Of a stretch of DNA of 64,000 bases, positions 1-64,000 are shown in pieces. The stretch comes from a virus (taxonomy: Duplodnaviria; Caudoviricetes). The position numbers and the translations under genes were made by a program. How positions within the stretch are numbered: the first letter of the stretch is position 1; each line of letters begins with the position of its first letter. The notes under the pieces are model-generated. The model saw only the letters and a list, made by a program, of their open reading frames with translations. It did not search any database and was not told where the DNA came from. Where the stretch lies: IMG/VR virus record IMGVR_UViG_3300029288_001928, positions 1 to 64,000 of that record. One strand, given 5' to 3'.

Positions 1-118
1 CAAATAGGCAAGGCATAGGCCGAATTTACGCTTGCAGACATTATAACCAATGTTTAGTATAATATACTAAATAAGTTTGGTGGAAGAAGCAAGAACTAAT
101 TAAGTTTACACTTAATAG
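1..118 (+). mobile_element. Right end / omegaRNA-like region of an IS200/IS605- or IS607-type TnpB element (possibly an IStron), truncated by the window start
   Basis: Frame 1 reads IGKA*AEFTLADI, like TnpB C-terminal tails (IGxxxxEFTxxE/D). Nested pairings CTTGC(31-35)/GCAAG(89-93), ACCAA(46-50)/TTGGT(77-81), TTTAGTAT-AAT-ATACTAAA, and terminal hairpin ATTAAGT-TTAC-ACTTAAT ending in G118. Confidence 0.55.
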
Positions 119-625
119 AATGCAGAAGTTTGGGTCAAATCCATCGAAATTTACGATACCTATTATGATATAACAAGAGATGTAGATGGTTTTAGTCAAC
201 ATGCCTCACAATTAAAAACTTTTGTCCCAACTGATGTTATTTTCTCAATATCTGAATATAATAAGAAAACACTGTATCATGAATTAAGTCATATTTACGA
301 TCTTATCAAACGTGGAACAGTAGGTACAACGAATGTAAATTACCGATGGACAACCAGACCAGAAGAAATAGAAGCAGAATTTAATGCACTATATAACGAA
401 ATTTTAAACAATTTAGATGAGTTTAAATCAGCAGAAGATTTTGTACAACAATTTCCTGCAACCAAAGATGGTCTAAATAAAATATCATTTAAATACGATT
501 TGATGTTGGGTCCAATATTAGGATGGGCCGAAAATAATCCAACTAAAGTAAAAATAACTTCTAAAAAAATATTAAGAAGATGGTCAGATATTCGCCAATT
601 AATCATTAATAAATTAAAAAAGTAA
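119..625 (+). pseudogene. Start-less 3' fragment (or 3' exon) of an HExxH zinc-metallopeptidase-like gene
   Basis: Open frame 119-625 (NAEVWVK...LYHELSHIYD...RPEEIEAEFN...KLKK*), with no ATG/GTG/TTG before the motif; not in the ORF track. Confidence 0.6.
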
Positions 626-643
626 TCATACGTTAGTTTTAAG

Positions 644-651
644 TATAAATA
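644..651 (+). promoter_or_regulatory. T4-type late promoter TATAAATA. Further copies at 3406, 8359, 9153, 12355, 14265, 22102, 28615, 33893, 35678, 48427, 49583, 57470, 58025, 60839, 63561
   Basis: Exact TATAAATA shortly upstream of structural gene starts; this is the gp55-dependent late consensus. Confidence 0.8.
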
Positions 652-716
652 TATTTTAGTAAATACATAAAAATATTTGCTATATGATATAATTATAGCA
701 ACTATGGAGCAAATTA

Positions 717-2465
717 ATGGCTGATATTTTTGGACGTATTGTAGCACCATTCGTAAAAAGAAATAATTGGACTAAATCCCAGCAAGCCCAACACTATAAG
801 CGTCTTTATAATATTTTCGACTATCAACAAGATGTATATGGTAGACAAAATATTCCAGGCGCAACCGATATGGAAGATGTTTCTACATCATCTGCAGCCC
901 AATTTCAACAAAATGTAGGTTTCTGGAATAACTATGTTTATGCATCTGAAAAAGATAAAGTTAAAAAATTATCTGTATGTAGAGAAATGTCATTATTTCC
1001 AGAAATCTCGTTCGCTTTAAATGAAATTAAAGATGAAGCTATCCATTTTAATGATGATGGATCATTTATAGAATTAGTTATAAAAAATGCACGATATTCA
1101 CAAAATGAAAATATTGTAAGAAATTTAAATAAAGAATTTAATTATATTATTAATGATGTTATGAAAGCTGCAAAAAATGCACCACAATGGTTTATGGAAT
1201 ATATGATTGATGGTGAAATAATGTTTGAAAAAATAGTCGATCCAGTAAATGCAAAAGAAAGAGGAATTTTACGAGTAAAAAGATTAAGACCTGAATTTAC
1301 ATACCCTATATGGGAAGAAATAGAATCAGAAGAAATAAATCAATTTGTCCATAAAACCCGTGGACAAATTATGATTATGCCCCCAGAAATGGTAGCATAT
1401 GCAAATAGCGGCATGTATGATTATCCAGATGAAGATACAAAAATAGTAGTATCATATCTAGAAGATGCTAAAGTTTCATATAGAAAATTAAAACAAATGG
1501 AAGATGCGTTAGTAATTTATAGACTTGTAAAAGCCCCAGAAAGAAGAGTATTCCAAATTGATGTTGGTAATTTACCAAGAGGTAAAGCTGAACAAGTTAT
1601 ACAAGATATGATAAGAAGATATAGACAACGACAGACATTTGATCCCGCAACTGGTGAAACATCTCAAGCCACAAATACAATGGCAATGATTGAAGATTTC
1701 TTCTTTCCTAATTTTAATGGCGGGAGAGGTCATAAAATAGAAACACTTCCTGGTGGCGAAAATCTTGGACAGATTGATGACGTAATGTATTTCCTTGACA
1801 AGCTTTATAGAGCATTAAGAATTCCTATGTCTCGTATGAAAGCAGATACAGGATTCTCTTTAGGTGATACATCAGATATTACCAGAGAAGAAGTTAGATT
1901 TAATAAAATGGTAAATGGGTTCGTTCGTCGTTTCTCTGAAATATTCGTTTCAATCTTTATGTCACATATAAGACTAAAAGGATATGCAAAAGAATATGGA
2001 ATTACAGAAAAAGATATAGAAATTAAAATGCTATCAAGTAATATTTTTAAAGAATTCATTGAATCAAATGTGTTTAATAATAGAGCAGAAATATTTGAAA
2101 GATTTGTATCTCTTACCGAACCAGGAGAAAATGGAGAAATGCCATCATTGTCAAAACGTTGGCTAATGAAGAAATTCCTCAAGTTTAGTACTGATGACCT
2201 AGAAGAAAACGAAATCTTCTTAAAAGAAGATAAAGAAAAGGGGTTGATCGGTGGAAGCGGTGGTGGTGAAGGAGGAGGACTAGGAGATTTGGGTGGTGGA
2301 GGAGGATTGGGTGATCTTGAAGGATTAGGTGGTGGAGATTTAGGAGATTTAGGAAGTGGTGGAGGAGAAGATTTAGGAGATTTAGGCGGCTTAGAAGACC
2401 TCGGAACCTCCGATTTAGAAGGAGGTAGCAAACCAGACGAAGGACCAGAAGAATCCTTCGCTTAA
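717..2465 (+). CDS. gp20: Portal vertex protein (T4 gp20-like)
   Basis: Motifs MEDALVIYRLVKAPERRVFQIDVGNLP, MIEDFFFP, IETLPGGENLGQIDDV, ITREEVRF; Gly/Asp-rich C-terminal tail. Confidence 0.97.
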   Translation: MADIFGRIVAPFVKRNNWTKSQQAQHYKRLYNIFDYQQDVYGRQNIPGATDMEDVSTSSAAQFQQNVGFWNNYVYASEKDKVKKLSVCREMSLFPEISFALNEIKDEAIHFNDDGSFIELVIKNARYSQNENIVRNLNKEFNYIINDVMKAAKNAPQWFMEYMIDGEIMFEKIVDPVNAKERGILRVKRLRPEFTYPIWEEIESEEINQFVHKTRGQIMIMPPEMVAYANSGMYDYPDEDTKIVVSYLEDAKVSYRKLKQMEDALVIYRLVKAPERRVFQIDVGNLPRGKAEQVIQDMIRRYRQRQTFDPATGETSQATNTMAMIEDFFFPNFNGGRGHKIETLPGGENLGQIDDVMYFLDKLYRALRIPMSRMKADTGFSLGDTSDITREEVRFNKMVNGFVRRFSEIFVSIFMSHIRLKGYAKEYGITEKDIEIKMLSSNIFKEFIESNVFNNRAEIFERFVSLTEPGENGEMPSLSKRWLMKKFLKFSTDDLEENEIFLKEDKEKGLIGGSGGGEGGGLGDLGGGGGLGDLEGLGGGDLGDLGSGGGEDLGDLGGLEDLGTSDLEGGSKPDEGPEESFA

Positions 2466-2479
2466 TTTAGGAGTATAAC

Positions 2480-2707
2480 ATGACAGACAAAAATAAGATT
2501 AAAAAGTTTCTTGGTGCATTAGCAAATGATGACTTCGTGGAAGCAAATAAGATTTTCCCAGAAGTTGTTCAAAGTACCATCAAAACTCTTATAAATAAAA
2601 GAAAACCGGATATCATAAATGATATCAATAAAAAGGCTTCTGAGTTAATTGCTGCAACAGTATTAACTGAACCCAGCGAAGGACAAACGAAGCAAGAAGG
2701 TGAATGA
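2480..2707 (+). CDS. Small prohead core protein (gp67/gp68 position)
   Basis: 75 aa with RBS AGGAG, syntenic between portal and prohead protease. Confidence 0.55.
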   Translation: MTDKNKIKKFLGALANDDFVEANKIFPEVVQSTIKTLINKRKPDIINDINKKASELIAATVLTEPSEGQTKQEGE

Positions 2708-3396
2708 TGGCATTAAAATTAATAGTAGAATCAAGATTCGATGAAAATCTTAAACTTGACTACTTAATTGAACAAGCTAAAGATACTGGTATTAGAAAAT
2801 ATATGATCGAAGGACCATTCGTTCAATGTAACGTGGCTAATAGAAATGGTCGTAACTATCCTAAAGATCTAATGGTTAAATCTGTTGAAGCTTATATTAC
2901 AGATAGACTTGATCCAAAAAAAGGTATTAGATCATATGGCGAACTAGGCCATCCCGATGGTGTAGAAATAAACCCAGATAGAATTAGTCACTATACAACA
3001 AATTTAGAATGGCGTGGTAATGATTGTATGGGTAAAGCAGAAATTCTTGATACACCTAATGGTAGAATAGTTATGACAATACTTGAGAAAAATTTAAAAT
3101 TGGCTACATCTACTAGGGGGTTAGGTTCTCTTAGCGAAAGAGCAGACCAAAATGGGTCTAAAATGGTAGATTCTTATGAAATGATTGCATCTGATATTGT
3201 AATTGACCCATCTGCACCACAAGGATTTGTTAATGGTATTTTAGAAAATAAAGAATATATTATTAAAGATGATTTTGGTACAAAACGTATAGTAGAATGT
3301 TTTCAAAGACTTGAAAATGACCTACAAATACTGCCAAAACATGATAGAGATGAACATTTCGCAACCGCACTTAAAAAATTCCTTAAAGGAATTTAA
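2704..3396 (+). CDS. gp21: Prohead core protease (T4 gp21-like)
   Basis: NRNGRNYP, GELGHP, RISH, STRGLGSL, DIVIDPSAPQGFVNGILE. Confidence 0.96.
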   Translation: MMALKLIVESRFDENLKLDYLIEQAKDTGIRKYMIEGPFVQCNVANRNGRNYPKDLMVKSVEAYITDRLDPKKGIRSYGELGHPDGVEINPDRISHYTTNLEWRGNDCMGKAEILDTPNGRIVMTILEKNLKLATSTRGLGSLSERADQNGSKMVDSYEMIASDIVIDPSAPQGFVNGILENKEYIIKDDFGTKRIVECFQRLENDLQILPKHDRDEHFATALKKFLKGI

Positions 3397-3438
3397 TTTT
3401 TATTTTATAAATACAAATATAAAGATAAGGAGTCAGCA

Positions 3439-4533
3439 ATGACAACTAAAATGTTAGACGCAATTTTTAAAAATGTCGATTCAAAGCTTTTAACAGAAGA
3501 TGTTAAGAAAGAAGTTGAAACTCTTTTAACAGAAGCAATCGACGTAAAAGTTGACGCAAAGATTCAAGAACTAAAAGAATCTTATGATGCAAAGACAGTT
3601 GAATTGACTGAATCTTTTGCAAAGAAAGAACAAGAAATAAAAGAAAAGGCTGCGGCTGATGAAAGAGTTCTTATTGAAGAAGCAGAAAAGCACAAGAAAG
3701 AACTAGAACAGGCAGTTATAGAAGAAACTAAGTCTTATAAAGAAAGAACAGAAAAAGAATTAGCAGAAGAAGCAACCAAGTATCGTGAAGAAGTCGAATC
3801 TATGGTTCTTCAAGAAGCAAAAGAATTAAAGGCTCGTCAAGATGCTGCTCTTGTTGAAGAGGTTAAAAAATTCAGAGAAGAAATGATTGATAAAGTCTCC
3901 GATTATATCGAAGCACAATTATCAGAATCAATTCCAACTGAACTGATGGAAGCGGCTGCGAAGCTAGAAGTCTACCAACCATTAGTTGAATCTATTCAGA
4001 ATGCGTTTAGTGCAAACTATATTAAATTGGATGGTACTTCTTACAAGTTAATTAAAGAAGCCCGTGATGAAATCCAGAATCTCAAAGGTGAAATTCAGAA
4101 CAAAGCTAAAGAGGAAATCAAACTCAAGAAGCAACTGAAGAATGTTGAAAGAAATATTAAAATTGAGAATCTGACTGAAGGTTTAACTGCAAAGCAAAAA
4201 GGCAGAGCGGTTAAATTGCTGGAAGGTGTAGAACTTGAAAGTCTAGATGCTAAGTTTGGTCAAATTCGTGATGTACTCATTGAAAGTGACAAACCAGCAG
4301 AAGTACCATCAGAAAAGAAGGTAGAAAAACTAGATGAATCTAAGAAAACTCCTGAACCTGTTAAGGATGAAATTGAAGCAGAAATTGTTAAGCATCAAGT
4401 AAAGAAAGTATTATCCGAAACACAAGTAAAGGAAGTTATCAACGAAAGCAAGACACCTACCCAACCAGAAGGGTCAAACCGAAACATGTCTAGTTGGAAA
4501 AATCGTCTAAATAGACAAATTACTCGCAATTAA
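3439..4533 (+). CDS. gp22: Prohead core scaffolding protein (T4 gp22-like)
   Basis: Coiled-coil E/K-rich protein with many (L/I)xE protease sites and KVSDYIE; lies between gp21 and gp23. Confidence 0.88.
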   Translation: MTTKMLDAIFKNVDSKLLTEDVKKEVETLLTEAIDVKVDAKIQELKESYDAKTVELTESFAKKEQEIKEKAAADERVLIEEAEKHKKELEQAVIEETKSYKERTEKELAEEATKYREEVESMVLQEAKELKARQDAALVEEVKKFREEMIDKVSDYIEAQLSESIPTELMEAAAKLEVYQPLVESIQNAFSANYIKLDGTSYKLIKEARDEIQNLKGEIQNKAKEEIKLKKQLKNVERNIKIENLTEGLTAKQKGRAVKLLEGVELESLDAKFGQIRDVLIESDKPAEVPSEKKVEKLDESKKTPEPVKDEIEAEIVKHQVKKVLSETQVKEVINESKTPTQPEGSNRNMSSWKNRLNRQITRN

Positions 4534-4566
4534 ATTCCATAATAACCCTCAATAGGAGAATCTAAA

Positions 4567-5913
4567 ATGGATAAGAATGTTGAAAAACTCTTAGAAAAGT
4601 GGGATCCAATGATCAGCCACATCAAGAGTGAAAGAAAGCAAGTTATTACCGCAAAACTTCTAGAAAACGAAGAAAAGTGGTTTAACAAGCAGATGCTAAC
4701 CGAATCAGGTGTCGCATCCGAAGCAGGCGCAGGCTGCCTAGACGGTACAATCAACCAAGCCGTTGATGGTACTCAAGGCGTCGCTAAGTATATGGGCATC
4801 GCAATGCCTCTAGTCGCCCGTGTATTTCCCGAATTAATTACTAACGATCTAGTTGGTGTTCAACCAATGTTCACTCCAGTAGGTCTAGCATATGCTCTAC
4901 GCTATCGCTATACTTCTGGTACTGCAACTGGTGTTGAAGCAGGCTACAATACAGTTTACACTCAGTATTCTGGTTCACAAGACCTAACTGGTGCAACTGC
5001 TAATGCAGCTATTGCTCAATACGGCAACCAAAGCACAATCGGTGGTGGTCTAATTGCTGATATCACAGGCAACCTAACTCAAGGTGCTAATGGTTATCTA
5101 CTAAGCGACGGTGAACGTCTAGATACCAATGGTAAGGTTTGTGGTGGTGAAACTGGTAATATCCGTGAGATGGGTCTAACCATCGAAAAGAAGGAAATTA
5201 CTGCTCATACCCGTAAACTAAAGGCTCGTTGGACTCTTGAAGCTCAACAAGACCTAGCAAACATGCATAACGTAGACGTAGAAGAGGAACTAACTGACCT
5301 TCTAGCATACGAAATTGCTGCTGAAATTGACCTTGAAATCAAGAACCGTATTATAATTCGTGCAGTTCAAGGCGGAATCCTAACATGGGATTACGGCACA
5401 GTAGGCACAGCAAACGGATCAGCAGACGGTCGTTGGGAACAAGAAAAGTTCCGTACTCTATACACAGTAATGCTTAAGGCTTCAAACGAAATCGCAGTTG
5501 CTACCCGTCGTGGTGCTGGTAACTTCGTAATCGCAAGCCCAGGTGTTGTTGCTGCTCTAGAATCTCTAGACAACTTCCTAATCAGTCCTGTTGCAGCTTC
5601 ACTAAATACTGAAGTATCTGGTGTTGCTAAGGTTGGTACTCTAGGTCGTTTCACAGTCTATCGTGACTCATTCGCAGCACAAGACTACGCAGTAGTAGGT
5701 TATAAGGGACCAAAGGATAATGACGCAGGTATTATCTACTCACCTTATATTCCTGTTATGTTCAGCCGCACTACACAGGTAGAAAGCTTCCAGCCCGTAA
5801 TCGGCGTTATGACGCGATATGGCATATGTGATAACCTATTCGGTGCAGAAAATTATTATCGTTTCATCCAGATCGTCGGTCTAAGCAACTCAAGCCTAGC
5901 CGGTTCTCGCTGA
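4567..5913 (+). CDS. gp23: Major capsid protein (T4 gp23-like)
   Basis: LLEKWDP, VGVQPM, TRKLKARWTLEAQQDL, TRRGAGNF, GYKG, YSPYIP, TRYG. Confidence 0.98.
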   Translation: MDKNVEKLLEKWDPMISHIKSERKQVITAKLLENEEKWFNKQMLTESGVASEAGAGCLDGTINQAVDGTQGVAKYMGIAMPLVARVFPELITNDLVGVQPMFTPVGLAYALRYRYTSGTATGVEAGYNTVYTQYSGSQDLTGATANAAIAQYGNQSTIGGGLIADITGNLTQGANGYLLSDGERLDTNGKVCGGETGNIREMGLTIEKKEITAHTRKLKARWTLEAQQDLANMHNVDVEEELTDLLAYEIAAEIDLEIKNRIIIRAVQGGILTWDYGTVGTANGSADGRWEQEKFRTLYTVMLKASNEIAVATRRGAGNFVIASPGVVAALESLDNFLISPVAASLNTEVSGVAKVGTLGRFTVYRDSFAAQDYAVVGYKGPKDNDAGIIYSPYIPVMFSRTTQVESFQPVIGVMTRYGICDNLFGAENYYRFIQIVGLSNSSLAGSR

Positions 5914-5937
5914 AATAATTACCAATAGGTAATAATT

Positions 5938-5969
5938 ATAAGAGAGGGTCTTAACGGACCCTCTCTTAT
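5938..5969 (+). terminator. Intrinsic terminator after the major capsid gene
   Basis: ATAAGAGAGGGTC-TTAACG-GACCCTCTCTTAT followed by a T-rich tract. Confidence 0.85.
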
Positions 5970-6018
5970 TTGTTTTTATAAACAATTTTTAAACTAATAT
6001 CAAGTGTTAACTTTTTGC

Positions 6019-6046
6019 TTGACTTTTAAATTTTTCGTATTATAAT
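6019..6046 (+). promoter_or_regulatory. Sigma70-like early promoter. Same type at 53361, 56727, 57462, 58908, 60419, 63488
   Basis: TTGACT-N16-TATAAT; all seven copies have a 16-nt spacer. Confidence 0.75.
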
Positions 6047-6074
6047 GGTTTTAGTAAAATAGAAAGGGCATTTT

Positions 6075-7865
6075 ATGCCAAGAGCAAAACCATCTTTTAA
6101 AGATCATTTACAATATTTTAAAGATTTAAAGATTGATATTCCTGATGATTCTACTTATAATAGCAATACTAAAGTAGTAATTTATTGTAACCAAGGGCAT
6201 ACATATAAGTTAAGTGTAAATCAAATAGTAAATGCTGGTAAAGATCCTACTATATGTCCACATTGTACAAAAGAAAAACAAAATGAAGAAAAGGGTATAC
6301 CAGAAGAGTTGATTAAAGCATTTGCTGATAAAAATAATTTAGATTATTTTCCAAAAAAACAATTTTATAATAAATGGGAAAATGATATTATAACCTTTAA
6401 ATGTAAAAATGATAATTATGAATTTGAAATTAAATCATTGCGACATTGGGAATTGAATAATCAAAACTCAAAAATAGAATGTCCAGAATGTATAAAAAGA
6501 AGTAAAGGATTATTACCAAAAGATAAGTTTATAGAAACTATTAATACTATAGAATATAAATCTGATACTGTTGTGGATCTTTCTAAATATAACCCTGTTA
6601 ATTTAGAATTATTACCAGAAGGAATAAAAAATTTAATAAAGTCTCAAAATAAATGGATATTAATAGAATATTTTAATACTAAGCACAAATGCAAATATGT
6701 ATGTAAAGATTGTGGATATATCAAAGAATGTTATCCTACTACATTGTTTTATGGAAGAGGATTCGGATGTCCAAATTGTAAACATATAACAGATAAAACA
6801 AGAGTATATGGAAAATTAAAAAATATATTAGAAAATTCAAACATGATTCCAACTGATACAGGAAATGATATTTTTACACATACTGAGATTCCTATAAAAT
6901 TAAAATGCAATGAATGTGGATATGATTTTGAACGCAGATGGTATCATTTAAATATGGTAGAATCAATTACTTGCCCATCATGTCATAAGTCTGTTAAAAG
7001 ACTATCTCAAATGGAATTATTTAATTGGATACAAACTTTTTATGATGGAAAAATGATACCAGATTGTAGAGATTTTGGGTTTGAAATGGATATATACATT
7101 CCAGATAAAAAACTTGCAATAGAATACTGTGGATTAATATGGCATTCTACAAAATTTAAAGAATCGCCTTCTGCTCATCAAGAAAAATTGAAAAAGTGTA
7201 ATGATTTGGGTATAAGATTATTAACTATTTTTGAAGATGAGTGGAAAGATAATAGGAGTATATGTGAAAGTAGAATTTTAAATTTATTTGGACATTCAAA
7301 TAAAATATATGCAAGAAAATGTGAAATAAGATCAATTGTGTCGATAGATGCTTTAAAATTTTGTAAGGAAAATCATATTCAAGGACAAGGATCGTGTAAT
7401 ATTGCATATGGATTATATTATAATGAAGAATTAATTAGTGTAATGACATTTAGTAAACCATCTGTTGTTAAGAGTGCAGAGAATAAATATGATTGGGAAT
7501 TAAATAGGTTTTGTTCTAAATTAAATACGACAGTAGTTGGGGGAGCAAATAAATTATTATCTGAATTTATTAGAAATAATAAAAATTGTATTTTAGTTAC
7601 ATTTTGTGATTTAAGATGGGGAACTGGTAATGTATATGAAAAAATGGGATTTATATATGAATATACAACAAGACCAAATTATTATTATTTTGGTAAATTG
7701 AGTAATTGGAAAAGAAAACATAGATATTCATATAATAAACAAAATTTGATGAAAATATTAAATTTACAAGAAACTGAATTGACAGAAACTCAATTAGCAG
7801 ATGAATGTAAATTATATAAAATATATGATTGTGGTCATATGAAATTTAAATTAGAAATTAAATAA
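6075..7865 (+). CDS. Free-standing homing endonuclease-like protein (zinc ribbons + PD-(D/E)xK-like + Hef-like C-terminus)
   Basis: Multiple CxxC ribbons; EMDIYIPDKKLAIEYCGLIWHS; IFEDEW; YARKCEIR...NHIQG...WELNRFC...GGANKLL...IYDCG. Confidence 0.75.
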   Translation: MPRAKPSFKDHLQYFKDLKIDIPDDSTYNSNTKVVIYCNQGHTYKLSVNQIVNAGKDPTICPHCTKEKQNEEKGIPEELIKAFADKNNLDYFPKKQFYNKWENDIITFKCKNDNYEFEIKSLRHWELNNQNSKIECPECIKRSKGLLPKDKFIETINTIEYKSDTVVDLSKYNPVNLELLPEGIKNLIKSQNKWILIEYFNTKHKCKYVCKDCGYIKECYPTTLFYGRGFGCPNCKHITDKTRVYGKLKNILENSNMIPTDTGNDIFTHTEIPIKLKCNECGYDFERRWYHLNMVESITCPSCHKSVKRLSQMELFNWIQTFYDGKMIPDCRDFGFEMDIYIPDKKLAIEYCGLIWHSTKFKESPSAHQEKLKKCNDLGIRLLTIFEDEWKDNRSICESRILNLFGHSNKIYARKCEIRSIVSIDALKFCKENHIQGQGSCNIAYGLYYNEELISVMTFSKPSVVKSAENKYDWELNRFCSKLNTTVVGGANKLLSEFIRNNKNCILVTFCDLRWGTGNVYEKMGFIYEYTTRPNYYYFGKLSNWKRKHRYSYNKQNLMKILNLQETELTETQLADECKLYKIYDCGHMKFKLEIK

Positions 7866-7960
7866 GTTTGGCATGGTTTTTACAATAGTATAGTTAACCT
7901 AGACATAGACATTAGATAAGACGCAAATCTAATGTCATTTTGATATAAAGGAGGTTAACT

Positions 7961-8302
7961 ATGCGTTATTTTGACATGTTTGATTTATTTGATTATGTTT
8001 TTGATGCACCTAGAATTTCACGAAGAAGTTACTATCGTGATGTTGGAGCATTAAAGGAGGATGGAGTTACCACCTATTATGAAAATGGTCGAGTACATAG
8101 GTTAGATGGTCCTGCTGTTGTATATGATGATAAGAGAGAATCAGAATATTGGTTAAATGGTAAGAGGGTTACGAAGGAGGAACACGATAAACTTCGTTTA
8201 GATTTAGAAGATAAAAAGCAACATACTGTATATATTGATGGTGTTCCTAAAGTTATAAGTGGAAAAAAACTTCGTTTATTGAATGAAGTTTTAAACCAGT
8301 GA
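7961..8302 (+). CDS. Hypothetical protein with one HRLDGPA (MORN-variant-like) repeat
   Basis: YYENGRVHRLDGPAVVY...EYWLNGK; strong RBS AGGAGG. Confidence 0.7.
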   Translation: MRYFDMFDLFDYVFDAPRISRRSYYRDVGALKEDGVTTYYENGRVHRLDGPAVVYDDKRESEYWLNGKRVTKEEHDKLRLDLEDKKQHTVYIDGVPKVISGKKLRLLNEVLNQ

Positions 8303-8328
8303 CATTTATTAATAATTATTGACTATAG

Positions 8329-8357
8329 AAAAACGGGGAATTGTTCCCCGTTTTTTG
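8329..8357 (+). terminator. Intrinsic terminator
   Basis: AAAACGGGGAA-TTG-TTCCCCGTTTTTT. Confidence 0.85.
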
Positions 8358-8424
8358 TTATAAATATTTTTAAAAAATAATTTAAAAGTGTTATAATATA
8401 TTTAATAATTTAAGGAGAATAAAA

Positions 8425-8652
8425 ATGTTAAACATCGTAGATTTGGTTAATCTAGTAGTTCTTGCAAGAAAGGGTATGTCTGTTTTATCAGAAAATATCC
8501 AAGTAGAACAGGCTGATGCTGCATGGAAAGCTATTAAAAATGCAGAAGATATGATTAAGAAGTTTAAAGAAGAACAAGAAAAGGCACAAGCAAATACACA
8601 ATCAACTCCAGTAAAAGAAACAAACGTAGAAACAGTAAATTTTAATGGATGA
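8425..8652 (+). CDS. Hypothetical protein
   Basis: RBS AAGGAG and late promoter upstream. Confidence 0.7.
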   Translation: MLNIVDLVNLVVLARKGMSVLSENIQVEQADAAWKAIKNAEDMIKKFKEEQEKAQANTQSTPVKETNVETVNFNG

Positions 8653-8657
8653 TTTAA

Positions 8658-9152
8658 ATGGTAGATAATAATGAATGGGGTACATATTTTAATGTAATGG
8701 ATTTCATGTTAAATTTCAGAGCAATCTGGTTGCCTGGAAGTCCTACGATTAAAATAAATCCAGGCGAATCTATACAAGGACCAAAAAGATATTTAACTAA
8801 TTATAGGTTCTTAAAAGAAGTACCTATGAATATGAGCAAAGTGTCTAGTATAACAGTAGATAATGATGGAAGTTATAGAGATGTTGGTATTGATAGTAAT
8901 GAAATTATACAAATAAAAGATACAGATGTTGTAGAATTAATAAAAGAAGATAAAAATGAATTAACACAAGAACAATTAGACCAATTACCATTTAAACTAG
9001 ATGAAAGTGTTAATTGGTTAAAATATAGTGTACAAGATACAGAAAATATTGCAACTATTTTAAATATAGATATTTCACATTTAGAAAAAGTAAAGGGTAA
9101 TGGGCGTAGATGGGAAATTATTAAATTGATTAAAACCAAACTTCAAAAATAG
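8658..9152 (+). CDS. Hypothetical protein
   Basis: 164-aa ORF in operon arrangement. Confidence 0.7.
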   Translation: MVDNNEWGTYFNVMDFMLNFRAIWLPGSPTIKINPGESIQGPKRYLTNYRFLKEVPMNMSKVSSITVDNDGSYRDVGIDSNEIIQIKDTDVVELIKEDKNELTQEQLDQLPFKLDESVNWLKYSVQDTENIATILNIDISHLEKVKGNGRRWEIIKLIKTKLQK

Positions 9153-9166
9153 TATAAATATGAGGT

Positions 9167-9433
9167 ATGACAAAGAAATTATCAGAATTATTTGGTCAAG
9201 GAATTAATGTTTCTATTCCTACTTGTCAATTATTGACAGCAGATGATTTAGACACAGATTTAACATATGATATAAATGGTAATTTAGTATCCATGACAAC
9301 AATTCATGGTACTAAATTATTTTCATATGATGTAAATGGTAATTTGGTTTCTATTAGCGGTGATGGATGCTATAAGTCTAAATCATTTATATATGATGGT
9401 AATGGAAATTTAATTGATGTAGAGGTACTATAA
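9167..9433 (+). CDS. Small YD-repeat protein, probably structural
   Basis: Three YD(I/V/G)NGNL repeats; late promoter at 9153. Confidence 0.7.
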   Translation: MTKKLSELFGQGINVSIPTCQLLTADDLDTDLTYDINGNLVSMTTIHGTKLFSYDVNGNLVSISGDGCYKSKSFIYDGNGNLIDVEVL

Positions 9434-12348
9434 TGGGTTATAGAGTATTAAGTAATGATTGTATAACGGAATATGCTGCTGCTGGTGCGAGTATTATACC
9501 TCCTTCATTGGAAGCGAATACTGGTGAGTTAATGTTGATGTTTGTGGGGTTGTCATACGTTAGCAACGCTTCTGCAACGATTTCTACACCATCAGGATGG
9601 GAAGTGCAATCAGGATTTCCTAAGACACAAACTGACTTGTGCGTATATATGTTTAAGCGTATTGCGACTGCTGATGGTGAATCTTTCCCCGAAATGACTG
9701 CATCGGAAACAAACCATAGATGGACAATTCAATGTTGGGTGTTTGAAGATCCTGACACGACTACAGATCCGTTCAGTATAGGAGACATTCAAGTAGCGCA
9801 AGGTGCTTCTGGTATAGATAATCCAGACATAACTTTAGTTAAAACAAGATCTTGGCATTTATCTTATATGGCAGTTGAAGATATACAACCAGGAGCAACT
9901 GCTTATATTAAACCAGCCAATTTCAAATCAGAATCCGTTGCATATCGTTCAACTGGTAGTACAGAAGGTACTGACCATTCATGTTGTGGTGGTGTTGATT
10001 TTCAATATGATGCAGCCTCAACAGTGATTGCTGGTATAGACTGGACTAACTCATCCTCAGACGATTGGATAGGTATATCAGTTGAAATATTAACAAATGA
10101 TAATACTGCACCAGCTAAAATTGATTCTTCTCCATTAGAGCTAATACCTACTACTGATTATGCACAGGGATCTGATCTTACTTGGATTTCAGATATTTTG
10201 ACAAGTAACGTACTACCAGATGGTTCAACTCCTACGACTTGGAACTTTGATGCATCTATAATTAGTACACCACTGACTTTTAATACTGGTACTAGTGTTG
10301 ACGGTACACTTGAAACTATTTCGATTTCTGGACATGGACTTATAACTGGATCAACAATTCATTATAGTAAAAATGGTGGTAGTGCATCAATTGGTTTAAC
10401 AGAAGGTGCGAGATATTATAGCAGAAAGATTGATGATAATACTATTTCATTGTGGACCGATAGAAGTGATTGTATTGCAAATACTACAACTACAAGAGCA
10501 AACTTATCTGGAAGCGGTAGCGAAATACATCATTTAAGACAGTATGCAATTTATGTTCCATCTCATGCGATGGATGAATCTATGGTGGTTAGGGTAGAGA
10601 ATAACGGAAATACTTTACCAACTGGTTTAACTAATAATGAGTATTATTGGGTGAGACCTATCAATGCAGATTACATTCAGTTATGTGGTCCTCTGACAAC
10701 AAACGTTGATGCTGCTGGAGATTTTTACTACAATGGGTATGATGCGTCAACAAACTCACTACCAAGAGCATTGACTGCCGGAACAGGAACTTGTGTCCTC
10801 CGTGAGTGTCGCATGGTCAATTCTATGCTTACGGATGCTGTTGCAAGAGCAAACTCTGGCACCTCCGGGAATTCAAACAAAGGTCCTGCTCCTGGGAATT
10901 ACATTGGTGATCATGGAGAAAACCAAAACTGGTTAGGATATACTCGCACATTTACAACTCCGCGAGACATGTCAACGGAAGTCATTGCTTGGTTCGGGTA
11001 TTTCTTGAGTGCCGTCCAAACTGATATTGCCCGTATCATTCTAATCGACTCAGATGGCGATAGAATGCAGTGGTTGATTGGTGATAAATCCGTTGGGCAA
11101 GCAACTACTGCGGCTACAAACAGTTTGAGGCAACTTCAACCAGGGTCTAGTTATGTTCAGTCCATTTCTGAGCGGGAAGTAGGAACGTTCAATGCTGCGT
11201 CAGTAAAGCACATTTTGTATATTGTGAGGGGAACGAACGCGAGGGCAACAAGACCAGGAAGCAACCCATTGAATGCCGGTGATCCCTATGTGATTTCTCG
11301 TGCAGAGATTTATGGTGGAATTGCTAATTATCCTCTTACATTAGACGATGCTGTAAATAAAATGATTTTCATTAGCGCGGACCTTTCATCCATTCCTTCA
11401 GATATACAATTTGTATTAAATGGGTCTTTACAGATTGGTGATGGAGCCAAAGCTACTTATTTTATAGATTCTGAAAAATCTATTGCTTTCCCTCCTCTAG
11501 CTAATGGTACTACCAAATTATATACTTACCGCGAGACGATCGGATTCGATGTTAATGCGGCATCTGGTGATATAGTTCAATTAAAGAATAGTCAAATTGG
11601 TGCATCGGCTCCATTTAGAGTTAGTTATACATTACCGATAAGCGGACAATTTAATTTTGATGGAAACACCTATGTTTTAGGAAATGTCGTATTAGATTCT
11701 GATATAATATATGATAGACAATTATTCGTAGGTGGTGATGGTATTACAGATAATAATGCTGAAATAATTAATAGTACATTTATTATTGGGAGTGATAGTG
11801 GTCCAGAAGTTGGTATAATACAATGGAATTCATTAACAGATATATCAGATTCGACATTTGAAATAGGAACCGAAGTTATTTCTGGTCATGCTATAAGTAT
11901 AGATACATCAGGATCTTATACGTTTGATGGTTTATATTTTAATAATTTTGGTGTTAATGAATCATCAACTGCAGCAGTATATAATAAGAGTGGTGGTTTA
12001 GTAACTATTAATATTGCTGGTGGTGGAGATACACCAACATATAGAAATAGTGTAGGATCTACTACTACAATAGTTGCGGGTGCTACTGTAACATTAACAG
12101 GATTAATAGCAGGAAGTGAAGTTAGAGCATATTTGGGCACAGATCCATCTACAGCAACTCAAATAGATGGAGAAGAATCCTCTGGAACATCTTTTAGTTT
12201 TTCCCAATCGTATTCTGGAAGTGATGGATTTATAGTTATACATGCATTAGGATATGTAACACAAAGAATTTCAATAACATATACATCCACAGACGCAACA
12301 ATTCCAATTCAGCAAATTGAAGATAGAGTTTATACAAATCCAACATAA
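9433..12348 (+). CDS. Virion structural / fibre-like beta-rich protein
   Basis: 971 aa, G/S/T-rich; internal duplicated motif (GLTEGARYY / GLTNNEYYW); C-terminal VTLTGLIAGSEVRAY...DRVYTNP. Confidence 0.65.
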   Translation: MGYRVLSNDCITEYAAAGASIIPPSLEANTGELMLMFVGLSYVSNASATISTPSGWEVQSGFPKTQTDLCVYMFKRIATADGESFPEMTASETNHRWTIQCWVFEDPDTTTDPFSIGDIQVAQGASGIDNPDITLVKTRSWHLSYMAVEDIQPGATAYIKPANFKSESVAYRSTGSTEGTDHSCCGGVDFQYDAASTVIAGIDWTNSSSDDWIGISVEILTNDNTAPAKIDSSPLELIPTTDYAQGSDLTWISDILTSNVLPDGSTPTTWNFDASIISTPLTFNTGTSVDGTLETISISGHGLITGSTIHYSKNGGSASIGLTEGARYYSRKIDDNTISLWTDRSDCIANTTTTRANLSGSGSEIHHLRQYAIYVPSHAMDESMVVRVENNGNTLPTGLTNNEYYWVRPINADYIQLCGPLTTNVDAAGDFYYNGYDASTNSLPRALTAGTGTCVLRECRMVNSMLTDAVARANSGTSGNSNKGPAPGNYIGDHGENQNWLGYTRTFTTPRDMSTEVIAWFGYFLSAVQTDIARIILIDSDGDRMQWLIGDKSVGQATTAATNSLRQLQPGSSYVQSISEREVGTFNAASVKHILYIVRGTNARATRPGSNPLNAGDPYVISRAEIYGGIANYPLTLDDAVNKMIFISADLSSIPSDIQFVLNGSLQIGDGAKATYFIDSEKSIAFPPLANGTTKLYTYRETIGFDVNAASGDIVQLKNSQIGASAPFRVSYTLPISGQFNFDGNTYVLGNVVLDSDIIYDRQLFVGGDGITDNNAEIINSTFIIGSDSGPEVGIIQWNSLTDISDSTFEIGTEVISGHAISIDTSGSYTFDGLYFNNFGVNESSTAAVYNKSGGLVTINIAGGGDTPTYRNSVGSTTTIVAGATVTLTGLIAGSEVRAYLGTDPSTATQIDGEESSGTSFSFSQSYSGSDGFIVIHALGYVTQRISITYTSTDATIPIQQIEDRVYTNPT

Positions 12349-12389
12349 TTCTGATATAAATACATTTAGAACTATATTAGGAGATTACA

Positions 12390-13754
12390 ATGGCATTATT
12401 AGTAGATCCAGATGATATTACATATGAAATATCAACTACTCCAAGTACAAGTGCAATGTTAACTATTTCTACATCTGGTAGAGATATTTATTTAACAGAA
12501 GTTGGAGCACTTGATACTGCCGGTGTAACTCTTCAATGTATATATTCTAAATTAAAAGAAATTTGGAAAGATGAGTCATCAGTAATTGCATATCCATTTC
12601 CAATGGAAGCAATTACCCCAGAACAGTTCGAATTTATTAACGATTGGGCACCAGCAAATGCGGCAACAAGAAAATTATTTAGAACTGCTGGATGGGCAGA
12701 GCGTGTTTCTGGTGTAATCGTTAGACAATATACTGGTATTATTTCACTAGGTTCATTAGGAGCAACAGACCAACCATATTTTAACCAATCTGGAACTGCT
12801 ACAAACTTTACATATGAAGGTCCGGTTAACGAAGCAGTTCAGGTATACGCAGGACCATCTGATGGAAATTATGATTATAGAACAAGTCTGACATTATATG
12901 CTAGAGAACAAGGAAAAACTTACGCTTCATCTGCATTGACAGACATCGGTGTAACTTCATTAACATATCAAGCATATCGGTTTCCACTTACAAACGCAAC
13001 AGATTTAAAAATTACTGCTACTGATAACACTATTGACACAACCACTCCGTATACAGGAATGAGTATAACTTATTATGCAACTCCACAATCAAGAACAATT
13101 GGTGCAAGCAGTTATAATTTTGGTATTATAATTGATGGTAATAATGGAACAGCAGAAGAAATATATGAATTTGTTCAAAGACAGTTACGAAAAGATAGTG
13201 ATATAGATGCTGACGCTAGTACATTAATAGGCAAATTGGCTGCAGACTTATTAGTATTCGTTGGTGATACGTTAAAAACAAAATACGCAACAAATCCTGA
13301 TGGTGGCGGAAATGGTGTATATATTGATAATTTTGATAGTAATGATACAAACAGATTGGTATTTACGGATAACACAAATGCAGAAAGAACATTCCCATTC
13401 GTCGCAGCAGGCACAATTACATTCAACACAAACTTACAAACAGATATGAGTGCAAAATATTGGATGTTCTTTACCGATACTTATGCAACATCTGGCGCAA
13501 TAATTGTTAATGATAATGATGATGTTGCTATTACTGGAAATATTTCTGGACAATCGTCTATATCGTTTACATTTGATTATGATGGTAATAATCAAGGCGG
13601 AAGAACACCAGCAACCGATGCAGATGTAACTGTAGTTGCAATTGGCCTGGAAACTGCACAATATGTTTCATCTACTGCAACAATAACAAGAGCAACTGGA
13701 CAAAATATTTCTCTTGTAGCCAGCTTAGAAAGAAACTATCTTGATCCAGCATAA
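12390..13754 (+). CDS. Virion structural protein
   Basis: Late promoter at 12355 and RBS; T/G/A-rich; C-terminal ERNYLDP parallels the upstream gene's DRVYTNP. Confidence 0.65.
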   Translation: MALLVDPDDITYEISTTPSTSAMLTISTSGRDIYLTEVGALDTAGVTLQCIYSKLKEIWKDESSVIAYPFPMEAITPEQFEFINDWAPANAATRKLFRTAGWAERVSGVIVRQYTGIISLGSLGATDQPYFNQSGTATNFTYEGPVNEAVQVYAGPSDGNYDYRTSLTLYAREQGKTYASSALTDIGVTSLTYQAYRFPLTNATDLKITATDNTIDTTTPYTGMSITYYATPQSRTIGASSYNFGIIIDGNNGTAEEIYEFVQRQLRKDSDIDADASTLIGKLAADLLVFVGDTLKTKYATNPDGGGNGVYIDNFDSNDTNRLVFTDNTNAERTFPFVAAGTITFNTNLQTDMSAKYWMFFTDTYATSGAIIVNDNDDVAITGNISGQSSISFTFDYDGNNQGGRTPATDADVTVVAIGLETAQYVSSTATITRATGQNISLVASLERNYLDPA

Positions 13755-13764
13755 TGGGGTCTAA

Positions 13765-14244
13765 ATGGCTACCATACAATTTAATGGCGTAACAAAATGT
13801 ATTGGAATAGTTTTGGGTGTATCTGAGCTAGAAGCAACGATAGATATTCAAGATTTATACTCATTATGGAAAGAATGGGTATTGGAATCTGATAATGCGA
13901 AATATTTACCAGCATTTGATGGATTAGGAGGAAACCAAGTTTCTACTACAGAATATTTAGGTAGAACTTTTATTATAAAAAATGATTGGAAAATTTGTCC
14001 TATAGCAACAGAGGATGATACAAAAATAATTTTAAATGGTAATATTTTCCCTGAAGTTGCAGGGACTCCAATTATTTCTTATGCATATATGAATCCGTTA
14101 TTAAACACACATGTAGAAAATAGATCATCATTATTACCATCATTATCAATAATAGAAACTGGAACAAGTGGATTAACTGCAACTGAATCGGCATTATTAG
14201 AAAAAATAGCTAAATTAGTAACATTAATTCCTGCCGCATTGTGA
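13765..14244 (+). CDS. Putative virion structural protein
   Basis: DLYSLWKEW motif resembling the N-terminus of the preceding gene (CIYSKLKEIW). Confidence 0.6.
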   Translation: MATIQFNGVTKCIGIVLGVSELEATIDIQDLYSLWKEWVLESDNAKYLPAFDGLGGNQVSTTEYLGRTFIIKNDWKICPIATEDDTKIILNGNIFPEVAGTPIISYAYMNPLLNTHVENRSSLLPSLSIIETGTSGLTATESALLEKIAKLVTLIPAAL

Positions 14245-14300
14245 ATTTTTTTGGTATTAGAATATATAAATAAGCATTAGATGCTTGTTATAGGAATATT

Positions 14301-17300
14301 ATGGCAGTAAATAATAGCGTAATATATAAAGATCTAATATTATTATATCCATATCCTGGAGATGGTATTGGTGCAGTATTAAATGAAAATATTAGAAGAA
14401 TTGCAGATTTTAATGAAAATGTAGGAATTATATTAGATAGTGGTGGATTTGTAAGTACATCTACTATAGAATCCTCTGGTGGTACACTAATTATAACAAA
14501 AAATGGTACAGATTGGAATATTGATATAACTCTTAATGGGCATACACATATAGCATCAAACATTACAGATTTTTCGGAATCTGTTGATGATAGAGTTGGA
14601 TCTTTACTGGTTGCTGGGTCTAATATATCATTAAATTATGATGACGTATTAAATACATTAACAATTTCTGCTGCAATTAGTGGTGGAAGTACAGATCACA
14701 ATACATTGGTAAATTTACAGGGTGGTCAGCCAAATGAATATTATCATTTAACATCATCTGAATATGCGGATTATATTGGTCAGACAGAAGTAGAAAATTT
14801 AACAGGTAATTTACAAACCCAAATTAATAATATAAATGTAAATGTTGAAGATATTTCTTCAAATTATCAAACAAAATTATTTTTTAATGTTAAAGATTAT
14901 GGGGCATTGGGTAACAATTCATCTGATGATACGGCAGCAATACAATCTGCAATTGATGCTGCAAATATAAGTGGGGGAATAGTTTTTGTTCCGGAAGGTA
15001 TTTATTTAATATCATCCCCATTAACAATTTATAGTAATATAGAAATAATGGGAACTGGTGCAGGATCATCAGAAATAAGAACAAATGTATATGGTATTGG
15101 TGCTACATGGAATGGTGGCGGAACCCAATATATGATTGATGGTGGGGTAGGAAATGATATATGGTATTTTATTTTAAGAGATATATCATTTAGAGGAGCA
15201 GGAATAGATGCAACTAATACAAGCGGATTTAGAGTTGATGCATCAAATAATGCACTAAATTTATTATTTGAAAACGTATTATTATATGATATTGCAGGTG
15301 ATGGATATAGAATAACATTACCAGTTTCTTCTTGTTGGAAAAATTGTCGAACACAAGATGTTGGTGGAAACGCATGGAGAGTAAGTACTGCAGTTGGATG
15401 TTCATGGCTATCGTGTTATGCAAACGGCGCAATTTATTGTGGATATTTAATACAATCATCAACAAGTTGTTCATTTAATGCATGTTCTTGTGATAGTTGT
15501 TCATATGCATATAATTTTTCTGCATGCAATTCCATTTCAGTAATAGGATGTGGTTGTGAAACTGTAACATATAGAGCAGCATTAATGCCCGATACGCCAG
15601 GAATTGCATATAATATCGCATCATGTAATTCTATAACATTAGAAAATGTTTATTGTAGAGAATTTGTAAATCAAGGAACTGATGTAGATAATAGTAAACG
15701 ATTTATAAACATTGATGCATCTACAAATATATTATTATCTGGTGCTAAATTTTGGTATACATCCGTTGGGCCAAATTATTCAGGGCAAATAACTACTAGA
15801 GAAGATTTATATGTATTATCAAATAATATACAAGATAATACTTGGTATAATGATGTAGTTCCTATTAGATATATAACAGATGTTGAAGTGGCAAATATAT
15901 CAGGTAATTTACAATTACAGATTACTTCTAATGATAATGATATTTTAAATTTACAAACAGATGTTCTTGATATAAGTGGTCAAGTTATTGAAAATACTTT
16001 AGACATTTTAACAATCAATGAAGGAATGTCTGGTGCATATAGTTTAACCGGATTAGAATATGATAGATTACCAGAAATATTTTTTGATAATTCGACAATA
16101 ACATTAACTGTTTCTGGTGATCATAATGTATGGTATCGTAGTACAAGATATTCCAGATCGACACAAACTGTTGTACTTCCTGATGTTACAGCAAAATATT
16201 TTATATATTATGATTCTCTTGGGATGTTACAACAATCTACTACTTCCTGGACTCTTTTGAATGAGGCTCCAGTAGCAACAGTATATTGGAATTCTTCGTT
16301 ACAAGAGGGCAAGTTGTTTGATGAAAGACATACAACAACCTTTAATCAACTTGAACATAGATATCAGCATTTAACATTTGGTTCTAGATTGGAAGGTGGG
16401 GGAAACATTGATGGTTATACGTTAAATAGTGATACAGTTGGAGGAATTACTTATAGTATAGGAACTACAACATTTTGGGATGAAGATATAAGAGATGTTT
16501 CTACAGGATTTGCCTCTGCGGGTCCGTATTCAATATGGTATCGGACAGGAGTAGAAGAATGGATATGGTCTGATACAGAAACATTACCAATATTAAAATC
16601 TACAAATATTCAATATAACCAAAATGTAGGTGGTAATTACCAATTAACAGAATTATCTTCTGTATTACCTATATATGTTAATTATTATGTTGTTGCAACA
16701 AATCTATGTAATGGCGGAACTGTTATAATTCCTGGACAACAAGTTTATAATACATTGGGTGAAGCACAAGATGAAACATTTGGAGATTTAGATTTAGGAA
16801 CATTATTAATAACAATATTTATTGAAAGTGTTGGATTATATAAGATTATTTTTGATATGAGAAATTTATATTCTACTGACAGTGGTAGAGCGAGAATTGT
16901 AGAAGTAGAAAATATTCAAGGTATTAATATAAAACAATATCAGGCAGTTGGAGTTTTTCATAACCAAACAATAGGAATTCAGGGTGGAACAACTAATGAA
17001 TATTATCATTTATCATCTGCACAATATTCTGATTATATTGGGAAAACAGAAGTATCAACAATTTCAGGTAGTTTACAATCACAAATAAGTTCAAATGATA
17101 ATGATATATCTTCTTTAAATTCAAAAGTAATAACAATCAGTGGTAATTTAAATAATTACACACTATTAACAACAACTGCAAGTTTGACAGGTAATTTACA
17201 GGACCAGATAACAAATATTTTTCCAATTGATTATGAGGATTTTGAAGAAGGAAAAGTATGGGATGGGTTTTACAATTATTTTCAGTTCTCCGGATTTGGG

Positions 17301-20300
17301 TGGAAAAAATTAGCAGACGTTGTAATAGGAACAGGATCTTATACAGGTGTAAAATTTGAAGTAGAAATAATTGATAGACCATGGGGTGCATCAGATAACT
17401 CTATGGCAGACAAAATAATGAAATTTTATTGCAGATGTACTCGTAGTGGTGCATCTCTTGATTCTATTAATGATGCCGAAGTATCTGGACCATATGCAGA
17501 TTACTTCCGAGTTGAAAAGGTATCAACCGGAGTTTATGAGTTACAATTCCGTCATGTTGTTTCTGGCTATTTATCTCTAAGAGCAAGAACGATTTTTAAA
17601 CCTAGTGTAACTACTAATGGATTGGGAACCGGGGGGAGTATTACATGGGTAAATGGTAGCACAACTGCTACGGAAACCGGAACAATATATACGGCAACAG
17701 CAGTACATACAATCGCACATGCTAATATTTTTTCTAATGGAATAATTGAGGCACAAGAGGGATTAACTACATCAGGAAATATATCTGCAAGCGGTAATAT
17801 ATATTCTGGTGGTATATTAGTACCTACTGTTAACACACTTAATAATTACACATTATTAACAACTACTGCTAATTTAACAGGTAGTTTACAATCACAAATT
17901 AGTTTAAATGATAATGATATATCTTCTTTAAACTCAAAAGTGACAACTATTTCGGGCAATTTAAATAATTACACACTATTAACAACTACTGCTAATTTAA
18001 CAGGTAGTTTACAATCACAGATTAGTTCAAATGATAATGATATATCTTCTTTAAACTCAAAAGTGACAACTATTTCAGGTAGTTTAAACTCACATACATC
18101 AGCAACTACGTCAGTTCATGGAATATCAAATACAGCAAATTTAGTTACATCAGCAAGTACATTTGGAACAGATAATTTATTATTAAGATCAGATGGAACT
18201 GGTAGAGGGGCACAATCTACAGGAATTACAGTAGATGATTCAAATAATATAGTAGGCATAGTAGGATTGACCACAACAGGAAATATTACTGCTGGTGGAG
18301 TAGTAACAGATTTAGTAAGAAAGGTATATCAAACTAGTTCATATGATGCTTCTAACAATCAATATGTTCATATTGCAACATTGGGTGATTATACATCATT
18401 AGGACAATGGGACTCCGTACTAGTTAGAGGTAGTACCAGTATTGTAGGAGTTGCCGACCCATTTAATTTCTCTTGGACTAATAGAGGAGAAGTAAATAGT
18501 AAATTTTATGGTGTTGCAACTTCATTATTAAAAAATTATGTAAAATTTGAAGTATATAGACAGGTAGACAATTCTCATAAATTATATCTAGTAATAGTTG
18601 CTAATAATTTTACAAGTACAAATCTTGAAGTTCATAGAGGATTACAATCTGGAACAGCATTTGGAGATTTTACAATAACAACATCTACTCCCGCTGGTAC
18701 AAAATGTTTAGACTCAAGTACAGCCGGTGTAACATTATATACTGATAAAATAAATGCACAGGATACAACATCTGCAACACTAGGAGGAGATGGTGCAATT
18801 GTTAGTAGTGGTGGAATTGCTTCTTCTAATAATTTAGTAGTTGGATTTGGTGATTCTGCTAAGAACAGTTGTGTAATATATTCTGATGCTGCTGGTGAAA
18901 TAGTAATTGAAAGTATTGCCAATACAGGATTCGCAAAAGGAAATATTCATTTAGCAAAATATAATGGTGAAGTATATGCGGGAAATTCTGTAGTAGTTGG
19001 TAATAGTACACTAGGGCATTTGTTTGTAAAAGGAGCATATGATTCTGCAGTTGCAAGTGGTGCTGGCGTCTCAATAGAATATGGTGCTGGTGTAGGATAT
19101 CTAACGTCATATGACTATACTGGTTCATTATCAAAACCTTTAATTATTAGAGGTTCAACAATAACATTTAATGATCCAAGTGTTGGTGATTATGGTTATA
19201 TTGATACCAATGGTTGGTATTCAAGAAAAGCATTAACAGGCGGAACTTCTACTGCTACTCCGTATGGATTACATTTAGGAAGTGATTTTGCAGATTCTGC
19301 AGGAGATGCCCACAAATGTAAATTGTATTTATTTGAAAATACATCGGCAGGAAATAAATATGGTTTTGGTGTTTCTGCATCACGATTAGAATATCATGCA
19401 GAAGATAGTGGTAATGCTGCATATCATACATTCTATGTTGGTGAAGCAAGTAAATTTGAAATATCACAATTATATGTTCAGTCAAGTGTAAATCTAGCAT
19501 TATATAATGCGACCGATGATAGTCCTTCATTAGTATTACAAAACACTGCATCATATAAAGATTGGCATATTGATAATTATCAAGGCGTTTTACGTTTCAT
19601 GCGTCATACAGGAGGGGGCGGTGCATATGAAGCGACTCATCTAGAAATCAATTCTGCTGGTGCATTAACTGCATATACACAAGCAAGAATACAATATGGA
19701 AATGGTGTTTCATTAATAGTCGGTTCGGATTCTGCAGCAGTAACATTAACAGATTCTACTGCAAAAGCAGGAAGAATAGCTTTACCACACTATTTAAATG
19801 CAGAAGAACCAGTTGGATTAATACATTCATTTAATAGTTTAAACTCATCTACCGTAAAAATTGGTGGTGGAAGTGCAATACTGAATTCTGTTACTAATGG
19901 TGCATTAGTTGCAGCATCAAACTACACAACAGTAACAGGAACAGATATATTATCATGGGATATTAATGGTGTTGCAATTACAGGAAAATTATCGCCAACA
20001 AGTGATATTGTATTATCTGCTGCTGCAAGTGCTACACACGAAATATATCGGTCAGTTGCAAATGGTGGTGTACGAATTGCTGGTGGTAGTTCAAGTTCAA
20101 ATGGTGCTCAATTAGAATTATATGGTAGTTCCCATGGATCTGCTGCTGATTGGGCAGTCTTAGACTGTGGAGTATTCTATGTTCGTTCACAAAATGCAGG
20201 AATATACGCATCCAAATTAGATACTACTGGTTTAGTATTAGGAGCAAGTTCAAAATCTCTTGCTGGATCAAGATTATTCATCAAGCAGGCAGCAGATACC

Positions 20301-22055
20301 TTTGATTATGGATTATGTTTACAAAGAAATACTACTTTAGATACGTGGCAAATGACTATTGGATCTGATAACAATTTATATATCGGTTATGCTGATAATG
20401 CATCATCAGCAAATGCAGGTACAGATTTTGCAGCAAAACTGCAATTAACAACTGCTGGTATTGCATATTTTAGCGGAATAGTTCATGGTGCAAATACATC
20501 AATTGATAGTGCTGCAATAGAAATAAATGCATTAGGATCAGGAAATAGATATGCATATATTGACTTCCATGGAGATGATACATATACTGATTATGGATTA
20601 AGAATTATTAGAAATAATACCGGAGCTAATACAACTACTAACATTACTCATAGAGGTACAGGTAATTTCACCATTCAAGCAACTGATGCTGCAACAATAG
20701 ATATATTAAGTAATGCGACAAAATTAGAAGTTGGTAATGGATTTATTACTAAAAATTCTAATATGTGGAGTAATTTAAATGCTGGTTATTTCTGGGGCGC
20801 AACTGCTGTATATACTGATGGAATATATTATCCTTCTTCTGGAGATTTTAGACTCCGTATTGGAAGTGATACAGTAGACATCCTCAAGGGTACTGCAACT
20901 TCTTTAACATTAGGATATGATACATTAGCTAATGGAACAGATGGTCCATTATATATTAATAGAGCAACTGGATCTGGATTATTAGCGTTTAAGACTGCCT
21001 CAAGTATGAGATGGCAAGTAGGAATGAATGGTGTGGCAGAAACAGGATCAAATGTTGGTTCGGAATTTGCACTATATGCTTATAATGATGCAGGTACTTA
21101 CGTTGATAGACCTATTAATATTCTAAGAGCTGCAGGAGGTTTAATATCACTAGCCAGACCTACAGAAGTAACTAATACTCTATATGTTAATTTATTAAAT
21201 GTAAAGAGACAAGATGCAGTTTCCGAAGGTGGAGAAATTACTCTAAATCGTTCAAGCGATAATACATCATATTGGGCTATGGACGTTTACGGTTCTACCG
21301 CACATCCTTCACTAAGATTCTATAACTCTTCATACGTTCTAGCAGAATTTACTGGAAATGGGTCAAGTGGTTCAATATATCTTAATGGTGCAGTCCCAGG
21401 TGGTCATGCTGCAAACAGAGTTGAAATAGGTGGTGGTGAGGTTTGGACAGATAAAATTATAGTATGTAATGCGACATTTGCAGAATCAACTACAAAGACC
21501 GGTGAAATATGTAGTGTTAATTATAATAACAATTCTACAACTCTTTTATATTTTAATGGTGACGCTACAAATAGTATTTTATATATTGGCGCATCTCCTG
21601 ATGAAGTTAATAAATTTATTACAAAAGGATATCTGTTAGCTACTATTCCGATTTCAGGATCTTCAATTTCTACTGCATATTGTTTAGAGTGGACTACAAC
21701 ATCAGTTAAACATTATGTTCCTTTTGAGCATAAAGCTTATGAAATTGAAAATATAGGAACATTAGTAACAACAGGAACTATTAATGATTTTAATATATCA
21801 AGTATTTATACGGGAATACGTTATTCTGGGGGATCTACATTAGTATTTACAGGAATAGCAAATGGAGTTGAAGGAAGAAAATTATATCTTATCAATACGT
21901 CTTCTTATACATGGACTTTAAATCATGAGGATGCTGGATCTTCTGCTACTAATAGAATAGCCTGTAAATCCTCTACGAATCAAGTTCTTTCTGCAGGAGG
22001 GGGCGCAACATTAATTTATACAAATAATAGATGGAGAATAGTATCTATAAATTAA
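14301..22055 (+). CDS. Large tail fibre/tailspike with pectate-lyase-3-like beta-helix and mosaic fibre domains
   Basis: FNVKDYGALGN..DDTAAIQSAIDAA..GGIVFVPEGIYLI followed by a Cys-rich beta-helix; coiled-coil repeats; 2584 aa. Confidence 0.85.
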   Translation: MAVNNSVIYKDLILLYPYPGDGIGAVLNENIRRIADFNENVGIILDSGGFVSTSTIESSGGTLIITKNGTDWNIDITLNGHTHIASNITDFSESVDDRVGSLLVAGSNISLNYDDVLNTLTISAAISGGSTDHNTLVNLQGGQPNEYYHLTSSEYADYIGQTEVENLTGNLQTQINNINVNVEDISSNYQTKLFFNVKDYGALGNNSSDDTAAIQSAIDAANISGGIVFVPEGIYLISSPLTIYSNIEIMGTGAGSSEIRTNVYGIGATWNGGGTQYMIDGGVGNDIWYFILRDISFRGAGIDATNTSGFRVDASNNALNLLFENVLLYDIAGDGYRITLPVSSCWKNCRTQDVGGNAWRVSTAVGCSWLSCYANGAIYCGYLIQSSTSCSFNACSCDSCSYAYNFSACNSISVIGCGCETVTYRAALMPDTPGIAYNIASCNSITLENVYCREFVNQGTDVDNSKRFINIDASTNILLSGAKFWYTSVGPNYSGQITTREDLYVLSNNIQDNTWYNDVVPIRYITDVEVANISGNLQLQITSNDNDILNLQTDVLDISGQVIENTLDILTINEGMSGAYSLTGLEYDRLPEIFFDNSTITLTVSGDHNVWYRSTRYSRSTQTVVLPDVTAKYFIYYDSLGMLQQSTTSWTLLNEAPVATVYWNSSLQEGKLFDERHTTTFNQLEHRYQHLTFGSRLEGGGNIDGYTLNSDTVGGITYSIGTTTFWDEDIRDVSTGFASAGPYSIWYRTGVEEWIWSDTETLPILKSTNIQYNQNVGGNYQLTELSSVLPIYVNYYVVATNLCNGGTVIIPGQQVYNTLGEAQDETFGDLDLGTLLITIFIESVGLYKIIFDMRNLYSTDSGRARIVEVENIQGINIKQYQAVGVFHNQTIGIQGGTTNEYYHLSSAQYSDYIGKTEVSTISGSLQSQISSNDNDISSLNSKVITISGNLNNYTLLTTTASLTGNLQDQITNIFPIDYEDFEEGKVWDGFYNYFQFSGFGWKKLADVVIGTGSYTGVKFEVEIIDRPWGASDNSMADKIMKFYCRCTRSGASLDSINDAEVSGPYADYFRVEKVSTGVYELQFRHVVSGYLSLRARTIFKPSVTTNGLGTGGSITWVNGSTTATETGTIYTATAVHTIAHANIFSNGIIEAQEGLTTSGNISASGNIYSGGILVPTVNTLNNYTLLTTTANLTGSLQSQISLNDNDISSLNSKVTTISGNLNNYTLLTTTANLTGSLQSQISSNDNDISSLNSKVTTISGSLNSHTSATTSVHGISNTANLVTSASTFGTDNLLLRSDGTGRGAQSTGITVDDSNNIVGIVGLTTTGNITAGGVVTDLVRKVYQTSSYDASNNQYVHIATLGDYTSLGQWDSVLVRGSTSIVGVADPFNFSWTNRGEVNSKFYGVATSLLKNYVKFEVYRQVDNSHKLYLVIVANNFTSTNLEVHRGLQSGTAFGDFTITTSTPAGTKCLDSSTAGVTLYTDKINAQDTTSATLGGDGAIVSSGGIASSNNLVVGFGDSAKNSCVIYSDAAGEIVIESIANTGFAKGNIHLAKYNGEVYAGNSVVVGNSTLGHLFVKGAYDSAVASGAGVSIEYGAGVGYLTSYDYTGSLSKPLIIRGSTITFNDPSVGDYGYIDTNGWYSRKALTGGTSTATPYGLHLGSDFADSAGDAHKCKLYLFENTSAGNKYGFGVSASRLEYHAEDSGNAAYHTFYVGEASKFEISQLYVQSSVNLALYNATDDSPSLVLQNTASYKDWHIDNYQGVLRFMRHTGGGGAYEATHLEINSAGALTAYTQARIQYGNGVSLIVGSDSAAVTLTDSTAKAGRIALPHYLNAEEPVGLIHSFNSLNSSTVKIGGGSAILNSVTNGALVAASNYTTVTGTDILSWDINGVAITGKLSPTSDIVLSAAASATHEIYRSVANGGVRIAGGSSSSNGAQLELYGSSHGSAADWAVLDCGVFYVRSQNAGIYASKLDTTGLVLGASSKSLAGSRLFIKQAADTFDYGLCLQRNTTLDTWQMTIGSDNNLYIGYADNASSANAGTDFAAKLQLTTAGIAYFSGIVHGANTSIDSAAIEINALGSGNRYAYIDFHGDDTYTDYGLRIIRNNTGANTTTNITHRGTGNFTIQATDAATIDILSNATKLEVGNGFITKNSNMWSNLNAGYFWGATAVYTDGIYYPSSGDFRLRIGSDTVDILKGTATSLTLGYDTLANGTDGPLYINRATGSGLLAFKTASSMRWQVGMNGVAETGSNVGSEFALYAYNDAGTYVDRPINILRAAGGLISLARPTEVTNTLYVNLLNVKRQDAVSEGGEITLNRSSDNTSYWAMDVYGSTAHPSLRFYNSSYVLAEFTGNGSSGSIYLNGAVPGGHAANRVEIGGGEVWTDKIIVCNATFAESTTKTGEICSVNYNNNSTTLLYFNGDATNSILYIGASPDEVNKFITKGYLLATIPISGSSISTAYCLEWTTTSVKHYVPFEHKAYEIENIGTLVTTGTINDFNISSIYTGIRYSGGSTLVFTGIANGVEGRKLYLINTSSYTWTLNHEDAGSSATNRIACKSSTNQVLSAGGGATLIYTNNRWRIVSIN
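17841..18086 (+). repeat. Tandem 123-bp (41-aa) direct repeat in the fibre gene; a related copy lies near 17067-17200
   Basis: NNYTLLTTTANLTGSLQSQISxNDNDISSLNSKVTTISG repeated with near-identical DNA. Confidence 0.9.
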
Positions 22056-22126
22056 TATTAATTTTTATTTTTAAAGCTTATGGTGTTTCTTCCTGGATAC
22101 ATATAAATACTTAATAAGGATATAAT

Positions 22127-23350
22127 ATGAAACCAAACAGAAAAAAAAGAGAATTAGCAAATTGGATACGAAGAAGATTGGGTCAACCAATTGTAGATGT
22201 ATTGATTGATACTACACAATTGGATGATGCAATTGATTTTGCAGTTGATTTTTTTGGAACACATGCAGGGGGAATAGGAAACGAGGAATCTTTATTAATT
22301 ATTTGTCCAGAACAAGTTAAGTATGATGCAACCGGAAAGCCATGTCATCCAAAACCAAAAAAAGGCCGTTGGCGCACTATCGTAGACCCATTAACATGTG
22401 CATCAACTGGAACGTCTGGAACTACAACTCCTCCAACTACATCAGATCCTACAACAGCATGTAGTCCATTAGATTGCACATCAATTACACCCGTAAATAC
22501 TACAGAAGAATGTATTAGATATGGTGGAGAAGATAATGATCCAAATACTGGATATCAAGGAGATTTAAATGCACAATGTTTAGCATTTAATTTGGATCCT
22601 TGTTGTCCAACAGAAACAAATCCTGGGCCTGGATGGTGTGGTGACGGAATACCAGATCCACATTGTTTTACAGAAATTGGACAATATAATGCTAATGCTG
22701 ATGGTCCATATTGGATAGAAGGAGATACGACACAATCTCCATATGTTACACAAGGAAGTTTTGTATTTAAAACCGTATATGATGTTCCAAAAGATATAAT
22801 TTCAATCGTTTGTGGTCTTGAAAAGGGAAAGGGATTTGGGTATGGTGGGGTTGGTGGATTTTCAGATTCAGAAGAAGCATTATTTTCCCCAATGCATTTA
22901 TTTTTAAATAACGGAGGTCTTGGATTAGGTTCTGGAGGAATGGCTGGTGGCGGGTTTATGGATCTTGTTTCGTTAGAATTGGGATTACAATATATAGAAA
23001 TGTTTAGAACAATGTATACTGTAAAATTGCATGCACAATTATTAGAATTACAGCATAAAGTAAAAATATCTCCTGCTCCTACTTCTGCGGGATTAATTGG
23101 TTTGTTAGTTAATAGAAAAGTTCCAGATGAATATTTATATGAACATATATGGGTAAAAGAATATGCTGAAGCATTGTGTATGATTCAGATAGGAACAAAT
23201 GCTAATAAATATTCTAATGCAAATTTTCCTGGTGGTGCATCAATAAATGCCGCATTTTATCTTGATGAAGGAAAATCAAAACGAGAAAAATTAGAAGAAC
23301 AAATAACTAATGGAATGTATGCAGAACCACCAGGATTCTTCTGGGGATGA
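22127..23350 (+). CDS. gp13: Neck protein (T4 gp13-like) with a Cys-rich insertion
   Basis: WIRRRLGQPIVDV..QLDDAID; WVKEYAEAL..QIGTNANKY..FPGGASIN; PPGFFWG. Confidence 0.9.
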   Translation: MKPNRKKRELANWIRRRLGQPIVDVLIDTTQLDDAIDFAVDFFGTHAGGIGNEESLLIICPEQVKYDATGKPCHPKPKKGRWRTIVDPLTCASTGTSGTTTPPTTSDPTTACSPLDCTSITPVNTTEECIRYGGEDNDPNTGYQGDLNAQCLAFNLDPCCPTETNPGPGWCGDGIPDPHCFTEIGQYNANADGPYWIEGDTTQSPYVTQGSFVFKTVYDVPKDIISIVCGLEKGKGFGYGGVGGFSDSEEALFSPMHLFLNNGGLGLGSGGMAGGGFMDLVSLELGLQYIEMFRTMYTVKLHAQLLELQHKVKISPAPTSAGLIGLLVNRKVPDEYLYEHIWVKEYAEALCMIQIGTNANKYSNANFPGGASINAAFYLDEGKSKREKLEEQITNGMYAEPPGFFWG

Positions 23351-23353
23351 TTA

Positions 23354-24355
23354 ATGAATTTAAAATTGTTTTTATTAAATGAGAATATAAATCAAGAAAA
23401 AACAATTGATACTATTTTAAAAAAGTATCAATCTGTTAAGTTGAATTCTATTGGATGGTATGAAATATATACATGCCAAAAATCGGAAACTCCTGGAATA
23501 TTTAATATTAAAAATTATACAAATAAATTAAAAAATGATTTTATAATAGATGATTATTTAAATGATGTATATTATTATTGTAATGATGCAACAAAGAAGT
23601 TACAAAAAATTGGATTATCTATAACTCCATTAAAATTTATTAAAATAATTATTATAGAGTTTGATGAATCTATTTTATCAAAATACAATATTAGTGTAAA
23701 ATCTGAAGAGTATTATGCATTAACTGATATAGAATCTAATAGTATTTTAATAAATAAGTCTGAATTTAAAAATAATGAAAATATTACAGATTTAATAATT
23801 CATGAAACTTCTCATGTTATATGGGAATTATTATCATCTGATAAAAAAGAAATGTTTATAAATTGGTATAAAGAAAATGTGTTACGTAAATTATCAAAAG
23901 AAATTAAATTAGATAATAATGATATATTATCAATATGGGAAAGGTTTATACAATATAAAGGAAAAATAATTTTAGAAAATATTAAATTATTATCAAAAAT
24001 AATAGAAGATGTATTAAAACAAAAATATGATGATATTACACAAATTGCTAAAATAAAATCAACTATTATAGAAAATTTCAAGCAAGAATTTAGAAAAAAT
24101 AAAAATATATTTGAGGATAAAAACTTATTTATTAATAAATTAAAAAGAATACAAGGTTATAAGCCAGCAAATTTAGGAGAAATAAGTAATATAGAAAGTG
24201 CAAAATTAAGAACATTAGCATATGATAAAGGGTTGACACCAAGTGAATATGCTGCTACAAATTATGAAGAATTATGGTCGGAAACCATCAAATTTATGTC
24301 AAATAATGTTATATCAGAAGATCTAAGAAATATTATAGAAATTATTTTAAAATAG
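23354..24355 (+). CDS. HExxH zinc-metallopeptidase-like protein, possibly an internal head protein
   Basis: IIHETSH and C-terminal SEYAATNYEELWSE; N-terminal LLNE. Confidence 0.6.
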   Translation: MNLKLFLLNENINQEKTIDTILKKYQSVKLNSIGWYEIYTCQKSETPGIFNIKNYTNKLKNDFIIDDYLNDVYYYCNDATKKLQKIGLSITPLKFIKIIIIEFDESILSKYNISVKSEEYYALTDIESNSILINKSEFKNNENITDLIIHETSHVIWELLSSDKKEMFINWYKENVLRKLSKEIKLDNNDILSIWERFIQYKGKIILENIKLLSKIIEDVLKQKYDDITQIAKIKSTIIENFKQEFRKNKNIFEDKNLFINKLKRIQGYKPANLGEISNIESAKLRTLAYDKGLTPSEYAATNYEELWSETIKFMSNNVISEDLRNIIEIILK

Positions 24356-24442
24356 TTTAAATTATATTCCAATATATTTTTGTAGAAATATATGTTTTTA
24401 GTTATTCAAAATAGATAAATATAGGGTAACTAGAGGGATATA

Positions 24443-27400
24443 ATGGCAGATTGTAATGATGAGTATTCAACATTAGGGTCTTGCTCAAATGAGCAACCAC
24501 CATATAATATTTCAAATCCTGTAAATGATTGTACAGAATACACAACCATTGGATCAACTCCAGGCCCAACAATATCTGGAGAAATACCAGATGATCTATT
24601 ATTACCAGATGGAAGAATATCAACACAATATACAGTATTAGGACAAACAATAACAGAAGTAGTAGATCCCCCGCCAGTTTGTGAAAACATTATTATAAAT
24701 CAAGATGATACATGTATACCAGAAAATACAAATATTCCACAGTGTTCCGACGAATATGCAACATCTAGTACATGTACAAAAGATAATTTTATTGTATGTA
24801 GTCCAACTGCAAATACATGTTTAGAATATTCTACCGTTGGCACATGTGGACTTCCAAGCGTCAATGGTATTCCATATGATGTATTATTACCAGATGGTAG
24901 AATTCCTACTAAATATTCTGTTGATGGGGAATTATCTCTTTGTATTGCAAATGGTGAGGCAGTTACATGTCCATCTACAACATTTATTCATAATTCTTTG
25001 CCTGGATTGCAAGGAGGAACAACAAATCAGTATTATCACTTAACATTATCACAATATAATGATTATGCTGGAATATCATATGTTGTTGATGTAAGTGGTA
25101 GTTTACAAAATGCAATTGATGCCAACACAACATTAATTAATAATTTACAATCATCTATAACAATTATAGAAAATAAAATAGTAAATATTGAAACTGATGT
25201 AGATTCTATTAGTGCAAGTATAGATGATTTAACAACTATAACACTAGAATCGAGTGGTGGCACAGTATTAATAACACAAAATGGAAATATTTATAATTTA
25301 GAAGTAGATACTTCTGGTATTACAGCAGAAGGTATATCTGTCCATAATGATTTAATTGGTTTACAGGGAGGAATTTTAAATCAGTATTATCATTTATCGG
25401 AAAATCAATATGTTGATTATATTGGAAGAATAGAAGTAGAAAATATATCAGGATATTTAAATTCTGAAATAACAAACATTAATAATCAATTAATAATTAT
25501 TAATTCAGAAATAACTAATATTTCAGGACAATACACTTTAATAAGTACAACAGAAAATATTAGTTCTAATTTACAATCACAAATAGATAATATTCCTATA
25601 ATTAGCGTTTCTTCAAGCGGAGGAACAATATTAATATCACAAAATGGAAATAATTATAATTTAGAAGTTGATGTTTCTGGTATATCTGCGGAAAATGGAA
25701 TAAGTATTCATAATGACTTAATTGGTTTACAAGGTGGAATAAGTGGAGAATATTATCACCTATCAGAAGCACAATACGTTGATTATATTGGAAGAACAGA
25801 AGTAGAAAATATAACAGCAAATATTACACAAGAAATTTCTGTATTACAAAATGTTGTTTATAATATATCAGGATCATCTTTACCAGAGGGAACATCAGAA
25901 GGATCTATATTATATTGGGATTCTTCTGAACAAGTATGGAAGGAAACAACAGATATAATATGGGATGGAAATTCCTTAAATTCTCCTGGATTAACATTAC
26001 AGCCTATAAGCGCAAATCCTGATATAGGACAAAATACATTATGGTCGGAAACAAGTACAAATAAACTTAAATATGGTGATTCTAAAACAGTTTTTACAAA
26101 TAGTATAATTGTACAAGATGGAACATTTACAGAACCAATTTCTTCTGAAGATGGTGATATTGTATTAGTTATTAATTCTAATGATTATATTGATAGAACA
26201 GAAGTAGAATCTATAAGTGCATCATTACAATCACAAATTGATTCGATTAGTGCCGCTTTAAATAATATATCAACAATTACTATTTCATCAAGCGGCGGAA
26301 CAGTATTAATATCGCAAGATGGAAATAATTATAATTTAGAAGTAGATACATCTGGTATTACTGCAAGTGGAATATCAGTTCATAATGAGTTAACTGGTTT
26401 ACAAGGTGGAATAAGTGGAGAATATTATCACTTATCAGAAGCACAATACGTTGATTATATTGGAAGAACAGAAGTAGAAAATATAACAGGAAACTTCAAT
26501 AATTATACATTATTAACTACTACACAAGAAATTAGTTCAAATTTACAAACACAGATTAATAATATTGATGTTATTACGGTATCATCAAGTGGTGGAACCG
26601 TATTAATATCACAAACCGGAAACAATTATAATCTTGAAATTAGCACATCCAGTATTACTGCAACAGGAATTCATAATGACTTAATTGGTTTACAGGGTGG
26701 AATGAGTGGAGAATATTATCACTTATCAGAAGCACAATATGTTGATTATATTGGAAGAACAGAAGTAGAAACAGTTAGTGCATCATTACAAACACAGATT
26801 AGTAGTATAACAGGATTTTCTTCTGTTGATGGGATGCAATGGATAGTAATAACAGAAGATACATCAGCAGTTAAATCATATGGATATGTAATAGATGCAT
26901 CAATAGGAAATATAACATTAACATTACCACCATCTCCAGAAGATGGAGATGAAATTGGTATTTCTACTATTGATATTTCAAATTATATTCTACTAAGTAG
27001 AAATGGAAAAAAGATTTTTGGATTAGAAGAAGACATAGAATTGGATAGAGTAGGAATTGGTTTTAGCATAGTTTATAGTGGTGATACTTATGGATGGACA
27101 ATAACTACAGAAACGTCAACTATTTCTGCATCAAATACACAATTATCATTAGATATAAATGAAAATTCTACAGACGATGAATTGCCAACAGCAAAATCAG
27201 TTTATGATTTTGTAAAATCTGAAATTCCAATTTCTATGATTTTAAGAACAACATCACCATCTCTTGTTATGCCAGGAAAATGTTCTTTGTATATTCCTTC
27301 TGTTGATGATTGGATTATACATGATTGGACATTAGTAACAGATATTACTGGAAATGTACAAGTTGATATATTAGTAAAATCAGAAGATATTCCAACAAAT

Positions 27401-27580
27401 AATTCATATAGTATTTGTGGAGGAAATACAATATCTATTACATCTGGACATTATAATTATTCTGAATATTTACCTGGATGGACGACTACTGTAACTAAAG
27501 GTGATGTATTTGAACTGGATATAATACAAAATACAAATGCAAAAATAATTAATTTAGTATTACATGGTTATAAAACATAA
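24443..27580 (+). CDS. Collar/whisker-like fibre protein (between gp13 and gp14) with Cys-rich N-terminus and repeated HNxLxGLQGG module
   Basis: Five HNxLxGLQGG..YYHL repeats with coiled coils; ITLTLPPSPEDGD fibre domain near the C-terminus. Confidence 0.7.
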   Translation: MADCNDEYSTLGSCSNEQPPYNISNPVNDCTEYTTIGSTPGPTISGEIPDDLLLPDGRISTQYTVLGQTITEVVDPPPVCENIIINQDDTCIPENTNIPQCSDEYATSSTCTKDNFIVCSPTANTCLEYSTVGTCGLPSVNGIPYDVLLPDGRIPTKYSVDGELSLCIANGEAVTCPSTTFIHNSLPGLQGGTTNQYYHLTLSQYNDYAGISYVVDVSGSLQNAIDANTTLINNLQSSITIIENKIVNIETDVDSISASIDDLTTITLESSGGTVLITQNGNIYNLEVDTSGITAEGISVHNDLIGLQGGILNQYYHLSENQYVDYIGRIEVENISGYLNSEITNINNQLIIINSEITNISGQYTLISTTENISSNLQSQIDNIPIISVSSSGGTILISQNGNNYNLEVDVSGISAENGISIHNDLIGLQGGISGEYYHLSEAQYVDYIGRTEVENITANITQEISVLQNVVYNISGSSLPEGTSEGSILYWDSSEQVWKETTDIIWDGNSLNSPGLTLQPISANPDIGQNTLWSETSTNKLKYGDSKTVFTNSIIVQDGTFTEPISSEDGDIVLVINSNDYIDRTEVESISASLQSQIDSISAALNNISTITISSSGGTVLISQDGNNYNLEVDTSGITASGISVHNELTGLQGGISGEYYHLSEAQYVDYIGRTEVENITGNFNNYTLLTTTQEISSNLQTQINNIDVITVSSSGGTVLISQTGNNYNLEISTSSITATGIHNDLIGLQGGMSGEYYHLSEAQYVDYIGRTEVETVSASLQTQISSITGFSSVDGMQWIVITEDTSAVKSYGYVIDASIGNITLTLPPSPEDGDEIGISTIDISNYILLSRNGKKIFGLEEDIELDRVGIGFSIVYSGDTYGWTITTETSTISASNTQLSLDINENSTDDELPTAKSVYDFVKSEIPISMILRTTSPSLVMPGKCSLYIPSVDDWIIHDWTLVTDITGNVQVDILVKSEDIPTNNSYSICGGNTISITSGHYNYSEYLPGWTTTVTKGDVFELDIIQNTNAKIINLVLHGYKT
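24989..26770 (+). repeat. Dispersed ~100-bp repeats starting at 24989, 25343, 25709, 26381 and 26672 (homologous copies at 14697 and 16959)
   Basis: Near-identical DNA catAATGActtaattggtttacaaggtggaataagtggagaatattatcac...gaagtagaa in the last three copies. Confidence 0.9.
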
Positions 27581-27598
27581 ATATACATTGAGGTAAAT

Positions 27599-28585
27599 AT
27601 GTCAGGATTGGATGATCCACTTAAGTATAAAAGATTTTTTAATCAATTTGGCGGGGATTATAATAATTCTCGTGAAATTGAAACATATGACAATTTACAA
27701 GCAGAATATGCTGGTATATATGGTATACCAATTGAATATTATCCAATTGTAGTTGATGCATATGAAGAAGGATTGGATAGAGTGTATGGTGAAAATTCAA
27801 GACCAGTGTGGGATAAAAAATATCAAATAACAGGATTGATTGATGAATATAGTCAAGAATTATTGAAGTGGCAAGCAGCAGGACAAATGAATGTAGATGA
27901 AGTTACAATGTATATTCATAGATCTACTTTTGATAAATTGGTAGGATTTAGAAGCAGAAAAATACCAGTAACAGATCCAACAAGACGAGGAGGATATGGT
28001 CCAATTCCAAAAGATATGATTAGAACAAGTTACAATGGATTATTTTATGAAGTAGTTACTGGTGGTGTGCATTTTATGGATTCGTCTGCACAACAATTTG
28101 GTCATAAATTCTGGTATAAAGTTACTCTAAAATCAAGAGAGGTTTCCGATGCATATATTGGTGCTGGAGAGCAATATGGCGCGGTTCCTGATTTAACATT
28201 ACAACAATTGATTGATTCTGGACAATTAGAATCAGATAAAGCATATACATGCAATCCACAAGCAGTTGTAGGAACACCACCAGTACAAACAGACCCAATT
28301 AGCGGATTACCAAATTGTTTACAAATTAATGATAATGCAACTCTAGGAGACCAAGAAGAAATAGAAACATTATCAGACCAAATAATTGATCCACAAACAA
28401 ATGAAATAGTCCAAAGTCCTTCTGCATCAATGACTTACAGTAGTGAAGGAACGGTAATTTATGTTGCGACAGGACTTGAAGTTGTAGAAGGAAGTGATGA
28501 TTGGAATATATTTATGCAAAATAATAAATATGGTCCTACTGGTAGAATAATCAGAAATAATAGAGATATATGGGGAGACTGGTGA
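27599..28585 (+). CDS. gp14: Neck/head-closure protein (T4 gp14-like)
   Basis: IYGIPIEYYP, DRVYGE, DEVTMYIHRSTF, PKDMI..LFYEV; C-terminal WGDW; synteny. Confidence 0.8.
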   Translation: MSGLDDPLKYKRFFNQFGGDYNNSREIETYDNLQAEYAGIYGIPIEYYPIVVDAYEEGLDRVYGENSRPVWDKKYQITGLIDEYSQELLKWQAAGQMNVDEVTMYIHRSTFDKLVGFRSRKIPVTDPTRRGGYGPIPKDMIRTSYNGLFYEVVTGGVHFMDSSAQQFGHKFWYKVTLKSREVSDAYIGAGEQYGAVPDLTLQQLIDSGQLESDKAYTCNPQAVVGTPPVQTDPISGLPNCLQINDNATLGDQEEIETLSDQIIDPQTNEIVQSPSASMTYSSEGTVIYVATGLEVVEGSDDWNIFMQNNKYGPTGRIIRNNRDIWGDW

Positions 28586-28652
28586 TCAAAATTTTAAAAT
28601 CATGATATAATAAATATAAATACTTTCAGCAAATCAATTAAGGAGAATTATT

Positions 28653-29126
28653 ATGGGTCGTTTTGAAGGTGCAGCTAAAGAACTTCATAAGAAACTAAAA
28701 GTTATTTTTGAAAGCAACCAATTTACAAACGAATTAAAAGAAGGCGAAGATGTAAATGAGTTTACATTTACAGGTGACGTGACCTATAATATTAAAGTTG
28801 AGAAGGACGAAGAACATACAGAATATTATGTAATGGACCAAGATGGTAATATTATAGAAATATTTACTGATGCAATGGTAGACCAAGACGGGAAAGTTCC
28901 TGCTGCTGTTCGTCAAGCAATTGTTACTCAGGCTGGTGGAGAAGTAGAATCAACTGACGATGATGAAACTGAAGAAGTTGAAGATGAAGATGACGTAGAA
29001 GATTCAATTCCTGACGGTGGTAGCGTAGAAACACCTACTCTTCCAGATGAATCTGCTCCTGCCGAAATTTCAGAAAAAATGCCAACCGAAGAACTTCCCG
29101 AAAGTGTTAAGAGAGGAAAGAAGTAA
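28653..29126 (+). CDS. Acidic hypothetical protein, possibly an internal head protein
   Basis: Late promoter at 28615, RBS AAGGAG, N-terminal KLKVIFES. Confidence 0.65.
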   Translation: MGRFEGAAKELHKKLKVIFESNQFTNELKEGEDVNEFTFTGDVTYNIKVEKDEEHTEYYVMDQDGNIIEIFTDAMVDQDGKVPAAVRQAIVTQAGGEVESTDDDETEEVEDEDDVEDSIPDGGSVETPTLPDESAPAEISEKMPTEELPESVKRGKK

Positions 29127-29143
29127 TATTTAGGGAGGTATAG

Positions 29144-30322
29144 GTGAAAGCATATTTTTATCCAAAATCCATCTATACTTCTATAGTGGCATTTGCAGAC
29201 CTTTTTAATAATATGACAACTAGAGTATATGATCATACAACAAATAAAATTGTTGGTGCTAAAAAAGTGCCTGTAAATTTAAATCCAAAAGAAAAAATTG
29301 CTTCTATATTAACAAAAACCACGGTAAATGATGTAGATCCACAGCAAGATAATTATTTACCTAGAATATCCGTTAATATGGCAGGAATGGTTTGGGATCC
29401 TGCAAGAATGAGAGGTAAGTTTGAAAAAAGATTATTGAATATAGAATATTCTGATAATGGCAGAACTAGATCTATGCAAAGAGATACACAACCTATGCCA
29501 TGGAATCTTACGTTTGATGTTACTGTCTGGACAAAATATATGACAGATGCATTACAATTGTTTGAAAATATTGCAGTATGGTTCGGTCCAGAAAATCACG
29601 TTTCTTTTAAAGAAAGAAATTTTGGACTTGAACATAAAGCCAAAATAACATTAGATAACGTTACTCCTAATATAGTATTCGAATTGGGAGAACAAGAAAG
29701 AAGAGTAATTCAACATAATTATACATTTACTATGGAAACAGTTTTATATAAACCAATAGAATTAACCCCTGAAATTGCATGCGCTATTATAAAAGTCGCA
29801 AATGTTCCATGTGAGAAAATCCCATTTGAAGGCGGGGCAATTTATATTAATGATAATAATACACAAACTGTGGTAGATCCACAAATATCAGCGGCAATTA
29901 GAGATTTAGACGATTGTGAAGAATATAATTTGATGGTGAGATATTGGGAATCTGCCAATAATTCTATGTCTTCATCTACTTTAAACCCAACAGAACCTAC
30001 ATATGCACAATGTGTATTAAATCATTGTATTGATCCAGTTCCACCACAACCAGTATGGAATTCTGTAGATCAGCCAGATACATGTGGACCAAATAAACAA
30101 CCTAGTAGAATAGTCAGAGGTATAGGAGATGGTCCAGATGGTCATGATACGATTTCAATGTATAGTCAAGAAATTGTTAATCAAAATAATATTTTAAGTA
30201 TTGTAAGTTATAGAACAACAATTGATGATAATACAAATGAAATAATTGAAGAAAATGTTATAATACCTAATGATGAATTCCCATCCGGAAATGATTTTGA
30301 TGGAGACGGTGTAGATGACTAG
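29144..30322 (+). CDS. gp15: Tail terminator / sheath stabiliser (T4 gp15-like) with a Cys-containing C-terminal extension
   Basis: YFY..SI...IVAFADLFNN, KVPV..PKEK, LPRIS, PMPWNLTF, DALQLFENI; GTG start. Confidence 0.88.
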   Translation: MKAYFYPKSIYTSIVAFADLFNNMTTRVYDHTTNKIVGAKKVPVNLNPKEKIASILTKTTVNDVDPQQDNYLPRISVNMAGMVWDPARMRGKFEKRLLNIEYSDNGRTRSMQRDTQPMPWNLTFDVTVWTKYMTDALQLFENIAVWFGPENHVSFKERNFGLEHKAKITLDNVTPNIVFELGEQERRVIQHNYTFTMETVLYKPIELTPEIACAIIKVANVPCEKIPFEGGAIYINDNNTQTVVDPQISAAIRDLDDCEEYNLMVRYWESANNSMSSSTLNPTEPTYAQCVLNHCIDPVPPQPVWNSVDQPDTCGPNKQPSRIVRGIGDGPDGHDTISMYSQEIVNQNNILSIVSYRTTIDDNTNEIIEENVIIPNDEFPSGNDFDGDGVDD

Positions 30323-30863
30323 TAAAGGATTTAAATCTATTGCAGATATTTTAAATATTGATGGTTCTGATGGATCATTTGATGATGATGAAGCACGTAA
30401 AGCAAAAGAAAGACAAGAAGAACGTGATGCTGCTGCAAAACTATTAAGAGAGAAAATTAAAGATTTACAAAATTGTGGAGATGATGTAGAGTATAAAAAA
30501 AGAATGTTAAAAATCTTAGGAGCAGAAGGAATTGAAGTTTTATTGCATATGAAGCATGAAATAGAAGATAATCCTTCTGGAAGATCTGCCGAATGTTTTG
30601 CAACCGTTTTAACATCTATCACAAATACAATCAGCGAAATGGAAAAAATAGATAATAATGAACGTAAAAATGATGTTGATAATAAGAAATTGGCATTAAC
30701 ATCAAAGAATCCTGCATTAGTACAAGGAAGTAATAATGTTGTAATGGTAGGATCAACTGCTGATTTATTAAATATGATGCATGAAAGTGGTTTATTAAAA
30801 GATAAAAATATTAAAGAAGCAGAAGTTATTATCGAACCAGAGAAAAAAATTGAAAAAGAATAA
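30315..30863 (+). CDS. gp16: Terminase small subunit (T4 gp16-like)
   Basis: DDVEYKKRML, PSGRSAECFAT, NNVVMVGSTADLLNM; synteny. Confidence 0.75.
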   Translation: MTSKGFKSIADILNIDGSDGSFDDDEARKAKERQEERDAAAKLLREKIKDLQNCGDDVEYKKRMLKILGAEGIEVLLHMKHEIEDNPSGRSAECFATVLTSITNTISEMEKIDNNERKNDVDNKKLALTSKNPALVQGSNNVVMVGSTADLLNMMHESGLLKDKNIKEAEVIIEPEKKIEKE

Positions 30864-30865
30864 TA

Positions 30866-32287
30866 ATGTCAATTCATATAAAAAGAACAAATTGGAATAA
30901 AGCTTTAGAGATTTATACAAAAAATAATTCTCAATATAGAGAAATTGGTGAAGGTTGGGTTAAAAAAAATGGAGTATGGTCTAGATTTTTTGGTGGACCT
31001 CCATCTCCTACTCAAATAGAATATGCGAGGTTTATACCAGGAAGAATTGATTCTAATTTACTAACTATTTCTGATGACCTATTAACAGTTGAAAAATACA
31101 GTACTTCTAATGAAGCGTCCGCGATGGCAGACGTTATGTGTAATAATGGAAAACGTTGGTTTGAGTTTAAGACATATTCAGATTCATTTAGTGCTGGAAA
31201 TATATATGTAGGTATGATACTTGATTGGTTTTTAGTTCCGACGACAGCAGGAAACATAGCAACATCTATATCACTTAGGGTAATGAGTACGTATATCAAT
31301 ATATTAAGTGGGTCAACTTTGATCGGACAAACAGAAAGTAATTCATTTTATCCTGGAGATGTCGTTGGATTTGGTTATGATTTTTCAAATGGAAATATAA
31401 TTGTTCATGTAAATGGTGTTGAAAAAGGGTCATTTACTGCAAACTTTAGTTATCAGACATCATATGGAGATATAGGAAATAGAAGAATTTTTGTAGGTTT
31501 TGGTCCAGCGGCTATTGCAAAAATATCTTTATTTAGTGATCGTCAGATAGGAGAATATGGCCCTCCTGATGAAAGTTGGCAAGGATGGACATCTCCATGG
31601 ACTAATGTTCAGCAAGTAACAACTCCTTCAACATGGTTGAAAGGAGGAGAAGTTCCTGTTTCTATGTGGGCAAAAGCCAATGATAACGGAGAGTTTGATT
31701 CGATGAGAACGTTTGAGTTTTTACTTCGATGTAGTACAACTGCATGGGAAACATCTACTTTAAAATATATATTTAGTAAATCATATACAGACGGGGCTGG
31801 TCATTATTTTTCTACTATGGGATCTCAGACTAATGTAGTAGAAGCAAAAATAACAGGAAACGCTACACCAATAAATCGTCTTAGAACAATGAAACCATAT
31901 GATGGATTTTGGCACAGATGGACTGTTGTTGGTTCGTGGGCAACAGGAAAATCAAAATTATATTGTGATGGTGTGCTTATGGCAGAAGCAGCCCTTGGGG
32001 GTACAGGTCCGGCTAATAATATACGGTTATTATACCTACTATCTGTAACAGGAAACGAAAATTATTATAATATCGGAGATGCAGAAATATCAGATGTTCG
32101 TATATGGAACACTGAACGAACTCAGGAAGAAATTACCAGTTCTATTAACTATAAATCTGTTACAGGATCAGAAACAGGATTAGTTGGATTATGGTTTTGT
32201 GACGAAGGTTCAGGGGTGGCTATAAACGATCAAACTTCATATGCTCACCAATTAACTGCATCAAATGCTGCAATTTGGCAATCATAA
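30866..32287 (+). CDS. SPRY-like + LamG/concanavalin-domain protein
   Basis: GKRWFEF, GDVVGFGYD..HVNG (SPRY); WHRWTVV..KLYCDG..ISDVRIWNTERTQEEI..GLVGLW (LamG). Confidence 0.7.
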   Translation: MSIHIKRTNWNKALEIYTKNNSQYREIGEGWVKKNGVWSRFFGGPPSPTQIEYARFIPGRIDSNLLTISDDLLTVEKYSTSNEASAMADVMCNNGKRWFEFKTYSDSFSAGNIYVGMILDWFLVPTTAGNIATSISLRVMSTYINILSGSTLIGQTESNSFYPGDVVGFGYDFSNGNIIVHVNGVEKGSFTANFSYQTSYGDIGNRRIFVGFGPAAIAKISLFSDRQIGEYGPPDESWQGWTSPWTNVQQVTTPSTWLKGGEVPVSMWAKANDNGEFDSMRTFEFLLRCSTTAWETSTLKYIFSKSYTDGAGHYFSTMGSQTNVVEAKITGNATPINRLRTMKPYDGFWHRWTVVGSWATGKSKLYCDGVLMAEAALGGTGPANNIRLLYLLSVTGNENYYNIGDAEISDVRIWNTERTQEEITSSINYKSVTGSETGLVGLWFCDEGSGVAINDQTSYAHQLTASNAAIWQS

Positions 32288-32298
32288 AGGAATATAAT

Positions 32299-32646
32299 AT
32301 GCCTATAAAATACGATGAAAATGGTGCAGTAAAACGCCCAAATAAAGAAATTAAATATACAAAAGAAATGATTGAGAAATATGCAAACTCTGCAAAATCA
32401 GTCATATATTTTGCAGAAAATTTCTATTATATTATACATCCAACTAAAGGAAAAATGAAAATTAAATTGTTCGATTATCAAAAACAAATGCTTGAAAATT
32501 TTCAAAATCACCAGCATAATGTGCTATGCTGTGGGAGACAACTCGGAAAATGTTTAAATAATCAACAACTTGTTGAAATTTTAAACACAGAAACCGGAGA
32601 AATTGAAAAAATTGAAATAGGAAATTTATTTAATTTGTTACTTTAA
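32299..32646 (+). CDS. terL: Terminase large subunit, N-terminal fragment fused to a 31-aa split intein N-part (IntN 32551-32643)
   Basis: YFAENFYYI..GKMKIKLFDYQ..GRQLGK|CLNNQQLVEI; probable start MPIKY at 32299 after AAAGGA. Confidence 0.93.
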   Translation: MPIKYDENGAVKRPNKEIKYTKEMIEKYANSAKSVIYFAENFYYIIHPTKGKMKIKLFDYQKQMLENFQNHQHNVLCCGRQLGKCLNNQQLVEILNTETGEIEKIEIGNLFNLLL

Positions 32647-32721
32647 TATGGGCTAGACATCTCGGAAAATAGGTTTATACATAGAATAGACAAGAAGGAA
32701 AAAGTTTAGAGAAGTGATATA

Positions 32722-32751
32722 ATATTATTCTTGTTTAAAGGAGAATAATAT
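32722..32751 (+). promoter_or_regulatory. RBS/start-sequestering hairpin of the endonuclease gene
   Basis: ATATTATTCT (32722-32731) is the reverse complement of AGAATAATAT (32742-32751), which overlaps the AAGGAG RBS and the ATG. Confidence 0.65.
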
Positions 32752-33892
32752 GAAAACAGAATGTCCTATATGTAAAAATATATTTCCATTTTATATTTTA
32801 ATAAATCATTTAGAAAAAGAACATAATATATTAAAAGATGAATTTGAAGAAAAATATTTACATAAAATTTTTAAATGTATTATATGCGGAAAAAGATTTG
32901 AAAAGGAATCGCAATTAAATAAACATACCAAAATAGTACATGGAAAAGAGGAAAGAGAAAAGAATAAAAAAATAAAAGAAGAACGGTATACTGTAGTTTG
33001 TCAAGTTGATGGAAAGAAATTTATTAATATAAAAGGATTAGCAACGCATTTAAAAAGTATTAAATATTCAAAAGAAGAGTATTGGTTAAAATATTTAAAC
33101 ATAGAAAATAAAACAGGTACGTGCAAACAATGTGGAAAGAAATTAAAATTTCGAACATTGACAAGTAATTATGCGGATTTTTGTTGTTTTTCTTGTTCTA
33201 CTACATGGTTTGCAAAAAATACTGATAGAGTTGATAGAGCGATGAAAACTCTACAAAAAAAGAAAGACGAAGATCCGACATATTGTTTAAACCCATCGCA
33301 ATTAGAATATTGGGTGAATAAAGGATATTCTATCGAAGACGCAAAGAAAATGCAAAAAGAAAGACAAACGACGTTTACACTAGAAAAATGTATAGAAAAA
33401 TATGGGGAGAAAAAAGGAAAACAAAGATGGGCAGAAAGACAAGAAAAATGGCTTACTTCATTTGGAAGAATATATTATTCTCAAATATCACAAAAATTAT
33501 TTTCTGATGTAGAAAAAGAAATAAAGATGTTATATCCAGAAAAAAATTTAAAATGCTTTTACGCAGAAAGCGAAGATGATAAAACAAAAAATAATGAAAT
33601 TGTGATTCGAACAGAATTATCAGCATACAGATTAGATTTTTTTATACCAGAATTAAACTATGTTATAGAATTTGATGGTGAATATTGGCACGGAGAAGCA
33701 AGAGGAAATCAAGAAAGAGATATTATTAGAGAACTTGAAATAAAAGCTGCATATCCAGATTTTATTATTAGACATGTATTGGAAAAAGAATATAAACAAA
33801 ATCCATTATTAATATTAAACAATATTATAAAAGAAATATCGTATTTAATAGAAACTGTTTATGAGGAGTATAGAAATAATTATAAAAATTAA
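32750..33892 (+). CDS. Free-standing homing endonuclease (C2H2 fingers + Vsr/DUF559-like nuclease) between the split terL halves
   Basis: CPIC..H..H and CIIC..H..H; YRLDFFIPELNYVIEFDGEYWH. Confidence 0.8.
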   Translation: MKTECPICKNIFPFYILINHLEKEHNILKDEFEEKYLHKIFKCIICGKRFEKESQLNKHTKIVHGKEEREKNKKIKEERYTVVCQVDGKKFINIKGLATHLKSIKYSKEEYWLKYLNIENKTGTCKQCGKKLKFRTLTSNYADFCCFSCSTTWFAKNTDRVDRAMKTLQKKKDEDPTYCLNPSQLEYWVNKGYSIEDAKKMQKERQTTFTLEKCIEKYGEKKGKQRWAERQEKWLTSFGRIYYSQISQKLFSDVEKEIKMLYPEKNLKCFYAESEDDKTKNNEIVIRTELSAYRLDFFIPELNYVIEFDGEYWHGEARGNQERDIIRELEIKAAYPDFIIRHVLEKEYKQNPLLILNNIIKEISYLIETVYEEYRNNYKN

Positions 33893-33916
33893 TATAAATA
33901 TTATATAATATAAGTT

Positions 33917-35641
33917 ATGGAACAACCAACAAGAAAATTTGAACTTATAAAAGAGTGTCCTTCCCGATACAAGATAAAAACTCCGCAGGGGTGGAAGGGG
34001 ATAAAGAATGTAATGAAGACAGTACCATATACTGTATGGTACATAGAATTAGATAATGGTGATAGTTTAAAATGTGCAGACACTCATATAGTTTACACTG
34101 ATTTACACACATCAATATATGTATGTGATGTTAAGGTTGGGCAGTTAATTGAGACAGATACAGGATATCATAAGTGTGTAAAGGTAGAGGATTTAGGCTA
34201 TGAAGAGAACATGTATGATGTTGAAGTAGATTCTGATGAGCATGAATATTATTCAAACAATTTTATATCACACAATACAACGTGTTCTGCAATTTACATT
34301 TTATGGTATTCTATTTTTAATAAAGAAAAGAAGATTGCAATATTAGCAAACAAAGCAGCAGTTGCAAAGAAAATTTTAGAAGAAATAAAATATGCATATG
34401 AGAATTTACCAGAATATATCAAACCTGGAGCAGTCGAATATAATGCATATAATATAAAATTTGATACTGATACAGAAATAATGTGTTCTGCTACAACCCC
34501 TTCTGCATTAAGAGGTTATTCAATTTCTTTATTATTTATGGATGAGTTAGCGTTCGTAAATCCTCCTTCTTTAGCAGAAGAATTCTGGACATCAAACTGG
34601 CCTATTTTGAGTACTGGTGGATCATCAATTATTGTATCTACTCCAAAAGGTACTGCTAATTTATTTTACAAACTTTGGAAAGATGCAGTTGATGGAAAAA
34701 ATACGTTAAAACCATTAATGGTTAAATGGAATGCCCATCCTGACAGAGACCAAAAATGGTATGAAGAAACTATTAGAAATATGGGTAAAGTATCTTTTCA
34801 CCAAGAACACGATTGTTCATTTTTCGGATCATCATCAACGTTAATTGATGGTCAATTTATTTTAAATGGACTAAAACAGATAGATCCTATAGATCAGCCA
34901 GATCAATGGACAAAATATTGGGATAAACCAAAACATAATAGAAAATATGCTATATCTATAGATGTGTCACAAGGAGTTGGTTCTGACTATTCTGTTGCTA
35001 ATGTGTTTGATATTACAGATTATCCAGAAGGTGCAGTAAAACAAGTATTTTGTTATCGGAGAAATGATATAAATGTTCCAATATTTACAAGTATTGTACA
35101 CGAAATTGCTAAAGAATGGAATAACGCATATTTAATTATTGAAACAAATGCAAATTTGGGAGAAGAATTACAAAGAATTATGATGGAATCTAATGAATAT
35201 GAGAATATATTTTATGATTATGAGAAAAATTCATATGGAGTATTTGCTAATAGGGGTAATAAACCTGCGGCATGTTCTTGGTTAAAAGAGTTAATTGAGA
35301 ATAATAAAATTCAAGTGTATGATGGTCAACTTATTGAAGAATTTGGATATTTTGAGGAATTAAAAGAAGGGGTATTTAAAGCTAAGAATAATAAAGGTTG
35401 CCATGACGATTTAGTTGCTACGTGTTTATGGTTATCATATTTTTTAAAGTCCAAATATTTTGCAGATATTAAGGACTCTTGGGTATTTGATGAGTCTCCG
35501 TCCGAAGAAGTTAAGGATAAAGAAGCATATGAGGTTTGGAATAACTTTTTAACCAAAGATTATGAAGAAGTTGAGAATAATTGGTTAGATAAAGATATAA
35601 ATGGCAAGAATAATAGAAATTCCAACTCTGTTTGGTGGTAA
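33917..35641 (+). CDS. terL: Split intein C-part (120 aa, 33917-34276) fused to the terminase large subunit C-terminal fragment
   Basis: KTPQGW, CADTH (block B), MYDVEV..YYSNNFISHN|TT; then ILANK, LFMDELAFV (Walker B), IVSTPKG, QEHDCSF, SIDVSQGVGSDYS, HDDLV. Confidence 0.95.
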   Translation: MEQPTRKFELIKECPSRYKIKTPQGWKGIKNVMKTVPYTVWYIELDNGDSLKCADTHIVYTDLHTSIYVCDVKVGQLIETDTGYHKCVKVEDLGYEENMYDVEVDSDEHEYYSNNFISHNTTCSAIYILWYSIFNKEKKIAILANKAAVAKKILEEIKYAYENLPEYIKPGAVEYNAYNIKFDTDTEIMCSATTPSALRGYSISLLFMDELAFVNPPSLAEEFWTSNWPILSTGGSSIIVSTPKGTANLFYKLWKDAVDGKNTLKPLMVKWNAHPDRDQKWYEETIRNMGKVSFHQEHDCSFFGSSSTLIDGQFILNGLKQIDPIDQPDQWTKYWDKPKHNRKYAISIDVSQGVGSDYSVANVFDITDYPEGAVKQVFCYRRNDINVPIFTSIVHEIAKEWNNAYLIIETNANLGEELQRIMMESNEYENIFYDYEKNSYGVFANRGNKPAACSWLKELIENNKIQVYDGQLIEEFGYFEELKEGVFKAKNNKGCHDDLVATCLWLSYFLKSKYFADIKDSWVFDESPSEEVKDKEAYEVWNNFLTKDYEEVENNWLDKDINGKNNRNSNSVWW

Positions 35642-35729
35642 TTAAATAATTTCGCAATTATTTAATGCCCTGTCGGTTATAAATAAATATGAATGATAAC
35701 TATGCTTTGTAAGGGATAAGGAGTTTCCA

Positions 35730-37664
35730 ATGCCTGACAATTTATCTCCAAATGTATCAATAAGAGAGAGAGATTTAACACAAATAGTACCAACAGTAAC
35801 ATCTTCTGTTGGTGGAATGGTAATGTATGCGGTTAAGGGTCCAGTAAATGTACCTATTGATCTAACATCAACAAAGGATTTAGAAGATATTTTAGGTAGA
35901 CCAAATGAAGTTGGTTATACACATTGGTTTACCGCAGAAGCGTTCTTAAAAGCTTCAAATCAATTAAGAGTTGTTCGTGTAGAAGATAGTGCATTAGCGG
36001 TTGCTGGATTAACAGTTGGTCTTTCAGGATCAACAGTATTAACAGATACGACTACAAAAGCAACCGAATTGTTTCCTTTATCATATAATGATATAAAAGA
36101 ACACGAAGCAAAAATAGATTATGATCTTCCTGCTGGTACTGGTGCTGGCGAATTAGATGAAGCAGCAAACAATTTATTTACTACTGACATCTATCATTTT
36201 TATGGTGTTGGTCCTGGTGATTATTATGAAGGAATTTCTGTTGTAGTCGTAAATTCTACAGATTTTGGATTACTTGTAGATTTAAAGGGAGAATTGGTAG
36301 AAGCATATACACAAACGGCAATTAATACAATTGCAGATAAATATTATAATGGTGATATGAGTGGATCTGATTATCTTCTAAACTCATTAATTAAGTATGA
36401 TGTATTAACTCCTCCTGCCACTGGCGCAACTGATTGGGTAATAAATACAACACTTCTTGAAACAATTACAAACTTTGAAAATGGTCCATCAACTGCAGAT
36501 GAAGCAATTTTGTTAGTATTTGATGAATTTGGTAGTAATGTAGAAAGCTATTTATTCTCTCATGATAAAGATAAGAGAGATGCAGTAGGAAACAAGATGT
36601 TTGGCCCTACACTTGTTAATGGAAATTCAAGATATATTTATTTCTTTATTGCAAATACTGAAACCGCTGCTAATGGTGTAACTTCTGTAAGTACTCGCAA
36701 GTCATATTTGGCTGGTGCAGATGATTTAACTGGAATTGCTATTGGCACAAGTTTAGCAGATTTAACTGGTGAAATGCAAACACAATTATATAAGCATTTC
36801 TCAAACCCAGAACAGTTTGAAGTTGATCTATTAATAGATGCAGATTATCCAGATATAATCAAGAGAACATTAGATGAGCTAGCTAGAAATATTCGTAAAG
36901 ATTGTTTGGCTGTTCTAACTGTTCCATTAAATACAGTATTAAATACAAGTAATTATCGTGAAATTGCTGCACCATATACAGCAATGAAAAATTATGTTGC
37001 TAATACTTTAAATATTAATAGTTCTTATAGCACAATTTATGGTAACTGGCTAAAGATTTATGATAGATTTGCAGAAAAGGAACGCTGGATTCCTGCAAGT
37101 GGACTAGCAGCAGCAGTAATGGCATACACAGATTTCTCTGATGCGCAATGGTTTGCTCCTGCCGGTTTAAATCGTGGAATCTTATCAAATGTTATTGATG
37201 TTGCTGTAAATCCAAATAAGGGACAGAGAGATATTCTATATTACAATAGAATCAACCCTATTGTAGATTTTACTGGTGAAGGTATAGTAATTTGGGGGCA
37301 AAAGACTCTTCAAAGTGGTGCAAGCGCATTTGATAGAATCAATGTTCGTCGTTTATTCCTATATCTTGAAAAGAGTATTCGTAAAATGGCTAGATACTAT
37401 CTATTTGAATTCAATGATGAATTCACTCGTAGTCGTTTCCGTGGAACAGTAAATCCGTTTATGTCCATAGTTCAGTCTCGTCGTGGTGTATATGACTTCC
37501 AAGTTGTATGTGACGCAACGAATAATCCACCTGAAGTAATTGATAGAAATGAATTTAATGCTGAAATATTGGTCAAGCCAACAAGAGTAGCAGAATTCAT
37601 AACACTAACATTTACTGCAGTTGCAACTGGCGTAGAATTTAGTGAAGTTGTGCAACGTAGTTGA
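35730..37664 (+). CDS. gp18: Tail sheath protein (T4 gp18-like)
   Basis: LSPNVSIRERDLT, WFAPAGLNRG, WGQKTLQ..SAFDRINVRRLF, FEFNDEFTR. Confidence 0.97.
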   Translation: MPDNLSPNVSIRERDLTQIVPTVTSSVGGMVMYAVKGPVNVPIDLTSTKDLEDILGRPNEVGYTHWFTAEAFLKASNQLRVVRVEDSALAVAGLTVGLSGSTVLTDTTTKATELFPLSYNDIKEHEAKIDYDLPAGTGAGELDEAANNLFTTDIYHFYGVGPGDYYEGISVVVVNSTDFGLLVDLKGELVEAYTQTAINTIADKYYNGDMSGSDYLLNSLIKYDVLTPPATGATDWVINTTLLETITNFENGPSTADEAILLVFDEFGSNVESYLFSHDKDKRDAVGNKMFGPTLVNGNSRYIYFFIANTETAANGVTSVSTRKSYLAGADDLTGIAIGTSLADLTGEMQTQLYKHFSNPEQFEVDLLIDADYPDIIKRTLDELARNIRKDCLAVLTVPLNTVLNTSNYREIAAPYTAMKNYVANTLNINSSYSTIYGNWLKIYDRFAEKERWIPASGLAAAVMAYTDFSDAQWFAPAGLNRGILSNVIDVAVNPNKGQRDILYYNRINPIVDFTGEGIVIWGQKTLQSGASAFDRINVRRLFLYLEKSIRKMARYYLFEFNDEFTRSRFRGTVNPFMSIVQSRRGVYDFQVVCDATNNPPEVIDRNEFNAEILVKPTRVAEFITLTFTAVATGVEFSEVVQRS

Positions 37665-37694
37665 TATAAGTATAAGGTAAATTAGGAGAAAAAA

Positions 37695-38321
37695 ATGCCA
37701 TTACCAAACTTTGATGGGTTTAATCTTTACAAGTTTAGAGAAACAGTAGGTGATCCTGGCCGTCCATATTTATTTTTAGTAAATGTTCCTCAAATTGGTA
37801 CTGATACTGTTGTAACTGCAATGGCAAGATCAACAAATCTTCCTGGATACACTGTTGGTCAAGTAGCTATACCATTCCAAGGTGTTAATATAAAGATTGG
37901 TACTACACCAGAATATCAGGATTGGACAGTTAACTTTTTATGTGATGAAGCACACGAATTACGCAGACTATTTATGAACTGGCAAGCCATTGTATATGAC
38001 GTTGGACTTGGATTAACTGGTCATTCAAATCAATATAAGTCAGATCAGGTAGGTGTAGCACAACTTGCTCGTACAGGAGCAATAATTGCTGCATATAATA
38101 TGGTTGGTGCATGGCCAAAGAGTGTAGGTGATATTACAATAGGACATGATCAAAATAGTTCAATTGAACAATTTGATGTTACATTTGCATATGATTACTA
38201 CATTTTAGACTCTAAGTTTGGTGAAAGCACAAATGCTGCTGCTATGATTCGTGGTTCTGCTCCTCAAATTAATCGTGGCAATTCAATAAATGGGTCATCT
38301 AATAACTTCACTCCACAGTGA
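37695..38321 (+). CDS. gp19: Tail tube protein (T4 gp19-like)
   Basis: RPYLF, STNLPG, DWTVNF, GAWPKSVG, IEQFDVTFAYDY. Confidence 0.92.
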   Translation: MPLPNFDGFNLYKFRETVGDPGRPYLFLVNVPQIGTDTVVTAMARSTNLPGYTVGQVAIPFQGVNIKIGTTPEYQDWTVNFLCDEAHELRRLFMNWQAIVYDVGLGLTGHSNQYKSDQVGVAQLARTGAIIAAYNMVGAWPKSVGDITIGHDQNSSIEQFDVTFAYDYYILDSKFGESTNAAAMIRGSAPQINRGNSINGSSNNFTPQ

Positions 38322-38347
38322 TATTTTTAAAATAATTTAAAATAGTT

Positions 38348-38379
38348 AAACTGGTTAGGATTATCCTAACCAGTTTTTT
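38348..38379 (+). terminator. Intrinsic terminator after the tube gene
   Basis: AAACTGGTTAGGA-TTA-TCCTAACCAGTTTTTT. Confidence 0.85.
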
Positions 38380-38439
38380 GTTAATATTTTTATATTTTTG
38401 ATATAATATACTATATTACTTTTAGGGAGTACAATACAC

Positions 38440-39225
38440 ATGTCAAAGTCATTTAAAGATCTTCGTAAGCATATAGCAGTTTCTACTAACGAAGTACCAG
38501 ATTTTTCTACAGAATTGCCTTATTTAAAGAAAAAAGCATCTTATAGAGCAATGAAAAACAAAGAATTAAAGAGTTTTTTAAAGGCAATAGAAAAGAAGGA
38601 TGAATATTTAATAAATGATGCATTAGACAAGATATTAGAATATTGTGTAATATCAATTGATGGTAAACCATTTGATAATAATGAGTTATGTATACAAGAT
38701 AGAACATATCTATTATTAAAAGTTAGACAGGCATCATTAGGTGATATAGCTAAATTTCCTCATATTTATAAAGAAGATGCCCAGCCGGTTGAAGTTACTG
38801 TTGATATTTCTGAGTTTCCGATAGTATATAAAGAGGAATCGGTAGAAGAAATAGTACAATTAAATGATGCAGTAAGAGTTACATTATCTCCAGTTACAAG
38901 AGCAACAGAAAAAGAATTAGAATCATGGATTAAAAAGAATGGTAGTAAAGAGTCTATGATAGATCGTAGATATTGTGCATATGCTGCATTAATTTCAAAT
39001 GTAGAAATGTTATCGGATGATAATAAAGAGTGGGAACATGTTACTTTATCATTTGAAGAAAGGGTAAAGGTTGTTGAAGAGATGTGTGGTCCTACCGATA
39101 TTGAAAATTTTAACAAAATAACAGAAAAACTTGATTTTGGTGTAAAACTTTACTTTAAATTCAAGCATGAAGATTATGAGAATGAAAAGGAGGAAATTAA
39201 TCTTCTAAGTTTTTTTATAGCATAA
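38440..39225 (+). CDS. gp26: Baseplate hub assembly protein (T4 gp26-like)
   Basis: ELP..KKASYRAMKNKELK, DRTYLLLKVRQASLG, C-terminal LLSFF. Confidence 0.75.
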   Translation: MSKSFKDLRKHIAVSTNEVPDFSTELPYLKKKASYRAMKNKELKSFLKAIEKKDEYLINDALDKILEYCVISIDGKPFDNNELCIQDRTYLLLKVRQASLGDIAKFPHIYKEDAQPVEVTVDISEFPIVYKEESVEEIVQLNDAVRVTLSPVTRATEKELESWIKKNGSKESMIDRRYCAYAALISNVEMLSDDNKEWEHVTLSFEERVKVVEEMCGPTDIENFNKITEKLDFGVKLYFKFKHEDYENEKEEINLLSFFIA

Positions 39226-39488
39226 TGGGTGGAATGCACTATACACAAATAATAAATGATTGTATAGAACTTTCTATTTATTCTAGAGGCGCAATTTCGT
39301 ATGAAGAAGCTATAAATATAGGTGCTGATGAAACTCCATATTTGATATATATATTTAAGAAACATTATGAAAATGAAGAGAAAAACCGACAGGAGTTAAT
39401 CAAAGCCGGATTCGATTATGCAACTAAAGCATTTGATCAATTATTTAAACTTCTTGCAGCCCTTGGAAAAAATAGAAGGCAGAATTAA
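39225..39488 (+). CDS. Baseplate hub assembly protein (gp51-like position)
   Basis: Small ORF coupled to gp26; ISYEEAINI..ETPYLI pattern. Confidence 0.5.
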   Translation: MGGMHYTQIINDCIELSIYSRGAISYEEAINIGADETPYLIYIFKKHYENEEKNRQELIKAGFDYATKAFDQLFKLLAALGKNRRQN

Positions 39489-41887
39489 TGGCTGAAATAT
39501 CTCCAAATCAAGAATTTTTTAATAAATTAGTAGGTAAATCAGCAAATGTTGATGAGACATTATTACATAATGTTTCGTTGACCGTAGAAAAAATTAAAAA
39601 TTTTTTAAAATTGTCATCCAAACAGTTATTAGATAAATCAACACAAGATAATTTTACAGATTTGGAAAAAATAATATTAGGAAAACAGAAAAATACTGGA
39701 ATCTCTAAGATTTTAAAGAGTGGTAGAGAAAAATTAAAAGAAATTAAAAACATATTAACAAAGTCTAAATCTGATAAACCAACCGTAGATTCTATATTGT
39801 CTACTTTAGGATTATCTGAATCTTTAATGAATATTTTACACAGAAATATAAAAATAAAATCAGATAAAATTATAATTAAATTAAACAAAGTAATACCATC
39901 AGATCTTGATAAAGTTAAAAAAGAATATGCATTAGCAGAAAAAAAATATGGACCAAATATATTTAAATCAACGTTTGGAAAAATGTCAGATTGGTTTAAA
40001 GATTCTGCTAATGATATTAATCAAATATTAGATTATACGTCTACAAAGGTAATTTCTGTATTTAAATGGATGAAAGATGTCGTGATGAATCCATTAGATG
40101 CATTAGTTGATTTAGTAGGAGTAATGGCAGAAATAGGATTTGAAGCAGTACGAACAGTATTTACTGTACTCGCATGGCCAGTAAATAAGGCTATGAATTT
40201 TTTATGTAAAGCAATAAAGAAATTTTTATTTAATCCTCTAATATTTTTACCACTAACAATTGTATTGGGTATCTTTGGATTTCAAATATTTAAAATAGTA
40301 TCACCATTTATATCAAAATTAATTGATTATGTATGGGATAAAATATCAGGATATGTTTTAAATTTCATTAATACGTTAATGGATTCTTGGTTAGCAAAAT
40401 GGCTAGCAGAAAACACACAACCAGTATTAGATTTTGTAAAAAGTATATTTTCAAAAGAGACAGCAGAAAATATAAAAGAAATATTAAAAGAATGGTTTGG
40501 TATGGATATAGATGCATTTAATACAAAAGTTAGAAATGTTATAGATATTATAAAGAAAATAGATTTTAAAAATAATACATTATGGGATTTAACGTGGACA
40601 GCAATTGTAAAAGTAGCATATTCTGCACAACAAGGAATATGGTCATGGATAGTAGATAATGCTAAAAAAATGATGGAAAATATAGGAATAAATAAACTTA
40701 TTCAAGATTTTACAAATCAAATTTATTCTTTAATATCTATATTTAAGTTGAGTTTAGAAACATTCATTGGTGAAACAGAAGATGTATTTTTACAATTAGA
40801 AAATGTTCCTTCTGAACTAATGGAATCATTTTTTGATGAAAAGTTTAATGAAACAGATGAAAAGCTTAAAGAAGAATTATCTTTAATGACACAAGATATG
40901 GAAAATTCCGCAAATGCAAGTATACGTTCAGCGGAAACACTGATAGAACAACAGGTAGAAGATAATGTATCTCCAGAAAGAAGAAATTTAGAAAAACGTA
41001 TAAAAGGAAATGAAGCGTATTTAGAAATGAGTAGAAAACTTAAAGAAGAAAAAGGTACACCAACTGTAGAAACATTAGAGAGAATAGAATTAGAAAGTAA
41101 AAGTGCTGTTAGTATTCCTGGAATGTCTGTTGATATACCAGAAAATACAAAAACCAATATATTATTATCAGATAATACTCCAATGTCTATAGATTATGGA
41201 AAATTACCAGATATACCAGAATTACCAAAAACCGTTTTGGAATTGCAAGTCGTTGGGGCAGGAACAGAAGATATTGTAAAACATATCTATAGTACTGCAC
41301 CACAATATAAAACGATGTTTGAATTAATAGAATATGGAGATACTTTATCAAAATTAGAAGCAGTTCCAGAAAGTCAAAGATCTCAAACCGCTATCGAAGA
41401 TTATAAGAGAAGAATTGAACAATCTAATAGTTATTTAATATCATTAAATATTCCTGGAATAGAAGGTGTTAAATATGATGTATTTGATCCATCAATGATT
41501 TCGAAAACAAATGAAGGGTTTGTAGTAAATAATAATTGGTCAAAAGATAGAATATTTATGAGTTTGTTACAACATGAACTACGAAGTAAATCATCTCCTT
41601 CGCCCGATATTCCACAAGCAGAATGGGGCGGAATTATAACGTCACCATCGTTAGCAATAATTGGTGAAGGAATGGTATCAGAAGTAATAATACCATTAAA
41701 TTCATTCGGAATTAATTTTATAACAGAGTCAATAAATGAAGTCATTAAACGAAATGAAATATCAAAACCATCACAAACAAAAGAAAAAAATGATCCTATA
41801 GTAAGAAGATATAAATCTTCTAAGGGGGGAATTGATAAAACCTTATATGATATGAAATTATTTTCAACATCGGTTATAGGAAATTAA
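39488..41887 (+). CDS. Tape-measure-like protein 1
   Basis: Amphipathic W/F-periodic helices and hydrophobic segment; C-terminal AEWGGIITSPSLAIIGEG..EVIIPL. Confidence 0.65.
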   Translation: MAEISPNQEFFNKLVGKSANVDETLLHNVSLTVEKIKNFLKLSSKQLLDKSTQDNFTDLEKIILGKQKNTGISKILKSGREKLKEIKNILTKSKSDKPTVDSILSTLGLSESLMNILHRNIKIKSDKIIIKLNKVIPSDLDKVKKEYALAEKKYGPNIFKSTFGKMSDWFKDSANDINQILDYTSTKVISVFKWMKDVVMNPLDALVDLVGVMAEIGFEAVRTVFTVLAWPVNKAMNFLCKAIKKFLFNPLIFLPLTIVLGIFGFQIFKIVSPFISKLIDYVWDKISGYVLNFINTLMDSWLAKWLAENTQPVLDFVKSIFSKETAENIKEILKEWFGMDIDAFNTKVRNVIDIIKKIDFKNNTLWDLTWTAIVKVAYSAQQGIWSWIVDNAKKMMENIGINKLIQDFTNQIYSLISIFKLSLETFIGETEDVFLQLENVPSELMESFFDEKFNETDEKLKEELSLMTQDMENSANASIRSAETLIEQQVEDNVSPERRNLEKRIKGNEAYLEMSRKLKEEKGTPTVETLERIELESKSAVSIPGMSVDIPENTKTNILLSDNTPMSIDYGKLPDIPELPKTVLELQVVGAGTEDIVKHIYSTAPQYKTMFELIEYGDTLSKLEAVPESQRSQTAIEDYKRRIEQSNSYLISLNIPGIEGVKYDVFDPSMISKTNEGFVVNNNWSKDRIFMSLLQHELRSKSSPSPDIPQAEWGGIITSPSLAIIGEGMVSEVIIPLNSFGINFITESINEVIKRNEISKPSQTKEKNDPIVRRYKSSKGGIDKTLYDMKLFSTSVIGN

Positions 41888-41890
41888 TAA

Positions 41891-44635
41891 ATGGCTAATA
41901 TAGGATCATTGTTTGATAAACTGATGTCTAAAAAACCAGATATGCCTATATCTGATCAAATAACTTCTCAAGTAGAGAATACATATAAATCTGTACAAGA
42001 ATTTACAGAATTAGCATCTAAAGAAATAAATGAAAGATTATTAAAACTAATAAAGACATTTAATACTAAAAAAGAAGATACTAATATAGATTCAACAATA
42101 ATAGGAACAAGTATTAGTGATATTCAAAAGATTTTAAACTCAAAAAATCTTGATGCTATTACTACTATTCTTAATAAAAAAGAAAAAGATAAACAAGATA
42201 CATTAAAAATATTACAAGAAAAAACAAAAAATATACATAAAGTTATGATAACAGGAATAAAATCTATTGATAATAAATTAAATGATACATACTTTGTTGC
42301 AGAAAAGATTTCAAATAATGTTCAATGGGCATTTTCAAAAACTTTTAAATTTGTTAAGTCTTGTTTACCGTATATCACATCAAAAGACATATTTTCGTTG
42401 AAGCCAATTACTTCATTATTAATGAAACCAGCTACGTTTATAAAAAATATGTCAAAAACTTTAATAAAGACAATAGCATGGCCAATATATGCAATGGGAA
42501 AATATACTAAAAAACTTTTAATGTTAGGATGGAAAGCCATAAAAACTATATTTTTGACATTACCATACGGGGTATTAAAAACAGCAGTTAGTATTGCGGG
42601 TAAAGGTATAGATAAATTTATGGAATGGACTGGTGGTTTGTTTTTAAAGATATTTGATTTTCCATGGATATTTGTATTGGGAATACCATTTATTTTATTT
42701 GTTGTGCCTAAAGTTTTTGATGCAGTATGGGGATTTGTTAGTAAAAATGTAAAATATTTATGGAAATTTCTTGATAAGCATCTTCAAGTATCTAAAATAT
42801 GGAATGAATGGATAATGCCAGGAATTGATAAATTTTGGACTTGGTTAACTGGAAAACCTTTTAATGCATGGTGGAAAGCACAATGGCCTACTATAAAAGG
42901 TTATATTAGAACATTTTTTGAATTTATTTTTGGAAAAGAATTGGTTTCTGATTTTATACAAACATCTTTTGAATTATGGGATTGGTTAAAACAAACATGG
43001 GAAGATATTAAATGGGTTTGGAATGCATCAAAAATAGTATTTGGATTTTTGTTTATTAGAAATGGACTACGTATAATACAATCAATAATTGTAAACGCAT
43101 TTAGACTGGTAAAATTTGTAGTAAATATAGGGGTATTCATTGCAAAGCAAGTTGGAAAAATTATTTCTTTTGTTGCGAAAAAGACTGCAACATTTGGAAG
43201 ATTTATTGCAAAACGTATTGCGGGGTTAATCGGTGTAATAAAAAGTACTATTTCAAAATTTATACCAAATTTTATAAAACGTGCAGTTGGATTCATGGGA
43301 AAATTATCAGGGTTTATATTTAAGAAATTATTTGGTAGTATTTTTGGAAAAATTGGAATGTTTTCAATTGCCAAAATTATTGGAAGAGGATTGTTAAAGT
43401 TTATACCATTTATTGGATTAGCATTAGATTTGTATGAAATCGGTAAAGCAATGTGGTATGCAGCAAAAGTAATAATTGCAAGAGCAGACGCAAGAGAAAC
43501 AGCAGAAAAATGGGTTGACATGAATCAAAAATTTTTAGCATCAATGGAGACAGATGCAGAAATAAGTAGTCAACAGATGACCGAATATACTTCAATGGGT
43601 ATGACTCCATTACAAGCAAAAAGTTTTGCAAAACGAAAGAATTTTTTGGATACATTAGCAAGAGCATCCGTATATTTAGGTAGTCAGTTTAATTCTATTG
43701 CCACATCTGCATTAAATGATCCACATGCAGAACAAACAGAAGTCGATTTAGGATTTTGGATAGAAAAACAAATGGCAAATTTATATAATCTTATATCTAA
43801 TACAATGAAAACCGGATTTTCTACTTCACTTCCTAGTTTAAAAAATATATTATCATATGCAGAAAATATTATAAATCAAGTTAAATTGGATTGGGCATCA
43901 ATGAAACAAAGTGCTGGCCAAAGAATAGATTCTGGCTGGTTTAGTAATAAAGATCTTGTTATAGGAGTAGATAGTAGTATACAAATGTTTAGTGAATTTA
44001 TAAAGAGATATTCACAATATGTAAAAGAATTAGAAATTGAACGAAATGAAAAGGCGTTTTCTAAATTTATTCCTGGAATGCAAGTTGATGACCTTAAAGA
44101 CATTGAAATATCGGGTAGAGCAGCAGATTTATATAAAGATTATCAATATGATGCATTAAGAGATCTTGACGATGTTTTAAAGCCAGAAGCAAAACAAAAA
44201 TTATTAAAGGCTATACAATTATCTATACAAAATGGTCCTAGTGCAGAAAAATATATTATGGCCGCTATACAAAAATTTACATCAAATCGTACATACATAA
44301 ATACAGTGTTTTCGGCAATACAAAGTGCAAGTAAATATTATATTGAAGCAAGTAGAAATTCTATATCAATTCCATCTAATTTTACAGATGAAGATCTACA
44401 AAGATTTGAGTTTGGTGGGGTTTTGGCAGCAACACCAAACAAGACTAAAGTAATAAAATTAAATACAGAAGGGAAAGAATATATAATTAAACAATTAGAT
44501 GATATTAAGATCCCAGAAATAGAGGGAAAAGATCAAAAACAAAATATAACTATAATAGAGGAAGAAAATATTATGGTTGAATCATATGAATTATACGCAA
44601 TGGATAAAATGAGCAAAGGAATTTTAGGAGTTTAA
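41891..44635 (+). CDS. Tape-measure-like protein 2 (paralog of the upstream gene)
   Basis: 11-residue W/F periodicity; GRGLLKFIPFIGLAL; C-terminal FEFGGVL. Confidence 0.65.
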   Translation: MANIGSLFDKLMSKKPDMPISDQITSQVENTYKSVQEFTELASKEINERLLKLIKTFNTKKEDTNIDSTIIGTSISDIQKILNSKNLDAITTILNKKEKDKQDTLKILQEKTKNIHKVMITGIKSIDNKLNDTYFVAEKISNNVQWAFSKTFKFVKSCLPYITSKDIFSLKPITSLLMKPATFIKNMSKTLIKTIAWPIYAMGKYTKKLLMLGWKAIKTIFLTLPYGVLKTAVSIAGKGIDKFMEWTGGLFLKIFDFPWIFVLGIPFILFVVPKVFDAVWGFVSKNVKYLWKFLDKHLQVSKIWNEWIMPGIDKFWTWLTGKPFNAWWKAQWPTIKGYIRTFFEFIFGKELVSDFIQTSFELWDWLKQTWEDIKWVWNASKIVFGFLFIRNGLRIIQSIIVNAFRLVKFVVNIGVFIAKQVGKIISFVAKKTATFGRFIAKRIAGLIGVIKSTISKFIPNFIKRAVGFMGKLSGFIFKKLFGSIFGKIGMFSIAKIIGRGLLKFIPFIGLALDLYEIGKAMWYAAKVIIARADARETAEKWVDMNQKFLASMETDAEISSQQMTEYTSMGMTPLQAKSFAKRKNFLDTLARASVYLGSQFNSIATSALNDPHAEQTEVDLGFWIEKQMANLYNLISNTMKTGFSTSLPSLKNILSYAENIINQVKLDWASMKQSAGQRIDSGWFSNKDLVIGVDSSIQMFSEFIKRYSQYVKELEIERNEKAFSKFIPGMQVDDLKDIEISGRAADLYKDYQYDALRDLDDVLKPEAKQKLLKAIQLSIQNGPSAEKYIMAAIQKFTSNRTYINTVFSAIQSASKYYIEASRNSISIPSNFTDEDLQRFEFGGVLAATPNKTKVIKLNTEGKEYIIKQLDDIKIPEIEGKDQKQNITIIEEENIMVESYELYAMDKMSKGILGV

Positions 44636-44636
44636 A

Positions 44637-46535
44637 ATGCCAGATCAAAATATTGTTCAGGAAATGATGAATACTGCAAATGATATAACTATTGCAACAA
44701 ATAATGAAGAAAGAGCAAAAGAGGAATTTGATCGTAGAAATGCGCAAATAACTACGACGCTCAACAATCATACAGAAAATAATGAAGATTTGGATGAAAA
44801 TTTAACTGGAATTAATAATACAGCAGATATAGTTTCTGATATAGATCCTGCCGTAAGCGAATATGCATTAAAATATTCGGAACTTGTTGCATCCGGAAAT
44901 CCTGCATCGTTTGCATTATCACAGACATTATTAGCAGATTTAAATGATAAGATTACTTCAGATGATTATACAGAATATGAAAAAGAATATTTACAGGAAC
45001 TATCTACATATGTAGAAAATACTAGTATTAATCTTTCAAACAATCCAGATATAAACGAACAATATTCTTCATGGAACTCTGCTAAAATAACATATAGTAC
45101 TGCGCAAACCGAAAAGGATTCTGAAATTTCTGCATTATTAGTATTAAGAGATCAAGATCCAGAAGCATTTGAAATTGCAAAAACAAAATTAGATACTGCA
45201 TCAAGACAAGCATTAGATTCAGCATTAGATCGTAGAGATCCATTAAATGAAAGATCTACTGGAAATTTGGATGCAGATTCAATTGCATCTCAAAATAAAT
45301 TTTTAGTATCTTCTTTGTCAGATCCATCTCAATCTCTTCCACCATTTTATTTACAATTTCCAACTATAAAAACTATAACAGATTTTCACTTACGAAATGG
45401 ATTTTCCCCATATGGTCAGCAAAGTCCGTCTGATGTTGCAAGAGATGCTATACATGTAAATATATTTAAAGGCGAATTAGGAAATATGACAGAACAGATT
45501 ATTCCAGGAACAACAATGAAAACCATGTCATTACAAAATGCATCCGAATCTGTCATGGGGTCATTTACAATATATCCAAATAATCCAGATTGGTTACAAA
45601 TGTCACACAATCATACTTATTCGGATGAAAATCCTCTAGCATTTATAGCTAATCCAATGCTTCAATTTGTTAATACTACATCAAATTTATTGGGTGCTGT
45701 TAATAATCTTGCTGGCGGAAAAGATTATACTAAAGTAACTAGAAGATTTGATTTTATAGATCAATATCAAACCACAGAAAAAATACAATTAAATATACCA
45801 TTTATTTTGTTTACAAAGGGTGATTTTATTAATGATATTTTTAATCCTATAATGTTTTTGACTGCATTATCATATCCACAAAGATTATCAGAAGATCCGT
45901 TGGCAGGACAAATAACAGATTCGACCAATTTAATATTGAATTCTTTAGGGGGAGAAGGTACATCAACAAGAAATGAAGATGAATTAACAACAACACAAAA
46001 AACAATTAAATCTGTTGGACAATTTGGAAGCGAAGGCGCAGATAAAGTTAATGATATAGTACAAAAATATGGAAATATGGGGGCATTTAGATATATTATT
46101 ACACAAAGACCAGAATATTTGAGTATAAGACATGCATCTGGGTTATTTTTCTTTAAACTAGCAGTTATTACAAACTTTTCATATGCGTTTAAAGGTCCAT
46201 GGATAAATTCTACAGGAGATATTCTGTCAGAACAAGGCGCATTTAATCCTAATACAGCATCAAAGGTTTTTAATTCATTTTTGTCTAATAGAAGAAGAGG
46301 AAAGATGCCTTATGCATTTCCGTCAATAGCAGAATGTACAATAGGTATAAAAGCAGTAGAACCTATGTTTAGAAATGACTGGTTAGAATTATTAAATGCG
46401 GGGGATGATTCGTCAGGAAAGGGTATTGTTCGGGTAAGTGAAACAAGAACAGGTACAGTAAATTCCGAAGGTAAAAAAATAACACCAATTAATTTAGAAC
46501 AATCAATAGGATCTAGAAATACTAGAAGAGGATAA
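44637..46535 (+). CDS. Baseplate/tail-tube initiator-like protein (gp48-like position)
   Basis: C-terminal tube-fold-like pattern (FLTALSYP..PEYLSI..AVITNFSY..P..AECTI); synteny. Confidence 0.5.
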   Translation: MPDQNIVQEMMNTANDITIATNNEERAKEEFDRRNAQITTTLNNHTENNEDLDENLTGINNTADIVSDIDPAVSEYALKYSELVASGNPASFALSQTLLADLNDKITSDDYTEYEKEYLQELSTYVENTSINLSNNPDINEQYSSWNSAKITYSTAQTEKDSEISALLVLRDQDPEAFEIAKTKLDTASRQALDSALDRRDPLNERSTGNLDADSIASQNKFLVSSLSDPSQSLPPFYLQFPTIKTITDFHLRNGFSPYGQQSPSDVARDAIHVNIFKGELGNMTEQIIPGTTMKTMSLQNASESVMGSFTIYPNNPDWLQMSHNHTYSDENPLAFIANPMLQFVNTTSNLLGAVNNLAGGKDYTKVTRRFDFIDQYQTTEKIQLNIPFILFTKGDFINDIFNPIMFLTALSYPQRLSEDPLAGQITDSTNLILNSLGGEGTSTRNEDELTTTQKTIKSVGQFGSEGADKVNDIVQKYGNMGAFRYIITQRPEYLSIRHASGLFFFKLAVITNFSYAFKGPWINSTGDILSEQGAFNPNTASKVFNSFLSNRRRGKMPYAFPSIAECTIGIKAVEPMFRNDWLELLNAGDDSSGKGIVRVSETRTGTVNSEGKKITPINLEQSIGSRNTRRG

Positions 46536-46537
46536 TT

Positions 46538-46945
46538 ATGGCTAAAATAAATAATACACCAATTACAAGTTTTATAAACTTTTTTAAAAACATAATATAT
46601 GATGATTCTATAGAATCCAATTATTCGTTAGATATTTGGGACGCATATGTTATTTCTCCATTTTTTAAAAATGAAATATCATATTTTTTAACTCATATTG
46701 TTAAAACTGGAGATAATTGGGTTGCATTAGCAAATAAATATTATAAAAATGATAGATTGTGGTGGGTAATACCATTATTTAATGATACAGAAAATCCATT
46801 TTTAATTTTCGACAAAGACTTATATAATAATGAGACAAAAGAAATAAAAATATTAAAACCACAATATATAGAACAATTAATTATGATTGCTAGACAAGAA
46901 AAAATATTAAACGATAGATTATTAAAAGAAGGAAAAATTAATTAA
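46538..46945 (+). CDS. gp53: Baseplate wedge protein (T4 gp53-like, LysM-like)
   Basis: HIVKTGDNWVALANKYYKNDRLWWVIPLFND..NPF. Confidence 0.8.
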   Translation: MAKINNTPITSFINFFKNIIYDDSIESNYSLDIWDAYVISPFFKNEISYFLTHIVKTGDNWVALANKYYKNDRLWWVIPLFNDTENPFLIFDKDLYNNETKEIKILKPQYIEQLIMIARQEKILNDRLLKEGKIN

Positions 46946-48315
46946 TGGATAATAATCAGCCAATAGGTTCAGTTGATATATCAGAATCATCAGTAATGAT
47001 ATACATTACTCCTGGACCATTGTTTGATAATTTTGATCCTAAAAAGAAATATGATAATGTAATATCAGAAGTCATTGCAATGGAAATACATTCATCTATA
47101 GAAAGTTTTTATAGATATGGATTTGTCGTTATTCCAGATAGAATTGGTATGAGAGAATCTTTATCATTAACAGGAAATGAAATAATAACAGTAAGATATT
47201 CTAATTCGGTCGCAACATCTTTAGTTCCTCCAAAATCTATTCATTTTAATATTTATGATATGGAAGAAGTTGCATTAAATAATGAGTATAAAGATAGATA
47301 TACAAATAAAGCTATTAAATTACATCTTATAGAAGCACCATTCTTTTTAACATATAATATGAAAGTTTGGTCTAAAGTGTATGGAAAAGATTATGGAACA
47401 GCACAAGAAACACTTAAATTAAACAAAATATTTGAAAATCATTTAATAAATGATCTAAAAATAACAAATACAAACATAGTTAGCTTAGATTTAAATGATA
47501 TGTCAACTGATATGTATTGGATAAATCCATCATGGAAATCACAAAAAATGTTTAGTTATTTATTGCAATTTGCAAGAGATACAAATAATAATGGTAATGT
47601 AAAGTTTTTTACAACATCTGATGTGTTTGAAGATAAAATTATTTTAAACCTTAAAAGTGTAAATCAAATGTTCGATGTTAAAAATTTATATCAATATACT
47701 ATTGTAAACGTCGGACCTTTAGAACAATCTGGACTTGATGTAGGACAACGTGCTCCAAAATCATTAAACCATATTATTGATTTTAAGTTGAAATCTTATG
47801 ATTTATTAAGTTTAACATCTGGATTACCAGGAGGATATATTTACAACAGAGATTATTTAAGTAATAAGAGATTTATTCAGTTGGATAATTATGCATCAAC
47901 AAATAGAACAGAAAAGTATTTTTCAAATAATGCATTATGGCTGGAAGATATATCTGCATGGGATAATGCAGCATACACTATAGGAAGTATGCCTATTAAT
48001 CTTGCTAAAGCATATTTAAATAATAAAATTATAGACCAAAAATATCAATTAAAATGTTTGGCAGATTGTTATTTAAATCATGAAAGAAACTGTGGAGATA
48101 AAGTAAATATAATATTCCCGCCAGCAGGAGGCGCAATAGATAATGCAAAATATATAGATGAACATATGTCAGGAGATTGGATAATCCAAGAGATGATAGA
48201 CGTTATTACAAATAATAGAGGATATACTAATATAACATTTATTAAAGATTCATTTTATTATGATCATAGAATGCCAGGAGTAGAACCTATACAAAAGATA
48301 ACTTTCAAGGAATAA
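46945..48315 (+). CDS. Baseplate hub protein (gp27-like)
   Basis: IHSSIES..G..IPD..L.LTGNE; CGDKVNI..SGDWII..ITFIKDSF; synteny. Confidence 0.6.
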   Translation: MDNNQPIGSVDISESSVMIYITPGPLFDNFDPKKKYDNVISEVIAMEIHSSIESFYRYGFVVIPDRIGMRESLSLTGNEIITVRYSNSVATSLVPPKSIHFNIYDMEEVALNNEYKDRYTNKAIKLHLIEAPFFLTYNMKVWSKVYGKDYGTAQETLKLNKIFENHLINDLKITNTNIVSLDLNDMSTDMYWINPSWKSQKMFSYLLQFARDTNNNGNVKFFTTSDVFEDKIILNLKSVNQMFDVKNLYQYTIVNVGPLEQSGLDVGQRAPKSLNHIIDFKLKSYDLLSLTSGLPGGYIYNRDYLSNKRFIQLDNYASTNRTEKYFSNNALWLEDISAWDNAAYTIGSMPINLAKAYLNNKIIDQKYQLKCLADCYLNHERNCGDKVNIIFPPAGGAIDNAKYIDEHMSGDWIIQEMIDVITNNRGYTNITFIKDSFYYDHRMPGVEPIQKITFKE

Positions 48316-48440
48316 AATATGGAAATGGAAATGTTTATTTTTAAAACAATGGAAATCGAAACAACTATATATTTTGTTTTAGATCTTGAATCATTTTTAT
48401 TCCAAGATGATATAGAATCTGCAATATATAAATAATTATA

Positions 48441-49097
48441 ATGATTAATAAAGTAATCAAAACTATTTTAAATGAAGGACTTATAACAATTCCAGAAGAA
48501 ATATATTCCTGGATTAATAATAATATTGAAAAATTATACAAATTATTGAAAACTAAACCACTATCAGAAAAATTATTGTTTGATTCATTTAGTTTTATTA
48601 ATCCATATTTTAAAAACCAAGATCCACAACCTATTGATATATGGATAATTAGAGATACAAAAAATGTAAAAGATGGTGAGGCATCTTTCTATGTTTCTAC
48701 AGAAAAAGGAATGTTTATAAATTCCGAATATAATTTTGTTAATATTGATCAATTATACGATATATTGGTTCATGAATTTGTTCATGCAGTAGATCCAAAA
48801 AATAATAAAGATCAAGAATTAAGATTAAAATCTAATGATTATAAAGATATAATCAATGATAAACATAGATCCGCCATAGAAATAGATGCATATACAAAAT
48901 CAATAATAACTACATTAAAACGGTTGCTTCCAAATAAAGAATTAGAAGAAAAATTAAAAGATTTTATTAAAAACGATCAAGAATTTCCTCTTTTACCCCA
49001 AGGATATCATGCCTACCAAAAATTTGTTGATAAAATCTCTATTGATAAAAAAATATTAACAAGATTTAAAGAGAAATTGGCTAAATTTCTATTTTAA
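48441..49097 (+). CDS. HExxH zinc-metallopeptidase-like protein, possibly an internal head protein
   Basis: LVHEFVHAVD...IEIDAY; late promoter at 48427; N-terminal ILNEG. Confidence 0.62.
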   Translation: MINKVIKTILNEGLITIPEEIYSWINNNIEKLYKLLKTKPLSEKLLFDSFSFINPYFKNQDPQPIDIWIIRDTKNVKDGEASFYVSTEKGMFINSEYNFVNIDQLYDILVHEFVHAVDPKNNKDQELRLKSNDYKDIINDKHRSAIEIDAYTKSIITTLKRLLPNKELEEKLKDFIKNDQEFPLLPQGYHAYQKFVDKISIDKKILTRFKEKLAKFLF

Positions 49098-49411
49098 GCT
49101 ATTTGAAAGCTAAATAAATTCCATTTATGTTGTATATTCATAATACAATAATCTGTTGAATATATTTTAGACTCATTAAATTCTTTATTTGATCTATACT
49201 TATAAAGATCATCTACTATTTCTAATAAATTTTCATTTTCTAATGTTTTAACACATTCTTTTAATTGTTTCATATTTGTTTTATAATTTGCGTTAATTAT
49301 TGAATAAAGAGAATTGAATGTTAATGGGCTGTTAAAATTTGATACAATTTCCAGCACAATACGTTTTAGGTTTGTGTCCATTTTAGTATTCCTCAGTTTT
49401 AATATTTTCAT
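49094..49411 (-). CDS. Hypothetical winged-helix-like protein
   Basis: PLTFNSLY..LKECVKTLENENLLEIVDDLYKY. Confidence 0.5.
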   Translation of the reverse strand: MKILKLRNTKMDTNLKRIVLEIVSNFNSPLTFNSLYSIINANYKTNMKQLKECVKTLENENLLEIVDDLYKYRSNKEFNESKIYSTDYCIMNIQHKWNLFSFQIA

Positions 49412-49609
49412 TTTTAATTAGTTAATCGGATAAAATCTTATATAACTTGTAGGGCATATAATCAATATGTTTCCCTCCTTTTGAGTGTAAATTATTTTAA
49501 ATAACACTCTATAAACCATTTACATCAGTATTTAGAACGACATTTTATAATTTTTTGATAAAATATTTAATGGTATTTTTGGTATAAATATATCAATAGA
49601 GGACAATTA

Positions 49610-50386
49610 ATGAGAGATAAAATAATAAAAATATTCGAATCATCTGTTATTACTAATCAGCCATTACTAAAAAAGACTGAATTAGATCAAAATCAATTTG
49701 TTCGTGTTTTAGTATCAAAACCAGGAGATATTAATATAATTTTAGCTAGAACCTCGTCATTAATCACTGGAGATACCCCAGAAAAGACTAAACAAATGCT
49801 TATTAATGAGATATTAGAAGTTTTAGAACGTTCCGAAGCATCAAGAATATTTGTTGGTCTAGGTCTCCAAGAATCATATCACGTTTATAAAGGGTTTCCT
49901 GTTAGAAAAGGAGAAAAGTTTTCAGATTTACCAGAACAAGGTTCCGAAATTCAATTAGATACTCCTGCATTATATCAGTCATGGACAGTAGATCCTACTA
50001 ACGGTCGTCAAATTGCAACTATGTTCGATCCAGCAAAAGGCGATCCGGTTGGGGGTTTATTAGTAGATTCTCATATTGCTAATAAAAAAATAATATTTGA
50101 TGTAAATGCAGTAATCAGAACATGTAAAAAGTATTATAAAATAATTGCAAATTATAACCTAAAAGCACCACAAGGAAAATCTATATCTAATAAAAATGTA
50201 GATTTCCTTGCAACGGAAACACAATATTATCACGATATATATGAATTACTAACTGATCCATCTATAGTAAGTGTAAAGGTCACAGATACATGGAAATGGA
50301 ATGTTAGCGGGGGCAGAAAGGTTCCTCAATGGAAAACATCAGCAGATACTCAACAAAAACCACCAGTGACAGGGGATACACAATGA
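49610..50386 (+). CDS. Late protein with a possible degenerate ADP-ribosyltransferase-like fold
   Basis: VYKG..QSWT..ATMF..GGLLV..YELL; late promoter at 49583; N-terminal KIIKIFES. Confidence 0.45.
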   Translation: MRDKIIKIFESSVITNQPLLKKTELDQNQFVRVLVSKPGDINIILARTSSLITGDTPEKTKQMLINEILEVLERSEASRIFVGLGLQESYHVYKGFPVRKGEKFSDLPEQGSEIQLDTPALYQSWTVDPTNGRQIATMFDPAKGDPVGGLLVDSHIANKKIIFDVNAVIRTCKKYYKIIANYNLKAPQGKSISNKNVDFLATETQYYHDIYELLTDPSIVSVKVTDTWKWNVSGGRKVPQWKTSADTQQKPPVTGDTQ

Positions 50387-52026
50387 CTGCGTTGCAAAAA
50401 TTAAAAATGATGGAAGATGAAATTACATCAGTGGAAAAAAAGAGAAGAGAACTTAAAAAATCTATAAAAGATTTTATGGATGATGATACATATAAACTTT
50501 ATATATCATTGGAACAAGATAATAAGAATAAAGCTAAAATAGCAATTCAGAATGCATTGAATGACCAAAATAAGGGATTAAAGAAAATAGTTATTTTACA
50601 ATTACAACGATTGATTGCATCACAAAAATCATTAGAAAAAAGACAATCTGAATTAACCGAAAGTTTGACATATGATGAGTTAATAGGACTATTTCCATCT
50701 TTATTACCAATATATAATAAATTGAATGAACATTATCAAGCTAAATTTAATGAATGGCTAAATGAAAAGTTTAAAATTGCATTATTTGCAGTATCAAAAA
50801 GAATAATGACTGAATTAAATTTTATTGAAGAAAAGACACCAGAAGCAAAACAAGACGCAGTAGACGCAAGAGAAACTGTGGTTTCTGCTGCAAAAGAGGC
50901 AAATAAGCCTATTGATACATCAGAAAAAACTCCGGAACCTACACCAGAAACATCAGAAGTACCACCAGAAGATAAACCACAAAATATCATAGATGTTTTA
51001 AAAGGTTTGAAAACTAATATAGTAGATGCAAAATCATTTTTAATTGAAAAGGGGTTATTAGCTCAGAGGTCTGTAAAATTATTTTTTGATACGTTACCTA
51101 AAAAATTGCAACTTAAAGTTATTAATAATATTATAAAATTTTTAAAAGAATATTCCGTTAAAAAACAAAAACAAGTATCTGCTGTATCAGAAGCAAAGAT
51201 AACACCAGAAGAACTAGGATTGCCTTCTGGAACTAGAATTGGATCAAAAGTATTATCAAGTCAAATTTTTAATATTTTAAAGACTATTTATTCCCAGGCA
51301 AAAGAAGAAGGAAATTTAGTAGAACCAACACCAGTAGAAGAACCAACACCAGTAGAAGAACCAACCTCAATAGAAGAACCAACCCCAATAGAAGAACCAA
51401 CCCCAATAGAAGAACCAACACCAGTAGAAGAACCAACACCAGTAGAAGAACCAACACCAGTAGAAGAACCAACACCAGTAGAAGAACCAGAACCAGTACC
51501 AGTAGAAGAACCAAAAGGACCAAATATGCCGACAAATACTCCATCACAAAAACCTGATTTGATAGTATCTGGTGGCAAAAAAGCAAAAATTGCTATTAAA
51601 AAGAATCCTGATGGATCATATGTATTGCAATATTTAAATAAAGATGGTATTTCACAAACACCATTAAAATTAAATAACTTAGAAAAATTAAGTAGTAAAA
51701 TTCAGCAATTAAAAGATGAATTGATGATTCCCGATTCAGAAATGCTAAAATATAATACATTTATTAATCCAAAAGCAGCATTAACCACAAGACCAGAATT
51801 ATCACAAAGTGAAGATTCTTTAGATAACGAACCTATTGAAGAAGAATCAATAAAAAATACAATTTTAAAAATATTTGAAGATGATTTGGATGAAGCAGTA
51901 GATCCAGCAGTTGAAAAAGCAAGACGAGCAAAAGAAATAGAAACTAAAGAAACTAAAGAAGCACTAATTGCTAAACAAAAATCTCTTAATGCACAACAAG
52001 AATTAATTAAAAACAGATTAAAATAA
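50383..52026 (+). CDS. Coiled-coil protein with EPTPVE repeats, possibly an internal head protein
   Basis: Probable start MTALQ after GGGGA; LxE sites (LTES, VSEA, IFE, LDEA). Confidence 0.7.
   Translation: MTALQKLKMMEDEITSVEKKRRELKKSIKDFMDDDTYKLYISLEQDNKNKAKIAIQNALNDQNKGLKKIVILQLQRLIASQKSLEKRQSELTESLTYDELIGLFPSLLPIYNKLNEHYQAKFNEWLNEKFKIALFAVSKRIMTELNFIEEKTPEAKQDAVDARETVVSAAKEANKPIDTSEKTPEPTPETSEVPPEDKPQNIIDVLKGLKTNIVDAKSFLIEKGLLAQRSVKLFFDTLPKKLQLKVINNIIKFLKEYSVKKQKQVSAVSEAKITPEELGLPSGTRIGSKVLSSQIFNILKTIYSQAKEEGNLVEPTPVEEPTPVEEPTSIEEPTPIEEPTPIEEPTPVEEPTPVEEPTPVEEPTPVEEPEPVPVEEPKGPNMPTNTPSQKPDLIVSGGKKAKIAIKKNPDGSYVLQYLNKDGISQTPLKLNNLEKLSSKIQQLKDELMIPDSEMLKYNTFINPKAALTTRPELSQSEDSLDNEPIEEESIKNTILKIFEDDLDEAVDPAVEKARRAKEIETKETKEALIAKQKSLNAQQELIKNRLK
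51319..51513 (+). repeat. Tandem 18-bp repeat (VEEPTP, about 10 copies)
   Basis: (gtagaagaaccaacacca)n with minor variants. Confidence 0.95.
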
Positions 52027-52039
52027 TAGGGGAAATATT

Positions 52040-53053
52040 ATGGATCAGAAATTGGATGAAGTTAAAAAAGAAACTGTAATAGAACCAATTGTATCATTAC
52101 CAATATCAAATCAACTTGAATTTCTGAGAATATTGCATCCGAATAAAGATGTTGTTAAAAAATATGCTGAACGGTTTGAAACATTAATGGATATATCACC
52201 AGAAGATAGAGATAATAATGAATTAAAAAGATTAACACATGCAATAAAAATATTATCAAAAAGCGTGGAAAAAGAATATGAAAAATATTCTAAAGAACAA
52301 AATGTAGATAAAGAAAAATCTAAAACTGAACATTTCAATAAATTAATATCAGAATTAAAATCACAAACTGATTCACAATATCAAGTAGCTAAAGAAAAAA
52401 TAAATGCGTTAATAGAAAATCGTGGTAATGAAGAAGGAATAAAACAGAAAGCAAATGAACAGTTAGAAAAATTAGAAAAGTCTAAAAATGGATTTGATGA
52501 ATTATATGTTAAAGAATTTTCAAATGAAGAAGAAAAACATAAAGAATTATCAAAAGTGTCACATGAAATTAATATGAATATTAATAATACAAATAAATTA
52601 ATTAAATATGGAAAACTGTTAAGTGGTGAAGAACAAACAAGTAAAGTAGGTGATAATTGGATTAAAAATATAAAAAAGAGTAATAAACAAAAACCAGTAC
52701 AAAAACAAAAATTATCAGGAATAGAAAAATTAGCAAGAAAAATTGCTGATATAAAAGAACCAGCATCTAATACAGATATAGAACCAGTATCAAATGAAAT
52801 AAAAGAACCAGAATCACAAAAAGAAATAAGTTTAGATACATTATTAAATCAACTTAATTCTTTAACACCAGAAGAAATAGAAGGAAATGAATTAGATCCA
52901 GAAATGATTGATTATGCAAAGGCAAATCCATCAGAGGAATCCGTAAATGCTGCATTAGATGGAATGTCAGTTGAAGAATTTAATCAACAATATGCATTAA
53001 AAGAACAAAAAATAAAAATTAAAAATAATATTTTAAAAATATTTAATGATTAA
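52040..53053 (+). CDS. Coiled-coil hypothetical protein
   Basis: E/K-rich; C-terminal IKNNILKIFND matches IKNTILKIFED of the upstream gene. Confidence 0.7.
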   Translation: MDQKLDEVKKETVIEPIVSLPISNQLEFLRILHPNKDVVKKYAERFETLMDISPEDRDNNELKRLTHAIKILSKSVEKEYEKYSKEQNVDKEKSKTEHFNKLISELKSQTDSQYQVAKEKINALIENRGNEEGIKQKANEQLEKLEKSKNGFDELYVKEFSNEEEKHKELSKVSHEINMNINNTNKLIKYGKLLSGEEQTSKVGDNWIKNIKKSNKQKPVQKQKLSGIEKLARKIADIKEPASNTDIEPVSNEIKEPESQKEISLDTLLNQLNSLTPEEIEGNELDPEMIDYAKANPSEESVNAALDGMSVEEFNQQYALKEQKIKIKNNILKIFND

Positions 53054-53337
53054 TTTGATCCTAAATGTTCTTTTCCATCTTTGTCAATCCATTTAAGTTT
53101 GTAACAATATCCAACATTAAACCATCCAAGTATTTCTATTTGATGTTCGTGAACTAATGAATGACAGTTCGAACATAATGGAATTAAGTTATCTGGTTTA
53201 TTAGATCCACCTTGATTTCTTTCTTTTATATGATGTATTTCTATAAGGTTTCTAAATCTTTTATCTTTAGATTTTTTACAATTCTTAATACCACAAAAGT
53301 AGCATGACTCATGATCACACAATAACTTATATTTCAT
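53050..53337 (-). CDS. Small HNH endonuclease
   Basis: CYFC..IEIHHI..GGSN..NLIPLCSNCHSLVH. Confidence 0.85.
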   Translation of the reverse strand: MKYKLLCDHESCYFCGIKNCKKSKDKRFRNLIEIHHIKERNQGGSNKPDNLIPLCSNCHSLVHEHQIEILGWFNVGYCYKLKWIDKDGKEHLGSN

Positions 53338-53411
53338 TTTTACATTATAACATTTTTTAATTGACTTTAAATTGTGCTCTTTTATAATCGTTTCAACAAA
53401 AGGAGACTTTC

Positions 53412-53945
53412 ATGAAAGTTTTTATAATCGTTGGCGTATCTATTCTGATCCTATTAGGAGCAATGGGTGGATGCACTATTAGCTATTACAATACGGCAAT
53501 TGATTTAGAATCACAGTTTAATGCGGTTCAGAAGGACAATCAAAACCAGTATGATAATATGACTAAAAAGATTATGCAATCTGCACAAGTTACGTCTGCA
53601 CAAGCAGATATGATTCGTAATATCATAGTTGAGCATGCACAGGCACGTACTACCGGCGGTGGTGGATTAATGAAGATGGTTACAGAATCCATTCCCACTA
53701 TACCAAGTGAAACTTGGTCAAATTTACAAAACATAATTGTTTCAAGTCGAGATAAATTTGCTTTAGCACAAACTAAATTAATTGACATTAAACGAGAACA
53801 TGATGCGCTAAGACAGAGGTTTCCATCTTCAGTAATTTGTGGTGGCAGACCAGTATTGGATGCAGTAATAGTCACTAGCACTCGTACTCAACAAGCCTTT
53901 GAAACTGGTGTTGATGACGATATCAATCTAAACCTAACAAAATGA
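53412..53945 (+). CDS. LemA-like membrane-anchored protein
   Basis: N-terminal TM helix, then SYYN..LE and a coiled coil ending FPSS; early promoter at 53361. Confidence 0.6.
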   Translation: MKVFIIVGVSILILLGAMGGCTISYYNTAIDLESQFNAVQKDNQNQYDNMTKKIMQSAQVTSAQADMIRNIIVEHAQARTTGGGGLMKMVTESIPTIPSETWSNLQNIIVSSRDKFALAQTKLIDIKREHDALRQRFPSSVICGGRPVLDAVIVTSTRTQQAFETGVDDDINLNLTK

Positions 53946-55081
53946 CATATTTACTAATCCTCGTAGCATTATGGTCTGCATTAGCAGGAGTATTCTGGCT
54001 AAAACTGAATACTATTGTTTGGTGGGAATGGTTACTAGGTACTATCATTGGTATTCTAGTAACTGTAACTACTTGGTATATTATAAAAAATGGTCGTACC
54101 CATGACATAGAAATGTGGAGTGGTACAGTATCTTCTGCTATTTACATACCAGAATGGGTTTCGCACCATGAAAGGGCAGTATATAGAACAGTAATAAATT
54201 CAAAAGGAAATTCTAGTAGAGTATTCTCTCACTATGAAACATATTATGTAACACATTCACCAGAATATTCTGTAAATACTACATTAGGAACGTTTAATAT
54301 TTCAAAAGATAAATTTTCATATCTTGTTGAAAAATTCGGAGGGAAAAAGTCTGTTTCTGGTCATAGACCATCATATCATTCTGGTGATAGGAATGACTAT
54401 CATACAGTTAATAACAATAATTGGGAAGAACCATGTACCGATCTAAGATCGTTTGAAAATAAAATAAAGGCAGCACAGTCAACGTTTTCTTTTCCAGAAG
54501 TACCAAAGGACGTTCCTGTGTTTAAATGGCCAGAATTAGATGGGGTTAAACGTTCCGAAAGATTATTGGGTAGAGCAAGACAACAAATTAATATTCTAGA
54601 ATTTGATAGAATGAATTCAAGATTAGGGCCATTTAAAAAGGTCAACGTAATTATCATAGGATTTCCAGAATCATCTTCGACCGATATCGCCACGCTACAA
54701 GAGGCAGCATGGATCGGTGGCAAGAAAAATGATTTGGTCCTTTGCTACGGAGGTAAGGAATCCTCAAAATGGTCATATGTCTTTGGATGGACAGATGAAA
54801 TGCTAGTTAAACGAAATCTTGAAACAATACTATTGCAAAATCCAATCAATGATTCTATACTGCCTCTAATAGAAACAGAAATCCGCAAGAATTATAAATT
54901 AAAAGATTGGTCACAATTCGATTATATTTCTGTTCCTATGCCTTGGTGGTCTTATCTGTTAACTATTTTATTGTTATCAATCTCACAAGGTATATTTTAT
55001 TACTTCGCCCATAATAATGACGTTTCAAAAGATAGTAAAAATAACGCACGAATAATATTCAAAGGATTTAACCATGTCTGA
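53942..55081 (+). CDS. Membrane protein with a large soluble domain (partner of the LemA-like gene)
   Basis: Two N-terminal and one C-terminal TM segments; WIGGKKNDLVL. Confidence 0.65.
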   Translation: MTYLLILVALWSALAGVFWLKLNTIVWWEWLLGTIIGILVTVTTWYIIKNGRTHDIEMWSGTVSSAIYIPEWVSHHERAVYRTVINSKGNSSRVFSHYETYYVTHSPEYSVNTTLGTFNISKDKFSYLVEKFGGKKSVSGHRPSYHSGDRNDYHTVNNNNWEEPCTDLRSFENKIKAAQSTFSFPEVPKDVPVFKWPELDGVKRSERLLGRARQQINILEFDRMNSRLGPFKKVNVIIIGFPESSSTDIATLQEAAWIGGKKNDLVLCYGGKESSKWSYVFGWTDEMLVKRNLETILLQNPINDSILPLIETEIRKNYKLKDWSQFDYISVPMPWWSYLLTILLLSISQGIFYYFAHNNDVSKDSKNNARIIFKGFNHV

Positions 55082-56465
55082 CTGGAAAGAACAAAAAGCT
55101 AAAGCAGGCGATGATGCTTTATCAAAAGATTTCCCTGATTACGAAGTCGTAGAACATCGTATCGGAAATCAAACAAACGCAGAAGAAAATAATAATAAAT
55201 TCTTTAGCCTAGAATTGCATAAATCCTCCACAGGAAAATGGAGAGTATATTCAAACTACGGTAGAGTATCGTCAGATGAATATACTGGCGCGGTAGGAAT
55301 TTACGGACCATCAGATGAAACAGATATGAGAGCATTCTTTGAGTCTAAATTTAAATCAAAAGTTAGACCGTCTAAAGGGTATAAAGAAATAGAATTCGTT
55401 ACTGCTAAAGTAGGATCGCCTAAAGCAAGACAAAAGAAAAATAAAATAAGTGACGAATTTATTCCAGAAACTAAAAAACAAAAATTGGTAGAAAATACTA
55501 CTCTTCCTAAAATTGACCTACATCCAGATATAGCTAGATTAATTGAACAATGGTATAAAGAAACCTCATCAACTATTAAAAATAACTCTGCTGTTGAAAT
55601 TACATCAGATGGTCTTACAACACCATTGGGTGTATTATCTTTTAAACAACTATCAATCGGTAGAGATATTCTAAAAGAAATTAACGATTCACTAACAAAT
55701 AAAGATAAAATAAGAAAACTAACAGGAGATTTCTATTCAAATATTCCTGCAAAACTTGGAAGAAAAATATCAGATGATGATTTAATCTCCACAAAAGAAA
55801 TTATAGAACAAAAACAAACACTAATAGATTTAATGGAAGATGCTCTAGAAGTTGGTGGTGCATCATTTACTTCTCCAACAATTCAGAAATTCATTGATCT
55901 AGGAATATCTATAGATTTTATCCCAAAAGCAGATCAAGAATGGGCAAGAGTACAAAAAAATATTATTAATACAAAAGGACATAATCACTACTCAACAACT
56001 ACAAAAGTCAAACACGTGTTTAAAATAAAATTAAAAGATCAGTCAACATTTAATTCATGTCGTATTGTAAATCAACAAGAATTGTATCACGGCACAAGAA
56101 ATTGTAATATTACTGGTATTTTAAAATCTGGTATGAAAATCGCTCCACCAGGAACACCTACAAATGGGTCGATGTTTGATGTTGGATCGTATTTTGGTTC
56201 ACAATCAACAAAATCAATTAATTACTCTTTATACCCATTTCCCGGTATGGGAAATCCAAAAAACTGCTTCCTATTCCTTTTCCAAGTTAAACTAGGAAAA
56301 CAAATGGAATTGTATGATGCATGTTACAATGCAAGAACCTTATGTAAACAAAAAGGATATGATTCTGTTTGGGGTAAAAAAGGAAGATCCTTGATCCATG
56401 ACGAATATATCGTTTATGATACTGCACAAACTATGGCTACACATATAATTGAGTTGGAACGATGA
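55074..56465 (+). CDS. Poly(ADP-ribose) polymerase, PARP1-like (WGR + regulatory helical + catalytic domains)
   Basis: NNKFFSLEL..YGRV (WGR); TPLGVLS..Q..FYSNIP (HD); LYHGT..GIL..G.KIAPP..GSMF..GSYF..KSINYS..HDEYIVY (H-Y-E triad). Confidence 0.93.
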   Translation: MSDWKEQKAKAGDDALSKDFPDYEVVEHRIGNQTNAEENNNKFFSLELHKSSTGKWRVYSNYGRVSSDEYTGAVGIYGPSDETDMRAFFESKFKSKVRPSKGYKEIEFVTAKVGSPKARQKKNKISDEFIPETKKQKLVENTTLPKIDLHPDIARLIEQWYKETSSTIKNNSAVEITSDGLTTPLGVLSFKQLSIGRDILKEINDSLTNKDKIRKLTGDFYSNIPAKLGRKISDDDLISTKEIIEQKQTLIDLMEDALEVGGASFTSPTIQKFIDLGISIDFIPKADQEWARVQKNIINTKGHNHYSTTTKVKHVFKIKLKDQSTFNSCRIVNQQELYHGTRNCNITGILKSGMKIAPPGTPTNGSMFDVGSYFGSQSTKSINYSLYPFPGMGNPKNCFLFLFQVKLGKQMELYDACYNARTLCKQKGYDSVWGKKGRSLIHDEYIVYDTAQTMATHIIELER

Positions 56466-56719
56466 CATTAATATCATTTTTAGCATACTATATTAGTTCT
56501 GGGCTTTTTCTCGTCCTATTCTACTTCCTCATCCAACATAAAGGAATAGATAATTGGATAAAATCATCAATAGAAAAAGAAAAATCTAAAAAGTTTAAAC
56601 TCGTTACAACATTAAAAAATACAAATGGAATTGATGAATATATAAAATCATTTGTTTTTGTTTCTATGATATTCCCTATTATACCACTTATTTTTATCGT
56701 AGGAGATTTGTCAGATTAA
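56462..56719 (+). CDS. Small two-TM membrane protein
   Basis: Two hydrophobic segments; overlaps the PARP stop (ATGA). Confidence 0.6.
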   Translation: MTLISFLAYYISSGLFLVLFYFLIQHKGIDNWIKSSIEKEKSKKFKLVTTLKNTNGIDEYIKSFVFVSMIFPIIPLIFIVGDLSD

Positions 56720-56778
56720 AAACTATTTGACTTTCAAAAACTCTCTATTATAATAGATTCAACAAAAAGGAAAACATT

Positions 56779-57453
56779 ATGAACCTAACAGACCGCGTTG
56801 AACAAGCTATCGTCTCTTTCCTAGAAAAAGGAGACGCTTTTACACTCCTTGATATCTCAAATAGTGTAAAAAATGACGGCAATGGATTCGTTCGCCATCG
56901 TGATTGTAGAGAAGAAGCAATCTCTATTCTTCACCGTCTTGAAGATGATGAAGATGAAAATATCGCAGACTATATGTGTACATCAATAATGGTAACTACT
57001 CCAAGAGGTCAAGAATATGCAAGCCTTTATCATAGAGAAGATTTTGACCCAGATGACTATGTAAATAAATGCCAAGTAGCACTAAAACCCTCACAAATTC
57101 AAACTCAAACCATTAAACCAGTTACACCTGTACCATCTACTAATCCAACAAACCCATCGCCTATATTCAATACCTCAACATTTAAAACAAACGCCCATGT
57201 GTATAAACTACTAAAACCAATGCGAAAAGACGGATCTATAGAAATACCTAAGAGTCTACTAGTTGAATCTGGTCTACTTAATAAAGTGATAGATATAGTA
57301 AACCATCCAAATAGCATAAGTCTTGTACCAGGACAGAGTAGAATCGCAATATCAGGAATGAGAATTTCTAAGACATCACTAGCTAAATCAAATTTGGAAT
57401 CTGACGACATAATTGAAGCAGCATCTTTCACCGATAAAATAGTTCTAGCATGA
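56779..57453 (+). CDS. Hypothetical early protein with a possible AbrB-like C-terminus
   Basis: Own early promoter at 56727; MRKDGSIEIPKSLL. Confidence 0.6.
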   Translation: MNLTDRVEQAIVSFLEKGDAFTLLDISNSVKNDGNGFVRHRDCREEAISILHRLEDDEDENIADYMCTSIMVTTPRGQEYASLYHREDFDPDDYVNKCQVALKPSQIQTQTIKPVTPVPSTNPTNPSPIFNTSTFKTNAHVYKLLKPMRKDGSIEIPKSLLVESGLLNKVIDIVNHPNSISLVPGQSRIAISGMRISKTSLAKSNLESDDIIEAASFTDKIVLA

Positions 57454-57533
57454 AAAAGTAGTTGACAAGTATAAATACAATGTTATAATAGTCTCATCAT
57501 TTGAAAATTATATATTGTGGATGACATTCTTAC

Positions 57534-57613
57534 TGCGGTGTAGAGAAACGGCCATCTCATTACCCTCATAAGGTAAAGAAAGCACCTAAGCGGTTCAACT
57601 CCCGCCACCGCAT
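57534..57613 (+). tRNA. tRNA with CAT anticodon (Met or Ile2), atypical variable/T region
   Basis: TGCGGTG/CACCGCA acceptor, GAGA/TCTC D stem, TTACC-CTCATAA-GGTAA, GGTTCAACTCC; no encoded CCA. Confidence 0.75.
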
Positions 57614-57615
57614 CT

Positions 57616-57751
57616 ATGCACGAATGCCAGAAAGGTTTACATCTATCAGGAAGACGAGGCGCGTGGTTCAAATCCCGCTTCCCCCATTAACGGGGGGAAT
57701 AGCTTAGTGGTTAGAGCGCGAAAAATAGACTTTTCAATTTTTGTCGTGCAT
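57616..57751 (+). ncRNA. YrlA-like Y RNA containing a circularly permuted tRNA (T arm - closed acceptor stem - D arm)
   Basis: Outer stem ATGCACGA/TCGTGCAT with CGAATG..TTTTTGTCG; 10-bp stem 57630-39/57726-35; core GCGTGGTTCAAATCCCGC-TTCCCCC-ATTAACG-GGGGGAA-TAGCTTAGTGGTTAGAGC. Confidence 0.75.
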
Positions 57752-57757
57752 TTTTAT

Positions 57758-57831
57758 GGTCCCATCATATAACAGGCTAGTATACCAGATTTTCATTCTG
57801 GCAATCGTGGGTTCGACTCCCCGTGGGACTG
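57758..57831 (+). tRNA. tRNA-Glu(TTC)
   Basis: GGTCCCA/TGGGACT acceptor; CCAGA-TTTTCAT-TCTGG; T arm CG(T)GGG-TTCGACT-CCCCG. Confidence 0.88.
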
Positions 57832-57839
57832 CTATTTAT

Positions 57840-57912
57840 GCCCCTGTAGCACAACTGGAAGTGCAAGTGTTTTCTACACACTAGGTTGCATGTTCAAATC
57901 ATGCCAGGGGTG
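57840..57912 (+). tRNA. tRNA-Arg(TCT)
   Basis: GCCCCTG/CAGGGGT acceptor; GCAC/GTGC D stem; AGTGT-TTTCTAC-ACACT; GCATG-TTCAAAT-CATGC. Confidence 0.92.
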
Positions 57913-57914
57913 CT

Positions 57915-57975
57915 AACACGAATGCTGGAAAGTTTACATCTTCAAAAACTAAACTTTCTAAATTTTTGTCGTGTT
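57915..57975 (+). ncRNA. Minimal Y-RNA-like hairpin (same scaffold as 57616-57751 without the tRNA module)
   Basis: AACACGAATGC..TGGAAAGTTTA-CATCTTCAAAAAC-TAAACTTTCTA..ATTTTTGTCGTGTT. Confidence 0.65.
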
Positions 57976-57994
57976 TTTTGTCATCCACAAACCG

Positions 57995-58022
57995 AAAGAC
58001 TCTCTTTTGGAGAGTCTTTTTT
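57995..58022 (+). terminator. Intrinsic terminator of tRNA operon 1
   Basis: AAAGACTCTC-TTTTG-GAGAGTCTTTTTT. Confidence 0.85.
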
Positions 58023-58050
58023 GTTATAAATAATTTAGAGGTATTAACTT

Positions 58051-58911
58051 ATGAAAATATTATCATTAAATGGTGGAGGCTCACTTGGATATTGTACTGC
58101 AATATTTCTAAGAGAGTTAGAGAAGTACATAGGTGTTCCATTAATAGATTATTTTGATATGTTTGCTGGTGTATCAACAGGGTCATTGATTGCTGCTGCC
58201 TTAGCATCTGGTAAGACAGTAAATGAGATATGTTGGATGTATGAGAATGGTATTCCCAAGATTTTTAAATCACCAAAGTCATTAGTAATGCGTATATTTA
58301 AACCCAAGTTTAAAATAGATGGATTAAAGCAAGTAGTTACTGATATATTTGGAGATTCATTAATATCTGAGGCTAAAAAGAGGGTATTAGTTAGTGCAGT
58401 AAAGATTACAGGGGGTGACATTAAGCCGAAGTTTTGGAAGTCATGGGAAGACAGGGAATTATTTAGAAACGTTTTACTTGCAAGTTGTTCTGCTCCTACA
58501 TATTTTGAGCCATACAATATTCATGAAGATTATTATATAGATGGTGGGATGGCGACTAATAATGTATCAATGTGTGCAGTAGCAGATGCAGTTAAAATGG
58601 GTGTATCTTTAAACTCAATAAAGGTTTTGAACATTGCGTGTTTATCGCGGTGGTCATATGAGTTTAAAAATGCTAAGGGTTTGCAGGGGTTAAAGGATTG
58701 GGCATCTGCTGCGCCGATGGTAGCGACCACATCATCTGAACCATTAGCAGTTTATCAATGTAGTCAGATATTAGGTGAGAACAAGTTTAAACTTATTCAA
58801 TCGAAGATTGATTTAGACATAGATTCAGTAGATATAGATAGGTTAAAGGAGAGAGGATTTTGTTTATTTCCTCATTTACGAGAGACCAAGTTATTTTTAG
58901 AATCTATTTGA
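58051..58911 (+). CDS. Patatin-like phospholipase
   Basis: ILSLNGGG, FDMFAGVSTG (GxSxG), ASCSAPTYF, IDGG; late promoter at 58025. Confidence 0.92.
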   Translation: MKILSLNGGGSLGYCTAIFLRELEKYIGVPLIDYFDMFAGVSTGSLIAAALASGKTVNEICWMYENGIPKIFKSPKSLVMRIFKPKFKIDGLKQVVTDIFGDSLISEAKKRVLVSAVKITGGDIKPKFWKSWEDRELFRNVLLASCSAPTYFEPYNIHEDYYIDGGMATNNVSMCAVADAVKMGVSLNSIKVLNIACLSRWSYEFKNAKGLQGLKDWASAAPMVATTSSEPLAVYQCSQILGENKFKLIQSKIDLDIDSVDIDRLKERGFCLFPHLRETKLFLESI

Positions 58912-58955
58912 CTTTTGATATTTTTGGTTTAGAATAGTTGAGAAAGGTATAATTT

Positions 58956-60422
58956 GTGAAAACAAAAAAAGAAGTTTTAGAAAAATATTTTGGGTTTAAC
59001 TCATTTAGACCTGGGCAAGAAGAAGTAATTGATGAAGTTTTAAATCCCGATAATAAGGGGGTAGTATGTGTAATGCCTACAGGTGGTGGTAAAAGTTTAT
59101 TATATCAAATACCATCAATATTATTAAAAGGTACATCAATAATTGTATCTCCGCTGATATCATTGATGAAAGATCAAATAGATGCATTACATAAAAATGG
59201 TATAGATGCAGCATTTTATAATTCTTCACAATCTAAAAAGGAACAAGAATCTATTATTAATTCTTTAAATTTGGGATTAGTAGATTTATTATATGTATCG
59301 CCAGAAAGATTTGCAGATCAATATTTTTTAGATATTTTAAAAGATATGGACATTGCTTTATTTGCAGTGGATGAGGCCCATTTAATATCTCAACAGGGGC
59401 ATGATTTTAGACCATCTTATAGAAAATTAAAAAGAGCAATATTAGAATTAAATCCGAAGTCTGTAATTGCTGTTACTGCGACTGCGAAGAAAGCAGTACA
59501 AGATGACATTTGTATTCAATTAGGAATCCCATTAGCAAAAAGATTTATTAGAGGGTTCTTTAGAGATAATATATGTTTAGAATTTGTTGAATCGCATAAA
59601 GGATCAAGATTTTATGATATTGCGAATGAAGTAAAACATAGTGTAGAATATGGAATGAAAACTGGAATAATTTACACACAAACAAAAGATGATGCAGTAA
59701 TGATTTCAGAAATATTACAGAAAGATTTTAAAATACCTTGTTTATATTATCATGCTGGTTTATCTGATGATAAAAGAAAAGAAATACAGGAAGAATGGAT
59801 TATAAAAGGTGGAATAATTGCCGCTACTACTGCAATGGGAATGGGTATAGACAAAAAAGATGTAAGATTTGTATTTCATTGCGGTTTACCTGCATCAATA
59901 GAAGCATGGAGCCAAGAGTGGGGTCGTGCAGGTAGGGACGGTAATGAATCTGTTGCTAAAACATTTACAGACGTTGGCTCGGATAGTTTTTTACAAAAAT
60001 TTTTAATTAATTTATCATTGCCACCTATTAGTGAGATTAAAAAGTTTTGGTATTGGTTATATAATGAGACAAAGCACGATTTGAATTTAAAAATGACACA
60101 AGAAAAAATGCAAGAAAAGTCAAAGTGTAAATTTGTAAGTGGTGCATTATCCGTATTAAAATATAATAACATGGTTGAGACTATAAAAAGAGGAGAATAT
60201 AGAGTTAAAGAAAGATATTCTTCTATTAATGTTATTGATGAGTTAGTAGATTGGAAATCACATTTAGATAGAAGAAATTCCAAATTAGAAATGTTAAAAC
60301 AAATGATTGATTTATCATGTAACAATAGTGACTGTAGGATGTTACAAATATTAGAATATTTTGGTGATACATCATATACAAAACCATGTGGTAGATGTGA
60401 TGTTTGTCAAAAATCTATTTGA
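58956..60422 (+). CDS. recQ: RecQ-family DNA helicase
   Basis: FRPGQ, MPTGGGKSL, SPLISLMKDQ, VDEAH, GHDFRPSY, QEWGRAGRDG, C-terminal CR..YFG..CGRCDVC. Confidence 0.95.
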   Translation: MKTKKEVLEKYFGFNSFRPGQEEVIDEVLNPDNKGVVCVMPTGGGKSLLYQIPSILLKGTSIIVSPLISLMKDQIDALHKNGIDAAFYNSSQSKKEQESIINSLNLGLVDLLYVSPERFADQYFLDILKDMDIALFAVDEAHLISQQGHDFRPSYRKLKRAILELNPKSVIAVTATAKKAVQDDICIQLGIPLAKRFIRGFFRDNICLEFVESHKGSRFYDIANEVKHSVEYGMKTGIIYTQTKDDAVMISEILQKDFKIPCLYYHAGLSDDKRKEIQEEWIIKGGIIAATTAMGMGIDKKDVRFVFHCGLPASIEAWSQEWGRAGRDGNESVAKTFTDVGSDSFLQKFLINLSLPPISEIKKFWYWLYNETKHDLNLKMTQEKMQEKSKCKFVSGALSVLKYNNMVETIKRGEYRVKERYSSINVIDELVDWKSHLDRRNSKLEMLKQMIDLSCNNSDCRMLQILEYFGDTSYTKPCGRCDVCQKSI

Positions 60423-60467
60423 CTTTTAAAATCTAACCTGTAAAATATAATTAAAGGAGTCATAAAA

Positions 60468-60896
60468 ATGACAGATTTATCATTTCCAGCAGAGTTAATA
60501 GAAAAAGTAGAATCAGACAATAAAGATGAAAAACCATTAATTACGTTAAAAAATGTAAATATGGTAGAATTTATTAAAGAGATTTTAAAAGATGAATTGG
60601 TAGAAAAATTTCTTTCCAATACTGATGTATTAGATATGTTTGCACGAAGAATTGGTGTAGAAGGTCTGCTTCGTACTTATAATAAGGAAGAAGTATGTGA
60701 TAAAATCACATGGGATTATATTAAAGAATATTTCTTAGATCATATTGAATCATCTGATATTCTTGATTATATAGGTTGGGAAACTGTATCTAATCATTTT
60801 AAGGATCATATTGATTCTGTAGAACCTAGTAAAGAAGATATAAATAATGGTGGATCTATATTGGAGAAACTGAATGCAAATAAGGGAAAAAATTAA
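60468..60896 (+). CDS. Hypothetical acidic early protein
   Basis: Early promoter at 60419; RBS AAGGAG. Confidence 0.7.
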   Translation: MTDLSFPAELIEKVESDNKDEKPLITLKNVNMVEFIKEILKDELVEKFLSNTDVLDMFARRIGVEGLLRTYNKEEVCDKITWDYIKEYFLDHIESSDILDYIGWETVSNHFKDHIDSVEPSKEDINNGGSILEKLNANKGKN

Positions 60897-61596
60897 ACAA
60901 ATATTAGAAGAAAATTATAAAAGTTTAGTAGGTACTTTTGGTGAAAAGCAAAATAAGGGGAAAATGTATCTTCGTAGAGAAGATGCAAAACGAAAGAGAA
61001 AAGAACGAGCAAAAGATAAATCTTCAAATAAAATAGTAGAAAATGAAGATTGTGTCGATCCAAAAGAAATAGTTAAACAACAACGCAGAAATCTCAAAGG
61101 GGGGTTAAGACTAACTCCTCTTGAGACGTTTGCTGCAAAATTAATCTATTATATAGAAACAAAAAAACAAAAACATATAATAGAAGCAATAGAATTAATG
61201 GAAGATTATCCAAAATTAGGAAAATATGTTAAAGAACAAAGTAAAAAAATACTTCCTAAATATGAATTCTGTGTTTATGCTGGTAGAGAACGTTTAGATG
61301 AAGAAATAGGTCAAATATCACAAAGATCCGATGGTGATTATCATAACTGGACACTTTCAAAAGAAAGTGTTAAATATGTATTTAATGAAAGTGAATCTCC
61401 ATATACAATGGAGTGTAAAATAGTTCCAGATGATGTTATAATATACATTCCCGCGTTTACACAATTAATGGAAAATGTTATCCTTGAAGGATTGATAGAA
61501 GAACCATCAAAAAATGTAATCAGAGATGCAAAAAAACAAGAAGAAATTATCCTACCTGGAAAATATAATGAAGGATATATTATAGGAGTTAATTAG
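60874..61596 (+). CDS. Late protein with a possible degenerate ADP-ribosyltransferase-like fold
   Basis: VYAG..HNWT..QEEIIL; late promoter at 60839; N-terminal KIKQILEE. Confidence 0.45.
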   Translation: MQIREKIKQILEENYKSLVGTFGEKQNKGKMYLRREDAKRKRKERAKDKSSNKIVENEDCVDPKEIVKQQRRNLKGGLRLTPLETFAAKLIYYIETKKQKHIIEAIELMEDYPKLGKYVKEQSKKILPKYEFCVYAGRERLDEEIGQISQRSDGDYHNWTLSKESVKYVFNESESPYTMECKIVPDDVIIYIPAFTQLMENVILEGLIEEPSKNVIRDAKKQEEIILPGKYNEGYIIGVN

Positions 61597-61598
61597 CA

Positions 61599-61958
61599 AT
61601 GAGTATAGATAATATGCATAAAGCATTTGAAGGCTGGAAAGCTATTAAATCTGGTAAGCGTTCAGTAGAACCACCACAACCAAAAAATGATGTTGATGAT
61701 CAAAAAATAACACCAGAATTAAAAAGAAAACTTTTAATGGAAGCACAAAAAGAAGCAGATAATGCAATTGAAGATCCTGCAAAACATTTAAGAAATGCTT
61801 ATAAACAAAAAATTCAAGCAGAAAAAGCCTCAAAAACTGTTAAACTGGACCCACCAAAAACATTAATGCTATTGTGTGAAGTATCAGAAAAAGGTGGAAA
61901 AATCCTGTCAGTCGAAGAAGCAGGATTTAACGTATATAAAATAACATATATAATATAA
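61599..61958 (+). CDS. Hypothetical protein
   Basis: RBS GGAG; operon arrangement. Confidence 0.65.
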   Translation: MSIDNMHKAFEGWKAIKSGKRSVEPPQPKNDVDDQKITPELKRKLLMEAQKEADNAIEDPAKHLRNAYKQKIQAEKASKTVKLDPPKTLMLLCEVSEKGGKILSVEEAGFNVYKITYII

Positions 61959-61967
61959 GGATTTTAA

Positions 61968-62333
61968 ATGGCACAAGAACGATTCGATAGTACATTTAGA
62001 GTAGGTGATGCGGTTACAATCATTGTAAAAGTAAAACCATATATTGATGTAAGTTTACCCCCATCAGCAAATGATTATCGTAGAGTATCATGTGTTAAAA
62101 TAGCAATTTATGATCCTCAAGAAGAATTAGTAGAAGATACAAGAGAAAATCCAAGAGATATGTTACCTGTTCCAAATAGACCAGGATGGTATTATTATAG
62201 ATATCAAACAACACCTGATATGGAACAAGGAGTATATACTGCAATTGCAACTGCATATTGTAAAATAGATACACAAGTATATCAAAATAGAAATGTACAA
62301 GAGTTTAGACTTGTAAATGATGGGATAGCCTGA
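61968..62333 (+). CDS. Ig-like beta-sandwich protein, probably structural
   Basis: F.VGD.V.I..IAIYDP..GWYYY.Y..GVYTA pattern. Confidence 0.55.
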   Translation: MAQERFDSTFRVGDAVTIIVKVKPYIDVSLPPSANDYRRVSCVKIAIYDPQEELVEDTRENPRDMLPVPNRPGWYYYRYQTTPDMEQGVYTAIATAYCKIDTQVYQNRNVQEFRLVNDGIA

Positions 62334-63085
62334 TGGCACTTTACGATAAAACTGATAATTATTCCAATTTATGTCCAGATGGTCCATCTGGTGAAACAAG
62401 AAGTGAAGTAAATCACGTTCTTGAAATAAATGAATCTCATTCAGATAACTTTTTATTAGTAATTCCACGATTACCAGTTGCGAGATATTTAAGTAGTTAT
62501 TTTAGTGAAATAACTAATCCTAAATATTTTTTTGATACTCCTGCTACATCAGGAACATCTGGTACTTCCAGTACACCAGATATATCAACATGCTCATCTG
62601 CATCTGTTACACAAGATAAAATTAGAAGAGAAGAAAATCTGGATATTACAAATTTCAGATTATATATTTCTGGATGCACTATGCCAGATGTTACTATAAA
62701 TCCAGTAACATTAGGTACACAATTTGCAGATATTAATAGAGCATCAAAAATACAATTTGGTGATTTAACGACAAATATGCAAATTAGCGAAAACTTTATA
62801 AATTATAATGTAATATTATTCTGGATGTATGCTCTCCATAACCCACAAGAATATAATAAACTATTCGGTAGACAAATGATCCAAACATTCTTTACGGAAA
62901 TTCATCTAATAGTTACAAATAACCATAGAGAAAAAATAGCAGAATTTAAATTCATAGACGCATTTCCTTCAACTATGGGCGGTCCTCAATTCGATTATAA
63001 AAACGCAGATAAAATAAATACAGCAGTCACTTGGAAACATTCTGGTATGCAACCATGTGATAACTTTATTCTAAAATACGTTTGA
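62333..63085 (+). CDS. gp3: Tail completion / sheath stabiliser (T4 gp3-like)
   Basis: NFLLVIPRLP, CTMPDV, KIQFGDL..ISENFINY..W, FKFIDAFPS; S/T-rich insertion. Confidence 0.8.
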   Translation: MALYDKTDNYSNLCPDGPSGETRSEVNHVLEINESHSDNFLLVIPRLPVARYLSSYFSEITNPKYFFDTPATSGTSGTSSTPDISTCSSASVTQDKIRREENLDITNFRLYISGCTMPDVTINPVTLGTQFADINRASKIQFGDLTTNMQISENFINYNVILFWMYALHNPQEYNKLFGRQMIQTFFTEIHLIVTNNHREKIAEFKFIDAFPSTMGGPQFDYKNADKINTAVTWKHSGMQPCDNFILKYV

Positions 63086-63094
63086 TTTTTATTT

Positions 63095-63478
63095 GTGAGG
63101 ATATATAATAATACTATGACAGATAGATCAAATTGTAAATTCGCATTAATAAAAAATCTAGATTCTACTACTGTAGTAAATTCTGATGGATCTACTATTA
63201 AAAAAACAAAAAAAGTAATACAAAAAATTGACGAAAATGGCCAACCTATGTTTACTATCCAAGAAGTAACTGTAAAAAAAGGCTGTAAGTGTAAAGGTAA
63301 TCAAACTACCGAAATAGTACAAAAAAAAGTCCCTGTTACAGAAGAAATATGGGTCGAAGAAGTCGTATCACATCAACAAGTGTCTGTAGAATCAGGACTT
63401 ATAATGTGTAAACTATACGGAAAAGTAAAACGAACCTTCTGCGATAAATGCTCTACCTTCAAACCTAAACCATCTTAA
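63095..63478 (+). CDS. Small Cys-containing hypothetical protein
   Basis: GCKCK and C..C.KC motifs; probable start ATG at 63116. Confidence 0.55.
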   Translation: MRIYNNTMTDRSNCKFALIKNLDSTTVVNSDGSTIKKTKKVIQKIDENGQPMFTIQEVTVKKGCKCKGNQTTEIVQKKVPVTEEIWVEEVVSHQQVSVESGLIMCKLYGKVKRTFCDKCSTFKPKPS

Positions 63479-63588
63479 AAAAAGTAGTTGACTTTTAATT
63501 TCGACCTGTTATAATTGATCCCAGACAAAAGAAAAACTTTTCGGAAACGAAAAGAACGAGTATAAATAAAACCTAGAGGGAACAAAAA

Positions 63589-63708
63589 ATGACTTGCTTA
63601 TCTCTGAATACAAAGTATAATAAGCAAAATATGGCACCAAAATATTGCCATATTACATCCCTCTCCGTCGATTCATTTAGTGATCGTATTGGAGGGATCC
63701 AGAGGTAA
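63589..63708 (+). CDS. 39-aa leader peptide of tRNA operon 2 (putative attenuator)
   Basis: RBS AGAGGGA; MTCLSLNTKYNKQNMAPKYCHITSLSVDSFSDRIGGIQR*; the last codons are complementary to the terminator 5' arm. Confidence 0.65.
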   Translation: MTCLSLNTKYNKQNMAPKYCHITSLSVDSFSDRIGGIQR

Positions 63709-63730
63709 GTAGGAATACATAGAGATTCCG

Positions 63731-63761
63731 AAAGCCTCTGGGAAACCCCAGAGGCTTTTTT
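63731..63761 (+). terminator. Intrinsic terminator (attenuator) upstream of tRNA operon 2
   Basis: AAAGCCTCTGGG-AAAC-CCCAGAGGCTTTTTT. Confidence 0.88.
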
Positions 63762-63847
63762 AATGGTCTTTTACAATTATATATCGTGGAATATAATAAA
63801 GGTTAAACCCCTCTTGGATAGGGTAAAATCTATCCAAGAGATTTTTT

Positions 63848-63942
63848 GGAAACGAGTTAGATATCGGTTCGCTAAAACGATTTGCTAAATCGTGTGTCGT
63901 TCAAAAAAGATCGGCATGGGAGTTCGACTCTCCCCGTTTCCG
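63848..63942 (+). tRNA. tRNA-Ser(GCT)
   Basis: GGAAACG/CGTTTCC acceptor; ACGAT-TTGCTAA-ATCGT; long variable arm; GGGAG-TTCGACT-CTCCC; G73. Confidence 0.9.
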
Positions 63943-63949
63943 CTTATAT

Positions 63950-64000
63950 GGAGAGTGATCTATACGGCGGTCTGTAGAACCGTTGCTTTTAATATGTATA
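63950..64000 (+). tRNA. Partial tRNA-Tyr(GTA)-like sequence with a shortened D arm, truncated by the window end
   Basis: GGAGAGT-GA-TCTATAC-G-GCGGT-CTGTAGA-ACCGT. Confidence 0.45.

Follow-up and report, generated by a model that had tools for sequence, protein, structure and literature searches.

The trpL, hisL, pheL, thrL, and ilvL leaders of enterobacterial amino-acid operons have in common a promoter and a short translated open reading frame (ORF) with its stop codon at the antiterminator strand. Their antiterminator and terminator hairpins exclude each other and are close in energy, and the terminator ends in a U-run. Such classical attenuators use codon runs because single codons give weak sensitivity. 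This sensitivity has been modeled (PMC1183508). The phage leader described here has the same parts but differs from the trpL type: it lacks a single-codon run and carries only a loose cluster of Asn, Lys, and Tyr codons; its downstream genes are tRNAs, separated from it by a promoter and a second terminator; and in most of our models the untranslated leader is predicted to read through rather than terminate.

In two other systems, bmrB-bmrCD of Bacillus subtilis (PMC4191407) and mef/mel of Streptococcus pneumoniae (PMC4335068), the leader ORF is likewise of ordinary composition and lacks a codon run. According to these reports, any slowing of the leader ribosome favors read-through, making each a general sensor of translation speed, as the phage leader would be. 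They differ from it in that antibiotics are their signal and bacterial efflux or resistance genes their targets, whereas the presumed targets of the phage leader are tRNA genes. T-box riboswitches also pair a terminator with an antiterminator and tie output to tRNA status, but they bind uncharged tRNA through a specifier loop and T-box bulge and control synthetase or amino-acid genes; the phage leader has an ORF instead. No T-box match came up in Rfam searches of the 351-nt region (E ≤ 10) or of 10 kb (E ≤ 1), and the leader families that scored did so below their gathering thresholds (Phe_leader 20.1 against 55 bits, His_leader 15.4 against 49, PyrR 19.9 against 54).

Phage tRNAs are known to counter tRNA-cleaving defenses, with tRNA-Tyr of T5 and SP15 acting against retron Eco7 and tRNA-Lys against PrrC (PMC11555353). 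Tyr, Lys, and Asn tRNAs, kinds that such nucleases attack, are likewise encoded by the block behind the leader; the described anti-defense tRNAs differ in being made from a strong constitutive promoter, with no inducible control described (PMC11555353). In a full-text literature search, no report of phage tRNA genes controlled by attenuation was found. To our knowledge, control by ribosome speed has so far been documented only for amino-acid, synthetase, and resistance genes. A working switch at this locus would mean that phages regulate tRNA genes by reading ribosome speed, and it would provide a testable link between translation stress, including tRNA-cleaving defenses, and phage tRNA supply.

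Genome Context and Relatives of the Locus

The source record is a 133,443-nt uncultured virus, ∼62% complete, with a G+C content of 30%; its first 64 kb (64,000 nt) is the stretch analyzed here and is referred to as the window. Tail genes include a Phage_TTP_2-type tube and neighbors that resemble T4 gp25 and gp6 in relatives. In the reference phage collection the only match of the tail-tube protein was to a Vibrio phage, at 29%, and neither the DNA of the locus nor the protein encoded upstream of it had a match there.

A sigma-70-like early-promoter family is present in ∼40 copies genome-wide and has a conserved −35 region; T-rich and A-rich flanks surround the −35, the spacer is 16–17 nt, the −10 is consensus, and many copies lie 10–20 nt ahead of a ribosome-binding site. 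The T4-type late motif TATAAATA occurs 47 times in the genome, and 24 of these copies (51%) lie 9–60 nt 5′ of the ATG of ORFs that encode 100 aa or more, compared with 8% of random positions.

The sole true homologue of the locus from a metagenome scan was a 1,454-nt contig (L006) with flanking genes ∼82–87% identical and the same order throughout: upstream gene, early promoter (P1), late-promoter motif (PL), Shine-Dalgarno sequence (SD), ORF, terminator T1, promoter P2, terminator T2, tRNA-Ser, and tRNA-Tyr. The 127-aa protein encoded upstream has only four relatives among 5.8 billion proteins. A 50%-identical relative (L003–L005) continues straight on into tail and baseplate genes, with neither leader nor tRNAs at this point, which argues that the leader travels with the tRNA island. 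A landfill sequencing run contains a second strain over 63229–63727, which appears to be an L006-type variant, and a lagoon-metagenome run covers part of 63665–63846; no RNA run was listed as carrying the sequence. Protein scans of IMG/VR returned nothing, nor did scans with DNA patterns of the terminator, of P2, and of the antiterminator. Two sets of candidates were set aside: T-arm pattern matches, which were unrelated tRNA-Leu genes only, and two matches from an 18-mer scan of prokaryote genomes, which lacked flanking similarity and are about what chance would give.

The Leader and Its Reading Frame

The preliminary description had reported an early promoter from 63488, a late motif from 63561, a ribosome-binding site, and a 39-codon ORF, and all were found where it had placed them:

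63488–63515, plus strand: P1, early sigma-70-type promoter, member of the phage promoter family, 11/12 match with TG before the −10 (extended −10)
63537–63554, plus strand: 5′-UTR hairpin of the early transcript, from folding
63561–63568, plus strand: PL, T4-type late-promoter motif TATAAATA, of the kind enriched 5′ of long ORFs; conserved in L006
63575–63580, plus strand: SD of the mini-ORF, 8 nt before the ATG; core conserved in L006
63589–63708, plus strand: leader ORF, 39 codons, an open reading frame in both homologues

In L006 both hexamers of P1 are kept and the spacer varies. The 5′-UTR hairpin is probably dispensable; we dropped it as a functional part, as it is lost in L006, where this region is 51% identical. 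The PL copy lies 28 nt before the leader ATG, and the SD motif also serves other late genes, such as those whose late-promoter motifs lie at 58025 and 49583. In its SD, spacing, and ATG, the start of the leader ORF resembles those of this phage's real late genes, and this match, together with its conservation, favors a translated leader of the attenuator type.

The ORF had been read as a codon-sampling device on account of its amino-acid diversity and rare codons. Both counts hold: 18 of the 20 amino-acid types are present, with a run of 13 different residues, and the codon adaptation index is 0.44. This diversity is ordinary (P 0.06–0.19), however, as 18 types in 39 residues are reached by 8.6% of windows cut from real proteins, by 5.7% of small ORFs, and by 19% of random ORFs that have the local base composition; the run of 13 occurs in 1.6–3.7% of control ORFs (P 0.02–0.04, marginal). 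The adaptation index equals the mean of spurious small ORFs, and codon usage places the ORF within the lowest 1.7% of 39-codon windows taken from real genes. Since each rare codon overlaps a predicted helix arm and the diversity is ordinary, RNA structure explains the codon choice better than codon sampling does. An exhaustive search of 1.84 billion protein representatives found no homologue of the leader peptide. A type I toxin was considered and dropped because the peptide is hydrophilic.

Alternative RNA Structures

Folding reproduced the two hairpins within the ORF and the strong terminator noted previously, along with further elements:

63595–63604, plus strand: segment b, possible anti-antiterminator strand, pairing with 63702–63711 in a 10-bp helix predicted in both homologues
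63628–63654, plus strand: hairpin A inside the ORF, from folding; stem conserved and loop changed in L006
63657–63698, plus strand: hairpin B inside the ORF, from folding; outer helix rebuilt in L006, where both arms carry changes and deletions
63698–63711, plus strand: segment d2, antiterminator 5′ strand, overlapping the last codons and the stop codon; 100% conserved in L006
63712–63729, plus strand: small 5-bp hairpin enclosed by the antiterminator, from folding; 100% conserved in L006
63731–63761, plus strand: T1, intrinsic terminator with arms 63734–63742 and 63747–63755, then six U; −21 to −23 kcal/mol

The T1 hairpin folds with 13 bp. The stop-proximal pairing proposed earlier, 63698–63706 with 63734–63742, forms in folds of both the window and L006 once the 3′ arm of T1 is withheld. 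At −19.3 kcal/mol, against −21.3 for T1, this antiterminator has an energy similar to that of the terminator with which it is mutually exclusive, and its formation in both homologues at so close an energy favors an attenuator. None of the other terminator-like hairpins, 14 of which were found genome-wide with this one included, has so strong a complementarity, and 1.75% of dinucleotide shuffles reach it (P = 0.0175); its 7-mer core has three plus-strand copies in 133 kb, two of them at the leader locus. The complementarity is thus unlikely to be due to chance, with the proviso that the P value is inflated by selection, the locus having been picked originally for that complementarity.

The ORF window ranks within the 0.4% most structured 120-nt windows, 63721–63840 is the single most structured window of that length, and the fold of the whole leader transcript is very stable (z = −7.8). 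Paralogous switches elsewhere in the genome were sought and none was found. Two other pairings were dropped: that of the SD region with the 5′ arm of T1, which arises only in the early transcript of the window and is weakened in L006, and a role for the 3′ arm of T1 or of hairpin B as an antiterminator of T2, for which the 5–6-bp G/C complementarity holds too little information.

Conservation Between the Two Homologues

Identity to L006 varies sharply along the locus:

Upstream gene: 82%, with third codon positions, the least conserved, at 76%
Early 5′ UTR: 51%, hairpin lost
PL and SD: 94%
ORF: 87%
63698–63745 (48 nt): 100%
T1: 89%, with the top pair changed from G-C to A-U, one compensatory pair
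T2: 57%

The 48-nt block from 63698 to 63745 is thus invariant in a relative whose neutral sites are ∼76% identical. T2 was free to covary whereas the region of T1 and the strand preceding it are frozen, as expected if these bases serve two alternative partners. Both antiterminator strands are invariant in this one relative.

Within the ORF, L006 carries 3-nt and 1-nt deletions that remodel hairpin B with its pairing retained; the frame nevertheless remains open for 39 codons, with the stop 4 nt further downstream. The 12 substitutions fall 3, 5, and 4 times at codon positions 1, 2, and 3, without third-position bias, and two are synonymous. This pattern gives no hint of selection on the peptide sequence and, together with a 39-codon frame that outlasts a frameshifting deletion, favors the attenuator. 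The peptide is 29/39 identical to that of L006, similar to the neighboring protein, and on this ground it may be a real small protein.

Modeled Effect of Ribosome Position

We placed a 30-nt ribosome mask at each codon and computed equilibrium pairing probabilities for transcripts ending just before the 3′ arm of T1. In three of the four transcript models, namely the late transcript of the window and both L006 transcripts, the predicted antiterminator probability was near 1 for A-site codons 2–33, dropping to near 0 at codon 34 and beyond, through to the stop. In the fourth, the early transcript of the window, a competing 10–12-bp helix (63595–63606 with 63700–63711) limited antitermination to A-site codons 2–11 and 32–33; this was the only model in which segment b beat the antiterminator. 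According to the model, the conserved logic would be that T1 takes effect only with a ribosome already at the end of the ORF, with untranslated RNA mostly reading through. The equilibrium calculation thus predicts a switch that is on by default.

Leader codons 7–14 read Asn-Thr-Lys-Tyr-Asn-Lys-Gln-Asn. Six of the eight are cognate to the Asn(GUU), Lys(CUU), and Tyr(GUA) tRNAs encoded downstream, with a local P of 0.003–0.013 against control ORFs for an 8-codon window chosen post hoc. The total count is unenriched (P = 0.23), and one of the two AAG codons is AAA in L006. The match of codons 7–14 to the content of the tRNA block is a weak one.

The Region Between T1 and the tRNA Genes

Two further elements occupy the gap between T1 and the first tRNA gene:

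63770–63797, plus strand: P2, candidate independent sigma-70-type promoter, 11/12 match, 16-nt spacer
63811–63847, plus strand: T2, second terminator-like hairpin (12 bp) with U-run, directly before tRNA-Ser

A site like P2 would arise by chance in the 86-nt gap with a probability of 0.003–0.01, and 63765–63800, which includes it, is 100% identical in L006. The T2 hairpin ends seven bases before tRNA-Ser; in L006 it is kept as a 13-bp hairpin through many compensatory changes, at −22.2 kcal/mol compared with −18.8 in the window. Because this covarying terminator-like hairpin adjoins tRNA-Ser, read-through of T1 alone would not deliver the tRNAs. At 63770–63847 a promoter candidate is followed within ∼45 nt by a terminator-like hairpin directly before a tRNA; such a P2–T2 pair may represent a terminator that leaks, a hairpin protecting the 5′ end, or a site of processive antitermination.

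An attenuator requires that the genes it controls depend on read-through, and the predicted promoter P2 behind T1 would free the tRNAs from that dependence. The preliminary description had named an independent promoter behind the terminator as evidence against its proposal, and P2, judged by sequence, would be such a promoter.

The tRNA Block and Array

As described previously, tRNA genes follow the leader. The first, tRNA-Ser(GCU), starts at 63848, and the array extends to 72536. ARAGORN called 27 tRNA genes, three near 57.5 kb and 24 within 63848–72536 (genome positions). The first two behind T1 are:

63848–63943, plus strand: tRNA-Ser(GCU), first of the block, from ARAGORN
63949–64036 (the window ends at 64000), plus strand: tRNA-Tyr(GUA) with a long variable arm, from a weak Rfam tRNA-clan match and an anticodon loop read by eye in the window and in L006

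The tRNA-Tyr(GUA) gene was missed by ARAGORN at default settings and is also present in L006. The block behind T1 comprises six genes, tRNA-Ser(GCU), tRNA-Tyr(GUA), two tRNA-like genes, tRNA-Asn(GUU), and tRNA-Lys(CUU), and is followed by a convergent TnpB-like gene. At least four further promoters, matching 11/12 or 12/12, are present, at genome positions 57462, 65874, 68712, and 69576, from which it follows that the array is not one operon; elsewhere, tRNA blocks lack a leader and are served by promoters of their own.

Proposed Mechanism and Alternatives

We tentatively propose, with somewhat less than even confidence, that 63488–63761 is a translation-coupled leader-peptide attenuator that adds read-through into one six-gene tRNA block. 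Transcription would begin at P1 or PL and the 39-codon ORF would be translated. A lead ribosome in step with RNA polymerase would occupy the last ∼7 codons or the stop while 63734–63755 is made, covering d2, so that the arms of T1 would pair and transcription would stop there. With a late ribosome, d2 would instead pair with the 5′ arm of T1 (about −19 kcal/mol), allowing read-through toward the tRNA block. The likeliest site of delay would be the Asn/Lys/Tyr-rich codons 7–14, read by tRNAs encoded just behind. Read-through of T1 would merely supplement transcription from P2 and would still have to pass T2. Here the sequence elements, the competing pairings with their energies, and conservation in one relative are shown; we infer translation of the ORF, control of termination by the position of the ribosome, and the identity of the decisive codons.

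As far as sequence comparison can tell, a ribosome-mediated attenuator accounts for the anatomy and its conservation better than a terminator alone would. Beyond the translation signals, the tolerated frameshift, and the antiterminator fold, the attenuator is favored by the rank, shuffle P value, and local clustering of the complementarity, by the outcome of the mask model in three of four transcripts, and by the complete identity of 63698–63745 while T2, a plain hairpin, drifted to 57%. The compensatory pair in T1, the highly structured ORF window, the six of eight cognate codons at 7–14, and the absence of the leader where the tRNA island is absent point the same way. The proposal is weakened by P2, unlikely by chance and perfectly conserved between T1 and the tRNAs; by T2; by reliance on one relative with invariant antiterminator strands; by a codon match that is local and post hoc; by the 29/39 peptide identity; and by the predicted default-on behavior. 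The ribosome-mediated architecture seen in the preliminary description is present and conserved, whereas its codon-sampling design and its gating of the whole array were not supported. The leader would be at most a partial control on one tRNA block, not an all-tRNA alarm for the array.

A strong rival, to which we give a lower probability, is a plain cassette: a small gene for a 39-aa late protein, or a structured sRNA, would be expressed from P1 and PL up to a constitutive T1, which would also insulate tRNAs driven from P2, and the arm copy upstream of T1 would play no part in regulation. The position of P2 directly behind T1 suits it well, as do the leaderless tRNA blocks with promoters of their own and the peptide identity; an sRNA would also explain the stable transcript fold and conservation at the nucleotide level, and the inflated P value of the complementarity counts for it as well. 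A late protein, however, sits poorly with codon usage like that of spurious ORFs, a tolerated frameshift, only two synonymous changes among ∼12, and the lack of a homologous peptide, and no Rfam family was found for an RNA. A simple terminator, moreover, leaves unexplained both the invariant 48-nt block, T2 having drifted freely, and the placement of the antiterminator strand exactly on the stop codon. Should the switch fail, the locus would show how an attenuator can be mimicked by no more than a small ORF and a terminator with one of its arms copied nearby, and the lesson would be to check for promoters behind a terminator before inferring a gate.

A stronger form of the attenuator, in which the leader is a block-specific sensor and slow decoding of Asn, Lys, and Tyr at codons 7–14 raises transcription of the phage Tyr, Lys, and Asn tRNAs, seems to us doubtful. 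If true, it would constitute an inducible tRNA supply or anti-defense loop and would extend trp-type attenuation to phage tRNA genes; these three tRNAs are species attacked by known anticodon nucleases. The anti-defense purpose given to the leader in the preliminary description is pure conjecture.

Less probable still is a factor-dependent RNA switch, in which a three-hairpin domain closed by 63595–63604 and 63702–63711 binds a protein, an RNA, or a small ligand, the ORF being incidental. The closing helix would withdraw the antiterminator strand, as OFF riboswitches or PyrR-type attenuators do. Its bases are shared with that strand, it is predicted in both homologues, the layout resembles leaders built of an aptamer plus an expression platform, and the sub-threshold Rfam scores hint weakly at the PyrR and Phe-leader models. 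Yet hairpin loops and junctions differ between the homologues, the closing helix wins in just one of four transcript models, a canonical and conserved late-gene translation start lies inside the putative aptamer, and no Rfam family reached threshold.

The weakest reading is that of the preliminary description, that the leader samples nearly all tRNAs and that any loss, through anticodon nucleases or starvation, stalls the ribosome and turns on the whole array as an anti-defense circuit: it draws on the 18 amino-acid types, on the anti-defense role of phage tRNAs (PMC11555353), and on the modeled release of the antiterminator by a ribosome held at almost any of codons 2–33, but is highly improbable given the ordinary diversity, rare codons attributable to helix arms, the weak sensitivity that single codons confer in classical attenuators, the intervening P2 and T2, and an array of which six genes precede the TnpB-like gene and the rest has its own promoters.

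Other Observations in the tRNA Region

Of the two tRNA-like genes in the block, that at genome positions 64043–64120 has a normal acceptor stem and T arm and an enlarged anticodon loop, in which ARAGORN under relaxed settings reads a four-base anticodon. The other, at 64126–64207, folds into a cloverleaf whose acceptor stem has 7 bp and whose anticodon loop is of the Lys UUU type, and its CCA is encoded; its T loop is non-canonical and its D loop large, and it was called by neither ARAGORN nor Rfam. It may be a variant tRNA-Lys.

The TnpB-like ORF (421 aa, 64396–65661, minus strand), assigned by eye, has a zinc-finger motif and lies inside the tRNA array, convergent with the block; a 49-aa ORF upstream of it looks, from its translation, like a ribbon-helix-helix protein. 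Sub-threshold Rfam matches to YrlA (Y RNA-like) fall among the tRNAs at 69261–69403 (49.6 bits) and 70278–70342 (28.5 bits), against a threshold of 69. Just beyond the 3′ end of the array, on the minus strand at 72609–72627, is a 19-nt near-copy (18/19) of the P2 −10 region, which may be a convergent promoter.
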